The notes under the pieces were generated by a model, which saw nothing but the letters and a program-made list of their open reading frames with translations, was not told the DNA's origin and searched no databases. The position numbers and the translations under genes are program-made. A stretch of DNA of 64,000 bases from an uncultured Bacteroidales bacterium (GTDB lineage: Bacteria; Bacteroidota; Bacteroidia; Bacteroidales; Bacteroidaceae), in the NCBI GenBank assembly GCA_902781515.1, contig CACZJU010000005.1:28911-92910 (forward strand). The letters run 5' to 3'. Positions 1 to 64,000 of this stretch are shown here, piece by piece. Within the stretch, counting starts at the first letter, position 1, and every line of letters starts with the position of its first letter.

Positions 1-741
1 TTCGTATTTGCTCCACGTGTCGTAGAGACGAACGGCATCGGCAAGGGCATTACCTCTGAGCACAGGACCGTGCAGCGGGGCTATCGTCTGAATGTCGAGA
101 GCAGCAGCTTTCTTCAGCACGTTCTGCACCTGCATACCGTATTTGCCCACGATGTTGAAGTAGTAGCGGCGTGCCTCGCAAGCCCAGTCGGCAGGAGTGC
201 CGTCGGCATTGCGCTCTTCCTTGCAGATGGCTCCGAACTTACCGAATCCGTCGGCTGCGAACAGTGTTTTGGTGCTCTGCTCGTAGCTCATCAGCACCTC
301 TGGCCAGTGCACCATGGGGGCAGCGATGAACTGCAGGGTGTGGCTGCCCAGCGACAGCGTTTCGCCTTCCTTCACCACCTGACAGCGACCTGTGATGTCG
401 GCTTCGGGGAAGAAGTTGGGAACCATCTTCAGGGCTGCAGCCGAGAGGATGATTTTTGCTTCGGGATAGGCCTCGGCAAGAGCTGCGATGTTGGCAGCGT
501 GGTCGGGTTCCATGTGGTGTACGATGAGGTAGTCAACCTTGCGACCTTGAAGGGCTTCAGTGAGGTTCTGCATCCACTCCTGGGACTTACGCTGGTCGGC
601 AGTGTCCATGACTGCCACCTTCTCGTCGAGGATGACCCACGAGTTGTAACTCATGCCCTCAGGCACGTTGTATTGGCTTTCGAAGAGGTCGATGTCCAAA
701 TCATCAACCCCGATGTAAAGAATCTTATCGCTTATCTTCAT
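1..741 (-). CDS. Flavodiiron protein (FprA / A-type flavoprotein), N-terminal metallo-beta-lactamase-like domain. The 3' part lies outside the window.
   Basis: Hand translation of the minus strand from ATG (complement of 739-741): MKISDKILYIGVDDLDIDLFESQYNVPEGMSYNSWVILDEKVAVMDT...VDYLIVHHMEPDHAANIAAL... It contains the H-x-E-x-D-H di-iron ligand motif of flavodiiron proteins. It is absent from the ORF track because it runs off the window. Track ORF 70..891(+) is its antisense shadow. Confidence 0.8.
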   Translation of the reverse strand, partial: MKISDKILYIGVDDLDIDLFESQYNVPEGMSYNSWVILDEKVAVMDTADQRKSQEWMQNLTEALQGRKVDYLIVHHMEPDHAANIAALAEAYPEAKIILSAAALKMVPNFFPEADITGRCQVVKEGETLSLGSHTLQFIAAPMVHWPEVLMSYEQSTKTLFAADGFGKFGAICKEERNADGTPADWACEARRYYFNIVGKYGMQVQNVLKKAAALDIQTIAPLHGPVLRGNALADAVRLYDTWSKYE

Positions 742-785
742 TTATTATCTGTTGTTTATCATTTATTATCTATTATTTCTTTCCG

Positions 786-965
786 TCAAAAGGGCGAAAT
801 CTTTGTGGCTGGAACATCACAAACTCGACCGCCTTGCCATACGATGAAGGAAAGGTCGTCGTGGAGACCGCGGTTCAACAGTCGGCGCTGAGCCGTGAGT
901 ATGCCCTCGTTGATGCGCTGCTGCATGAGCCGTACATCAGGTCTGTTATCCTTCTTGCTGCTCAT
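786..965 (-). CDS. Small hypothetical protein downstream of, and overlapping, the zeta-like kinase gene. Possible partner or antitoxin.
   Basis: The track ORF 786..995 has internal ATGs at 965 (MSSKKDNRPDV...) and 926 (MQQRINEG...). The 965 start overlaps the zeta-like stop (946) by 20 nt. I recognise no motif, so the start choice is uncertain. Confidence 0.3.
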   Translation of the reverse strand: MSSKKDNRPDVRLMQQRINEGILTAQRRLLNRGLHDDLSFIVWQGGRVCDVPATKISPF

Positions 966-1554
966 CTTGCGCCTGGTATTTAGTTTGTAATGCATTGAAT
1001 TTCTCTGCCTCCAGAATGACGGGCTCCTTACCCAGTTCGCCGCTGGCGATGTGCTGAGTGGGGATGTTGGAATTATCGTAGAGTGCCCAGTAATCGACTA
1101 TCGGCATGTAGAGGTTGAAGAGATTGGAAAGTCCGCTCTCGAATCGACGATAGACAACATCGGTGGGGATGTTGTGACCGCCCTGACTCACGCGCTTTGC
1201 CACTCGCTGTACGGCCTGTTCGGGCGTAGAGAGCGAGAAGAAGAGCAGAGTCACAAAGTAACCGCGCTTCTGCGCTTTCTTGATGAGGTTGACATAGGAA
1301 CGCGTGGAGAGAGTCGTTTCGAAAGCGAAAGTCTCGCCCTCCTTCAACAGGTATATCACGCGGTCTATCATCAGTCGGCCTGCCTGTATGGCTACGCCTT
1401 CGGGATGGAATGGCGAAAGGCCTCGGGCTATCTCGTCGGCGTTCACAAACTCGCGACAATCGAGCATCTCAGGAAGCACTGTGAACGAAGCCGTTGTCTT
1501 GCCTGCTCCGTTGCATCCTGCGATGATGTAGAGATTCAGTTTCTTGTCCGGCAT
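946..1554 (-). CDS. Zeta-toxin-like P-loop kinase (COG4185-type ATPase)
   Basis: 202 aa starting at ATG 1554. Walker A is IIAGCNGAGKTT. NADEIARGL...FAFETTLS and a Walker-B-like VTLLFF fit the zeta toxin / UNAG-kinase-like fold pattern. Confidence 0.65.
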   Translation of the reverse strand: MPDKKLNLYIIAGCNGAGKTTASFTVLPEMLDCREFVNADEIARGLSPFHPEGVAIQAGRLMIDRVIYLLKEGETFAFETTLSTRSYVNLIKKAQKRGYFVTLLFFSLSTPEQAVQRVAKRVSQGGHNIPTDVVYRRFESGLSNLFNLYMPIVDYWALYDNSNIPTQHIASGELGKEPVILEAEKFNALQTKYQAQDEQQEG

Positions 1555-1587
1555 ATTTATAAATTATCAATTATCCATTATAAATTA

Positions 1588-2265
1588 TCAATTCTTAAGC
1601 AGGTCTGGTCTTAGGCGCTTGGTGCGTTCGAGGCTTTGCGCCAGTTCCCATTCCTTGATGTTTGCTTCGTGACCGCTGAGCAGCACCTCTGGCACCTTCC
1701 AGCCCTTGTATTCAGCAGGACGGGTATAGACGGGAGCTGCAAGCAGATTGTCCTGGAACGAGTCGCTGAGGGCACTCTGCTCGTCGCCGATGGCACCTGG
1801 CAGGATGCGCACTATGGCGTCTGCCATCACTGCTGCCGCCAGTTCTCCTCCTGTGAGCACATAGTCGCCGATGGATACCTCCTTCGTTATCAGATGTTCA
1901 CGGATTCGGTAATCGATGCCCTTATAGTGTCCACAAAGGATGATGAGGTTCTCCTTGAGGCTCAGTTCGTTTGCCATAGGCTGCGAGAACTGCTCGCCGT
2001 CGGGTGTGGTGAAGATAATTTCGTCGTAGTGACGCTCGCTCATCAGTTTTGAGATGCAACGGTCGATGGGTTCGCATTGCATCACCATTCCCGCAAAGCC
2101 TCCGAATGGATAGTCGTCCACACGCTTCCATTTGTTGGTGGAGTAGTCGCGAAGGTTGTGGAGGTGAATTTCCACCAGTCCCTTTCGTTGTGCACGGCCA
2201 AGAATGCTCTCGTTGAGGAATCCCTCAATGAGTTCTGGCAGTACGGTGATGATGTCTATGCGCAT
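1588..2265 (-). CDS. trmD: tRNA (guanine37-N1)-methyltransferase
   Basis: [26 protein letters not shown]...DDYPFGG..GMVM...[13 protein letters not shown]...[14 protein letters not shown] is the classic TrmD pattern. I chose ATG 2265 rather than the track's TTG 2289, because a TAtcTTTG box sits at 2287-2294. Confidence 0.93.
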
Positions 2266-2286
2266 GATTCTTCTTATTATCGGGGA

Positions 2287-2294
2287 CAAAGATA
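2287..2294 (-). promoter_or_regulatory. Bacteroidota -7 promoter box (TAtcTTTG) for trmD
   Basis: Plus-strand caaagata at 2287-2294 is TATCTTTG on the minus strand, 21 nt upstream of the trmD ATG. Confidence 0.5.
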
Positions 2295-2296
2295 CA

Positions 2297-2333
2297 AAAA
2301 AGCGGAAACCCCTGCAAGGACTTCCGCTTTTTT
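2297..2333 (-). terminator. Rho-independent terminator after htpG
   Basis: Stem agcggaa (2301-2307) pairs with ttccgct (2322-2328). It is flanked by an A-run and a T-run. On the minus strand the hairpin is followed by TTTTTT. Confidence 0.65.
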
Positions 2334-2352
2334 ATATGATAGATGTGGATGG

Positions 2353-4407
2353 TTACTTGATGAAATCCACGCTGCGACGTACGAACTTGGTGAGGGCTTC
2401 ACCACGAAGCATACCGTTCTGCAGGAGGGCGAGGTCGATGAGCTGGTGCACGCGCTCGCTGTCCTTGCCATAGGCTGCCAGAATCTCGTTCTTCTGGTCG
2501 CGCTGGGCTTGGATGTCGTCGCCCACCTTCTTCATCTCGTCCTTCTCCTCTTGTGTCAGTTCGTCGTACTTCTTCTTGTCCTGTTCCTGACGCATCACGC
2601 TCTGACGTGCGGTAAGGCCCTTGATTTCAGCCTCGATGGGACGAATCTTCTCCAGTGTCTCTGCCTCGCTGTCCTCAAGAACTTGCTTGATGAGCGGCGC
2701 ATCGGTGTTGAGCACCAGAGTGTACATGTCGGGCATTTCGCCGTAGAAGTTCATGCCGGGCTGTATGCGAGCCATCTCCTTCATGCGGCGCATGTATTCG
2801 CTTTGTGTCAGCATCACTGGCAGTGCATCCTCGCCAAGAGCCTGTGTCTCCACGTGGAAATCGAGCTTGTCGGTGCGAGGCATCTGGCTGCGGAATACCT
2901 CGCTGAGACGGTCGCCACGTTCTGCTTCCAGCACTTCGCGCTTCGTGTCTTCCTTCTGAATCAGACGGTCAATAACATCTGCATCCACACGAGTGAACGT
3001 AGATTTCTCCAGTTTGCGCTCGAGCATAGAAACCAGCGGAGTGTCGAGCTGACCGTCCATCAAGAGCACGTTGTAACCCTTGTCCTTTGCCGCCTGAATG
3101 TAGGTGTACTGACTCTCTGGATCTTGTGCATAGAGATATACAAGCTGACCGTCTTTGTTGGTTTGATTGTCTTTTATAAGTGTCTGATACTCATCGAGTG
3201 TGTAGTATTTGTTATCTACATCCTTTAAGAGGGCGTATGCCTTTGCCTTGTCGTAGAAATCGTCCTGCGAAAGCATTCCGTAGTGGATGAAAATCTTGAT
3301 GTCGTCCCACTTCTTTTCGAAGTCGGGGCGGTCGGTCTTGAAGATACTAGCCAGACGGTCGCTGACCTTCTTCGTGATGTAACCGGAAATCTTCTTCACG
3401 TTCTGGTCGCTCTGCAAATACGAGCGGCTGACGTTCAAAGGAATGTCGGGTGAATCGATGACACCATGCAGCAGCATAAGGAACTCTGGCACGATGCCCT
3501 CTACGTTGTCCGTCACGAATACTTGGTTGCAATAGAGCTGAATCTTGTTGCGCTGCAGGTCGAGGTTGTTCTTAATCTTCGGGAAGTAGAGGATACCTGT
3601 GAGGTTGAATGGATAATCTACATTCAGGTGAATCCAGAACAGGGGTTCGTCGCTCATGGGATAGAGCTTGCGGTAGAACTCCTTATAGTCCTCGTCCTTC
3701 AGGTCGGCGGGCTTCTTTGTCCACAATGGCTCGGTGTCGTTGATGACATTGTCCTCGTCGGTGTCCTGCTGTTTGCCGTCCTTCCACTCGGTCTTCTTGC
3801 CGAACACTACGGGAATGGGCAGGAAGTGGCAGTACTTGGAGAGCAAGCCCTGCATCTTTTCCTTTTCGAGGAAATCCTTGCAGTCGTCGTCGATGTGCAT
3901 CACGATGTCCGTTCCGCGGTCGGCTTTCTCTGTTTCTTCGAGCGTGAACTCAGGACTGCCGTCGCAGCTCCATTTCTGTGCTGCAGCACCTTCCTGATAG
4001 CTCTTCGTGATGATGTCAACACGCTTGCTGACCATGAACGATGAGTAGAAACCAAGACCGAAGTGTCCGATGATGGCGTTGGCATCGTCCTTGTACTTGT
4101 CGAGGAAGTCGTTGGCACCTGAGAATGCAATCTGGTTGATGTACTTGTCGATTTCCTCAGCGGTCATACCGATACCGCGGTCGCTAACTGTAATTGTTCC
4201 TGCCTCTTTGTCGATAGAGACAGTTACCTTCAGCTCGCCAAGTTCACCCTTGAAGTCGCCTTTGCCTGCTAGAGTCTTCAGCTTCTGTGTGGCATCAACG
4301 GCATTACTTACTATCTCGCGGATGAATATCTCGTGGTCGCTGTAGAGAAACTTTTTGATGACGGGGAAGATGTTCTCTGTGGTAACCCCGATGTTTCCTT
4401 TTTTCAT
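2353..4407 (-). CDS. htpG: Molecular chaperone HtpG (Hsp90)
   Basis: 684 aa. The N-terminal GHKL ATPase motifs are EIFIREIVSNAVDA, DRGIGMT and GHFGLGFYS. Length and order are typical of HtpG. Confidence 0.95.
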   Translation of the reverse strand: MKKGNIGVTTENIFPVIKKFLYSDHEIFIREIVSNAVDATQKLKTLAGKGDFKGELGELKVTVSIDKEAGTITVSDRGIGMTAEEIDKYINQIAFSGANDFLDKYKDDANAIIGHFGLGFYSSFMVSKRVDIITKSYQEGAAAQKWSCDGSPEFTLEETEKADRGTDIVMHIDDDCKDFLEKEKMQGLLSKYCHFLPIPVVFGKKTEWKDGKQQDTDEDNVINDTEPLWTKKPADLKDEDYKEFYRKLYPMSDEPLFWIHLNVDYPFNLTGILYFPKIKNNLDLQRNKIQLYCNQVFVTDNVEGIVPEFLMLLHGVIDSPDIPLNVSRSYLQSDQNVKKISGYITKKVSDRLASIFKTDRPDFEKKWDDIKIFIHYGMLSQDDFYDKAKAYALLKDVDNKYYTLDEYQTLIKDNQTNKDGQLVYLYAQDPESQYTYIQAAKDKGYNVLLMDGQLDTPLVSMLERKLEKSTFTRVDADVIDRLIQKEDTKREVLEAERGDRLSEVFRSQMPRTDKLDFHVETQALGEDALPVMLTQSEYMRRMKEMARIQPGMNFYGEMPDMYTLVLNTDAPLIKQVLEDSEAETLEKIRPIEAEIKGLTARQSVMRQEQDKKKYDELTQEEKDEMKKVGDDIQAQRDQKNEILAAYGKDSERVHQLIDLALLQNGMLRGEALTKFVRRSVDFIK

Positions 4408-6953
4408 AGTTTTACAATCTTTATATTTTCTTTGTTCTCTGCATCTACCTCCGCCCGTAGGTTCATCTTAGGACTTTCACCCTTCCCTTCGGGAGGGGAC
4501 GGGGGTAGGCTTATCAGAAGCTCGCAAATGGGGTCTTCGAGCAATGTCTGCAAAGCGCGCTTCAAGGGGCGTGCTCCATATTGCACATCGTAACCCTTCT
4601 TTGCCAGCAGAGCCTTTGCCTCGTCTGTGATTTCCAGCGTGTAGCCCATCTCTGCGATTCGTTTTACCAAAGGCTTGGCTTCGATATCCACTATCTGTTT
4701 GATGCTTTCCTCTGTGAGCTGGTCAAAATAGATGATGTTGTCCAGACGGTTGAGGAACTCAGGTGCAAACAGTTTTGTGATGCTCTTCTTGATGACACTG
4801 CGTGATTGTTCCTTATCGCGACTGATATCCGTTGATTTGTTGAAACCGATGCCCTGACCGAAGTCCTTGAGCTGACGGGTTCCAGCATTCGAGGTCATGA
4901 TGATGACGGTATTGCGGAAGTCGATGGTGGCTCCGTTGCCGTCTGTCAGTCGTCCTTCGTCCATCACCTGCAGCAGGATGTTGAATACGTCCTGATGGGC
5001 TTTCTCTATCTCGTCTAGCAATACGATGGAGTAGGGCTGACGGCGTACGCGCTCTGTCAGTTGTCCGCCTTCCTCATAACCCACATAGCCCGGAGGTGCT
5101 CCCACCATACGGCTTACGGTATGTTTCTCGCCGTACTCAGACATATCGATGCGTATGAGATTCTTCTCGCTGCCGAAAAGTTCTTCGGCAAGTTTCTTCG
5201 TCAGGTAGGTCTTGCCTACACCTGTTGGACCTACGAACATGAATGTGCCGATGGGCTTCTGTGGGTCTTTAAGACCAAGACGACTGCGCTGAATGGCTCT
5301 CACCACTTTCTGTATGGCTTCGTCCTGTCCAACGACTTCTTGCTGCAGCGTTTCTGCCATTGTGCGCAGGCGCTGACTTTCTTCGCCTCCGATGCGTTGA
5401 ACGGGTATTCCCGTCATCATCGATACCACGTTGGCAATCTGCTCTTCATCGATGGTCACAGGGTCTTCCTTGAGCTGCTGTTCCCATTCCTGTCGCTTCT
5501 GTTCGAGTGCTCTGGCTGCAACCTTCTGCTGGTCGCGATATTCGCTTGCCTGCTGATAGTTCTCGTTTTTGACAGCTTCCTGCTTCTTAGTTTCCAGTTC
5601 CTGCACTTGCATCTCCAACGATAATATCTCGTCGGAAACAGGTATGTTCATGATGTGTGCACGGCTTCCGGCCTCATCCATTGCGTCTATGGCTTTGTCG
5701 GGGAAGGACCTTTCGCTCATGTAGCGTTCTGTCAGTCGTACGCAAGCCTCCAATGCTTCTTGTGTGTATTTCACATTGTGATGCTCCTCGTAACGGTCCT
5801 TGAGGTTCTGCAGTATCTGTATTGTCTCATCTATGGTAGTGGGCTTAACCATTACCTTCTGGAAACGACGCTCAAGAGCTCCGTCCTTTTCAATCGACTT
5901 GCGGTATTCGTCGATGGTGGTGGCTCCGATACATTGTATCTCGCCTCGCGACAATGCTGGCTTCAGCATATTTGCAGCGTCCATCGTTCCTGCTGCGGAA
6001 CCTGCTCCGATGAGGGTATGAATTTCATCGATGAAGATGATTACTTCAGGATGTTTCTTCAATTCCTTTTCTATTGCACGCATGCGCTCTTCGAACTGTC
6101 CGCGATACTTCGTTCCTGCCACTACGGCTCCAAGGTCGAGCACAATTACCCGCTTGTCCCAGAGAGCACGACTTATGCGGCGACTTACGATGCGCTGTGC
6201 CAAGCCTTCCACTATGGCACTCTTTCCAACACCGGGTTCACCAATAAGTATGGGATTGTTCTTCTTGCGGCGCGACAGAATCTGTGCAACACGCTCAATT
6301 TCAACCTCACGTCCCACAACAGGGTCTAAGAGGTTCTTGGCAGCAGCTTGTGTCAGGTCTGTACCAAACTTATCAAGCACAGGGGTGTCTGTTTCCGACT
6401 TTTCCTGCTGTGCCGTTTCAGCACCTGCGAATGACATATCGTCGTCATCATCGTCGTCATCTTCCCCTTCTTCATAATGGTATCCGTTTTCCATTGGGGC
6501 GGAGTGGGAAGCTGTATCGATGTTGAGTGCTTGTGTCAGACGGTTGTATGTAACGTGTTGCTGGCCAAGCGATTCCGATGCCGGGTTGTTGTCTTCGCGC
6601 AGCAGAGCCATCAGCAGATGTATGACATCGATGGTTTCGCTACGTGTGACCATTGATTCAAGCACCGACAGGCGCATGATGCGGCTTGCAGAATCATCCA
6701 TCGGCATATCGTCGGCATCGAACGGCTGGTCTGTGCTGTATTGCTGTGCGGCGTTTTCCAATTGATGACGGAGTATGGTGAAATCGACATTGAGATTCGT
6801 CAGTACATCGATAGCAGGGTTTCGCTTGTGACGAATCATACCCAGCATAATGTGGGTAGGTGTCACTTTGTCATTATGCAGGCGCACTGCCTCTTGGCGG
6901 CTGAGTGTGAGTACTTCGGTCACTTCAGGCGAGAATCGTTTGCTTATCATCAT
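4404..6953 (-). CDS. clpC: ClpC-type AAA+ chaperone / Clp protease ATP-binding subunit
   Basis: 849 aa with N-terminal Clp_N repeats. There are two Walker A motifs ([16 protein letters not shown]), a short UVR-like middle motif ([14 protein letters not shown]) and a ClpP-docking-like loop GQGIGF. The stop overlaps the htpG start (ATGA at 4404-4407). Confidence 0.85.
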
Positions 6954-7061
6954 ATCGTGTTGTCCTTTCTTTCTAATGTTTCGGCGTAATCTAAAAAACA
7001 GCAGAACAAAGGTCGTGCCAATCTTGCAACTGACACAATCTATTTTTGCAAACAGGTGGAT

Positions 7062-8876
7062 TTAATGACGGTCCCAGAAGAAATACTGACGTTGGCGTTG
7101 CTTTTCTTCAGGCGTTTTGGCAGAGAAAACTTTCTCTAAAGTGTAGGGGTGATAACCTGTAGCCCAAGTCTCGGTGCTAACGGTCATTGGCGTAGGTGTG
7201 AAGTCCTGCACCTGTTCGAGGTGAAAACCAAGTGGGCGCACCTGTTCTGCCAAGTGTGCCATATCCTGTTCGCGACAGCCTGGATGACTGCTGATGAAAT
7301 AGGGAATAATCTGCTGACGGAGTCCTGCTCGCTGACAGGTGCGGTCGAATATGGCCTTGAACTGGTGGAATTGGCTGAACGAGGGTTTGCGCATCAACTT
7401 AAGTACATGGTCTTCAGTATGTTCTGGTGCCACCTTCAGGCGTCCGCTAACGTGCTTCGTGATTAGCTCCTGAGTATATTCGCGTGCAGCTTTGTTCAGT
7501 CGTTCGTCCTTCCAATCGTGAAGCAGGAGGTCGTAGCGAACACCACTTCCTATGAAACTTTTCTTCACTCCTGGCAGACGGTCAACTGCACGATAAATCT
7601 CCAGCAAAGCCGTATGGTCGCCGTTGAGGTTGTTGCAGATGTTGGGATGGATGCATGACGGGCGTTTGCACTTCTCGCAAATGCTCTGGTCCTTGCCCCT
7701 CATGTTGTACATGTTAGCAGAAGGACCGCCAAGGTCGCTGATGTAGCCTCGGAAGTCGGGCATCTTTGTCACTTGTTCCACTTCGCGCAAGATGCTTTCC
7801 TTCGAACGGTTCAGTATGAACTTCCCCTGATGGGCAGAAATAGTACAGAAGGCACATCCTCCGAAGCATCCGCGATGAAGACAAACCGAATGACGAATCA
7901 TGTCGTAAGCAGGAATGCGCTTGCCTTTGTACTTCGGATGCGGCATTCGGGTGTATGGAAGGTCGAACGAGTGGTCGAGTTGTTCGGTAGTCATTGGAGG
8001 GTAGGGTGGAGTCACTACTAACCATTGTCCTTCAGCCTGTTGCACGAGTGTCTGAGCGTGCATCTTATTGCTTTCTTCCTCAATGTGACGGAAGTTCTCA
8101 GCTTGTTTCTTGCCGTCCTTCAAGCATTCTTCGTGGGAATGGAGCATGATAGAATCACGCTGTGCAGAACGGGGTAAAGTATTGTATGCAGCAACTGTCT
8201 GCAGCAATTGGTTATCGCCTGTGAGAGCCTTGTGAAAAGCCTCTCTGCCGATGCAGGCTTCACCCTCTTCGTCGTAGGATAGCAACGGGTCATAGTCCTC
8301 AATCATCGATGTCAGCCGATGCGAAATCTCAATCGTGGGCAATTCGCCCATTCCATAAACTATGAGGTCTGCGCCCGATGGCAGTAAAATGCTGGGAAGG
8401 AAACGTTCCTGCCAATAGTCGTAGTGAGTGAGTCGGCGCAGACTTGCCTCAATACCTCCCAGCACTATTGGTACATCAGGATAAAGTTCGCGCAGAATCT
8501 TGCTATAGACGATAGTGGGATATTCCGGACGCATATCGTGACGACCGTCGGGCGAGTAGGCGTCCTCACTGCGAAGACGACGCGCTGCGGTGTATTTGTT
8601 CACCATCGAATCCATACACCCTGGAGCAATACCGAACCATAGGCGCGGACGACCCAAACGTCGGAAATCGCGATAGTCGCCGTGCCAGTCGGGTTGTGGA
8701 ACAATGGCTACGCGCAAGCCTTCAGCCTCCAGCAATCGACCGATTACAGCCACGCCGAATGAAGGATGGTCAACATAGGCATCGCCCGAGAACAGAATGA
8801 CATCTGCTCGGTCCCACCCACGCATCTCCATCTCGCGACGGGTTGTAGGCAACCATGCTTCCGGGCTCAGGGTCAC
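7062..8876 (-). CDS. ygiQ: YgiQ-family radical SAM protein (UPF0313)
   Basis: WLPTTRREMEMRGWDRADVILFSGDAYVDHPSFG is the typical YgiQ N-terminus, and the CX3CX2C cluster is CFGGCAFC. I prefer GTG at 8876: it is in frame and forms a GTGA overlap with the stop of the upstream 100-aa ORF. The track start at 8972 would overlap that ORF by 100 nt. Confidence 0.85.
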   Translation of the reverse strand: MTLSPEAWLPTTRREMEMRGWDRADVILFSGDAYVDHPSFGVAVIGRLLEAEGLRVAIVPQPDWHGDYRDFRRLGRPRLWFGIAPGCMDSMVNKYTAARRLRSEDAYSPDGRHDMRPEYPTIVYSKILRELYPDVPIVLGGIEASLRRLTHYDYWQERFLPSILLPSGADLIVYGMGELPTIEISHRLTSMIEDYDPLLSYDEEGEACIGREAFHKALTGDNQLLQTVAAYNTLPRSAQRDSIMLHSHEECLKDGKKQAENFRHIEEESNKMHAQTLVQQAEGQWLVVTPPYPPMTTEQLDHSFDLPYTRMPHPKYKGKRIPAYDMIRHSVCLHRGCFGGCAFCTISAHQGKFILNRSKESILREVEQVTKMPDFRGYISDLGGPSANMYNMRGKDQSICEKCKRPSCIHPNICNNLNGDHTALLEIYRAVDRLPGVKKSFIGSGVRYDLLLHDWKDERLNKAAREYTQELITKHVSGRLKVAPEHTEDHVLKLMRKPSFSQFHQFKAIFDRTCQRAGLRQQIIPYFISSHPGCREQDMAHLAEQVRPLGFHLEQVQDFTPTPMTVSTETWATGYHPYTLEKVFSAKTPEEKQRQRQYFFWDRH

Positions 8877-9175
8877 TCTTGTGTTTCCGTTTGTGTGTGA
8901 CTGATAAACAGCAATATGAGTTGGTGAAGACCGAATGCCTTCATGTTGTTGTGGAACAGCACCTGTTGGCAAAGAGCCAGCAAGTCGGTGTCGTCACTAT
9001 GGTGCTGAAGGAGTGAACGTGCGTTGAGTCGCAGTTTCTCCAATACCGTCTCGTCAACTATGCCGTTGCTGTCCAGCAAGTCGGCAAGCAGGGCATAGCG
9101 CTGCAGTGTTGACAAGTGTTCGGGTGTGACATCTATGAAACGTGAACCTTTCTCGTTTGCTTGAATTTGAAACAT
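8873..9175 (-). CDS. Hypothetical 100-aa protein
   Basis: ATG at 9175, 9 nt after the upstream gene's stop, and coupled to ygiQ by GTGA. No motif recognised. Confidence 0.45.
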   Translation of the reverse strand: MFQIQANEKGSRFIDVTPEHLSTLQRYALLADLLDSNGIVDETVLEKLRLNARSLLQHHSDDTDLLALCQQVLFHNNMKAFGLHQLILLFISHTQTETQE

Positions 9176-9184
9176 ATCTTGTGG

Positions 9185-12154
9185 TTATTTGTTTAGTACG
9201 TATCTAAGTGAAGCAGCCATTATAGCGCGACGAACCTCTGTTTCCCTGATGCATTCCAATGGGAAGCCGTAGGTCAACGTCCTGTGCTTCAATCCCTGAT
9301 GCGCTATGGCAAGGGGAATGCCGTTGGCAGTTGCTGTACAGAAAGCATCGGCTGTAGGCAGCAGGATGCTTATGCGGCGTGTGGAGTAACGTTGCTCGTT
9401 GGGCGAGGCGTACAGCGAGAACTTGGTATTCATGCCACGCACATTTGCTGTACTGTCAGTGAGAGCATAGCTGCCGTCGGACGTGAAGTGGAGTATGCTG
9501 GCTGCGAATATCGGGTCTATGTCCTCACCGATGTATGCACCGCTGACGAGCAGTGAGCCGCCGTCCTGTGTGAAGTTCTGCATTATCGACATCAGCGTGG
9601 GCGAGAATGGAGCGTGCGACCTCATGCTATAGCCGTCGTATCGCTGTGCTCCTAATATCAGGTCTATGGCATGATATCCTCCTGCTATATGTCCCTGCTC
9701 GAATGCTGAGCGCGATGTGCTTGAGATGCAGAGTGTTGTATCTACGTTCAGGAAGTCGCGAGCGTGCTGGGTGGGGAAGTCGAACGTGTTGCCGGCAATC
9801 AGCATACCCTCGAAGTCGCTGTTGCTCTGTCCGAAGTTCTCTCCCTTACCTCGCCGCATATTGTATTGTCTGCCGCAGTACGAAGTGCTGTGCTTATATA
9901 CGACACCTGGGTCTATGTCGAAGTCGAAGCCTCGCAGCGAGTCGTTGTCGATGGGTTGAGGACCAGCAAGACGGTCGAAGCCGTTGACGATAAGCATCCT
10001 GTTGCGTAGCACTCTCGGACTATAGACACACAGTTCTTCGCTCTCCATACTCACTCCGCCCTCGTTATGTGCACGCACAATGAAACGTGTCAATAGTCCG
10101 CGTTCAAGGGGTAGCGTCGTTCGTGTTGTGAAGCAGCGCCGTCCGTTGTCGAAGCCCTTGTTTCCAACACTGGTGTATATGACGTAGCCACTGGGAATTA
10201 TGTATGGGTTGGCAGGATCTGTCTGTGGTTTCCACGATAGTGTTACGGAATCGCCTCGGGCAGACACTTCGGCTGCAAAATCGCAAACCGGCATGGGTTG
10301 TGGTTGCAGAGGAGCACAGCGGTGAGCCGTCTCTGTGTATTCGAGTATTCCTTTATATATTGCGCGCGAGAGGAGCATTTTGAACACAGGGTCGTGTCCT
10401 CGCAGCATATCGGCAAAATTCTGGTGCGACATCGTTTCGAGAATCATGCTCGGAACCTCAGGCACTCGTGTCTCGGAATAATTGCGGTCGTACATTTGTC
10501 GGCGGTTCCATGTGCCGTAGGTGGCACGAATGTCGCTGACAACTCTGCTCATCACCTGTTCGCAAAGGTCGCGCGACATCATTCTTGACTGTCCGCTGCC
10601 CAACAAACCCTCTGCCAGCGTGCCCTCAAACTCTGCTGGAGTGTATTTACCGCTGGTGTATATTCCGAGTGTTCCGATATATGTCGAGTCAGAACGGAAA
10701 CCTGCGTCGCTGTGAACGGCGAGAGACATATCGATGGGTACGCACAAACCGCTATCACCCGGCAGATATACAGAGCCGCGAGCCAGCAGGTTCGTCATCA
10801 GCGAACGGGTGTTTATGTCCTCGGCATAGTCATTGACTTCTTCCTTGTTCTTGTACAGTTCGAAAGGCATTCCTGCCCATTGTGCATAGTAGCGGCTTGC
10901 TTCGAGATAGCGCGGCAGGTTGCTGCGTGCGAAAGCGTGTAGAGAGTCGCCTCGTGCCACATTGCCCATACCTCCTCCAAATCGCACTGCGTCAGCCGTT
11001 ATCACACCTTCGTGTGTGCTCTGGTTGGAAAGCATCACGCAGTTGTCAGTCGAACAACCGGCAGCAAAGTCGAATGTGCCCAGATACACCCATGTAGCGC
11101 CTCCCATCTGTTGGTTGACGCGATATTTTGTGTTGATGCCACGATGACGGACAGTATATTCGGCATCACTGACACTTGTGGGCAGAGTCTTGTAACTTAC
11201 ATATACGGCATAGCTTCCGTCGGCAGGTATTGCCGGCTGCCAGACGATTTGGCTAAGGTTGTGATTGCTTTTTTGCGCTTGCACACAACGACTTGTTCCT
11301 GCAAGGAACGGGTTCTCGCCGTCGAAATACACATCCTGTTGCTCACCGAAACCAGCTCCAGCCTTTTGCCATTGGTGTTTCCCGTTGAGCTCTGTGTACA
11401 TCTGGCGGTTCGACATTTCTATCATGTCGTTGTCCACGACTACCTCGTTTCGCTGCCAGTCGCGTTCGCGTGGAGAGAATACTACGGCTCCAGCGTTTTC
11501 AAGCATCGGCATCAGGAAAGGAACTACGAACGACTGTGTGAAGATGTCCTCGTTGGTGCAGAAGAGCCGAGGTCTCTGCCAACCCCAAGTCCCTTTCTTC
11601 TGGTCGTAGTATCTTCCGTGACTTGCCCACAGGGAGATGTGTCTGCCCTTCAAACCGTGACTGATGTCATAGGGTCGCGAAATGGGAGTTACCCAAGCAT
11701 CTCCTTTGTATTCGCAGCCCCATTGGCGCTGTTCGTTAGGCGTCTCGTTGAGCGACTGCGGAATCAGTTCCTCCAAAGGTGCACCGTTAGCCAGAATCCT
11801 CACCTCGTACGTGCTGTATTGTGCAGGAAGCAGGCTTTTAATCTCGCTGCGTATGCGGCTTACGGTCTCTTTTGTGAAAGGCTGTTCGCCGAATCCGGCA
11901 CTGGCGTTGATGGTTACTATGCGCTTCTGCGTGTCGAACTTCAGATCGGCAAGCTTCAGCGGTGTTCCGCTCGAATATGCTGTGTTGACGTAGTTTGAAA
12001 AATAGTTGTTGAGTTTGTTGCGTGTCTGGGTAACGACATTTCCCTGTGCAAATGTCAGGGAGTGGGAGAGTGATAGAATGATAAAAAGAGAAAGCAGCAT
12101 CAACCGCTTTCCCATATTTCGATAAATAATAGTGTTATATCTCATCAATTTCAA
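9185..12154 (-). CDS. Large secreted protein, amidase_3-like / 'xanthan lyase'-annotated family. Function uncertain.
   Basis: 989 aa with an N-terminal signal peptide (LMLLSLFIILSLSHSLTFAQG). It has an internal LAVHSDAGF motif reminiscent of MurNAc-L-Ala amidase. A segment HRGINTKYRVNQQMGGATWVYLGTFDF resembles the golvesin/Xly-type carbohydrate-binding domain. The family assignment is from memory only. The start may instead be ATG 12115. Confidence 0.5.
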   Translation of the reverse strand: MKLMRYNTIIYRNMGKRLMLLSLFIILSLSHSLTFAQGNVVTQTRNKLNNYFSNYVNTAYSSGTPLKLADLKFDTQKRIVTINASAGFGEQPFTKETVSRIRSEIKSLLPAQYSTYEVRILANGAPLEELIPQSLNETPNEQRQWGCEYKGDAWVTPISRPYDISHGLKGRHISLWASHGRYYDQKKGTWGWQRPRLFCTNEDIFTQSFVVPFLMPMLENAGAVVFSPRERDWQRNEVVVDNDMIEMSNRQMYTELNGKHQWQKAGAGFGEQQDVYFDGENPFLAGTSRCVQAQKSNHNLSQIVWQPAIPADGSYAVYVSYKTLPTSVSDAEYTVRHRGINTKYRVNQQMGGATWVYLGTFDFAAGCSTDNCVMLSNQSTHEGVITADAVRFGGGMGNVARGDSLHAFARSNLPRYLEASRYYAQWAGMPFELYKNKEEVNDYAEDINTRSLMTNLLARGSVYLPGDSGLCVPIDMSLAVHSDAGFRSDSTYIGTLGIYTSGKYTPAEFEGTLAEGLLGSGQSRMMSRDLCEQVMSRVVSDIRATYGTWNRRQMYDRNYSETRVPEVPSMILETMSHQNFADMLRGHDPVFKMLLSRAIYKGILEYTETAHRCAPLQPQPMPVCDFAAEVSARGDSVTLSWKPQTDPANPYIIPSGYVIYTSVGNKGFDNGRRCFTTRTTLPLERGLLTRFIVRAHNEGGVSMESEELCVYSPRVLRNRMLIVNGFDRLAGPQPIDNDSLRGFDFDIDPGVVYKHSTSYCGRQYNMRRGKGENFGQSNSDFEGMLIAGNTFDFPTQHARDFLNVDTTLCISSTSRSAFEQGHIAGGYHAIDLILGAQRYDGYSMRSHAPFSPTLMSIMQNFTQDGGSLLVSGAYIGEDIDPIFAASILHFTSDGSYALTDSTANVRGMNTKFSLYASPNEQRYSTRRISILLPTADAFCTATANGIPLAIAHQGLKHRTLTYGFPLECIRETEVRRAIMAASLRYVLNK

Positions 12155-12718
12155 TTACTCAGTTTCTTCCAGTCCTGTGGTAAACTGTTCGGGATGATAG
12201 CCCTTGAAGCCTTCGAAGTACTGCTTGATTTCGCGCATCTGCGTCTCTATGTCACCATTCGGGATTACCTGCTTGGTGCATTGTATGAGGCGACGCTCGA
12301 AGTCGAGTCCGTAGAGCAGAATGGGCAGTTCGCCTTTCAGGGCAATATAGTAGAAGCCGCGTTTCCATTCGGGCTGACGGCGGCGTGTTCCCTCGGGCGT
12401 GATGCACAGATGGAAGTCTTCGGAATTACGTGCCTTTTCTCCCAAGATATCCGTCACGCTACGGTTCTTGTCGCGATAGACAGGTATTCCGCCCATCTTG
12501 CGGAATATAGGACCGAGAGGCCAGAAGAACCACTCTTTCTTCATCATGAATCCGCAAAGGAACTGTTCTGCACCCATGAACAGGAGAGCCATTATGAAAT
12601 CCCAGTTCGAGGTGTGAGGCGCAAGTGCTATAATGTATTTACGCGGACGCTTTACCGTCTCTTCAAAGCGGAAGCCCAATCGACGGTAGAGTATCCATTT
12701 GCAGAATGCTCTAATCAT
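12155..12718 (-). CDS. Lysophospholipid (1-acyl-sn-glycerol-3-phosphate) acyltransferase family protein
   Basis: The HX4D motif is APHTSNWDF and block III is ITPEGTRR. 187 aa. The stop directly abuts the next gene's start. Confidence 0.75.
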   Translation of the reverse strand: MIRAFCKWILYRRLGFRFEETVKRPRKYIIALAPHTSNWDFIMALLFMGAEQFLCGFMMKKEWFFWPLGPIFRKMGGIPVYRDKNRSVTDILGEKARNSEDFHLCITPEGTRRRQPEWKRGFYYIALKGELPILLYGLDFERRLIQCTKQVIPNGDIETQMREIKQYFEGFKGYHPEQFTTGLEETE

Positions 12719-12736
12719 TTTCTATCCTTTAGCCTT

Positions 12737-13009
12737 TTATAGCAGTCCTTTAATCTGCTCTACGATGTCATCGGTCTGTGCCACAAGGTCTGTGCGCAAC
12801 TTCTTGAAGAATACCGATGGCTTCATTCCGGGTTCTACGTGACTGACGCGACTCAGCATGTCGTCCTGAAGATTCAGAATGCTGGTCATAACATTGTCAA
12901 TGTCGGCCTGAGGAGTAGGCTTCTGATAGTGCGTAATTGCCACACATTCAGCAAATAACTCTCCGCAGAGGAAGTTTATTGCCTTCTTTAGTTCTCTTCT
13001 CTTTGCCAT
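12737..13009 (-). CDS. Hypothetical small protein
   Basis: ATG at 13009 gives MAKRRELKKAINFLCGELFAE... The track start at 13045 adds 12 residues. No motif recognised. Confidence 0.4.
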   Translation of the reverse strand: MAKRRELKKAINFLCGELFAECVAITHYQKPTPQADIDNVMTSILNLQDDMLSRVSHVEPGMKPSVFFKKLRTDLVAQTDDIVEQIKGLL

Positions 13010-13170
13010 AGTGTATGGTGTTATTTGTGTAACAAAAGTGCTCAAAGATAATAATTCTTATTTGATGTTGCAACTATTTCCCCATTTTTTTTTGTATCTT
13101 TAACCTTCGGTTTTAGATACTCCCGTTCGGGAAATTGCAAATAAAATTTGCATTTCCGCTCACTTATTCG

Positions 13171-13178
13171 TATCTTTG
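13171..13178 (+). promoter_or_regulatory. -7 promoter box (TAtcTTTG) for pfp
   Basis: tatctttg lies 45 nt upstream of ATG 13223. An imperfect palindrome ggaaattgcaaat/atttgcatttcc sits at 13130-13157 just upstream. Confidence 0.5.
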
Positions 13179-13222
13179 CCCCGTATTTAAGAAACTATAT
13201 ATTCTAAATTAACATTTATATT

Positions 13223-14869
13223 ATGGAAAAAAGTGCATTGCAAATTGCAAGGGCTGCTTATCAGCCAAAGTTGCCAAAGGCTCTTCAAGGTCCTGTAAAG
13301 GTTAAGGAGGGCGCAGCCACACAGAGTGTAGGTAATCAGGAAGAGATTAAGGCTCTGTTCCCCAACACTTACGGAATGCCTGTTGTTGAGTTCGTTCCTG
13401 CTGAGAGCGAGAACAAGGAAGCCATCAACGTAGGTATCATCCTCTCTGGTGGTCAGGCTCCAGGCGGTCACAACGTCATCAGCGGTCTCTACGACGGTGT
13501 TAAGTCGCTGAACAAGAACTCTAAGCTCTACGGTTTCCTCATGGGACCTGGCGGTTTGGTTGACCACAAGTATGTGGAGTTCACCGATGAGTTCATCGAC
13601 GAGTATCGCAACACTGGTGGTTTCGACATCATTGGTTCTGGTCGTACAAAGCTGGAGAAGGAAGCACAGTTCGAGAGCGGTATCCAGATTCTGCGCGAGC
13701 TGGGCATCAAGGCTCTCGTTATCATTGGTGGTGACGACTCTAACACCAACGCTTGCGTGCTGGCTGAATACTATGCTGCCAAGAAGTACGGCGTGCAGGT
13801 AATCGGTTGCCCCAAGACCATCGACGGTGACCTGAAGAACGAGCAGATTGAGACCTCTTTCGGTTTCGACACCGCTTGTAAGACCTACTCTGAACTGATT
13901 GGTAACATTCAGCGCGACTGTAACTCTGCCCGCAAGTACTGGCACTTCATCAAGGTGATGGGTCGTTCGGCTTCTCACATCGCTCTGGAGTGCGCTCTGC
14001 AGTGCCAGCCCAATATCTGCCTCGTCAGCGAGGAGGTAGAGGCTAAGCAGATGTCTCTCGACGATGTTGTTACTTACATCGCTCAGGCTGTTGCCAACCG
14101 TGCTGCCGACGGCAACAACTTCGGTACTGTTGTCATTCCCGAAGGCCTGATTGAGTTCATTCCTGCCATCAAGAAACTCATTGCACAGCTCAATGAGGTG
14201 CTGACAGATCCTGCAACTGGCGAGCCTCGCGAGTTCAAGAGTGCCGACGAGCAGATTGCTTTCGTAATGAGCAACATCACAGCCGAGAACAAGGCCGTTC
14301 TGGAAAGTCTTCCTGCCGACGTTAAGCGTCAGCTCTGCCTCGACCGTGACCCACACGGAAACGTACAGGTTAGCCTTATCGAAACCGAGAAGCTGCTCTC
14401 TGCTATGGTTGCTGATAAGCTGGCTGCTTGGAAGAAGGAAGGTAAGTTCAACGGTAAGTTCAGCGCTCAGCACCACTTCTTCGGTTACGAAGGTCGCTGC
14501 GCTGCTCCATCTAACTACGATGCCGACTACTGCTACAGCCTCGGTTACAACGCCAGCCGCCTGATTTCTAACGGCAAGACCGGCTACATGTCTGTCATCA
14601 AGAACACTACAGCTCCTGCTGCTGAGTGGATTGCCGGTGGTGTGCCCATCACTATGATGATGAACATCGAGCGTCGTAACGGTGCCAACAAGCCCGTTAT
14701 CCGTAAGGCTTTGGTAGAGCTGGACGGTGCTCCCTTCAAGTTCTTCGCTTCTAAGCGTGATGAGTGGGCTCGTCAGACAGCATACGTTTATCCAGGTCCT
14801 ATCCAGTACTTCGGTCCCACCGAGGTTTGCGACCAGTGCACCAAGACTTTGGCTCTGGAGCAGAAGTAA
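13223..14869 (+). CDS. pfp: Pyrophosphate-dependent 6-phosphofructokinase (diphosphate--fructose-6-phosphate 1-phosphotransferase)
   Basis: 548 aa. GGDDSNTNA carries Asp rather than Gly at the PPi/ATP discriminator position. PKTIDGDL and MGRSASHI are also present. Length is typical of the long PPi-PFK clade. Confidence 0.9.
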   Translation: MEKSALQIARAAYQPKLPKALQGPVKVKEGAATQSVGNQEEIKALFPNTYGMPVVEFVPAESENKEAINVGIILSGGQAPGGHNVISGLYDGVKSLNKNSKLYGFLMGPGGLVDHKYVEFTDEFIDEYRNTGGFDIIGSGRTKLEKEAQFESGIQILRELGIKALVIIGGDDSNTNACVLAEYYAAKKYGVQVIGCPKTIDGDLKNEQIETSFGFDTACKTYSELIGNIQRDCNSARKYWHFIKVMGRSASHIALECALQCQPNICLVSEEVEAKQMSLDDVVTYIAQAVANRAADGNNFGTVVIPEGLIEFIPAIKKLIAQLNEVLTDPATGEPREFKSADEQIAFVMSNITAENKAVLESLPADVKRQLCLDRDPHGNVQVSLIETEKLLSAMVADKLAAWKKEGKFNGKFSAQHHFFGYEGRCAAPSNYDADYCYSLGYNASRLISNGKTGYMSVIKNTTAPAAEWIAGGVPITMMMNIERRNGANKPVIRKALVELDGAPFKFFASKRDEWARQTAYVYPGPIQYFGPTEVCDQCTKTLALEQK

Positions 14870-14884
14870 GACCCCTTTCCTAAA

Positions 14885-14915
14885 TCCCTCCCCGCTAATG
14901 GGGAGGGACTTTTTA
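14885..14915 (+). terminator. Rho-independent terminator after pfp
   Basis: A perfect 9-bp stem, tccctcccc (14885-14893) with ggggaggga (14900-14908), has a 6-nt loop and is followed by cTTTTTaT. Confidence 0.8.
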
Positions 14916-14916
14916 T

Positions 14917-15756
14917 ATGAATAAACAACGTAGATATAACAATCGGACGAGGGGTAGGGGTTCGCGCAAGCGTAGCTCTCGCGTTCGTTCGTGGTGGGCG
15001 CTGCTGGCTGGTGGCGTTCTCGTGGCAGTTGTCTATGTTGCTGTCTTCTATCATTTTTTTGTCAGTCCTCTCTCTTTCCGCTGGCGTGCCATCTACGGCG
15101 AGCCCGGCTATCCTTCTGGCTACAGCGTGATGGGAATCGACATCAGTCATCATCAGTCGGATGTTGACTGGCTACGGCTGCGCAATGCCCATGTTGCCGA
15201 CCTTCCGCTGCACTTCGTAATCATCAAGGCTACGGAGGGAACGAAGCTCATCGATGAGAATTTCAACGATAATTTCTATCGTGCTCGTGAAAACGATTTA
15301 GTGAGAGGAGCCTATCATTACTACAAAACGAATCGTGACCCGAAGACACAGGCTAAGTTCTATCTGAAGCAAGTGCATCTGCTCGATGGTGACCTGCCTC
15401 CGATTCTCGACATTGAGGAACGTGGCAATAAACCTCTGAAGCAGTTTCAGAAGGATGTTCTGAAATGGTTGGAGCTTGTAGAAGAGGAATACAACGTGGC
15501 TCCCATCATCTACACGGGTTATAAGTTCAAGGTCGATTATCTGAATACTCCTGAGTTCGACCGCTATCCCCTGTGGATAGCTCATTATTACGAGAAGCAG
15601 TTGAAGTATAAAGGCCCGTGGCTTATGTGGCAATATACCGACTGCGGACGTGTTGATGGTATCAAGGGAACCGTTGACCTCAACATCTTCAACGGCGAAG
15701 TTGCCGACCTCATGGCCTCCACCCTCCAGCCCTCATCCGACGAGCCCGAGGAGTAG
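14917..15756 (+). CDS. GH25 lysozyme (muramidase) with N-terminal membrane anchor
   Basis: GIDISHHQSDVDW, FVIIKATEGTKLIDENF and GAYHYY are GH25 signature blocks. The N-terminus is basic, followed by the TM segment WWALLAGGVLVAVVYVAVFY. Confidence 0.85.
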   Translation: MNKQRRYNNRTRGRGSRKRSSRVRSWWALLAGGVLVAVVYVAVFYHFFVSPLSFRWRAIYGEPGYPSGYSVMGIDISHHQSDVDWLRLRNAHVADLPLHFVIIKATEGTKLIDENFNDNFYRARENDLVRGAYHYYKTNRDPKTQAKFYLKQVHLLDGDLPPILDIEERGNKPLKQFQKDVLKWLELVEEEYNVAPIIYTGYKFKVDYLNTPEFDRYPLWIAHYYEKQLKYKGPWLMWQYTDCGRVDGIKGTVDLNIFNGEVADLMASTLQPSSDEPEE

Positions 15757-16581
15757 CATTGCCCAGCCGTTATGAGAGGTGCGGCTTTGCAATTCGAAAC
15801 CCAGTTCCTTGCCTTTATTAATTAGTGAAGCGGCATCCTCGTCGTAGAAGCCGCTCAGCAATAGCTGACCGCCCTTGCGCAGGGCTTTGGCAAAGCGTGG
15901 CAGGTCGCCAAGCAATATGTTGCGGTTGATGTTGGCAATCAGCAGGTCGTAGTCGCCTGTCTGTGGCAGTACGGCACTATCGCCCTCACATACATTTATA
16001 TTATATATAGAGTTCAGCTCGGCGTTGATGAGTGTGTTGCTGACACTCCATTCGTCTATGTCGTAGGCAAATATCTCGCTTGCTCCGCGTTTGGCGCACA
16101 GGAAGCCCAGCACTCCAGTGCCGCATCCGGCATCTATTATGCACATTCCCTCCAACGGCATCTTGCATAGCTGTCGCAGTATCTGTTGTGTAGTGGGATG
16201 TGTGCCCGTACCGAAAGCCATGCGTGGGTTGATGATGATGTCGTACTCGCAACGGGTTGGGGCAGGGTGGTGCGTATCGTGAACGCACACCAGACGGTCA
16301 ATCACTATCGGTTCGAAGCCCTCAGCCTCCCACGTTTCGTTCCAGTCTTCATCGGGAGTCTCCTCGCAGGTGAACGTGATGTTCACGTCGGGCATCAGGA
16401 AATTATCTGCAATACCCTTTACTGCCACTTCGTCGTACAACTGTTGCTGCACGTAGGCCTCCAAGCCGCGTTCCGTAGGAACGAATGTCTCGAACCCCTC
16501 GTCAGCCAACAGCGCGCTCAGCACGTCGCACGCCTCTTCGCTCATCGGCTCTATTCCGAACTCAAGCTTATAGTACTTCAT
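15733..16581 (-). CDS. prmA: Ribosomal protein L11 methyltransferase
   Basis: 282 aa with the SAM motif IIDAGCGTGVLGF. The N-terminal PrmA-type domain begins MKYYKLEFGIEP... It overlaps the GH25 gene 3' end convergently by 24 nt. Confidence 0.88.
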   Translation of the reverse strand: MKYYKLEFGIEPMSEEACDVLSALLADEGFETFVPTERGLEAYVQQQLYDEVAVKGIADNFLMPDVNITFTCEETPDEDWNETWEAEGFEPIVIDRLVCVHDTHHPAPTRCEYDIIINPRMAFGTGTHPTTQQILRQLCKMPLEGMCIIDAGCGTGVLGFLCAKRGASEIFAYDIDEWSVSNTLINAELNSIYNINVCEGDSAVLPQTGDYDLLIANINRNILLGDLPRFAKALRKGGQLLLSGFYDEDAASLINKGKELGFELQSRTSHNGWAMLLLGLVG

Positions 16582-16583
16582 CT

Positions 16584-18539
16584 TTATTTTCTCACGCTCT
16601 TCTTACTGTCGGAGATGAATATGCCCTTGTGGTTGCGGTCTTGAATCTTGCGTCCGTTGAGGTCGTAAATATTGTCCTTTGTGTCGCGGCTGTTGGGGAT
16701 ATCTCCGATGCCGTCTGTCATCTCCTGACTGTCGGTGTAGGTTATTGTCTTCAGGTTGTAGCAACCGGCAAAAGCAAAGTCGTCAACTCTGTCCTCCAAA
16801 CTCTTGTCAATCTCCATTTCAATCAGTTGGTTGCAGAGGTGGAATGCCAGACGATTAACGCCTGATACAGTGTATGTTACGCCGTTGTTCTCAATTGTTG
16901 CAGGAATCACGAGTTTACCCTCCGAATACTGAGGAATGCAGGCGTTGTAACCGTTGCCGATGACTGCCTCGTGTGTCTCTTCGTCAAGGATAGCTTCCAC
17001 CTCTATGTCCTCGTCGTTGAGGCTCAGCGTCACCTTCTTCACGTTTGCTACCGATGGGTCTGTAGAAGCCGTGCCGTCGAACATATTGCTACCTTTGCCG
17101 GTGAGAATATATTCCATCAGTTCCTCCTCATCCTTGCCGACATTAAGTCCGGTGAAGAATACCGCTCCACCATTTTCATGGTCCCACGAGATGTCTATGC
17201 CCGTGCCTGCGGTGTATAGCTTGCAGTTCTCGCCCAAAGTCTCCATTGCCGAAGTGGCGTTGTCGTAGGGAACCACGGTGTCAGAGCAGTAGTGCCACAT
17301 TGCTACGGGGTTCTTGGGCAGCCAGCCCTTCGTCAGGTTGTTGCTTTCGAGAGCCATGTGCAGGTCTTCGCAGATACCGCGTGTAGTGGGCAGTGCATCG
17401 AAGTTCTCGGCATTGCTGAAATATTCCAGCACCTGTGGTGTAAACAGGTTCTGTATATATGCCGTGCCGTCGCTGTTCAGAACCTTCATGAACTTCTTGT
17501 CCTCCTCTGCAGGCTTTTGGGCTTTCTCGTTGCTGTACAGTTTCTTCAGCGCATCGGTGATGTCGTCGGTCGTTTTCTCCTTCTCAGGGTCGTTCTTGTC
17601 GGCAATCCACTGGAAGATGCCGGTGTCTATGAAGTCCTTCACGATGTAGTCCTCCACCTCGTGCTCTTTCATGTAGGGGTTGCTGTCCAGCATTCCTTTC
17701 AGTATCAGGGGTATCACCACGGGCATATTTAGCAAACCGCCGTTCTCGCGCAGATAGTAGCGCACGGTGGCAATGGGGTCATAAGGACCGTCGCCGCACA
17801 CCGAACCTGCGAAGTGCAGTTCCTCGTCGAGGTCGTTCTGTTCTATGAATCTATGCGTTGCCAAAGCCACCGAACTGCCTTGCGAGTAACCTACGGCAGC
17901 CGTCTTCCATCCCTTGCGCAGGGGATTGCGGTAGTCGGCAATCACAGGACTCTCCTGATACAGGGCAATGCCGTAGCGTGTGGCATCAACCACCTGACGT
18001 GCCGTCAGTTCCTGATAGAGATAGGGGTGGGGCAGGTCCTTCGTTATTCCGTAACCCTCGTAGTCGGGCAGAATCACAAGGTTGTAGTACAATGGGTTGT
18101 CCTTCGACGTAGGGAACACACTGCCGTTTGCTGCGTGCCACATTAGCATTCCCGTGTCGCTTTTCCAGTCGCCGCTATTGTAATACTCCGAAGGTGTTTC
18201 CTTGTTACTGGTGATGGTCACGTGACAGCCGATGATGACGTTGTTGATGGAGTCGGGACTACCGTCGGGGAATGTCGCGAGAGCCGACATAATTACGGGT
18301 TCGCCATTGGCATTCACGGAAGGGTAGTAGAAGCGAAACCAGTACATATCGTACCAACTGTTGTACACCTCGTCGGTGAAGTCCGTTGCTTCTGCACTGC
18401 GTAGTGCGCGAGCCTTCATCGCGGGACTGTCGGCAGCCATCTTCATGCGTCCGAAGCTCTCTATGCGAGCCCCTTCCTGTGCCCATGCTCCTGTGACAAT
18501 CATCACCAGCCACACCGCCAGCAATCTCTTCATATCCAT
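16584..18539 (-). CDS. Secreted alpha/beta-hydrolase (lipase-like) with BspA-type leucine-rich repeat and T9SS C-terminal sorting domain
   Basis: Signal peptide LLAVWLVMIVTGAWAQ and nucleophile elbow GYSQGS. The LRR-like segment is VTYTVSGVNRLAFHLCNQLIEMEID...FAFAGCYNLKTITY. The C-terminus IYDLNGRKIQDRNHKGIFISDSKK resembles a T9SS CTD. Confidence 0.6.
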   Translation of the reverse strand: MDMKRLLAVWLVMIVTGAWAQEGARIESFGRMKMAADSPAMKARALRSAEATDFTDEVYNSWYDMYWFRFYYPSVNANGEPVIMSALATFPDGSPDSINNVIIGCHVTITSNKETPSEYYNSGDWKSDTGMLMWHAANGSVFPTSKDNPLYYNLVILPDYEGYGITKDLPHPYLYQELTARQVVDATRYGIALYQESPVIADYRNPLRKGWKTAAVGYSQGSSVALATHRFIEQNDLDEELHFAGSVCGDGPYDPIATVRYYLRENGGLLNMPVVIPLILKGMLDSNPYMKEHEVEDYIVKDFIDTGIFQWIADKNDPEKEKTTDDITDALKKLYSNEKAQKPAEEDKKFMKVLNSDGTAYIQNLFTPQVLEYFSNAENFDALPTTRGICEDLHMALESNNLTKGWLPKNPVAMWHYCSDTVVPYDNATSAMETLGENCKLYTAGTGIDISWDHENGGAVFFTGLNVGKDEEELMEYILTGKGSNMFDGTASTDPSVANVKKVTLSLNDEDIEVEAILDEETHEAVIGNGYNACIPQYSEGKLVIPATIENNGVTYTVSGVNRLAFHLCNQLIEMEIDKSLEDRVDDFAFAGCYNLKTITYTDSQEMTDGIGDIPNSRDTKDNIYDLNGRKIQDRNHKGIFISDSKKSVRK

Positions 18540-18660
18540 ACAGCTTTATTTACACTTTTCCAATCTTTTTTTCGCCGTAAAATTACACTTTTCCAATGAA
18601 TCTGCCAAGCGTTTCGAGGGAAAAAGTGCCCCGTAATGTTTCGCAGGTCGTGGGATTCTC

Positions 18661-18677
18661 TTCACAAGCCTTGTGAA
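18661..18677. promoter_or_regulatory. 17-bp perfect palindrome TTCACAAG-C-CTTGTGAA, candidate operator of island operon 1
   Basis: The 8-nt arms are exact reverse complements around a single C. A near-identical copy lies at 29461-29477. Both sit 56-63 nt upstream of a TATATTTG box. Confidence 0.55.
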
Positions 18678-18723
18678 AATAAATTAATCTGTGCTTTCCT
18701 ACTCGTTTAAGTAAAATAATCAT

Positions 18724-18731
18724 TATATTTG
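18724..18731 (+). promoter_or_regulatory. -7 promoter box (TAtaTTTG) for island operon 1
   Basis: tatatttg ends 23 nt before ATG 18755. Confidence 0.55.
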
Positions 18732-27408: not shown

Positions 27409-28184
27409 GAGTATTGTCATTAACAAAGTTTGAAGAAGGCATGATTAACGAAGATGCCGCTATCGCTAAAGGAAACTTGGTAGCAGTATCGGATGGTGCT
27501 GGTGGTGGAGGTGTTTTCGCAGACAAATGGTCTAAGTATTTGGTAGAACACCTGCCTGATGAACCTATTGCAGATTATGAGTCGTTCGATAAATGGATTG
27601 AAGGTATTTGGGAGCCATTCTATAATGATTGTGAGAAAAAGGCAAAAATAGAAGGTGGCTTGTTTCTAAATAAGTTTTATGACGAGGGCTCGTTTGCTAC
27701 ACTGGTGGCAGTATGGAATACCGGCCAATGGATAAGTTATGGAGATAGTGTAGTTTTCTGCTATGACAGAGATAATGGTCGGTTGCAACATTCATTTGGC
27801 CCCTTGCTTGATTTCAACAATCCACCATATCTTATTAACTGCAAAGACCCACTTATTGAGGAGGGCTTTAATTCTGGTCAGTTTGACATTAGACCTGACA
27901 GCATTGTCTTTGCTGCCAGTGATGCTTTGTCTCATTATATATTAATGATGTTCAAGGTGGCACACAGGGAAGAGTTTGAAAGCGAATTGCAGGTCGCTAT
28001 CAATGCTCAAACAAAAAACAGCAATTTTATCAGAATATGTATGAGTCAGCGTAAGATAGACTTTGAGGATGTCATTAAGAAATTGGCCCTATGTAAAAAT
28101 GCAGGAAACTATATGAGACACCTCAAAGGCATAAGGACGAAGGGCTTGATTGGGCACGATGACTATACAATAGCAATTATGTGA
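27405..28184 (+). CDS. PP2C-family Ser/Thr protein phosphatase
   Basis: INEDAAI, VAVSDGAGGGG, GSFATLV, YGDSVVF and AASDALSHY follow the PP2C metal-binding motif order. ATGA overlap with the DarT-vWA stop at 27405-27408. Confidence 0.75.
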   Translation: MRVLSLTKFEEGMINEDAAIAKGNLVAVSDGAGGGGVFADKWSKYLVEHLPDEPIADYESFDKWIEGIWEPFYNDCEKKAKIEGGLFLNKFYDEGSFATLVAVWNTGQWISYGDSVVFCYDRDNGRLQHSFGPLLDFNNPPYLINCKDPLIEEGFNSGQFDIRPDSIVFAASDALSHYILMMFKVAHREEFESELQVAINAQTKNSNFIRICMSQRKIDFEDVIKKLALCKNAGNYMRHLKGIRTKGLIGHDDYTIAIM

Positions 28185-28188
28185 ACGT

Positions 28189-29436
28189 ATGGAAAAGAAG
28201 AATAGCGGATATACTCCAGACTACATAGATACCCTGCTGTCGAATCAGATATTTGTGTTTGGTAGCAACTCGTTGGGTTATCATACAGGTGGTGCCTCTA
28301 GTACTGCAAGAAAAAAGTTTGGTGCTGTTTGGGGACAGCCGGAAGGACTACAGGGACAAAGTTATGCTATTCCTGTAGATTATGGCAAAGGCGTTAGGAA
28401 AGATGCGGAAGTTAAGACGGCTATTGACAGGTTTATTGAGTTTGCAAAAGCACATCATGAGCTCTTTTTCTATGTAACTCGTGTAGGTTGTGGAATTGCT
28501 GGTTATCACGACGAGGAGATGGCACAGTTCTTCATGGAGGCATTGGAACTGAAGAATGTATGTCTGCCAAAGAGCTTCGTTGATGCACTCAACAATGGAA
28601 GAATTGAGTATGACCTGGAACGATTTGTTGAAGCGCAGAATATGGTATATGATATGGCACTTCATGAAATAAAGGAGGGTCAGAAACGGGGCCACTGGAT
28701 ATGGTTTGTTTTTCCGCAGATTAAAGGTTTAGGTCATAGCTATAACTCCGAATACTATGGAATAAGCGGGGTGAATGAGGCTAAATCCTACTTGGAGCAC
28801 CCTCTATTAGGAGCCAGACTCAGAAAAATATCTCAGGCAATGCTAGATTGTGGCAACCCATCTGCAGATGACATCCTCGGATTTCCAGACATATTGAAGG
28901 TCAGGTCGTGTATGACGCTGTTTGATATGATATCACCCAATGACATTTTTAGGCAGGTGTTGGATAAATACTATGGTGGCAAGCCCTGTGACAAAACCAT
29001 TTGGCGTTTAGGAACACGCGAGGAGAAATCGAAAAATGCTATAAAACTGAGCAAACTACGTATTGCCAAAGATAGTTCTATTATTCTTGCTGATTACCAG
29101 AAAGAGGTTAAGTTGGAGCCCATAGTCAAAGCTGTATATTTACTGTTCTTGAATCATCCAGAGGGAATCGCTTTCAAGTATCTTCCCGGCTACAGGAACG
29201 AACTGACTGATTTATATCAGAAGATAAAACCCTTAGGTTTGACTGAAAGAGCAATTAGAAGTATTGAGGATGTTACGAACCCACTTCTTAATTCTATCAA
29301 TGAGAAGTGTTCACGCATCAGAGCAGCTTTTTTGCCCGAGGTTAACTCCACTTTGTTGGAGCAATATATTATTACCGGCAAGAGTGGGGATCTCAAGAAG
29401 ATAGCCCTACCTCGAGATTTGGTAATCTGGGAATAA
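28189..29436 (+). CDS. Three-part fusion: A1S_2505-like phage-associated domain, then DUF1810, then an unknown C-terminal domain
   Basis: Residues 20-135: IFVFGSNSLGYHTGGASSTARKKFGAVWGQPEGLQGQSYAIPV...VTRVGCGIAGY. I recall this pattern from 'A1S_2505 family phage non-structural protein' (unverified). Residues ~140-270: RFVEAQNMVYDMALHEIKEGQKRGHWIWFVFPQIKGLGHS...LGARL...YGGKPCDKT, which is the DUF1810 signature. Residues 280-415 are unknown. Confidence 0.6.
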   Translation: MEKKNSGYTPDYIDTLLSNQIFVFGSNSLGYHTGGASSTARKKFGAVWGQPEGLQGQSYAIPVDYGKGVRKDAEVKTAIDRFIEFAKAHHELFFYVTRVGCGIAGYHDEEMAQFFMEALELKNVCLPKSFVDALNNGRIEYDLERFVEAQNMVYDMALHEIKEGQKRGHWIWFVFPQIKGLGHSYNSEYYGISGVNEAKSYLEHPLLGARLRKISQAMLDCGNPSADDILGFPDILKVRSCMTLFDMISPNDIFRQVLDKYYGGKPCDKTIWRLGTREEKSKNAIKLSKLRIAKDSSIILADYQKEVKLEPIVKAVYLLFLNHPEGIAFKYLPGYRNELTDLYQKIKPLGLTERAIRSIEDVTNPLLNSINEKCSRIRAAFLPEVNSTLLEQYIITGKSGDLKKIALPRDLVIWE

Positions 29437-29460
29437 AAAGCACTTCAACATTTTCATCAT

Positions 29461-29477
29461 TCCACAAGCCTTGTGAA
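29461..29477. promoter_or_regulatory. Second copy of the palindrome (TCCACAAG-C-CTTGTGAA), candidate operator of island operon 2
   Basis: 16/17 identical to 18661-17; the core CACAAG-C-CTTGTG is perfect. It is followed by collinear blocks (TTTCCT, TTTAAGTA, TATATTTG) that are also found after the first copy. Confidence 0.5.
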
Positions 29478-29516
29478 ATGTTTTTCCTTGTCTGCATAAT
29501 TTTAAGTATGTACCTT

Positions 29517-29524
29517 TATATTTG
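29517..29524 (+). promoter_or_regulatory. -7 promoter box (TAtaTTTG) for island operon 2
   Basis: tatatttg ends 18 nt before ATG 29543. Confidence 0.5.
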
Positions 29525-29542
29525 AAAACTTAACATTAAATA

Positions 29543-29761
29543 ATGAAGTATATGAAAAGAATTGAAACAATGAAATGCAGGTACCCGATTGTGTTTTGGA
29601 TTGGGTGGATTGCCATCGCTGTGTGGATGGCATTGTCGATAGCGAATTATGCCTGTAGTTACACGCTTTTCAAACTGAAGGTCTTGAGCGGTTGCGGATA
29701 CTTTATGACTATCCTTGGGATGTTCGCAATGTTCCGTTCGCTGGATTGGAGGAGGTATTAA
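29543..29761 (+). CDS. Small membrane protein (2 predicted TM helices)
   Basis: 72 aa with hydrophobic stretches IVFWIGWIAIAVWMALSIA and GYFMTILGMFAMF. Confidence 0.4.
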   Translation: MKYMKRIETMKCRYPIVFWIGWIAIAVWMALSIANYACSYTLFKLKVLSGCGYFMTILGMFAMFRSLDWRRY

Positions 29762-29762
29762 A

Positions 29763-29945
29763 ATGGAGCGTGAAGATTTTATAAAAATCGATGAAAAAAG
29801 CTACAAAGATTACCTTAATCTTGATATTGTCGCATTTTCCCTTGCTTATGGAGGAGCCATGGGCAGTCCTGGTAAGATTTTAGTAGTCACCAAAGATGCA
29901 AATATATATAGTATGAATGACATATTCGACATACCTCTTTTCTAA
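29763..29945 (+). CDS. Hypothetical 60-aa protein
   Basis: ATG 29763 (MEREDFIKIDEK...) lies 1 nt after the preceding stop. The track's longer 29715 start would overlap the previous ORF. Confidence 0.35.
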   Translation: MEREDFIKIDEKSYKDYLNLDIVAFSLAYGGAMGSPGKILVVTKDANIYSMNDIFDIPLF

Positions 29946-29953
29946 TTTAGCAA

Positions 29954-30958
29954 ATGTCTGTATTTTATTCAAAAAAAATATTTATGAGGAAATATCATAA
30001 AAAACTAATCCCAAAGCATCAAAACTTTGTAAACCAGTACGTGCTTTCACGATATAATCCGAGAGGCATATACAGGAGAGCCTATTTCTGTGAGGATGAG
30101 GACATTGCTTTTGTCATACGTGTTGAGGATTACGAGGACAATCCCGATAGTTGGGGATGTGTTAATATGCAACATCAGTTACTTGTGCCTTTCCAATATG
30201 AGCGGATATTTGACTATGGCAGGTATCTCATTGCCACTAATTGGGAAGGAAGATTTCTATACAATAAGAAAGGGAAAATGCTCTATGAAATTGGTAGGGT
30301 TCTTAAGCCCCATCATCAAGCATACAGATTGATATTTGATCCTGAAAATGAAAACTTTAGAATTGCAATAAGGAAAATGGCAATTTCAAAGGAGCAATAT
30401 GAGATTTTTTATTCTATGCCCAATGGCCTTGTTTTCGCTAAGCGAAAGGAGGGAAAAGTTGGAGCCATCCTTTTTTCCAAGTTGAAACTACCATTTGAAT
30501 ATTATGCTATTGCTGTTCCTCAAAATGGTTATACATTGGGAGTGATTGAGGAAGGGCAAGCGGATGACGGAGAACCATTATTCAACTGTCAACTCATAAA
30601 AGTAAGAAGCCAAATAAAGAAAGAAGGCTCTATTCACCCTACAGGTATTTATATATTCACTTGCCTTAGAGAAGATGAGGTGAAGGATTTCTTTAGGAAT
30701 AAAGAACGAGTTGCCAATGAGTGCAACAAAATTGTTCGCAATAACGAACAAGTCCATTTCTCTGTAGAAGATTTAAAGTTATTTCCCTTTGATACAGACA
30801 ATTTGCCAAAAGAACCTGATTACGAAGAGGATGAAGAAACTGATGAGGATGAACGGGATGACAACATGAGTCTGTATGACTATCTTCATCAGTGGGATGA
30901 TTCTGCAAACATTGCTTATGAAGGATATAGCCGATTGTATTTAGGTTATGATGATTAG
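29954..30958 (+). CDS. WG-repeat-like protein with strongly acidic C-terminal tail
   Basis: WGCVNMQHQLLVPFQYERIFDY and GKVGAILFSKLKLPFEYYAI fit the WG-repeat pattern. The tail is PKEPDYEEDEETDEDERDDN...GYSRLYLGYDD. Confidence 0.5.
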   Translation: MSVFYSKKIFMRKYHKKLIPKHQNFVNQYVLSRYNPRGIYRRAYFCEDEDIAFVIRVEDYEDNPDSWGCVNMQHQLLVPFQYERIFDYGRYLIATNWEGRFLYNKKGKMLYEIGRVLKPHHQAYRLIFDPENENFRIAIRKMAISKEQYEIFYSMPNGLVFAKRKEGKVGAILFSKLKLPFEYYAIAVPQNGYTLGVIEEGQADDGEPLFNCQLIKVRSQIKKEGSIHPTGIYIFTCLREDEVKDFFRNKERVANECNKIVRNNEQVHFSVEDLKLFPFDTDNLPKEPDYEEDEETDEDERDDNMSLYDYLHQWDDSANIAYEGYSRLYLGYDD

Positions 30959-31062
30959 TAGTGAATAATGGAAATGGTAAAGTATGAATCCAACGCCCCG
31001 TTAGTGATATTATAAAGCTGAAATAATTATACACAAATTACAAACCTACAAAGTCTACTATA

Positions 31063-31713
31063 ATGATACAAATCGTTGATGGTTATACTTTAATAGAATG
31101 TTTGCTAAAAATAGCAGATGAAGAAGGAAAGATAATCGTGGATAAAACAACTTATCTGCCAGACATAAAGCATTACAAGAACGAATGTATATTAATTGAA
31201 AAATTATGTTCATTAATGAATGTCTATGGGATAAATCCTATCTTAGATAAAGACTTTATAGATGAACGACCTGAAAACTATTTTATATGTTTTATCAATA
31301 ATGAGTTTTCAGACCAACGAAAAGAATTAACACTAAAGCACTTAAATAAAATGTTTAGACTCGGAAAATCCGATTTGTCTGCAATGCTGTCGACAAGAAA
31401 GGCAAGATTTGAGAGCTTCTTATATTTGTTTAAGTATAGAAAGAAACTACAAGACTTAGAGTTTTCAAATTGTGACTTCAAGGAACTTGGGGATTCCCAT
31501 GCCAAATTGGTTTGCAAATCCCTAACAGACATACTATTTTGTAAGAAGATTGAGCCAGCCTGTGCTTTCCTTGAAAAAGCAATGCTCTTGTTGATGGGGG
31601 ATTATGTAGATAAGAAATATAAAGATATCGATTTAATTCGGGACTTTGGCTATCCTGGAATTATCCCCGAAAACATAAACAAAGAGCCGAATGATGATAC
31701 CCCACCATTTTAA
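31063..31713 (+). CDS. Hypothetical protein (216 aa)
   Basis: ORF with an ATG start in the same orientation as the island. No motif recognised. Confidence 0.4.
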   Translation: MIQIVDGYTLIECLLKIADEEGKIIVDKTTYLPDIKHYKNECILIEKLCSLMNVYGINPILDKDFIDERPENYFICFINNEFSDQRKELTLKHLNKMFRLGKSDLSAMLSTRKARFESFLYLFKYRKKLQDLEFSNCDFKELGDSHAKLVCKSLTDILFCKKIEPACAFLEKAMLLLMGDYVDKKYKDIDLIRDFGYPGIIPENINKEPNDDTPPF

Positions 31714-31727
31714 TAAACAAATATAAT

Positions 31728-32891
31728 ATGTCTCGAAGACTGAAGAAACCGTATAGAAGGCTGCTGAAGACGATTGCTGTAGTTGCCGTAATTGTGTTGC
31801 TGAAATGGCTATGGCTAGCTGTTTCCACAATGGGGCACGGCTCGTTTGAAGGGGAGAAAACGGAGATATTGCGACGCCGCAATTATCTTACAGAACGTTT
31901 AGTGACTTCACAACAGGAAGTTTTTGAGGAGATGCCAAAAGGTCTGGAATCGCAGTTCCAAGGGGAGTGGGCAATGTATTCATGCTCTATGCTAACGGCA
32001 GCGCTGGTGAATATCGCAAAGCTTTATCCTGAAGAACGAGAAAAGTCTATGGGGCAGATAGATAGGCTTATTGAAATCGTATTGACGGAACAGATGAGGC
32101 AATATGATACTGCACGCTGGGGTGAAGACCCGTTGGATAGTTGGGAAAGCGAGAAAAGTCATATGTCGTATCTAAGTATCTTAGCTTGGATGATTAGCGG
32201 ATACAAAGCTGTGGGCGGAGGGGACAAATACGATGATTGGTATTTTCGACTATGCAGCACATTGAACTGGCGCATGAAGAAGAGTCCAACACTGAACCTC
32301 CAGACCTATCCTGACGAGGCTGTTTATGTACCAGATATGCTTGTTGCGATTGTAGCTTTGTCGAACTTTACACGCCAATGCGACGATAGATACCAAAGCA
32401 CTATAAACGAATGGCTGCATAAGGCAAAAACGGAATGGACAGATAAGGAAACGGGACTGCTGAAATCCTTCCTAAGCTACGATGGTACAGAACTGTCGGA
32501 ACCCATAAAGGGCTCTTATTCTGCACTTAACTGTTATTATCTTACCTTTGTAGATACAACCTTTGCCAAAGAACAATACGGACTGATGAAAAAATATTTC
32601 AAGAAGGCACGTCCTGTAACAGGAATCCGAGAGTATTACGACCGCTCATGTTGGATAGGATTGGATGCTGACGCTGGGCCCATAATTTTTAACCTGAGTC
32701 CATCAGGTACAGCCTTTGCTATAGGCCCTGCAACCTATTTCAATGATTCGGAATTCCGCAAACAATTATTGAGAACTGCTGAAATCGCAGGCTCAACTTT
32801 CCGTGGGTGGAACACCAATCACTATCTGCTTGCTAATGTGGCATTAGTGGGCGAGGCTGTGGCTCTCGCCATGCGAACACATACAAAATGA
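31728..32891 (+). CDS. Membrane-anchored hypothetical protein (387 aa)
   Basis: The N-terminal TM is TIAVVAVIVLLKWLWLAV, and the rest is helical-looking. G+C is noticeably higher than in the upstream island genes. Confidence 0.45.
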   Translation: MSRRLKKPYRRLLKTIAVVAVIVLLKWLWLAVSTMGHGSFEGEKTEILRRRNYLTERLVTSQQEVFEEMPKGLESQFQGEWAMYSCSMLTAALVNIAKLYPEEREKSMGQIDRLIEIVLTEQMRQYDTARWGEDPLDSWESEKSHMSYLSILAWMISGYKAVGGGDKYDDWYFRLCSTLNWRMKKSPTLNLQTYPDEAVYVPDMLVAIVALSNFTRQCDDRYQSTINEWLHKAKTEWTDKETGLLKSFLSYDGTELSEPIKGSYSALNCYYLTFVDTTFAKEQYGLMKKYFKKARPVTGIREYYDRSCWIGLDADAGPIIFNLSPSGTAFAIGPATYFNDSEFRKQLLRTAEIAGSTFRGWNTNHYLLANVALVGEAVALAMRTHTK

Positions 32892-32906
32892 ATTAAAACA
32901 AACGTT

Positions 32907-33731
32907 ATGGATAATAGTATTCTCATAGGTGCTATCGCAGGAGATGTAATAGGTTCTGTTTATGAGTTTTGCCCATGTCGGAGTACTGACTTTAAGTTGT
33001 TCTATTCGGATTCCAGGTTTACGGACGATACAGTAATGACTGTTGCTATAGCAGATTGGCTTCTGACGGGCAACGACTTGGTGAAGACTATGCAGAAGTG
33101 GGGACGGAAATATCCGTTTGCCGGATATGGTCAGCGTTTCATGTTTTGGCTGGCTGATCCAAATCCACAGCCATACGACAGTTGGGGTAATGGGAGTGCA
33201 ATGCGTGTAAGTCCTGTCGGATGGGCTTTTGAAACACTTGATGAAACTCTTGAGTTTGCAAAGCGAAGTGCCGATGTATCCCATAATCATCCTGAAGGGA
33301 TTAAAGGAGCTCAGGCTACAGCTGCATGTATATTCATGGCACGAACAGGGAAGAAGAAGGCTGAGATTAAGGATTATGTTGAACAAACATTTGGTTATGA
33401 CCTTAGCCGGAAATGTGATGACATTCGTCCTGAATATCGCCATACAGAAAGTTGTCAGGGAAGTGTTCCTGAATCTATTATTGCTTTTCTTGAAAGCAGC
33501 GATTATGAGAGCACCATCCGACTTGCCGTTTCTCTGGGTGGCGATGCAGATACGATGGCGGCCATAGCAGGCAGCATTGCAGAGGCGTATTATGATGGTG
33601 TGCCTAACCATATCAAGGAGGAGGTGATTAAAAGATTACCACAGGAGATGGTAGATACGATGAGCTACTTTTACTTTATATATTTACATCACACTTCCAG
33701 AGCCAACACAAAGAACAATCCGTCATCTTGA
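32907..33731 (+). CDS. ADP-ribosylglycohydrolase (ARH/DraG family)
   Basis: IAGDVIGSVYEF, RFTDDTVMT, WGNGSAMRVSP and LGGDADTMAAIAGSIAEAYY are signature blocks of the PF03747-type fold, including the metal-binding D/T residues. Confidence 0.85.
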   Translation: MDNSILIGAIAGDVIGSVYEFCPCRSTDFKLFYSDSRFTDDTVMTVAIADWLLTGNDLVKTMQKWGRKYPFAGYGQRFMFWLADPNPQPYDSWGNGSAMRVSPVGWAFETLDETLEFAKRSADVSHNHPEGIKGAQATAACIFMARTGKKKAEIKDYVEQTFGYDLSRKCDDIRPEYRHTESCQGSVPESIIAFLESSDYESTIRLAVSLGGDADTMAAIAGSIAEAYYDGVPNHIKEEVIKRLPQEMVDTMSYFYFIYLHHTSRANTKNNPSS

Positions 33732-33779
33732 AATTTTAAATGGTAAATGTCTAGTAGCTTAGTTGCTTTAAAGAGGGGA

Positions 33780-33859
33780 AATAGGGAATTTCCCCCAAGG
33801 AATGGGAAAAATCCTCTTGCAGTGCCAGAAAAAGGTGGTAATTTTGCAGCGTAGAAAAT
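33780..33859. repeat. 80-bp direct repeat, copy 1 (promoter cassette upstream of djlA-like gene)
   Basis: aatagggaatttccccCaaggaatgggaaaaatcctcttgcagtgccagaaaaaggtggtaattttgcagcgtagaaaat is 79/80 identical to 35981-36060. It contains the palindrome GGGAA-T-TTCCC and a TAatTTTG box at 33839-33846. Confidence 0.9.
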
Positions 33860-33868
33860 ACGTGATAT

Positions 33869-34645
33869 ATGGCAATAGGAAAATGGATAGGGGGATTCCT
33901 GGGACTGCTTAGCGGCGGTCCGCTGGGAATGTTGGCTGGCATTGTGCTGGGTGCAGTGGCTGATTCGGTGTTCGACCAAGACAATTACTTCAAGCCCGGC
34001 GAAGGCATGGGAAATGCGGCTTACCAGCAGCAGGGGGCACGCAATGGGTTCCTGTTCTCGCTGATGGTGCTGGCTGCGCACATCATACATGCCGACCGTC
34101 GTGTGATGCACAGCGAGATGGAGTATGTACGGCGTTTCCTGCGCACGAATTTCTCGCAGGATGCGGAGCGCGAGGGCGAAGAGATTCTGCTGCGCCTGTT
34201 TGAAGAGAAGAAGCGCATGGGCGACAGCGAATGGGTGCAACAGATTGTGGCAGTGTGTCAGCAGTTGGCTTACGCTATGCCTATGGAGCAGCGCCTGCAA
34301 CTGATAGCAATGCTGTGCGAGATAGCAAAGGCGGATGGCACGATTCAGCAGGAGGAGCGTGAGGCTCTGCGGCAGGTGTGTGTGAATATGGGGCTCGACG
34401 GAGGTACTGCAGAGCAGATGTTGGGACTTGGTGGTGAGACGCTTGACGAAGCTTACCGTGTGCTGGGCCTTTCGCCCGATGCCACTGACGATGATGTGCG
34501 TCAGGCCTATAAACGTATGGCTCGCGAGAATCATCCCGACCGTGTGGCTTCGCTTGGTGAGGATATCCGTCGCTCGGCAGAACGCAAGTTCCAAGAGATT
34601 GCCGATGCCAAGGACCGCATCTACCGTGCCCGCAACATGAAATAA
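33869..34645 (+). CDS. djlA: DjlA-like co-chaperone (N-terminal TM, TerB-like domain, C-terminal J domain)
   Basis: TM is WIGGFLGLLSGGPLGMLAGIVLGAV. The tellurite-resistance TerB-like middle contains LIAMLCEIAKADGTIQQEERE. The J domain is AYRVLGLSPDATDDDVRQAYKRMARENHPDR, with the HPD motif. Confidence 0.8.
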   Translation: MAIGKWIGGFLGLLSGGPLGMLAGIVLGAVADSVFDQDNYFKPGEGMGNAAYQQQGARNGFLFSLMVLAAHIIHADRRVMHSEMEYVRRFLRTNFSQDAEREGEEILLRLFEEKKRMGDSEWVQQIVAVCQQLAYAMPMEQRLQLIAMLCEIAKADGTIQQEEREALRQVCVNMGLDGGTAEQMLGLGGETLDEAYRVLGLSPDATDDDVRQAYKRMARENHPDRVASLGEDIRRSAERKFQEIADAKDRIYRARNMK

Positions 34646-34646
34646 T

Positions 34647-34712
34647 TTGAGAATTTTGTTTGGGAGAATTGAGAATTTTGTTTGTGAGAATTGAGAATTT
34701 TGTATATCTTTG
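34647..34712. repeat. 22-bp tandem repeat, about 2.6-3 copies (ttgagaattttgtttgKgagaa)
   Basis: The units are 34647-34668, 34669-34690 (1 mismatch) and a partial, diverged third unit 34691-34712. The third unit ends in a TAtcTTTG box (34705-34712) upstream of ATG 34733. Confidence 0.85.
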
Positions 34713-34732
34713 CAGTGGAAAACCAATTAGTT

Positions 34733-35926
34733 ATGTTTGAAAGGGCGCAAATCGGAGAATTGAAACAACGGATTCTAGAACCTCGGAATAAGATTCAGGT
34801 TATCTCAGGTCCTCGTCAGGTTGGTAAATCAACAATGGTGAAGCAAGTTCTGCAAGATGTCACCATTCCATATATGTTTGTCAGTGCGGACAATATAGAC
34901 CATGCTAACACTTCATGGATTGGCGAGATGTGGGCTACTGCCAGAGCACGTATGAAGGTTGCGAAGGATGAGGAATATTTGTTGGTTATTGATGAGGTAC
35001 ATAAACTGGACAATTGGAGTGAGGCCGTGAAGAAGGAATGGGATGAAGATACATTCAACGACCTGAATATGAAAGTCGTTATCCTTGGTTCTTCCAGATT
35101 ATTATTGAAAGACGGGTTGACGGAATCCCTGGCAGGAAGATACGAACTTATAAGAATGCCGCACTGGAGCTATAGCGAGATGCATGAGGCTTTTGGGATG
35201 GATATAGACCAGTATATCTATTTCGGTGGATATCCTGGCGGAGCTATGTATATTAAAAATGAACGTAGATGGCACAATTATATTAAAGATAGTATTGTTG
35301 CCCCTGCTATCGAAAGGGATGTGGTGCAGACAAAAACTGTGTATAAACCAGCATTGATGAAACAACTATTTGAACTTGGTTGTGCCTATTCAAGCGAAGA
35401 ACTGTCTCTGAACAAAATGGTCGGTCAATTGCAGGATGCAGGTAATGTTACTACATTGGCAGGTTATCTTACCACTCTGGACGAATCAAGATTGCTGTGT
35501 GGCTTAATGAAATATGCATCTGACAATGCCCGTAAATATAACTCAGTTCCCAAATTGATGGTTTATAATACCGCACTTTTTTCAGTTCAGAGCGGAGTGA
35601 ACTTTAAGAAGGCCTTTACTACGCCAAAACTATGGGGCCGTTGGGTGGAGAGTGCAGTTGGTGCATATCTTCTCAATCAAGCGGATGAGTACGATTACAA
35701 GCTATACTATTGGCGTGAGAGAGATGATGAAGTTGATTTTATTATCGATTATAACAGACAATGTATTGCCATAGAGGTTAAGAGTGGAAGGAGAATTAAT
35801 AATGAGGGACTTGGTGTGTTTCGCGACAAGTTCCATCCAATCCAGTCTTTTATCGTTGGTTCCGGTGGCATCCCCTTGGAAGAGTTCCTTACATGGAATA
35901 TAGGTGATTTGCTGGAAAGTGAATAA
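34733..35926 (+). CDS. AAA-type ATPase, DUF4143-containing family
   Basis: Walker A is ISGPRQVGKST and Walker B is LLVIDEVH. The C-terminal part (DEVDFIIDYNRQCIAIEVKSG) resembles the restriction-endonuclease-like DUF4143 module. I prefer ATG 34733 over the track's TTG 34691. Confidence 0.75.
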   Translation: MFERAQIGELKQRILEPRNKIQVISGPRQVGKSTMVKQVLQDVTIPYMFVSADNIDHANTSWIGEMWATARARMKVAKDEEYLLVIDEVHKLDNWSEAVKKEWDEDTFNDLNMKVVILGSSRLLLKDGLTESLAGRYELIRMPHWSYSEMHEAFGMDIDQYIYFGGYPGGAMYIKNERRWHNYIKDSIVAPAIERDVVQTKTVYKPALMKQLFELGCAYSSEELSLNKMVGQLQDAGNVTTLAGYLTTLDESRLLCGLMKYASDNARKYNSVPKLMVYNTALFSVQSGVNFKKAFTTPKLWGRWVESAVGAYLLNQADEYDYKLYYWRERDDEVDFIIDYNRQCIAIEVKSGRRINNEGLGVFRDKFHPIQSFIVGSGGIPLEEFLTWNIGDLLESE

Positions 35927-35980
35927 TCCTTTGAGGAGTATGAGATGCTGGAGGACGTGCCCGACGGGGGCTGAGCGAGG

Positions 35981-36060
35981 AATAGGGAATTTCCCCTAAG
36001 GAATGGGAAAAATCCTCTTGCAGTGCCAGAAAAAGGTGGTAATTTTGCAGCGTAGAAAAT
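35981..36060. repeat. 80-bp direct repeat, copy 2 (promoter cassette upstream of 36090 gene)
   Basis: See copy 1. The TAatTTTG box is at 36040-36047, the same offset (59) as in copy 1. Confidence 0.9.
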
Positions 36061-36089
36061 TGAATATTGAAGATTGAAAATTGAATATT

Positions 36090-37184
36090 ATGAAAAGGGT
36101 AGCATTATTTCTCATTATCTCATTCTCTCATTTTCTCATTCTCCAGAGCGTAGCGCAGGATGATATGTACTTCGTTCCGAAGAAGTCGAAGAAGACGAAG
36201 ACCACAAAGGTGGTCAATCAGAAGAGTGAGACGCTGGTGGATTACACCAACACGGATGCCGAGTACTATTCGGGCAACTTGCGCGATGTTGACGAGTACA
36301 ACCGTCGTGGAGGTTCGTCACGTAATCTCCTTGTGATGACTCCCACCGATACGTTCGAGATAGACGGCGACGACCTGCAGAAGGACGACAAGGGCAACTA
36401 CATCCTTGGTTCGGGTAAGAACAAGAGCAAGAAGTCGGCGCGTTATGATGACAGATACGACGATTACTATCTCGACGACTATATTTACTCGGCACGTCTG
36501 GCACGATTCCACGGTTTCGTCTATCCCTATTATGCGTGGTACGACCCCTTCTACTACGATCCCTTCTATTACACTTCGTGGTACTACGACCCTTGGTACT
36601 ACAGCACATATTGGGGATGGTACGGCGGTTGGCACGGGTACTATGGCTGGCACAGCCCTTGGTACTATAGCTCGTGGTATCATCATCCCGTTTACACCAC
36701 CCACACGGGAGGCTACACACATCGCGGCTTCAACGGCGGCAGAGGCTATGGACGCACTGGTGTTTCTTCTCGCGGTGGTACGGTCGCCAGTCGCGGTGGC
36801 AGCACAACACGATTGGCTGGCAACTCGCTGCAGAACCGCTCTACATCGCGTGGCTACACCATCGGAGGACGAGGCACAGGCACTCAGTCGTCTCGCGGCT
36901 ACAACACAAGCTCGTTGCGTGGCACCGTAAACAACGGTAGTTCTCGTGGCATCGGCAGCAGTTCATCGCGTTCCACCGTAACCAACACTGTTCGTTCAAC
37001 TTCTTCATCGCGAGGCAGTTACTCGGGCAGCAGTAGAGGCAGCAGCTATTCGGGCGGCAGCTCACGCAGCGGAGGCTTCTCAGGTGGAGGTAGCTCTCGC
37101 GGAGGCGGCGGTTTCTCTGGCGGTTCGCGCAGCGGCGGTGGCTTCTCAGGCGGTGGCAGTTCTCGCGGAGGCGGAAGACGATAA
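36090..37184 (+). CDS. Secreted low-complexity protein: Tyr/Trp-rich core and Ser/Arg/Gly-rich (RGG-like) tail
   Basis: Signal peptide is MKRVALFLIISFSHFLILQSVAQ. The core reads YPYYAWYDPFYYDPFYYTSWYYDPWYYSTYWGWYGGWHGYYGWHSPWYYSSWYHHPVY. The tail carries GGFSGGGSSRGGG-type repeats. Confidence 0.6.
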   Translation: MKRVALFLIISFSHFLILQSVAQDDMYFVPKKSKKTKTTKVVNQKSETLVDYTNTDAEYYSGNLRDVDEYNRRGGSSRNLLVMTPTDTFEIDGDDLQKDDKGNYILGSGKNKSKKSARYDDRYDDYYLDDYIYSARLARFHGFVYPYYAWYDPFYYDPFYYTSWYYDPWYYSTYWGWYGGWHGYYGWHSPWYYSSWYHHPVYTTHTGGYTHRGFNGGRGYGRTGVSSRGGTVASRGGSTTRLAGNSLQNRSTSRGYTIGGRGTGTQSSRGYNTSSLRGTVNNGSSRGIGSSSSRSTVTNTVRSTSSSRGSYSGSSRGSSYSGGSSRSGGFSGGGSSRGGGGFSGGSRSGGGFSGGGSSRGGGRR

Positions 37185-37239
37185 TAATTGATAATTGATA
37201 ATTGACAATTGATAATTCACAATGCACAATTGATAAGGC
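37184..37239. repeat. Heptanucleotide microsatellite (ATAATTG/ACAATTG), 8 units
   Basis: The units read ataattg ataattg ataattg acaattg ataattc acaatgc acaattg ataaggc. They lie between the stop at 37184 and ATG 37241. Confidence 0.85.
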
Positions 37240-37240
37240 G

Positions 37241-38854
37241 ATGAAAAAGATAACATTTCTCATTTTCTCATTCTCTCATTTTCTCATTTTCAGCGCAGCG
37301 GCGCAGGAGACCTTCATCAACGACCGTCTGACAGCAACTGACGACCTGAACGGAACCTCACGCTACGTTGGTATGGGAGGAGCATTGGGAGCACTCGGAG
37401 CCGACCTCTCCGTCATTGACGACAATCCTGCCGGCATAGGTCTGTATAGGAAAAGCGACGTGGGTGCGACCTTCGGAGTGGTGGTTCCCAACAAGGCAAA
37501 CGGATGGAACACTGCCGACTCGCGAACCTACGGCGAACGCTTGGTACGTCCCTCGTTCGACCAGATGGGCTTCGTGTGGAGTATGAAGATGGACAACAAG
37601 GTGCTGAAGTTTGTGAACTTCTCTGTCAACTTCCAGAAGAAGGCTAACTACAACATGGGCTTCTATGCCGACAATGCCAACCTCGGAGGTCTCTCTATGA
37701 TGGATCAGGTGGTGGAACTTGCCAACGCAAACTACGACACCGACTACAACCATACAGGACTGGCTGTTGACAATAACTACCTGCAGCAGGACGCTGCCAA
37801 CCAGCCTTATTACAACACCTTCCGAGGGCAGCGCAGTCAGTACACCACCCATCAGCGCGGTTCGTTGCAGTCCTACGACATCAACCTTGCCTTCAACCTC
37901 AAGGACCGTTTCTACACGGGCGTTACCTTCGGATTCGCCAATTCCAACTTTGCCCAATGGAGTGAATACGGCGAGTGGAACGTAGATCCCAACGCTACGG
38001 ATGGTGCTGGAAATCCTCTTCAAGGCGACTTTGCCCTCTACAACGACCGCGAGATTCAAGGTGCAGGTTTGAATGCAAAGTTTGGTTTCATCGTACGCCC
38101 CATCGAGGACGACCCCTTCCGCATCGGTCTTACCATAGAGACTCCCACACGCTACCGCATGAAGTCGAGCACTCTGTTCGACCTGACGGACCTTACTCCT
38201 CAGAACTACGGTGCCCGTACGAATCAGGTGGAGAGTTACATCGAAACGGTTGTTCGCACCCCTTGGCGTGCCCGTCTGAGCCTCGGTTCCACATTCGACA
38301 AGATTCTTGCATGGGGAGTGGAATATGAGTATGCCAACACCTCGAAGACACACATGGGATACCCAACATGGGACGACCCCTATTACAACACCTACGATAA
38401 TTCGCCGGATCGCGCGATGAACCTGCAAACCGAAAAGATGCTGCGCGGACAGCACACCGTGAAGGCAGGTCTGGAGGTGAAACCCGACAAGGCATTCGCA
38501 ATACGTGTTGGCTACAACTTCGTTTCGAGCCGCTATCGCAAGAACACCACATTCGACCACTACATGCTCCACGATTCGCCTGCGATGGACTACATGACCA
38601 GCAGCGACTGGCTGACGCTGGGTGCTACGAACATCGCCACCTTCGGCTTAGGATACACCTACAAGAAGTTCTATGTGGACCTTGCCTACAAGTTCCGCAC
38701 ACAGAGTGCAAAGTTCCATGCTTTCGACACAGGATTCACGGCTGATCCCAGCTTCCAGACGGCTAATTCTGGTCTTGCCAACGCTACCTTGCAACCTGTG
38801 AATATCGACCTCAATCGCCATCAGGTGCAGCTCTCCATCGGCTTGAAGCTGTAA
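37241..38854 (+). CDS. Outer-membrane beta-barrel protein (FadL/PorV-like family)
   Basis: Signal peptide is MKKITFLIFSFSHFLIFSAAAQ. The N-terminal motif GTSRYVGMGGALGALGADLSVIDDNPAG is typical of FadL/OMPP1-like barrels. The amphipathic strand pattern alternates throughout. The C-terminus is QVQLSIGLKL. Confidence 0.6.
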   Translation: MKKITFLIFSFSHFLIFSAAAQETFINDRLTATDDLNGTSRYVGMGGALGALGADLSVIDDNPAGIGLYRKSDVGATFGVVVPNKANGWNTADSRTYGERLVRPSFDQMGFVWSMKMDNKVLKFVNFSVNFQKKANYNMGFYADNANLGGLSMMDQVVELANANYDTDYNHTGLAVDNNYLQQDAANQPYYNTFRGQRSQYTTHQRGSLQSYDINLAFNLKDRFYTGVTFGFANSNFAQWSEYGEWNVDPNATDGAGNPLQGDFALYNDREIQGAGLNAKFGFIVRPIEDDPFRIGLTIETPTRYRMKSSTLFDLTDLTPQNYGARTNQVESYIETVVRTPWRARLSLGSTFDKILAWGVEYEYANTSKTHMGYPTWDDPYYNTYDNSPDRAMNLQTEKMLRGQHTVKAGLEVKPDKAFAIRVGYNFVSSRYRKNTTFDHYMLHDSPAMDYMTSSDWLTLGATNIATFGLGYTYKKFYVDLAYKFRTQSAKFHAFDTGFTADPSFQTANSGLANATLQPVNIDLNRHQVQLSIGLKL

Positions 38855-38880
38855 CCTACTGAACATACGGAAATGTAATA

Positions 38881-38915
38881 AAATCGGGACACTTTTTGTT
38901 GTCTCGATTTTTATT
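38881..38915 (+). terminator. Rho-independent terminator
   Basis: Stem aaatcgggaca (38881-38891) pairs with tgtctcgattt (38900-38910), with one G-T pair. It is followed by a T-run. Confidence 0.7.
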
Positions 38916-38917
38916 TG

Positions 38918-38925
38918 TAACTTTG
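38918..38925 (+). promoter_or_regulatory. -7 promoter box (TAacTTTG) for the cys operon
   Basis: taactttg ends 31 nt before ATG 38957. Confidence 0.5.
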
Positions 38926-38956
38926 TCGGCAACAATATATTAATGTACGCACGCGT

Positions 38957-39559
38957 ATGGCAGAGAATATATATCCGATATACGACAAGATGATGTCGCG
39001 CGAGGAGCGTGAGCAGCAGCTTGGACAGCACGGCATGATGGTGTGGTTTACAGGCTTGAGCGGCAGCGGAAAGTCCACCGTAGCACTTGGCGTAGAGCGT
39101 GAGTTGGCAAAGCGTGGTGTGCTGTGCCGCATACTCGACGGCGACAATATCCGTGCCGGCATCAACTCCAATCTGGGCTTCAGCGAGGAAGACCGCATGG
39201 AGAACATACGTCGTATTGCCGAAATAGGAAAACTGTTTGTGCAGACGGGCATCGTAACGCTGGCTTGCTTCGTAAGTCCTACGGAGGAAATACGTCAGTT
39301 GGCACGCACTATTATCGGTGACGAGGATTTCAACGAGGTCTTCGTATCTACTCCTCTCGAAGAGTGCGAGCGCAGGGACGTGAAAGGACTTTACGCCCGT
39401 GCCCGTAGAGGCGAGGTGAAGGACTTCACTGGCATCAGTGCTCCTTTCGAAGCTCCCAAGAATCCTGCCATTTCCATCGACACCTCTGTGCTTCCTCTCG
39501 AAGAAAGCGTAAACAGGGTGGTGGACATGATTATGGCAATCGCGAAGAAGGGTAAATAA
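38957..39559 (+). CDS. cysC: Adenylylsulfate (APS) kinase
   Basis: The P-loop is WFTGLSGSGKST, followed by LDGDNIR. 200 aa. Confidence 0.92.
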   Translation: MAENIYPIYDKMMSREEREQQLGQHGMMVWFTGLSGSGKSTVALGVERELAKRGVLCRILDGDNIRAGINSNLGFSEEDRMENIRRIAEIGKLFVQTGIVTLACFVSPTEEIRQLARTIIGDEDFNEVFVSTPLEECERRDVKGLYARARRGEVKDFTGISAPFEAPKNPAISIDTSVLPLEESVNRVVDMIMAIAKKGK

Positions 39560-39597
39560 TAAATGATAGATAATAAATAATAAATAATAGATAAAAT

Positions 39598-40503
39598 ATG
39601 GAATATAATTTATCCCATTTGCAGGAACTGGAAACGGAATCGATACATATCATCCGTGAGGTTGCTGCCGAATTCGAAAACCCAGTGATGCTGTATAGCA
39701 TCGGTAAGGATTCGAGCGTGATGGTGCGTCTGGCAGAGAAAGCCTTTGCCCCAGGCAAGGTGCCATTCCCCTTGATGCACATCGACTCGAAGTGGAAATT
39801 CCGCGAAATGATTGAGTTCCGCGACAACTATGCCAAGAAGTATGGTTGGAACCTGATTGTGGAGTCAAACATGGAAGCCTTCAATGCCGGTGTAGGTCCC
39901 TTCACTCATGGAAGTAAGGTACATACCGACCTCATGAAGACAAAGGCTCTGCTGGATGCCCTGAACAAATATAAGTTCGACGCTGCCTTCGGCGGTGCTC
40001 GTCGCGATGAGGAGAAGAGTCGTGCAAAGGAACGTATCTTCTCGTTCCGCGATAAGTTCAACCAGTGGGATCCAAAGAACCAGCGTCCTGAGTTGTGGGA
40101 CATCTACAACTCGCGTGTCCACAAAGGTGAGTCGATTCGTGTGTTCCCCCTTTCGAACTGGACAGAGCTGGACATCTGGCAGTATATCCGTCTGGAGAAC
40201 ATTCCCATCGTGCCCCTGTACTATGCTAAGGAACGTCCCTGCGTGGAGATAGACGGCAACATCATCATGGCTGACGACGACCGTCTGCCTGCAGAATACC
40301 GTCCTCTGATTAAGAACCGCATGGTACGTTTCCGCACTCTCGGCTGCTGGCCTCTGACAGGTGCTGTAGAGTCGAATGCAACCACCATCGAGGAAATCGT
40401 GGAGGAGATGATGACTACCACCAAGAGTGAGCGCACCACGCGTGTCATTGACTTCGACCAGGAGGCTTCTATGGAGCAGAAGAAGAGAGAAGGCTATTTC
40501 TAA
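39598..40503 (+). CDS. cysD: Sulfate adenylyltransferase subunit 2
   Basis: The PP-loop is [11 protein letters not shown]. 301 aa. The C-terminus [14 protein letters not shown] is typical of CysD. Confidence 0.92.
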
Positions 40504-40531
40504 TTACGAATTACGAAATACGAATTACGAA
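40503..40531. repeat. ATTACGA(A) microsatellite (4 units) between cysD and cysN
   Basis: attacga attacgaa atacga attacgaa lies directly before ATG 40532. The same unit recurs at 59717-59751. Confidence 0.8.
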
Positions 40532-41965
40532 ATGGAAGAAAAGAAAATAGATATAAAGGCATTCCTTGATGCCGATGAGAAGAAAGACCTGCTGCGACTG
40601 CTGACGGCAGGTAGCGTCGATGATGGCAAGAGCACGCTGATAGGCCGCTTGCTGTTCGACTCCAAGAAACTTTACGAAGACCAGTTGCAGGCTCTCGAAC
40701 GTGACTCTGTTCGCGTGGGTAATGCCGGTGCCGGAGAAATAGACTATGCTTTGTTGCTCGATGGCTTGAAGGCTGAGCGCGAGGAGGGTATCACCATTGA
40801 TGTGGCTTACCGCTACTTCTCCACCAACCAGCGTAAGTTCATCATCGCCGACACTCCGGGACATGAGCAATATACTCGTAACATGATTACCGGCGGTTCT
40901 ACTGCAAACCTCGCTATCATCCTTGTGGATGCACGTGCAGGCGTTATCACGCAGACACGCCGTCACACGTTCCTCGTATCGCTGCTGGGTATCAAGCACA
41001 TAGTGCTGGCAGTGAACAAGATGGACCTCGTGGACTTCTCGCAGGATGTATTCAACAACATCAAGGAAGAGTATCTCAAACTGACCACACAGCTTGGTAT
41101 TGAGGATGTTACGTGCTTCCCCATTTCTGCCAAGATGGGCGATAACGTGGTGGAGAAGAGCGAAAAGACTCCTTGGTACGAAGGCACTTCGCTGCTTGAG
41201 TTCCTGGAAACTGTGCCCATACACCGCGACCGCAATATGACCAACTTCCGCTATCCTGTGCAGTATGTTCTGCGTCCCAATCTTGACTTCCGCGGTTTCT
41301 GCGGCAAGATTGCCAGCGGTGTGATTCGTAAGGGCGACGAGATTGTGGCTCTGCCTTCTATGAAGCGCAGTCACGTCAAGAGCATCGTTACTTACGAGGG
41401 TGAACTGGAGGAGGCTTTCTGCCCCCAGAGCGTCACCATCTGTCTGGAGGACGAAATCGACATATCTCGTGGTGAGATGATTGTGAAGCCCAACGACTTG
41501 CCATACGTAGGACGTTCGTTCGAAACTATGCTTGTATGGATGGACGAAGAGCCAATGGATCGCGGTAAGCAGTTCTTCCTGAAACACAACACCAACACCA
41601 CGCGTGCTACAATAGAAAGTGTGGAATATCGTGTAGATGTGAACACGATGGAGCAACTCGAAGGTCGCGACTTCAAGTTGAACGAGATTGGTTGCGTGCG
41701 CATCACCACTGCCAAGACTCTGTTCTTCGACAGCTATAAGGACAACCGCCAGACGGGTGCCTTCATCCTAATTGACCCAATCACCAACAATACTTCTGCC
41801 GTTGGTATGATTGTACGTCCGCTTGAGGAAGGCGAAACCAACGAACTGGCTGTGCCCACACTCGACCTTAAAGCCTTGGGCATTCCTGCCGAGCACTATC
41901 CAAGTATAGAGAAAGCCGTAGCCGAACTCAGCAAGCAAGGCCTTGAAGTTAAAGTAATCAAATAA
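40532..41965 (+). CDS. cysN: Sulfate adenylyltransferase subunit 1 (GTPase)
   Basis: G1 is [10 protein letters not shown]3 is DTPGH and G4 is NKMD. I prefer ATG 40532 (MEEKKIDIK...). The track start at 40427 reads through the cysD 3' end and the microsatellite. Confidence 0.92.
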
Positions 41966-41971
41966 GTTGCC

Positions 41972-43090
41972 ATGGGTTTTGAATTCAGTAAATTGCCCGT
42001 CAATACACTTATTGGTGCTGACTGGAAAACATTCAAGGAGATTACAAAGGGGCAATACGTAGCACCTGACAAGCGTACTAAGTTCTTCATTACGAAGTGC
42101 ATCTGCCGCATACTAAGTGTTGCGGCTCCATTACAGGAACGACGCTACAGGAAACTGTTGGCAAACAAACCGCTGGAGCATGACCCTGTATTCATTCTCG
42201 GTCACTGGCGTAGCGGAACCACGTTTGTTCACAACATCCTGGCACAAGACCCACGTTTTGGTTACACAACTACGTATCAGACGGTGTTCCCCCACCTGAT
42301 GATGTCGCTCCAGTGGCTCTTCAAACCTTTAGCAGGAATGGCTATGCCCAAGCATCGTCCTACCGATAATATGGAGCTCGCACCAGACCTGCCACAGGAA
42401 GAGGAGTTCGCACTTCACAACACCTGTCCTTACACATACTACAACTTCTGGATATATCCAGATAAGATGCAGGAGTTCTGCGACCGTTTCCTCACTATGA
42501 AGAAGGCTACGAAAGAAGAGATTGCCGAATTCAAGGAAAAGTTCGAGAAACTGGTGAAGATTTCGATGTGGAACTCGCGCCGCGATGTGAAGGATGCACA
42601 GTATCTGTCGAAGAATCCTCCTCATACAGGTAAGGTGAAAACTCTGGTGGAGATGTATCCTAATGCCAAGTTCATCTACCTGATACGCAATCCTTATACA
42701 GTGTTCGAGTCGAGCCGCTCGTTCTTCTCCAACACCATCGCCCCGTTGGAACTCAATAGTATTCCTATGGATCAGATGGAGCAGAACATCCTGCGTAATT
42801 ACATGGAACTCTACGATGCTTATCAGGAGCAGAAGAAATACATTCCGAAGGGTAATCTGGTGGAGATTCGTTTCGAGGATGTAGAGGCTGATGCTATGGG
42901 ACTTGCCGAGCGCCTTTACAAGGAACTGTCACTGCCCGGTTGGGAAGAGGCTCGTCCGTTCATCGAGAAGTACGTCGAGGGAAAGAAGGGATACAAGAAG
43001 AACAAGTATCAGTACGACCCTCGCACCATACAACTTGTGAACGAGCACTGGGGCCGTGTGCTTGACGAGTGGGGTTACGAACGCCACTAA
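41972..43090 (+). CDS. PAPS-dependent sulfotransferase family protein
   Basis: The 5'-PSB loop is GHWRSGTTFVHN and the 3'-PB-like motif is FIYLIRNPYTVFESSRS. It starts 6 nt after the cysN stop. Confidence 0.75.
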   Translation: MGFEFSKLPVNTLIGADWKTFKEITKGQYVAPDKRTKFFITKCICRILSVAAPLQERRYRKLLANKPLEHDPVFILGHWRSGTTFVHNILAQDPRFGYTTTYQTVFPHLMMSLQWLFKPLAGMAMPKHRPTDNMELAPDLPQEEEFALHNTCPYTYYNFWIYPDKMQEFCDRFLTMKKATKEEIAEFKEKFEKLVKISMWNSRRDVKDAQYLSKNPPHTGKVKTLVEMYPNAKFIYLIRNPYTVFESSRSFFSNTIAPLELNSIPMDQMEQNILRNYMELYDAYQEQKKYIPKGNLVEIRFEDVEADAMGLAERLYKELSLPGWEEARPFIEKYVEGKKGYKKNKYQYDPRTIQLVNEHWGRVLDEWGYERH

Positions 43091-43093
43091 TCG

Positions 43094-43438
43094 CTAATTG
43101 AAAAGAAGAAGTTGACGCGAGTCGTCCTTGCGGATGCTTTTCGAAGTTTTGTTGTCGTCCTCCTTGGGCATATCAATGAATATGTCAAGCTGGACGGCAA
43201 CATCTTGTTTAAGGGCATATTGTCCCCAGCGCAGACGGATGAAGGGCGAGTGGCGTTGCTGCGACTGATACCACAGATAACGACGCACCTGATTGTAAAG
43301 ATTCGGGAACACCACATCGTGGGCGAATATGCCACTGTGAATATTGTAAAGCCTGCGAGTGAGCATACGCAACGACATTCCTTCCTTGCCGCTTTTCAGC
43401 AGCATATCCATAATGTCGCTGTGGTAAATATTCTTCAT
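43094..43438 (-). CDS. Hypothetical protein, possibly winged-helix/HARE-HTH-like
   Basis: 114 aa: DIMDMLLKSGKEGMSLRMLTRRLYN...FIRLRWGQYALK. The fold suggestion is weak. A TAtcTTTG box lies on the minus strand at 43468-43475. Confidence 0.4.
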   Translation of the reverse strand: MKNIYHSDIMDMLLKSGKEGMSLRMLTRRLYNIHSGIFAHDVVFPNLYNQVRRYLWYQSQQRHSPFIRLRWGQYALKQDVAVQLDIFIDMPKEDDNKTSKSIRKDDSRQLLLFN

Positions 43439-43561
43439 TGCAAACCCTTGTTGGCTTTATTTAAAAGCAAAGATATATCAAAATTGGTTAAAAGCCAAAT
43501 AATGTGGTGGTAAATCGGCAGATTGTTTGTATATTTGCGTGATACTATAAACGATTTTGCA

Positions 43562-44323
43562 ATGAAGAAGATACTTTTACCAGTGATGTTGCTTATGCTC
43601 ATGGCATTTGCAGCATGCGACAAGGAGAGTTACTACCACACGATGTCTATCATCAAACCACTGCAAATAGGCGTGGTGTTTGCCGATCAGAACATGGATA
43701 CTTTGGAGTTCTATACCACCGATAATTTTGCAATCACCACCAACCAATCGTGGGCAACAATTCCCGATACCATCAAGAGCGGAAATATTCCCAATGTCTA
43801 TCGAATGGTTTGGACAGTTGTGGCTCCCGTTGTCTTTGAGCCTAATACTACGTTTGACCCCAACGATGCATCAGACCCTAACACCACTGGAAAGATTCGT
43901 GATGTGAATGTCCAGATAAATGTCAATGGTGGTGACGACTGGAATCAAACTGCTACTGCTACTTTCCGTCAGCTTTATTGGCTGTCGATAGAGCGTCCTA
44001 CGGCAAAGTACTCGTATAAGGAGGAACAGATTAACAGTCGCAAGTACAGTGTGGTTACAGGTGCTGCCTTCGAATGCGAAGACTCTGCAACACAGTTTAC
44101 TGATACTCTCGAGTTCTATACTTTTGGAGCTTGGACGCTGACGGACGGAACTTTTGCACATCCGGAAGTGACATCGGGTGAGGCTGGTCAGCATAAGGTG
44201 CCAGTAACTATTGAGCAAAACGCCACTGTCGCAAAGCGCGAAACATCAGTCAACCTCACCAGTCGTGGTGTCACTACTCCCATTAAGTTCATTCAGGAAG
44301 GTAAGAAAGAAGAAACAAACTAA
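43562..44323 (+). CDS. Lipoprotein of unknown function
   Basis: MKKILLPVMLLMLMAFAAC has a lipobox Cys. A TAtaTTTG box lies at 43530-43537. The gene sits immediately upstream of GH51. Confidence 0.55.
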   Translation: MKKILLPVMLLMLMAFAACDKESYYHTMSIIKPLQIGVVFADQNMDTLEFYTTDNFAITTNQSWATIPDTIKSGNIPNVYRMVWTVVAPVVFEPNTTFDPNDASDPNTTGKIRDVNVQINVNGGDDWNQTATATFRQLYWLSIERPTAKYSYKEEQINSRKYSVVTGAAFECEDSATQFTDTLEFYTFGAWTLTDGTFAHPEVTSGEAGQHKVPVTIEQNATVAKRETSVNLTSRGVTTPIKFIQEGKKEETN

Positions 44324-44326
44324 GAT

Positions 44327-46804
44327 ATGAGAATCACAACCGCTATCCTCGCCCTCGCATTGTCTGCAACGGCAAGTGCAGGTGTCCCCGATTCTGTATT
44401 CGTGAAGGCTTCTGCTCCCAATAACGGCAGCGGCATGTATTTGGAATGGAGTGCCGACGGACATTTCTGGCAATCTGTTACAAAGAGTCGTGTCCTTGGC
44501 AGCGACTATGGTGAATGGGGTGTCGAAAAGAAACTGTTGGCTCCTACCATAGCTCGTGGTGCCGATGGTCGTTATGCTGTTGTCTTTCAGGTTAACGACC
44601 GTGCTCCTCAGTTTGCTGTCACATTGACCAACGACTTCGTGCATTGGCGTCCACAGGATTATCCTTATTTTGAAGGAGTAGGGCAGTGCCTGTCGCCTGT
44701 CGTTCGTTTTGTGGGTGACGAATACGAAATCACATTCCGTAATCGCGAAGGCAAGTGTTTTGCTACACGCAGTGCCGATATGGTGCATTTCTCGCCGGCG
44801 GTGGAAGTTCAGCGTACGGCTCAGCCCCAACAGGTGCGTGTGGCTCGTGAAAGTCTTGAAGCTCTGCGTAATTATCAGTCGGCTTTTGCTGCTCGTGAGG
44901 CTCTGAACAACGAACTGGCACGCGATAATGCAACGCGTTTTGCTTCCATTGGAGAGGTGAAGGCAGAAGTCTCTGTTGATGCTTCCCGTCCCAAGCAAAT
45001 TAGTGATATGCTCATGGGTATCTTCTTCGAGGATATCAACTATGCCGCTGATGGAGGACTTAACGCCCAGCTTATTCAGAACGGTGACTTCGAATACCAA
45101 CCCAGCGATCGCCGTGGTGACAAGAACTGGAATCAGACATTCGCTTGGACATTGAAGGGCGATGGACGTCTGCTCACGGATGTAGAAGGCGTTTCACAGA
45201 TGAACTCACATGCTGTTGCTATCGAGGTGGAGAAACGCGAAGCTGCATCTCTTGAGAATGCAGGATGGGACGGTATTCCCCTGAAGGCAAACGAACGATA
45301 TAATCTTTCACTCTATCTGCGAGGCGGCAGGGTGCGTGTTGACCTTATTGAGGCTGGTCGCACTCTTGCAACAACAATGCTTCGCGGTAAGAGCAATGTA
45401 TGGACACAGGTTAGTGCAACTTTGCGTCCGCGTCAGTCAGCTAAGAACGCAGTATTCGTAATCACTCCATTAGAAGCTGGACAGACAGCCATCGATATGG
45501 TGTCACTCGTCCCACAGGATACATATAAAGGACATGGTCTCCGTCGTGATTTGGCTGAAACTCTCGAGGCTCTGCATCCTCGCTTCATGCGCTTCCCTGG
45601 TGGTTGTGTCACTCATGGCGATGGCATCGGAAACATATACAACTGGAAGGAAACCATAGGTCCGCTCAAGGATCGCAAGCCTCTGCGCAATATTTGGAAC
45701 TATCATCAGAGCCGTCAACTTGGTTTCTATGAATTCTTCCAGATGTGTGAGGATATGGGTATGGAACCTCTACCGGTTTTGGCTGCTGGTGTTCCCTGTC
45801 AGAACAGTAGCAATGGTGGAGCTGGTCAGCAGGGTGGCATTCCAATGGACAAGATGCCTCAGTATGTTCAGGATATTCTCGACCTCGTGGAATGGGCTAA
45901 TGGCGATGCTTCGACAGAGTGGGGCAGAAAGCGTATTGAACAGGGACATAAGCAACCTTTCAACCTCAAGTATCTTGGCATCGGTAACGAGGACCTCATC
46001 AGTCCCACCTTTGCCGAGCGCTATTTGATGATATGCAAGGCAGTAAAAGAGAAATATCCTGAGATAAGGATTTGCGGCACTGCCGGTCCTTTCTACTATG
46101 GTAGCGATTATGAGGAAGGCTGGCGTTTGGCAACGGAGAACAAGGATGTAATAAGTCTTGTCGATGAGCATTATTATCTGCCGCCTTCGTGGTACATTTA
46201 TAATCAGGATTACTACGACCAGTATGACCGCAATGCTCCACACGTTTATCTTGGTGAATGGGCAGCACATGTGCCTGGACGTAAGAGTACTATAGAAACT
46301 GCCCTTTGTGAAGCCCTTCACTATTGCTCTCTTGAACGAAATGGTGATGTTGTGGAAATGTCGAGCTATGCTCCCTTGCTTGCTCGCGACGGACATACCC
46401 AGTGGAACCCCGATATGATTTACTTCAATAACACCGAGGTGAAGCCCACCGTGGGCTATTGGGGACAGTGGATGTGCGGTCGCAGTTCTGGTAATCAGTA
46501 TCTGCCCAGTACCATACGCACTAGCAACAATCACGCTGGTGTTAAGGAACGTCTTGCTGTCAGCACTGTTCGTGATTCGCGTACAGGTAAGACATATCTA
46601 AAACTTGTTAATGTGCTGCCAACTGATGTGGATGTTCATCTGCAACTCTCTGGTGTCATTGACTCCGAGCGTCAGTGCCTCCGGACAATGCTTCGTGGTA
46701 ATTTCGATAACACCACAGCTATTCCTGCTGAAAGCAAAGTTACAATCTCTCCCGATTGTCATTACACAATGCCCGCTTATTCATTCACTATAATTCAGTT
46801 ATGA
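44327..46804 (+). CDS. GH51 alpha-L-arabinofuranosidase with N-terminal extension
   Basis: FMRFPGGCVTHGDG, NIWNYHQSRQLGFYEFFQMCEDMGMEPLPVL and YLGIGNEDL (acid/base Glu in GNE) are present, with a signal peptide. Confidence 0.75.
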   Translation: MRITTAILALALSATASAGVPDSVFVKASAPNNGSGMYLEWSADGHFWQSVTKSRVLGSDYGEWGVEKKLLAPTIARGADGRYAVVFQVNDRAPQFAVTLTNDFVHWRPQDYPYFEGVGQCLSPVVRFVGDEYEITFRNREGKCFATRSADMVHFSPAVEVQRTAQPQQVRVARESLEALRNYQSAFAAREALNNELARDNATRFASIGEVKAEVSVDASRPKQISDMLMGIFFEDINYAADGGLNAQLIQNGDFEYQPSDRRGDKNWNQTFAWTLKGDGRLLTDVEGVSQMNSHAVAIEVEKREAASLENAGWDGIPLKANERYNLSLYLRGGRVRVDLIEAGRTLATTMLRGKSNVWTQVSATLRPRQSAKNAVFVITPLEAGQTAIDMVSLVPQDTYKGHGLRRDLAETLEALHPRFMRFPGGCVTHGDGIGNIYNWKETIGPLKDRKPLRNIWNYHQSRQLGFYEFFQMCEDMGMEPLPVLAAGVPCQNSSNGGAGQQGGIPMDKMPQYVQDILDLVEWANGDASTEWGRKRIEQGHKQPFNLKYLGIGNEDLISPTFAERYLMICKAVKEKYPEIRICGTAGPFYYGSDYEEGWRLATENKDVISLVDEHYYLPPSWYIYNQDYYDQYDRNAPHVYLGEWAAHVPGRKSTIETALCEALHYCSLERNGDVVEMSSYAPLLARDGHTQWNPDMIYFNNTEVKPTVGYWGQWMCGRSSGNQYLPSTIRTSNNHAGVKERLAVSTVRDSRTGKTYLKLVNVLPTDVDVHLQLSGVIDSERQCLRTMLRGNFDNTTAIPAESKVTISPDCHYTMPAYSFTIIQL

Positions 46805-47769
46805 AGCTCCGTATAATCATCTTCTCCGTTCTTGCGGCTTTGGCAGTTTCCATAGTCGTGATGTGGCGTGTCTTTTTGAGTAATGCCCTTGAAGGAGATA
46901 ATGGTGAGGCAATAGTGCTTGTTTATCCCAACCAGTCGGAGGATGACGTACGTCGTACACTTTCTGAAGCAAGTGTTCGTACTACTGGTTTCCGTTTGCT
47001 TTCCCGCCTGTTGAAGTATCATGTGCGTCCTGGTCGCTATATCGTTCGTCGCGGAGATAGTATCGTTACTATATTCCGTCGCCTACGCAACGGCCAGCAG
47101 GAGGCTGTCCGACTGACCATTCCTTCAGTGCGTACAGTTGAGCGTCTTGCCGCCTATCTCGATGAGCATCTTATGATGGACTCCTTGAGTGCGGTGGAAG
47201 CATTTCGCGACAGTATCCATCTGTTCCTTCCCAATACCTACGAAGTATGGTGGACGGTGACTACAGATGATTTGATGAGTCGTATGCAGCGCGAGAGCAA
47301 TCGATTCTGGGAAGGAGAACGCGACAGAAAAGCAAATGCTCTTGGATTGTCGCGCCGCGAGGTTATTACGCTTGCGAGCATTGTCAACGAGGAAACGGCA
47401 TATCAGCCCGAAATGCCTATGGTGGCAGCTATGTATCTCCATCGTCTTGAGATAGGTATGCCTCTGCAGGCTGACCCAACCGTCAAGTTTGCCCTTGGCG
47501 ACTTTTCTCTGCGCCGTATCTGGGGCAAGCACCTGACCGTTGACAGCCCTTACAATACCTATCGCAACACAGGATTGCCGCCAGGCCCCATCCGCATTCC
47601 TACGTTAGAAGCTATCGATGCAGTTCTCTCTGCTCCTCATACCGATTATTTATATATGTGCGCGCGTGAGGATTTTTCTGGCAGTCATCGTTTTGCTACA
47701 ACCTATTCCGAACATCTTCGTAATGCCCGTCTATACACTCAGGCTCTCAATCAACGGAACATCAAATAA
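46801..47769 (+). CDS. mltG: Endolytic murein transglycosylase MltG (YceG-like)
   Basis: N-terminal TM is IIIFSVLAALAVSIVVMW, and LASIVNEETAYQPEMPMVAAMYLHRLEIGMPLQADPTV is present. I prefer ATG 46801, which gives an ATGA overlap with the GH51 stop. Confidence 0.85.
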   Translation: MKLRIIIFSVLAALAVSIVVMWRVFLSNALEGDNGEAIVLVYPNQSEDDVRRTLSEASVRTTGFRLLSRLLKYHVRPGRYIVRRGDSIVTIFRRLRNGQQEAVRLTIPSVRTVERLAAYLDEHLMMDSLSAVEAFRDSIHLFLPNTYEVWWTVTTDDLMSRMQRESNRFWEGERDRKANALGLSRREVITLASIVNEETAYQPEMPMVAAMYLHRLEIGMPLQADPTVKFALGDFSLRRIWGKHLTVDSPYNTYRNTGLPPGPIRIPTLEAIDAVLSAPHTDYLYMCAREDFSGSHRFATTYSEHLRNARLYTQALNQRNIK

Positions 47770-47778
47770 TCTGACAAT

Positions 47779-48972
47779 ATGAAACGCATCGCATTTTTAT
47801 TGCTATTTTTCAATTTCCAATTTTCAATTTTCAATTTAGCCAGCGCGCAGCGCTTCGACATTGACCTGCGCGATAGCCTCAAACTGCACGACTATTATGT
47901 GAGTGTTCCTGTTGAGGACGGTAACTATCGTGTCAGTGTGACTATGGGAGACAAGCGTCGTGCAGGCGTGACTACCGTAATGGCTGAGAGCCGTCGTCTG
48001 TTCGTTGAGAACGAGGCAACTCGAAAGGGGGAGATAAAAACCGTATCGTTTCTTGTGAATAAACGCACACCTCGTATTAGTGACCGCCAGAGTGTACGTA
48101 TCAAAGAACGCGAGCGTTCGAAACTGAATTGGGATGACTTGCTTACCATTGAGGTTACAGGTCCCAGTCAGGCCGTAAGCCATATTACTATTGAGCGTGA
48201 CACAATTGCTCCCACGGTTTTCCTGTGTGGCAACTCCACCGTTGTCGATCAGGACGATGAACCATGGGCTTCGTGGGGACAGATGATTACACGTTGGTTC
48301 ACAGACAGCGTTTGTTTCTGCAATATGGCAGAGAGTGGTGAGACTGCTTCTACGTTCATAGGTGTAGGACGTCTTGCTAAGGCTCTTTCAATGATGAAGA
48401 GCGGCGACTACATAATAGTGGAATTCGGACACAACGACCAGAAACAGAAACAGCCAGGCTCAGGTGCTTACTATAATTTTGCAACTGCCTTGAAAACCTT
48501 TGTTGATGAAGCTCGTCAGCGTGGAGCTACACCAATATTCGTAACCCCTACACAGCGTCGAATGTTTGACAATGAAGGACGCATCCGTGAGACTCATGCC
48601 GATTATCCAGAGGCAATGGAGTGGGTGGCACAGCGCGAGAATGTACTGCTCATAGACCTTCATCAGATGACTCGTGTGCTGTTCGAGACAATGGGAGTGG
48701 AACCTTCAAAGAAAGCCTTTGTGCATTATCCTGCAGGCACTTTCCCAGGACAGACGAAGGCCTTTGCCGACAACACCCACTTCAATCCTTATGGAGCATA
48801 CCAGATTGCAAAGTGTGTGGTTGAGGGTTTGCTGGCTCATCGTGTACCTTTCACACGTTATCTGCGTCCTGAATACCCACGTGGCTACTCACCTCTCAAA
48901 CCAGACCCCTTCGACAAGTTCCTGTGGACTCCCAGTCGTCACGTTGACTTGGTAAAGCCCGATGGCAACTAA
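47779..48972 (+). CDS. SGNH/GDSL hydrolase, rhamnogalacturonan acetylesterase-like (CE12-like)
   Basis: Block I is FLCGNSTV, block III is EFGHNDQ and block V is ADNTHFNPYGA. There is a signal peptide. Confidence 0.7.
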   Translation: MKRIAFLLLFFNFQFSIFNLASAQRFDIDLRDSLKLHDYYVSVPVEDGNYRVSVTMGDKRRAGVTTVMAESRRLFVENEATRKGEIKTVSFLVNKRTPRISDRQSVRIKERERSKLNWDDLLTIEVTGPSQAVSHITIERDTIAPTVFLCGNSTVVDQDDEPWASWGQMITRWFTDSVCFCNMAESGETASTFIGVGRLAKALSMMKSGDYIIVEFGHNDQKQKQPGSGAYYNFATALKTFVDEARQRGATPIFVTPTQRRMFDNEGRIRETHADYPEAMEWVAQRENVLLIDLHQMTRVLFETMGVEPSKKAFVHYPAGTFPGQTKAFADNTHFNPYGAYQIAKCVVEGLLAHRVPFTRYLRPEYPRGYSPLKPDPFDKFLWTPSRHVDLVKPDGN

Positions 48973-49002
48973 TCTGATTATAAAACCTAATCACAACATA
49001 CT

Positions 49003-50199
49003 ATGAAAGCAATCGTATCAAAAGAGGGCACTCATGCACTTCTACGTTTGGAAGGACGTTTGGACACTGCTGCATCACAGCAAGTTTCGATGAATATCGA
49101 TGAACAGTTGGCGACCCTTGGACATGTTGACGGATTGGTGTGTGATGCTACGGGATTGGAATATATATCCAGTTCCGGACTTCGTGTACTGCTGACGTTG
49201 CGTAAGCGCTATCCCGACTTCTTGCTCAAGGAGGTATGCTCTGAGGTTTACGAAGTGCTGGAGATGACGGGCTTCACGAAGATGATGACCGTTGAGCGTG
49301 CTCTTCGTAGTATGTCTGTTGACGGTTGCGAGGAGATTGGAAGAGGTGGTGTTGGTATTGTATATAGGATAAACGAGGACACTATCATAAAGGTATTCCG
49401 CGAAGGAACGGATATCAGCGAGGTGCGTCGCGAGATAACGATGTCCAAGGAGGCCTTTGTACTCGGTATGCCTACTGCAATATCGTTTGACGTAGTACGT
49501 GTGGGCAGTCAGTATGGACTTGTTTACGAACTCCTGAACGCTGAGACTCTGAGCGCCTGCATATACAAGAATCCCAGTCGATTAGACGAATATGCGAGTC
49601 TCTATGCAGGGTTGTTCCGTCAACTTCATTCCATCGAGGTGCAACAGCCAAGTCTTATTCCCAACGCGATGCAGCATGTGGAGGAATCGATACATTACAT
49701 TAGTCGTTATTTCGATGCGCCTTCCATAGACCTCCTTCTCAGCATCGTATCTGCCATTCCTCAGGCAAATCGTCTGTTGCATTGCGACCTCCAGACGAAG
49801 AACGCTATGATGCAAGGCGACGAGCTGATGCTGATAGACATGGGCGAGGTGGGTTATGGACATCCGATGATAGACCTTGGGAATGCCCACTCGGCAATTG
49901 TGGCTCTGATAGGCGATTACGAAAAGATTATAGGATTCCCACGCGAGATAGGTCTCGACTTGTGGAAGAGAACCATGCACTACTATTTTGAGGGGTTGTC
50001 GGAAGTTGACTTTGCCCATCGCATGGAACAAATAGAGGCTGTGAGTGTAGTGCGTAACTTTACGTGGCTATCTCTCTCCGACAGTTTTCCAGAGGCTGTC
50101 ATTAAGGAGTGCCAGCAGGCATTTGGCGAGCGTGTGCTGAAGCGCAAGGACTATCTGCTCGACATCAGTCGAACATTCTCGGATTGGACAGTAAAATAA
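49003..50199 (+). CDS. STAS (anti-sigma-antagonist-like) domain fused to an APH/choline-kinase-like phosphotransferase domain
   Basis: STAS: LRLEGRLDTAAS...EYISSSGLRVLL, with a SpoIIAA-type phospho-Ser motif. Kinase-like: IGRGGVGIVYRI...IIKVF, LLHCDLQTKNAMM (HxDxxxxN) and LIDMGEVGYGHPMIDLG. Confidence 0.7.
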   Translation: MKAIVSKEGTHALLRLEGRLDTAASQQVSMNIDEQLATLGHVDGLVCDATGLEYISSSGLRVLLTLRKRYPDFLLKEVCSEVYEVLEMTGFTKMMTVERALRSMSVDGCEEIGRGGVGIVYRINEDTIIKVFREGTDISEVRREITMSKEAFVLGMPTAISFDVVRVGSQYGLVYELLNAETLSACIYKNPSRLDEYASLYAGLFRQLHSIEVQQPSLIPNAMQHVEESIHYISRYFDAPSIDLLLSIVSAIPQANRLLHCDLQTKNAMMQGDELMLIDMGEVGYGHPMIDLGNAHSAIVALIGDYEKIIGFPREIGLDLWKRTMHYYFEGLSEVDFAHRMEQIEAVSVVRNFTWLSLSDSFPEAVIKECQQAFGERVLKRKDYLLDISRTFSDWTVK

Positions 50200-50206
50200 T
50201 CGAGCG

Positions 50207-52408
50207 ATGGGAAAGTTTGAAAGATGGCGTAAGTCAAGAGAAACGAAGGCGAGCTTGGCAGTATTGATAACTGCGGCTTTGCTGATAGAAACAACGGCAG
50301 CGGTGCAGTATGCCTTCACTGCCGGAGGCATACGTCGTGAGGCGCAGAATAGGGCAGAGGCAGAACTTAAGCAGACGAGCTTGCACATACAGAATGTAAC
50401 AACAGCCGTAGAGGTTGCTGTGGATAATATGGTGTGGGCTATTGAGAAGTCTCTCGACGAACCCGATTCCATTTATACCGTGCTTCGCCGATTGGTGGAG
50501 CAGAACTCAACGATTGTTGGTTGCGGTGTTGGCTTTATTGGTGACTATTATCCTGAAAAGGGACGTTGGTTCGAACCTTATGTTTTTGAGAACGAAGATG
50601 GTAGTATTGAAGTGAAACAGATAGGCTCTGCCTCGCACAACTACCTTGAAGCTTCGTGGTATCTGACAGGATTGATCGCTGACCCTGGAGCATGGACGGA
50701 ACCTTACTATGATGATGCTGGAGCACGGATGATGCTCTGTACTTATGTTATGCCTGTTCACGATAGCAAGGGACGTGTGGTGGCTGTGATGGGAGCCGAT
50801 GTGTCTCTTGAATGGCTCAGCAATCTCATCAATGCCAATCCGATATATCCTTCGAGCTACAACCTCATGGTATCGCGCGAAGGACAGATTCTGGCTTGTC
50901 CAGTGGAATCGTTGGTGCTGCAACGCAATATTTATGAAGCCGCTTCCGAAATATATGACACTACGGCAAACAAGGTCGGTCGTATGATGGTGGACGGAAA
51001 GAGCGGCGTAGAGACCGTGATGGGTAACGAAGGCAATAAGAAATATGTGTTCTTTGCTCCGATAGAGGGCAGTTCCGGATGGTCGATGGCTGTTGTGTGC
51101 AGCGACGATGAGATATACAGAGGACTGCATCGTATCGGTGTAGGACTTTTCTTGCTTATGCTCTCTGGTATGGCTCTGATGGTGTACATCATGTTCCGAA
51201 TCATTCATGGCTTCAACCGTTTGCAGCAGGTGCGTGCCGAGCAGGAGCGCATGGGTAGCGAATTACGCATTGCCAATGCCATACAGATGGGTATGCTCCC
51301 AAAGACATTCCCTCCGTTTCCTGAACGTGATGATGTGGAGGTTTACGGTTCGCTGGTTCCTGCCAAAGAGGTGGGAGGCGATCTCTACGATTTCTTTATC
51401 CGCGACGAGAAATTATTCTTCTGCGTAGGCGATGTTTCTGGTAAGGGAGTTCCTGCCTCTCTTGTAATGGCTGTCACACGCAGCCTGTTCCGCAGTGAAT
51501 CTGTTCACGAAGCAAATCCTGCGCGCATAGTTGAGGCTATGAACTCGGCTATGGCTGAGATGAACGATAGCAATATGTTCGTGACTCTCTTCATAGGTGT
51601 TCTCGACCTTCCTACAGGACGTATCCATTATTGCAACGCAGGACATTGCGCTCCTCTGTTGGTTGGAACCAGTGTTGGCACGTTGCCGGTTGAGACAAAC
51701 ATTCCTCTTGGAGTGGTAAAGGATTGGAAATATGTATCGCAGGAGTCCATTGTTTCACCACAAACCCTTGTGTTCCTCTATACTGACGGACTTACAGAGG
51801 CTGAGAATTCGCAGCACGAACAGTTCGGAGAGCAACGTATGTTTGATGTTGCCCGTAAAGTCTGTCAGGATAATGAGCAAGTGGATATCATACAACACAT
51901 GCAGGAGGCCGTTCATGAGTTCGTGGACGGAGCTGAACAGAGCGACGACCTCACAATGCTCATGGTTCAGTACACAAAAGAACAACGTCAGGAACGCCTC
52001 TCGCGCAGCATCACTTTACCCAACGATGTGGAGGCTGTACCACGTCTCGCAACATTTGTAGAGGGGGTGGCCGAAGAACTCGCTTTTGATTCAGCTACCA
52101 CTATGAATCTCAATCTTGCCGTAGAGGAGGCAGTGGTGAACGTCATGAATTATGCCTATCCCAAGGATGTGAAGGGAAACATAAACATTCAGGCTTGTGC
52201 CAACGATGTACGTTTGAAGTTCACTATAACGGACAGTGGTGTACCATTCGATCCAACTGCCGTTCGAGATGCTGACGTTTCATTGTCTGCTGAGCAACGT
52301 CCTATTGGAGGATTGGGTATCTATATGTTGCGACGTCTTATGGACTCTATCAATTACGAATATGTTGATGGGCACAACGTCCTCACCCTCCGCAAGCGTC
52401 TTTCTTAA
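50207..52408 (+). CDS. Sensor protein: TM, extracytoplasmic Cache-like domain, TM, SpoIIE/RsbU-type PP2C phosphatase, RsbW-like HATPase_c
   Basis: PP2C: VGGDLYDFF, CVGDVSGKGVPASLVMA, YCNAGH and LYTDGLTEA. HATPase: AVEEAVVNVMNYAY, ITDSGVPFDP and GGLGIYMLRRLMD. There are two hydrophobic segments, at about aa 16-35 and 318-340. Confidence 0.8.
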   Translation: MGKFERWRKSRETKASLAVLITAALLIETTAAVQYAFTAGGIRREAQNRAEAELKQTSLHIQNVTTAVEVAVDNMVWAIEKSLDEPDSIYTVLRRLVEQNSTIVGCGVGFIGDYYPEKGRWFEPYVFENEDGSIEVKQIGSASHNYLEASWYLTGLIADPGAWTEPYYDDAGARMMLCTYVMPVHDSKGRVVAVMGADVSLEWLSNLINANPIYPSSYNLMVSREGQILACPVESLVLQRNIYEAASEIYDTTANKVGRMMVDGKSGVETVMGNEGNKKYVFFAPIEGSSGWSMAVVCSDDEIYRGLHRIGVGLFLLMLSGMALMVYIMFRIIHGFNRLQQVRAEQERMGSELRIANAIQMGMLPKTFPPFPERDDVEVYGSLVPAKEVGGDLYDFFIRDEKLFFCVGDVSGKGVPASLVMAVTRSLFRSESVHEANPARIVEAMNSAMAEMNDSNMFVTLFIGVLDLPTGRIHYCNAGHCAPLLVGTSVGTLPVETNIPLGVVKDWKYVSQESIVSPQTLVFLYTDGLTEAENSQHEQFGEQRMFDVARKVCQDNEQVDIIQHMQEAVHEFVDGAEQSDDLTMLMVQYTKEQRQERLSRSITLPNDVEAVPRLATFVEGVAEELAFDSATTMNLNLAVEEAVVNVMNYAYPKDVKGNINIQACANDVRLKFTITDSGVPFDPTAVRDADVSLSAEQRPIGGLGIYMLRRLMDSINYEYVDGHNVLTLRKRLS

Positions 52409-52454
52409 CTTCTATATGCCTTCATTCGACGCGATACTATCGCTTCGCCTCATA

Positions 52455-52511
52455 CATTAGTAACGCTTCGTGTCAAGCGTTACTAATGCTTAGCACGAAG
52501 CGTTACTAATG
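52455..52511. terminator. Long inverted repeat (18-nt arms) with an internal decoy copy, between convergent genes
   Basis: cattagtaacgcttcgtg (52455-52472) is the exact reverse complement of cacgaagcgttactaatg (52494-52511). A third element, agcgttactaatg (52476-52488), can also pair with the left arm. Confidence 0.6.
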
Positions 52512-52534
52512 TTCCGACGGATGCGTCTAAGGCC

Positions 52535-54895
52535 TTAGAGCTTAACCTTAATAGCGTTGCCGTTGTAAGATATAGTCTTTACGTCCTGAGAACCTACAAG
52601 ACGCAGACGGAAGGTACGCTGCTGAAGCATACCAGGGAACTGTCCTTCGCGGCGCTGTATGGAGAGTTCATGCTTCTTGTCGTTCCAGTTGAACTTTATA
52701 GTGGAGTATGCTCCCTGTTCGTAGCGATACGAATCGCCTTCGTCCTCATAGAGCGTGAACTCTCCGTCAGCTCCAGGATAGACAACGATAGTGAGGTCAT
52801 CCCACTGACGCTCTGCAGCGTATTGCATAACTGGGGCAATAGGCAGGATAGAGCCTTCGCGAACCATCATCGGAGCCTGCTTGAACGGAGTCGGCAACTC
52901 TACTTCCTGTCCGCCGTCGTATCGTTTCTCTGTATGGAAATCGTACCATGCAGTGCCTTCGGGCAGATACTTGGTGGCTGTAACTGGACGATTGAAGTCC
53001 ACACCACGAACAGCGTTAGTGCCTTCATCTGTAAATTGTGGACGTGTGATTGGAAGAGCCAGAATGCTGTGTCCGAATAGGAACTCATCCGTCATATTCC
53101 ATGTCTTTTTATCCTTGGGGAAGTCGTAGATGAGAGCACGCATATAGCTGCCGCCGTTTTTGGTAACATCCCATGCGGTAGAGTAGATGTAAGGCATCAG
53201 ACTATAACGCAAGCGTATTGTCTGCTCAATAGCGTCGAACACAGGTTCACCCTTCTTTCCAAACTGATAAATTTCGCGTGGGGCATCGGCTCCATGACTG
53301 CGGAATACAGGATTAAAGAGACCAAACTGCAACCAACGAACGTAGAGTTCCTGATAGTTGGGATTCTTGGGAGCATTGCCGCCACCATAGCGTCCGCAGA
53401 AGAAACCGCCGATGTCTGTGTTGATGTTGGGGCAGCCAGTCATGGTGTAGTTCAGGCAGAGTGGAATCTGCTTACGCAGAACATCCCACGATGAAGTAAT
53501 GTCGCCGCTCCACAAGCCGCTACCGTAGCGTTGCTGACCTGCAAATGCCGAGCGCGTCATTATGAATACTCTCTTCTCCTTGTCCACACTGCGCTGGTTG
53601 TCATACACTCCGCTTACTGTTGCAAGGGGGAATGCGTTGCGCATCGAGCCCCAAGTGCCTTGAGACTGAATGCCCAGAGAAGGCGATTGTCCCACAGGAC
53701 GTTCGTAGTCCTCTTCCTTCGGGCTGAAATAGTCAGGGTCAGTAGAGTCCATCCACCATGCATCAACACCGTACTGGTGCAGACGGCTCAGATGTTTCCA
53801 ATAAATGCTGCGAGCCTCTTGGCTGTATGGGTCATATACGCGAACTCCGCTTGGATATTCCATCTTCGGAGGCCAGATGCCAGAACCGCTTTGAGGCCAT
53901 GTCTGGAAGTCGAAAAGCAGTCCTTTCTCAGAGAGTTCCTTGTACTGTTTGGTGTGAGGACCGAAGCTTGCCCAAATGCTCATCATCAGATGGGCTCCCT
54001 GTTCGTGTACACGTTTCACCATTCGCTCGCCGTCGGCAAACTCCTCGTTCAGAAACTCCATAGCGTTCCACAGATAGTTCGAGCCCCAATACTGCCAGTC
54101 TTGCACAATTCCGTCCAAGGGCACTCCGTTCTTACGATGCCAGTCAACGACACCCAGAAGTTCACGGCTCGACTTGTATCGTTCCTTGCATTGCCAGTAA
54201 CCGAATGTCCACATTGGGAACATGGGTACATCGCCCGACAATTGGCGCATCAGTTTGTTGACGCCGTCAGCTGAGCCTCCATACATGAAGTAATAATCCA
54301 GACGGTCACCCGTCGAGGGACTGAAGGTCATACCCTCTGCATTATCCGTGAAGTCGGCTCTACTATAGTTGTCCCAATATATGCCCCAACCCTTAAGCGA
54401 CTGTATTACGTATTGGAAGTCCTCCTGATTTGATTGCTCCATCATCTTCCTGTCCGTTCCTCTGCGGTTCAGTTTCCCGTCTTGCAGAGTCCCAAGTCCG
54501 TAGATGGGTTCGTCTTTATCCAACAGGTATGTCTGTGCGAGGCGAGGGGAGAGTTTTGTGCTTTTCTCCTTCAGAAGATTTGTTCCCTTTGTAAGGAACT
54601 CCACCTGTCCGCTTTCCTTATTTATTATTATAGTCAGGGCAGTACTGGTGAGTGATACCTGACTGGGTGCGTCTTTTACGCTCAGTTTTACATTCTGCTC
54701 TGGCTTCATCGTCACTACAAGGCTCTTCTGTCCTTCACTTTCCAGCGACTTGCCGTGCTCAACACGAACAATACGAGGCGACATAAAAGTCACTCGCGTG
54801 ATACCTTCGCTTGTGCGAACCTCTACAGGCTTCGTTGCTGTCCATCCTGTCACACACACGAAGACCATTACCATTAAACTTGCAATTCTTTTCAT
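52535..54895 (-). CDS. GH31 alpha-glucosidase/alpha-xylosidase
   Basis: KERYKSSRELLGVVDWHRKNGVPLDGIVQDWQYW, GVDAWWMDSTDPD and RSAFAGQQRYGSGLWSGDITSSW...TDIGGF match the GH31 order. I prefer ATG 54895 (MKRIASLMVMVF signal peptide). Confidence 0.8.
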   Translation of the reverse strand: MKRIASLMVMVFVCVTGWTATKPVEVRTSEGITRVTFMSPRIVRVEHGKSLESEGQKSLVVTMKPEQNVKLSVKDAPSQVSLTSTALTIIINKESGQVEFLTKGTNLLKEKSTKLSPRLAQTYLLDKDEPIYGLGTLQDGKLNRRGTDRKMMEQSNQEDFQYVIQSLKGWGIYWDNYSRADFTDNAEGMTFSPSTGDRLDYYFMYGGSADGVNKLMRQLSGDVPMFPMWTFGYWQCKERYKSSRELLGVVDWHRKNGVPLDGIVQDWQYWGSNYLWNAMEFLNEEFADGERMVKRVHEQGAHLMMSIWASFGPHTKQYKELSEKGLLFDFQTWPQSGSGIWPPKMEYPSGVRVYDPYSQEARSIYWKHLSRLHQYGVDAWWMDSTDPDYFSPKEEDYERPVGQSPSLGIQSQGTWGSMRNAFPLATVSGVYDNQRSVDKEKRVFIMTRSAFAGQQRYGSGLWSGDITSSWDVLRKQIPLCLNYTMTGCPNINTDIGGFFCGRYGGGNAPKNPNYQELYVRWLQFGLFNPVFRSHGADAPREIYQFGKKGEPVFDAIEQTIRLRYSLMPYIYSTAWDVTKNGGSYMRALIYDFPKDKKTWNMTDEFLFGHSILALPITRPQFTDEGTNAVRGVDFNRPVTATKYLPEGTAWYDFHTEKRYDGGQEVELPTPFKQAPMMVREGSILPIAPVMQYAAERQWDDLTIVVYPGADGEFTLYEDEGDSYRYEQGAYSTIKFNWNDKKHELSIQRREGQFPGMLQQRTFRLRLVGSQDVKTISYNGNAIKVKL

Positions 54896-55019
54896 ATTAA
54901 TATCCATTGATTTATTGCCATTTATGACTGCAAAGTTAGTGTAAAGCGAGCGCAATACCAAATATAAATGAAAATTAATTTGCGTTTTAGCGCACTTAAT
55001 CGTACCTTTGTATCTTGTT

Positions 55020-57173
55020 ATGACTATTATTCCGTATTCGGTAAAATATAAGGAAACGTGGAATCAGTTCGTTGCGACGGCAAAGAATGCGACATTTTTG
55101 CTCAATCGTGACTTCATGGACTACCATTCCGACCGTTTCTTCGACTGTTCGCTTTTGGTATACGAGGCCGACCTCTCCGATGAGGATGCCCCGCATGGTG
55201 TAGATGGCCTGAAGGCTGTGCTGCCTGCCAACTGGGTTGAGGCTGAACGTACGGTGTATTCGCACGGAGGACTTACCTATGGCGGACTGATTATGAGGGC
55301 GGATATAACACAACAGGAAGTGTTGGACGCTATGAAGGCCATAATGCAGTATTATCGTGATATGCTGCAGGCTACCACTCTCATCTACAAACCTATTCCA
55401 CAGATTTACAGCCCATATCCAGCGGGTGAAGACCTGTATGCACTGTTCCGTGCTGGAGCACGTATTGTTGGACGTAATGTGGCTTCTGTGGTATCAATGA
55501 ATCACCAACTGCGTATGCGCACGCTTCGTCAGCGACAGGCAAAGAAGGCTGTAGATAATAATTTCTACATAGATCGCATTGTGGAGAGCGATACTGCTGC
55601 TTTGCATGAATACTGGACTTTGCTGACCAATGTGCTGCAGCAGTATCATCACGCCACTCCTGTTCATTCTGAGGAAGAAATGGCTCTGCTCATGCGCCGC
55701 TTCCCCAAGGAAATCCGTTTGTTCGTGGTTAAGCACGAAGAGAGAATTACTGCTGGTGTTTTGGTGTTCCTGACACAGCAGGTGGCTCGTGTGCAATATA
55801 TAGCAGCAGGCGAAGAAGGTCGTAAATATGGAGCCCTCGACCTCCTGTTCCGTCATCTCATAAATGACCGCTATCGTCAGATGGAATATCTCGACTTTGG
55901 AACGTCTATGGCAGAGGATGGAATAGAGCTGAATAGGGGACTGATGTTCCAGAAGGAAGGCTTCGGAGGAAGAGCTATCTGCTTCGACATCTATGAGGTT
56001 GACCTTGCCAGCAATATCATAGACCGTATGTGCGGCAGCGAACATAAGGCGCCCGAACGTCAGATTCGCTATCTCGACCTCAAGGCTTTAAATGATAGGT
56101 TCGAGCCTCGACTGACGCAGGCTATCGGTGAGGTTGTTAAGAGTGGATGGTATCTTTTGGGAGAGCACGTTGCCGAGTTTGAACAGCAGTTCGCTCAGTA
56201 TTGCGGCACTAAGTATTGCATACTCGTTGGCAACGGAATGGATGCGCTTACCATTATCCTGCGTGGGTACAAACACCTGTTGGGATGGGAAGATGGTGAC
56301 GAAGTGATAGTTCCGGCAAACACATACATTGCAACCATACTTGCTGTTCATGAGGCAGGACTCACTCCCGTGCTTTGCGAACCTTCGTTGCAGGATTATC
56401 TTATCGATGTTACTCGAATGCAAGACCTCCTGACAGAGCGTACGCGTGCCGTACTACCTGTACACCTTTATGGCAGGACGTGTAACATGAATGCCATCAA
56501 CGAGTGGGCAAAGGCTAATGGCTTGCGTGTCATAGAAGATGCCGCACAGGCTCATGGTGCTGTTTATAAAGGTCGTAAGGCTGGCAATCTTGGAGATGCT
56601 GCAGGCTTCAGCTTCTATCCTGGAAAGAACCTCGGAGCATTGGGTGATGCAGGTTGTATCACTACTAACGACGAAGCACTTGCTAAGGTCGTAAGAATGA
56701 TTGGTAACTACGGCTCGGCAGATAAATATATCAACGAGGTAAAGGGTAAAAACAGCCGTTGTGATGAGATGCAGGCTGCTGTTCTTAGCATTAAGTTGCC
56801 ACATCTTGACGAAGATAACAAACGTCGCAGAGAGATTGCAAGACTCTACATAGAGAATGTCGATAACCCGCTAATCACGCTACCTACGATGCCGAAGAAT
56901 GCCGAAGAATGCGTCTTCCACATCTTCCCAGTGCGCTGTCCGGCACGTCAGCAGTTGCAGGAATATCTGCGAACCAACGACATACAGACTCTCATCCACT
57001 ATCCTGTAGCGCCACACAAGCAAAAGGCATTCAGCGAGTGGAATGGACAACGTTATCCGATAACCGAACGCATTCATCGCGAGGAGTTGTCCTTGCCCAT
57101 AAGTCCCCTGCTCACAGATGCACAGGTGATGCGCATCATTGAACTGCTCAACGACTTCAACGTCGAACTATGA
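55020..57173 (+). CDS. Fusion of a GNAT/FemAB-like acyltransferase domain (N-terminal) with a DegT/DnrJ/EryC1/StrS (WecE-like) sugar aminotransferase (C-terminal)
   Basis: The C-terminal half has [12 protein letters not shown]..., [18 protein letters not shown] and [16 protein letters not shown] (PLP Lys). The N-terminal ~340 aa is a GNAT-like duplicated fold, recognised by pattern only. A TAccTTTG box lies at 55003-55010, and I prefer ATG 55020. Confidence 0.75.
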
Positions 57174-57862
57174 CCCAGTGGGTGCATTTGCTTCGCGATT
57201 TTTGCGACTTGCTGAGTCCGCGCTATTGTGCAATCTGTGGTTCGCGACTGGGAACTTCCGAGCAGAAGGTTTGTACAAGGTGCCTGCTCACGATGCCATA
57301 CGTTGGGGATATAGATTTCAATGACAACTTCGTAACCCGTCTGTTCTGGGGCAAACTGCCTGTAGAACGCGGTTACAGCTATATGTATTACAACAGAGGC
57401 GACAATTCCCATAATCTGCTGACACAACTGAAATACGTCCACAGGCTCGACATCGGACAATGGGCCGGACGTATGATTGCCAACGACCTGTTGCCCAAGG
57501 GGTTCTTTGATGGGGTAGAGTGCATAGTTCCTGTTCCCCTGCATTGGCGACGCCTCTTGAAACGGGGATACAACCAGAGCGAACAACTGGCTCGTGGGGT
57601 TGCGGAGGTCACAGGTCTGCCACTGTTGAAAGGCCATGTGCGACGCATCCGCAACAACCCTACACAAACCCACAAGTCAGCTGAGGAACGATACGAGAAC
57701 GTCAAGAACCTGTTCCGTCTGAGACGACGCATACCATATCGTAACGTGCTTCTCATCGACGATGTGCTGACAACGGGTGCCACTATGGCTTCATGCATCA
57801 AGGCTATCCTTGAGGTGCAGCCGGAGACTCGTATCAGCGTGCTGACGATGGCGAAAGCATAA
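57170..57862 (+). CDS. comF: ComF-family protein (phosphoribosyltransferase domain)
   Basis: The N-terminal Cys pairs are CAICGSRL...CTRCL and the PRTase motif is [18 protein letters not shown] overlap with the upstream gene. Confidence 0.85.
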
Positions 57863-58826
57863 GCAGAAGGATTTTGCGGCCCATTTGATAGGATAATAAC
57901 CAGCGGAAGAGAGAGTATTTCCAAGTGTAATGTTTATTAGGCAGAGGGAATAGTTCCATATTGTGAAGCCGCTGTATACTATCCTCCAGCGTTAGCCTGT
58001 CGCCCGTAAGACAAATGGTGTTGTAGATGTAATCCATCGTCAGCTGGTGGACGCGTCGGAGTAATGCCTGTTGTTTGTCCGCAGGTAATTCCATAGCTTT
58101 CTTCTGTAGAATGGAAATTACTTTCTCCATATCGTTCAGACGACGTGTGATATGGGTTTTGTTCTCAGTGTTCTGGATGGAGTCCGTTCTCTGCCGATAG
58201 TAATAGGCACAGGCATTTGTGGCTACAAACGACTGTGCACGAAGAATCAGTTGTGGGGTGAATTCTTCGTCCTCGTGCAGTATTCTACGATGGAAACGAA
58301 GCTCTCTTAATAACTCTCTCTTAAAAAGATGAATGCAGCAAATGGCTGATATGTTGTTGTTTAGCATGTAGTGTTGTCCTGTGACTGGCTTTGTGAATGA
58401 TTCCTTTCTGTGGACTTTCCCTTCATCACTCGTAAAGGCAAATCTCAGCATATCAACATCGTGATTACGGCGTACATATGCGATACAAACGTTGTAAGCG
58501 TCAGTAAGAAGATAGTCATCAGAATCAAGAAACTGAATGTATGTTCCAGTAGCAATATCTAGACCAGCGTTTCGTGCTGCAGACAATCCCTGATTCTCCT
58601 GACGCATATATTTGATACTTTCCTTATGTATATTCAGGAGTGGCTGCGGGTCGATTGTGCTACCATCGTCAATGAGGATTATCTCTCTCTCTTCGGTCAT
58701 CAATGACAGACGTAGCACGCTCGCGATACATTCTTGCAACATATCGAGTGGAACATTGTAAAAGGGTATAATGAAGCTTATCTTGAATGTTTCACCACCT
58801 TGTGCAGCAGCTTGTTCAGTATGCAT
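57834..58826 (-). CDS. Family 2 glycosyltransferase
   Basis: ISFIIPFYNV, ILIDDGS and FLDSDDYL are present. Confidence 0.85.
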   Translation of the reverse strand: MHTEQAAAQGGETFKISFIIPFYNVPLDMLQECIASVLRLSLMTEEREIILIDDGSTIDPQPLLNIHKESIKYMRQENQGLSAARNAGLDIATGTYIQFLDSDDYLLTDAYNVCIAYVRRNHDVDMLRFAFTSDEGKVHRKESFTKPVTGQHYMLNNNISAICCIHLFKRELLRELRFHRRILHEDEEFTPQLILRAQSFVATNACAYYYRQRTDSIQNTENKTHITRRLNDMEKVISILQKKAMELPADKQQALLRRVHQLTMDYIYNTICLTGDRLTLEDSIQRLHNMELFPLPNKHYTWKYSLFRWLLSYQMGRKILLLMLSPSSAR

Positions 58827-59686
58827 AGTTGTTTTAGTCCTAAGAGATGCATCAGTTTAAGTTTCAGTGTGTTCCGATATGGTAGTATGGGCAATACCGG
58901 AGGCTCGCCTGTTAGTTCATATACATCGAGCTGTATGTTCAGCACGTGGGCATAGTATGCTGCGTAGTCTTTTCCTTGCAGCAACTGTTTCTCACAGTAG
59001 AGCACATGCAGATGCCCCTCAAGCAAATCGTTCAAAGCCCGCCCGTCGGCCGTATTAGTTATGCTGTTGGGGTTGTAGTTATAGTAGTATAGCCCTGTGT
59101 CTGTTGTTGCAACTTTCCGTGTGTGCTTTAGCAATAGGGGCAGGGTGTGCACGTCCTCGAATAGGCGTCCCTTAGGGAAGCAGACCTCGCTGAACAATTG
59201 TTTTCGATAAATTTTGTTCCATGCATAAGTATGTTTGTATGCCTCGCAACCTATCCAATATTCAGCCATGTTTGTGTAAACCTCAGGTCGGAACGTTAGT
59301 GTCTTCTCGAAGCTGCTGCCGTGATATACTTCTACTGGATATTCCAGAATATCGTAGTCGGGATGCTCATACATTATAGGAATTAGCTTATCCAAAGTCC
59401 CTTCTGCCAGATGGTCGTCGCTGTCAATGAACGTCAGCAGTTCGCCCTTTGCCGCTTCTATGCCTGTGTTGCGTGCCAAGCTCAGTCCTCCGTTAGCTTG
59501 GTGTATGACGCGAATGTGCGGATTATCTTGTGCCAGTTGGTCGCATATTTCGCCCGAACTGTCTTTCGAGCCATCGTCCACCAGTATTATCTCCCAATCG
59601 TCGAACGTCGTTATTTGGGCGCTGCTGACACATGTTCGCAGCGTGTTCTCTACGTTATATACGGGAATGATAATCGACAACTTCAT
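58778..59686 (-). CDS. Family 2 glycosyltransferase
   Basis: LSIIIPVYNVE, ILVDDGSKDSSG and FIDSDDHL are present. It overlaps the downstream GT2 gene by 49 nt. Confidence 0.85.
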   Translation of the reverse strand: MKLSIIIPVYNVENTLRTCVSSAQITTFDDWEIILVDDGSKDSSGEICDQLAQDNPHIRVIHQANGGLSLARNTGIEAAKGELLTFIDSDDHLAEGTLDKLIPIMYEHPDYDILEYPVEVYHGSSFEKTLTFRPEVYTNMAEYWIGCEAYKHTYAWNKIYRKQLFSEVCFPKGRLFEDVHTLPLLLKHTRKVATTDTGLYYYNYNPNSITNTADGRALNDLLEGHLHVLYCEKQLLQGKDYAAYYAHVLNIQLDVYELTGEPPVLPILPYRNTLKLKLMHLLGLKQLCILNKLLHKVVKHSR

Positions 59687-59716
59687 ATCTGCAAAGTTAC
59701 AATAAATAAATTAAAA

Positions 59717-59751
59717 ATTACGGATTACGGATTACGAATTACGAATTATGA
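59717..59751. repeat. Heptanucleotide microsatellite ATTACGG/ATTACGA, 5 units
   Basis: attacgg attacgg attacga attacga attatga lies upstream (minus-strand sense) of the GT2 operon. The TAacTTTG box is at 59692-59699 on the minus strand. Confidence 0.85.
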
Positions 59752-59775
59752 ATAAAAAATAAAGCTTACGCCTTT

Positions 59776-61782
59776 CTAAAACGAACAATTGAAGCGGGCA
59801 CCTGCGAGAACCCAGATGCCAGGTTGGCGGACACAGCCGAGGTCGTAGTAACGCTTGTTCGTTATGTTTGTTCCCTTTGCAAAAATCTCGTAGTGCTTAT
59901 CGGTCCATTGGAGCTTGAGGTCGAGGGTGGTGTAGGGACTGTAATTCCCCATTCGTTCCTGCCAACGAATACTCCAAGTCGCGTTGAGTTTTGAGTAGAT
60001 TTTGTGGTTCAACGAAGCCACGAACTTATGTCGTAGATACTCCAAAGCATAATTGCTTTTGAAGATTATTTGGTTATCGCGACGATGTTGGTGTATGTAA
60101 GTGTAACCCACTGATAACGAGTGTATAAATATATCCTTCTTACAGAGTTGCTTGAAGTTGAGTTTAGTCTCTGCCTGTGCCCCCATATTGTCCAGTTCGA
60201 ACGATGTTGAATGATAGGTATCGGTAGGTGTATACATCACCCAGTCAATCATGTTGTGCCCACGATTGTAGAACAGACGCAGAGTACCTTGAATACCCTG
60301 TCGCGTGTATCGTGTTCCTATCTGCATCGAGTGGTTTACCTCTGGTCTTAAGTCCGTATTTCCGTTGAGGGTAGGCGACTTGTAGTAGAGGTCTGTGAAC
60401 GTAGGCAGACGAAACCCTTTGCTATACGAAGCGTAGAGTTTCCAGTTTGTCTTGGGACGATATGCTAGATCTATTCCAGGATAGAGGCGGAAGGAATAAT
60501 CTATGGACGTATTCATATTGGCGATGAGGCCTGCCGAAAGAGTCCAATGGGAGAGCAGAACATTGTGTTCGAGGCTGAAACTGATGTTCGTGCGATTGTC
60601 CTTATGGTCGTACAAGATGCCGTTTTCTCCTCGCACGAGCACATATTCACTCGTGGTCAGGGGCTTTCCGAGATTGGTGCTGAGAATGCCTTCGTTCCTG
60701 ACCTCTGCACCGATTGCAGTCTTGCCTGCAACCCACGAGAAATGCCCGTTGAGCCGTAGTCCGTATATGTCAGACATGTGGAAGTTTTCGCCGAATCGGT
60801 CTCTTCTCACCAGTTCGAAGTTATCGTACAAGCGGTTCCAGTATAGGGTGGGGAGGAAACGGAACTTTCCTTTTGTTTCAGCGCTGACACTCAGCAGGTA
60901 ACGTTCGTTTCGCTCGAACTGGTCGGGATATGCTGCCGAGTAGAAAGTGTTGGCTCCGTAGGCTTTCTTAGACATACCGAACTGCCAGCGGAGGTCGAAG
61001 TCCTTGTGAGTGAAGTCCCCTTGATAATAAAGCTGCCCTTTGCGCCAGTCGTCGTTCGTTGTTCCTCCGTCCGAACGTCCCCCTCCTCCGCTCAGTCGGT
61101 TGGAAACCTTTCCGTAGGTGATGGCTATGCGTCCGTCGGCTTGGAATGTTCCGTACATTCCACCTTCGGCTCCTGCGGAAACGGTGCGAAGCGTATCTTG
61201 TCGTGTGACGATATTGATGCAGCCTCCGAACGAAGAACCGCCATATACGCGGCTGTCGGCTCCAGATAGAATCTCTATGCGCTCGATGTCCTGCAGACTT
61301 ACTGGCAGGTCTGCCGACAAATGTCCCGTTTGTGGACTGCTGATGTTTACGCCGTTGAGGAGAAGCGTAATTTGGTCGAATGTGCCTCCGTCAATGCTGA
61401 TGTCCGTTTGAATACCAAAGCCTCCGCGCTGACGGACATCTACGCCCGAGGCTAATTTCAATAAATCGTTTGTACTCTGTACGCCCGCCGCTTGAATATC
61501 ATCGCGGGAAACTACGCTGACGATGCGAGCCGATTGCAATTGCGTCAGCGGAGCTAAGGAACCGCTGATTTGAATTTCGTCCAGCGTCCTTGTGTCGCCA
61601 TCAGTCTCCTTGCTTGTCATTCGTTCTGTATCGGCCTGAATGGGTGTGACTGTGCTCAGTGTTGCAACTGACAAGACACCAATCTTCACCAATCGGCCCA
61701 AACTAGCGAATGCGCTGTATCCTTTATGCGAATACTGCTTCCAAGTGTAGGCTTTCCGGCTTTTCGTCCGTTCCTTATTCAT
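59776..61782 (-). CDS. TonB-dependent outer-membrane receptor
   Basis: The plug region is LDEIQISGS...VDVRQRGG..., with a long beta-barrel and a C-terminal Phe (ARFNCSF). I prefer ATG 61782, because the track's TTG 61812 is part of a TAtcTTTG box. Confidence 0.8.
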   Translation of the reverse strand: MNKERTKSRKAYTWKQYSHKGYSAFASLGRLVKIGVLSVATLSTVTPIQADTERMTSKETDGDTRTLDEIQISGSLAPLTQLQSARIVSVVSRDDIQAAGVQSTNDLLKLASGVDVRQRGGFGIQTDISIDGGTFDQITLLLNGVNISSPQTGHLSADLPVSLQDIERIEILSGADSRVYGGSSFGGCINIVTRQDTLRTVSAGAEGGMYGTFQADGRIAITYGKVSNRLSGGGGRSDGGTTNDDWRKGQLYYQGDFTHKDFDLRWQFGMSKKAYGANTFYSAAYPDQFERNERYLLSVSAETKGKFRFLPTLYWNRLYDNFELVRRDRFGENFHMSDIYGLRLNGHFSWVAGKTAIGAEVRNEGILSTNLGKPLTTSEYVLVRGENGILYDHKDNRTNISFSLEHNVLLSHWTLSAGLIANMNTSIDYSFRLYPGIDLAYRPKTNWKLYASYSKGFRLPTFTDLYYKSPTLNGNTDLRPEVNHSMQIGTRYTRQGIQGTLRLFYNRGHNMIDWVMYTPTDTYHSTSFELDNMGAQAETKLNFKQLCKKDIFIHSLSVGYTYIHQHRRDNQIIFKSNYALEYLRHKFVASLNHKIYSKLNATWSIRWQERMGNYSPYTTLDLKLQWTDKHYEIFAKGTNITNKRYYDLGCVRQPGIWVLAGARFNCSF

Positions 61783-61809
61783 AATTTGTTTTACATCTGT
61801 TTTGGAGTG

Positions 61810-61817
61810 CAAAGATA
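61810..61817 (-). promoter_or_regulatory. -7 promoter box (TAtcTTTG) for the TonB-dependent receptor gene
   Basis: Plus-strand caaagata at 61810-61817. Confidence 0.5.
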
Positions 61818-61857
61818 CAAATTATTTTGATAAGTTGTATGGATGAAAACTTTTTAC

Positions 61858-61865
61858 TATTTTTG
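61858..61865 (+). promoter_or_regulatory. -7 promoter box (TAttTTTG) for pflB
   Basis: tatttttg lies 48 nt upstream of ATG 61913. Confidence 0.45.
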
Positions 61866-61912
61866 TGCGCAGATAAATTTAAATATTCATTAACCTTACA
61901 CAAACAAAGCTT

Positions 61913-64000: not shown

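Follow-up and report, generated by a model that had tools for sequence, protein, structure and literature searches.

The gene under study occupies positions 28189..29436 on the forward strand of the window, by which we mean the whole 64,000-nucleotide stretch of DNA from an uncultured Bacteroidales bacterium that was analysed. The gene starts with ATG and encodes 415 amino acids plus a stop codon. The upstream PP2C-like gene ends with the TGA at 28182-28184, which is followed by ACGT and then by the ATG at 28189, and the spacing of 4 nt reported in the initial annotation is borne out by these positions. The DarT/PP2C operon in which that annotation placed the gene is also as described. Upstream on the same strand lie a Ser/Thr kinase with WG repeats and transmembrane segments (22098..25286; PADLOC STK_OB, E 5.7e-53; Pfam Pkinase and WG_beta_rep), a DUF6939 gene directly 5′ of DarT (25292..25951; Pfam, E 1.2e-74), a gene at 25954..27408 that joins DarT (residues 26-201; Pfam, E 5.7e-36) to a vWA domain of the TerY type (residues 198-478; PADLOC TerY, E 8e-53), and the PP2C-like phosphatase (27405..28184; PADLOC PP2C, E 2.7e-7). 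An ADP-ribosylglycohydrolase (ARH) gene (32907..33731, forward strand; Pfam, E 1.9e-35) lies at the 3′ end of the low-GC island. The gene had been said to close the operon, and this holds only roughly, as same-strand ORFs run on to 33731. A simple scan revealed no terminator 3′ of 29436; the terminator scan performed at chance level (9 found versus 9.3 expected), as did a sigma-70 promoter scan (65 found versus 56 expected), the model of which is ill-suited to host promoters.

By sequence, the PDB entry most closely related to the DarT domain is 8baq, the E. coli C7 DarT1 (E 5e-6), and the Glu in the QAEVLV motif of the domain aligns with a position of 8baq that we take to be the catalytic residue of DarT1. 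Judged by its sequence, the DarT domain looks active. The TerY vWA, PP2C and Ser/Thr kinase all match PADLOC models, and together they make the operon a TerY-P triad; the trio recurs in one of the other loci surveyed (L003). PMC11090510 cites Gao et al. (2020) for this triad as a defence system. The same three models match here (STK_OB, TerY and PP2C), but TerY bears an N-terminal DarT, and the operon additionally encodes DUF6939 and the three-domain protein. A literature search for DarT, TerY and PP2C together found no description, and a search for DUF6939 found no mention. DUF6939 adjoins DarT in 24 of the 24 loci in which tblastn found a DarT homologue, and it is probably the cognate, primary DarT antidote. 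A relationship of DUF6939 to NADAR is weakly suggested by the sequence profile PF22397 (NADAR-DarT1), which matched two orthologues only, at E 1.3e-4 and 22 bits, below the cut-off of 27, and which appears on 14% of the members of one Atlas cluster. A DUF6939 profile search of the PDB gave no match, nor did hhalign against the gp30.3-like protein of locus L054, and the AF2 model of DUF6939, built on a 12-sequence alignment, was unusable for a fold search (pLDDT 52.5).

The protein had initially been described as a fusion of an A1S_2505-like domain, a DUF1810 and an unknown tail. The first two domains are confirmed by profiles, and the tail is now given a fold by the AlphaFold (AF2) model of the 415-aa protein (pLDDT 88.8). 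The N-terminal domain covers residues 2-138 (28192..28602, forward strand). NCBIfam NF049995 (A1S_2505_Nterm) matches residues 21-130 over profile positions 1-109 of 109 (E 2.1e-37), with 127.7 bits against a curated cut-off of 45, and PHROG phrog_2072 matches residues 18-136 (E 4.3e-34); the phage-associated, A1S_2505-like N-terminus was therefore correctly recognized. In the AF2 model, whose pLDDT is about 87-97 across most of residues 11-130, this module is predicted to have the three-layer alpha/beta/alpha macrodomain fold. When residues 2-138 of the model were compared by VIA, the matches included the VEEV macrodomain (3gqo, Z 10.8), the CHIKV macrodomain (Z 10.7), TARG1 (2l8r, Z 10.3) and DarG (5m3i, Z 9.7; 5m3e and 5m31, Z 9.6). 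An unbiased structure search covered 48,161 chains; of the 50 matches listed, 37 fall on residues 1-141, and nearly all of these are macro or macro-like domains. Foldseek returned many macrodomains for the N-terminal domain at probabilities of 0.9-0.99. A macro, SLOG or Rossmann-like similarity had been envisaged for the protein, and the macro similarity was borne out. The SLOG or Rossmann reading of this domain was rejected, as no SLOG, LOG or TIR domain is among the matches listed and macrodomains dominate them.

Sequence comparison did not reach this assignment. Pfam, Macro included, gave no hit to residues 1-138 even at E<=10, and three stand-alone homologues yielded no Macro, Trans_reg_C or other useful Pfam match at the same threshold. 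The best PDB matches to the N-domain profile, at a non-significant E of 0.16-0.17, were 2afc and 2fg1, the uncharacterized Bacteroides macro-like proteins BT1257/Q8A8B0, which are single-domain proteins that share the RIGCGxAG loop and match by structure at Z 8.4-8.7. Because sequence profiles place neither the N-terminal nor the C-terminal part, the macrodomain and winged-helix calls rest on the predicted model. Two motifs are conserved family-wide, N27-x6-G34-G35-A36 and G100-C101-G102-x-A104-G105, and we take N27-x6-GG and GCGxAG to be the glycine-rich macrodomain loops that contact the phosphates of ADP-ribose. Among 36-39 homologues, H32 and G100 are conserved in 100%, G34, G35 and C101 in 97%, N27 and G102 in 94%, and G105 in 92%. 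The aspartate of the MacroD-type motif is replaced by A or S, and no lysine is conserved after the YAIP strand, where TARG1 and DarG presumably carry their catalytic lysine (in both cases the compared positions are assumed to be equivalent). With these differences, the N-terminal domain is a candidate hydrolase, which we propose would bind ADP-ribose and may hydrolyse it off DNA.

The middle of the protein, residues 139-277 (28603..29019, forward strand), is an all-helical DUF1810. Pfam PF08837 matches residues 141-272 (E 3.4e-53) with 179.6 bits against a gathering cut-off of 25, fully justifying its earlier description as a clear DUF1810. The PDB entry 2jek (Rv1873) is related to it by sequence (E 1.9e-31, 44% identity over 139 residues) and to its model by structure (Z 25.5, rmsd 1.4, 139 aligned). 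Rv1873 is a stand-alone 145-aa domain, whereas here the DUF1810 lies between a macrodomain and a winged helix. In a literature search, DUF1810 was mentioned only incidentally, A1S_2505 appeared only as a locus tag, and no work on Rv1873 was functional judged by titles or abstracts, in line with the earlier view that neither recognized domain has an experimentally defined role.

A flexible linker (residues 278-288; 29020..29052, forward strand; AF2 pLDDT <50 at residues 277-284) leads to the uncurated C-terminal module (residues 289-415; 29053..29433, forward strand). The last ~135 aa had been left unassigned. This remains correct for profiles, as Pfam, NCBIfam, PHROG and PADLOC gave no match there, Pfam (including Trans_reg_C) gave none even at E<=10, and the C-domain profile matched nothing in the PDB at E<=10. 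It no longer holds for structure, as the AF2 model predicts an OmpR/PhoB-type winged-helix fold, which is defined by an N-terminal beta-sheet, a three-helix core and a C-terminal hairpin wing. BaeR (4b09) matches the C-terminal model by VIA at Z 9.3 (rmsd 2.6, 98 aligned), and 12 of the 50 matches listed from the 48,161-chain search align residues 287-415 with DNA-binding domains of the OmpR/PhoB family, including 1kgs, CpxR, GlnR, AdeR, CadC, PrrA, RitR, ToxR, PmrA and VanR. The module has a pI of 9.2, versus 6.4 for the other two domains, and judged by its modelled fold it is likely to bind DNA. It is also mobile, as many other proteins from Bacteroidota carry it C-terminally, and it is 45-65% identical among proteins with unrelated N-termini, some of them membrane-anchored; a helix from N368 to F381 is near-invariant. 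In the Protein Atlas, residues 280-415 fall in unnamed clusters only. The nearest named clusters, Cas_NE0113 and MvaI_BcnI, scored <0.9 and were rejected as chance matches.

The survey of related loci shows that the protein is an optional last gene on DarT-centred phage-defence operons. Of 12 three-domain orthologues, 11 share an operon with DarT and DUF6939, 3′ of both and on the same strand, and the orthologues in these operons are 57-90% identical. Nine loci are of the TerY-P type and have the order DUF6939, DarT-TerY, PP2C and target gene (the window, L002, L003, L048-L052 and G500, the last truncated), and in L001 and L004 a ZorB-like gene lies instead between DarT/DUF6939 and the three-domain gene. 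The presence of the gene in two operon types points to DarT as its likely functional partner. A three-domain orthologue with 56% identity (L053) has no DarT nearby. An ARH homologue was found by tblastn near the target in five of the 11 target-bearing loci (the window, L001, L004, where it is partial, L048 and L052). Close homologues of the hybrid DarT/TerY-P system number in the thousands, and gut Prevotellaceae metagenomes commonly contain it. Across 401 genomes of the family, DUF6939 occurs in 23 and the three-domain protein in eight, and at least five TerY-type cassettes (L060-L063 and L072) do not carry the three-domain gene. The gene is thus dispensable for the DarT/DUF6939 cassette, and the cassettes that lack it mark it as an accessory, distinct from the core antidote.

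Fusion partners were read from 77 diverse relatives. Partners of the A1S_2505 module are PARG (P0182), ARH (P0246 and P0250) and HD (P0267) domains. DUF1810 is fused to ARH (P0155, P0185 and P0251), PARG (P0212 and P0231), 2H/LigT (P0219 and P0227), HD (P0163), NT5C (P0210) and a methyltransferase, and it forms tandem repeats in P0144, P0149, P0191 and P0240. The macro fold, the ARH, PARG and HD fusions and the DarT operons in 11 of 12 loci support the role in ADP-ribose processing or sensing that had been proposed from the sequence. The macro part alone is present in 399 of 50,697 phage records, and DUF1810 in one of the 50,697. Such a distribution would fit a phage macro part that acts as a stand-alone eraser for counter-defence, a role demonstrated for the NADAR protein AdfN/gp30.3 (10.1101/2024.07.11.602962).

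From the domain identities, the predicted folds, the fusion partners and the operon co-occurrence, we infer an accessory role for the protein: tethered to DNA, it would erase ADP-ribose and so limit the damage done by DarT or reset it. We propose this tentatively, with slightly less than even confidence. The effector of the operon would be DarT, a DNA ADP-ribosyltransferase that is here joined to the vWA component of a kinase/phosphatase switch of the TerY-P type. The N-terminal macrodomain would bind ADP-ribose placed on DNA by DarT, or alternatively on auto-modified proteins, and would probably hydrolyse it; the OmpR/PhoB-like winged helix would hold the enzyme on DNA; and DUF1810 may bind or further process the ADP-ribose moiety or the product. 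The outcome would be less self-damage, or a reset of the system after activation. The protein would work alongside DUF6939, the constant neighbour of DarT. The same logic, a DNA ADP-ribosylating toxin with an adjoining enzymatic eraser, is described for DarT1-NADAR (DarTG1; PMC11543638) and for phage AdfN/gp30.3 (10.1101/2024.07.11.602962). Unlike in DarTG1, the three-domain protein is not a NADAR and would be a second, macrodomain-type eraser in the operon, and DarT is fused to a vWA domain under a kinase/phosphatase pair.

The main rival to an eraser is an ADP-ribose-sensing transcription regulator, in which the macrodomain, DUF1810 or both would bind free ADP-ribose or a related NAD breakdown product as a ligand while the winged helix binds an operator, so that the DarT operon or recovery genes are expressed at a tuned level. 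We consider this unlikely, although it has a real chance. OmpR/PhoB domains are normally sequence-specific transcription factors, and all of the matches listed on residues 287-415 belong to such factors. The gene is optional at the end of the operon, as accessory regulators often are, and optional wHTH regulators attach to many defence islands. Tandem repeats such as those of DUF1810 are more typical of binding modules. Moreover, NrtR is an ADP-ribose-responsive NAD regulator composed of Nudix and a winged helix, and the concept of an ADP-ribose-recognizing domain joined to a winged helix is shared, although the ligand domain is Nudix there and macro/DUF1810 here, and the winged helix is NrtR_WHD there and OmpR/PhoB-like here. 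Two-domain paralogues that have no winged helix sit directly 3′ of NrtR-like Nudix-wHTH genes at L054 and L055, as though the regulator function were supplied in trans. When the sequences 5′ of the small 85-aa gene were aligned for the window, L002 and L051, no conserved element emerged; this single comparison is no evidence against a regulator. However, the identity of the C-terminal module across otherwise unrelated proteins is hard to square with locus-specific operators, the usual fusion partners of the A1S_2505 and DUF1810 modules are enzymes and not DNA-binding domains, and the presence of polar residues that hardly vary (N27, H32 and C101) suggests chemistry beyond binding.

It is quite improbable that the protein processes soluble ADP-ribose derivatives, such as ADP-ribose-phosphate species or O-acyl-ADP-ribose, in place of DNA adducts, with the C-terminal module serving as a protein-protein or localization adaptor common to the proteins of such islands. 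The 2H/LigT, HD, NT5C and methyltransferase partners of DUF1810 are typical of small-molecule nucleotide processing, and the two-domain form at L054 lies in an island with an NrtR-like Nudix gene, PTP-NADK-type and LMW phosphatases and a gp30.3-like NADAR gene. According to Iyer et al. (2022; PMC9503650), the Macro, NADAR and SLOG domains of phages mainly target low-molecular-weight ADP-ribose derivatives. Against this account, the partner in the operon is DarT, a DNA-modifying ART, and not a TIR, SIR2 or RES NADase, and the C-terminal fold is basic and of a DNA-binding type.

Like our protein, DarG of DarTG2 begins with a macrodomain and is encoded in one operon with a DarT. The identity is only 11-13%, DarG carries a DarT-binding domain in place of DUF1810 and the winged helix, and the DarT of the present operon is nearest by sequence to DarT1 and not to DarT2. 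The N-x6-GG loop seems, on our assumption, to resemble the MacroD/viral type more than the TARG1/DarG type, and no DarG profile of PADLOC, NCBIfam or Pfam matches the 415-aa protein. Although DarG binds DarT through its C-terminal domain, and the N-terminal position of the macrodomain, the structural match to DarG (Z 9.6-9.7) and the 11 of 12 operons shared with DarT recall it, a DarG-like dual antitoxin that both erases the DarT product and binds DarT through DUF1810 or the C-terminal module is very improbable, because DarT/DUF6939 cassettes are viable without the gene, DUF1810 and the C-terminal module are widespread without DarT, and the protein has no PADLOC match of any kind.

Phage defence and growth control were recently shown to include a layer of reversible DNA ADP-ribosylation, in which DarT acts together with DarG or NADAR. 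To our knowledge, the characterized erasers comprise macrodomain, NADAR and ARH proteins only. The protein described here, with its likely ADP-ribose-removing macrodomain, orphan domain and likely DNA-binding winged helix as modelled, ties the uncharacterized A1S_2505 macrodomain clade and the orphan DUF1810/Rv1873 to DNA ADP-ribosylation chemistry, and joins a probable DNA-binding domain to both. The locus also brings to light a hybrid system that combines DarT, through fusion with its vWA subunit, with a kinase/phosphatase switch of the TerY-P type, and this hybrid could show how a toxic ART is gated by phosphorylation and not by an antitoxin alone. A further and rather doubtful proposal extends the DNA-tethered eraser. 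DUF1810, a standing partner of the three main eraser classes (macro, ARH and PARG), may be an unrecognized ADP-ribose-recognizing or -processing domain, and the macro-DUF1810-winged-helix protein a DNA-bound feedback element. Such a protein would read the ADP-ribose marks made by DarT on DNA, or the ADP-ribose freed from them, and would then erase the marks, set how readily a kinase-gated DarT system of abortive infection fires or how it recovers, or do both. If true, this proposal would give a function to Rv1873, an orphan structure since 2007, and would establish DarT/TerY-P as a hybrid defence system, one abundant in gut Prevotellaceae.

The gene under study (28189..29436, forward strand) begins with an ATG start codon 4 nt past the stop codon that ends the preceding gene, encodes 415 residues, and lies in the low-GC island at ~19-33 kb (GC 0.33-0.44 vs. 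~0.50 in the flanks). The initial annotation described a fusion of an A1S_2505-like module, a DUF1810 domain and an unassigned C-terminal part, and both domain names were borne out: NCBIfam NF049995 (A1S_2505_Nterm) matches residues 21-130 (E 2.1e-37; 127.7 bits, cut-off 45), and Pfam DUF1810 matches residues 141-272 (E 3.4e-53). The PHROG family phrog_2072 matches residues 18-136. The protein genuinely belongs to both the A1S_2505 and the DUF1810 family. The last ~135 residues have no match in Pfam, NCBIfam, PHROG or PADLOC, and none in Pfam even at E<=10.

An AlphaFold2 model built from a 45-row alignment of full-length and single-domain relatives (mean pLDDT 88.8, pTM 0.50) predicts three well-defined domains; because the pTM is 0.50, their mutual orientation is not defined. 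Residues 2-138 are predicted to adopt a macrodomain fold, with VIA-align giving Z 10.8 to the VEEV macrodomain (rmsd 3.0, 132 aligned), 10.7 to CHIKV nsP3, 10.3 to human TARG1, and 9.7 and 9.6 to DarG of M. tuberculosis and T. aquaticus. In a Foldseek-independent search of 48,161 chains, residues 1-141 take 37 of the 50 matches listed, nearly all of them macrodomains or macro-like. The macro-type similarity for which the initial annotation proposed a Foldseek check was also found by that program, which returned many macrodomains at probability 0.9-0.99 with weak E-values (0.05-0.6). Residues 139-277 have the fold of Rv1873 (2jek; Z 25.5, identity 44%). After a disordered linker, residues 289-415 are modelled as an OmpR/PhoB-type winged helix, which aligns with BaeR (Z 9.3, rmsd 2.6, 98 aligned). 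Eleven more family members are among the 50 matches listed, including a Thermotoga OmpR/PhoB homologue, CpxR, GlnR, AdeR, CadC, PrrA, RitR, ToxR, PmrA and VanR; every such match covers residues 287-415, and no other fold class appears there among these 50. The macrodomain and winged-helix assignments rest on the confident predicted model because sequence profiles alone do not give them: the N-domain profile has as its top matches two Bacteroides macro-like structures, 2afc and 2fg1, at an E of just 0.16, and the C-domain profile has zero matches.

Conservation was counted in phmmer-aligned relatives from a representative search at 50% identity. In the macrodomain, F22-V-F-G-S-N27, G30, H32, G34-G35-A36, Y59-A-I-P62 and G100-C101-G102-x-A104-G105 are conserved at 92-100%, a pattern that we take to resemble the macrodomain phosphate loops N-x6-GG and G-x-x-G, and the ADP-ribose site looks intact. 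What we assume to be the position of the MacroD-motif aspartate is A or S in this family, and no conserved lysine is seen in the alignment at the presumed TARG1/DarG position. The DUF1810 residues H169, W170, W172, P176, Q177, S184, Y190, E197, D234, K237 and T243, kept in ~96 homologues, form a dense polar and aromatic set of the kind usual in ligand pockets and active sites. The C-terminal module is strikingly conserved (helix N368-S-I-N-E-K-C-x-R-I-R-x-x-F381, ~97-100%) and basic (pI 9.2 vs. 6.4 for the macrodomain and DUF1810). One three-domain relative, P0127 (419 aa, 44-48% identity), retains the macrodomain and the C-terminal module and lacks the conserved HWxWxxFPQ half of DUF1810, so that DUF1810 may be dispensable in some lineages.

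Upstream on the same strand lie a Ser/Thr kinase with a WG repeat (18755-21010), small ORFs, a second kinase (22098-25286, PADLOC STK_OB), DUF6939 (25292-25951), a domain of the DNA ADP-ribosyltransferase DarT fused to a TerY-type vWA (25954-27408), and PP2C (27405-28184). The operon core is therefore a TerY-P triad with DarT on its vWA subunit. PMC11090510 cites Gao et al. 2020 for TerY-P as a validated defence system. Among solved structures, the best sequence relative of this DarT domain is DarT1 of E. coli (8baq, E 5e-6), of a class described in PMC11543638 as guanine-specific and NADAR-partnered. At least 15 family loci carry the DarT-TerY vWA fusion. Downstream on the forward strand, three proteins of 334, 216 and 387 aa (29954-32891) have nothing above threshold in Pfam, NCBIfam, PHROG or PADLOC, the first with a weak WG-repeat match. 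An ADP-ribosylglycohydrolase (32907-33731, forward; Pfam E 1.9e-35) lies at the 3' end of the island, which may therefore contain a third class of eraser; homologues lie close to the three-domain gene in loci L001, L048 and L052 of other genomes, with partial matches in L004. A TerB-DnaJ fusion (33869-34645, forward; TerB E 2.5e-17, DnaJ E 7e-12 in Pfam) directly follows, where GC is back at the genome level. Literature searches, with subscription-journal papers outside their scope, found no described function for A1S_2505 (a locus tag there) or DUF1810 (mentioned incidentally), nothing functional by title or abstract for Rv1873, no DUF6939, and no DarT, TerY and PP2C together.

Three-domain orthologues (57-90% identity) were collected at 12 loci: the window, 4 species-representative loci and 7 from a sample of 401 family genomes. 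Nine (the window, L002, L003, L048-L052 and a truncated contig of genome G500) have the order DUF6939, DarT-TerY, PP2C and three-domain gene, with a kinase upstream. Two others (L001:2010-9242 and L004:452-7659) comprise X-DarT, DUF6939, a 521-aa coiled-coil protein, a ZorB/MotB-like protein (237 aa, PADLOC E 3e-11), a 575-aa protein and then the three-domain gene; this operon possibly couples a Zorya-like motor to DarT. In L001, a Nudix gene stands just upstream of it. The three-domain gene has therefore been recruited to the 3' end of two distinct kinds of DarT operon. The twelfth locus (L053, 56% identity) is without DarT, and a polyvalent-type kinase, DUF6717 and a transglutaminase are nearby. 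The converse fails: DUF6939 occurs in 23 of the 401 genomes vs. 8 for the three-domain protein. Among 14 further DUF6939 loci, three (L065, L069, L071) end too early for a call, and L060, L061, L062, L063 and L072 are TerY-type cassettes without the three-domain gene. L059 is also a DarT cassette without it and has unrelated genes in its place, followed, three genes after PP2C, by a 370-aa protein with the C-terminal module only. In L062, a stand-alone A1S_2505 gene precedes DUF6939 by two genes, and L068 (4154-6232) is a bare DarT-DUF6939 pair resembling a toxin-antitoxin module. The best 120 database matches to the three-domain protein and to DUF6939 are 79-99% identical and nearly all metagenomic.

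DUF6939 adjoins DarT at all loci with a detected DarT and is therefore the likely cognate antidote. Its C-terminal tail is Lys-rich and closes with the conserved motif NNxQLxLF. For a relation to NADAR there are only hints: PF22397 scores 22 bits (cut-off 27) on two orthologues and is found on 14% of the members of one Atlas cluster, and profile tests against the PDB and a gp30.3-like protein were negative. Paralogues with the macrodomain and DUF1810 and without the winged helix sit in other ADP-ribose contexts. In L054 (8859-13554) and L055 (11065-13543) they follow an NrtR-like Nudix-wHTH gene, and in L056 an ADP-ribosylglycohydrolase comes directly after. The next gene in L054 encodes a gp30.3/AdfN-like Phage_30_3 protein fused to UPF0227; gp30.3 is identified as AdfN, a NADAR DNA ADP-ribosylglycohydrolase, in 10.1101/2024.07.11.602962. 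After the Phage_30_3 protein, the order of this NAD/ADP-ribose island ends with a PTP-NADK-type phosphatase and an LMW phosphotyrosine phosphatase.

Each of the three parts is a mobile module. Of the 11,889 proteins that the search of representatives gave at E<=1e-3, most match one part only, and 77 multi-domain matches were scanned with Pfam. DUF1810 is fused there to ADP-ribosylglycohydrolase (3 proteins), microbial PARG (2), 2H/LigT phosphoesterase (2), and HD, NT5C nucleotidase, methyltransferase and LRR_5 (1 each), and is tandemly repeated in 4. A1S_2505 is fused to PARG (1), ADP-ribosylglycohydrolase (2, one also with a PTP phosphatase), HD (1) and LRR_5 (1). Many Bacteroidota proteins that are otherwise unrelated have the C-terminal module at their end, and some of them have N-terminal membrane segments or DUF6804. 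An uncurated Bacteroidota family (P0141, P0145, P0146, P0150, P0160, P0199 and L059:4817-5926) has this winged-helix-like module at 45-65% identity and is also conserved in its middle region; membrane helices at the N-terminus, or DUF6804, are frequent, and its members may be membrane-tethered DNA-binding proteins. The triad kinases differ by locus in their repeats (WG, LRR_5 or Sel1; window 18755-21010 and 22098-25286, both forward, L062:4922-8269, L063:10759-12180, L003:2230-3636), and LRR_5 is joined to A1S_2505 in P0134 and to DUF1810 in P0192, which suggests that sensor/adaptor modules are shuffled among island proteins. The macro part alone occurs in 399 of 50,697 phage records, many of them ~70-77 kb Pseudomonas, Escherichia and Klebsiella phages, and is occasionally annotated as ADP-ribosylglycohydrolase; DUF1810 occurs in 1.

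The most economical reading, which we hold tentatively and at somewhat less than even confidence, is that the protein is an accessory eraser of ADP-ribose that is tethered to DNA. The macrodomain would recognise the ADP-ribose made by DarT and probably remove it, the winged helix would keep the protein on DNA, and DUF1810 would bind the ADP-ribose moiety or process it further. The protein would supplement DUF6939, and it may act on a different adduct, protect self-DNA, or reset the system once the kinase/phosphatase switch has fired. A rival reading, a transcription regulator that would sense ADP-ribose in the manner of NrtR, is favoured by the OmpR/PhoB fold and by the optional nature of the gene; it is unlikely, and a C-terminal module that is near-identical across unrelated proteins and the enzyme-rich fusion partners tell against it. 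We regard as quite improbable a processor of soluble ADP-ribose derivatives in which the C-terminal module serves as an adaptor. The putative eraser would be closest in its working to DarG and other macrodomain erasers, but the protein is no DarG, since no DarG profile matches it, its C-terminal architecture differs and the gene is optional. A DarG-like antitoxin that would also bind DarT is highly improbable. We rate the protein as a putative macrodomain eraser with new accessory domains in a hybrid DarT/TerY-P system. Its chief value is that two orphan domains, one of them with a crystal structure from 2007, become ADP-ribose hypotheses open to direct test; it also draws attention to a kinase-gated DarT system, abundant in the Prevotellaceae of the gut.
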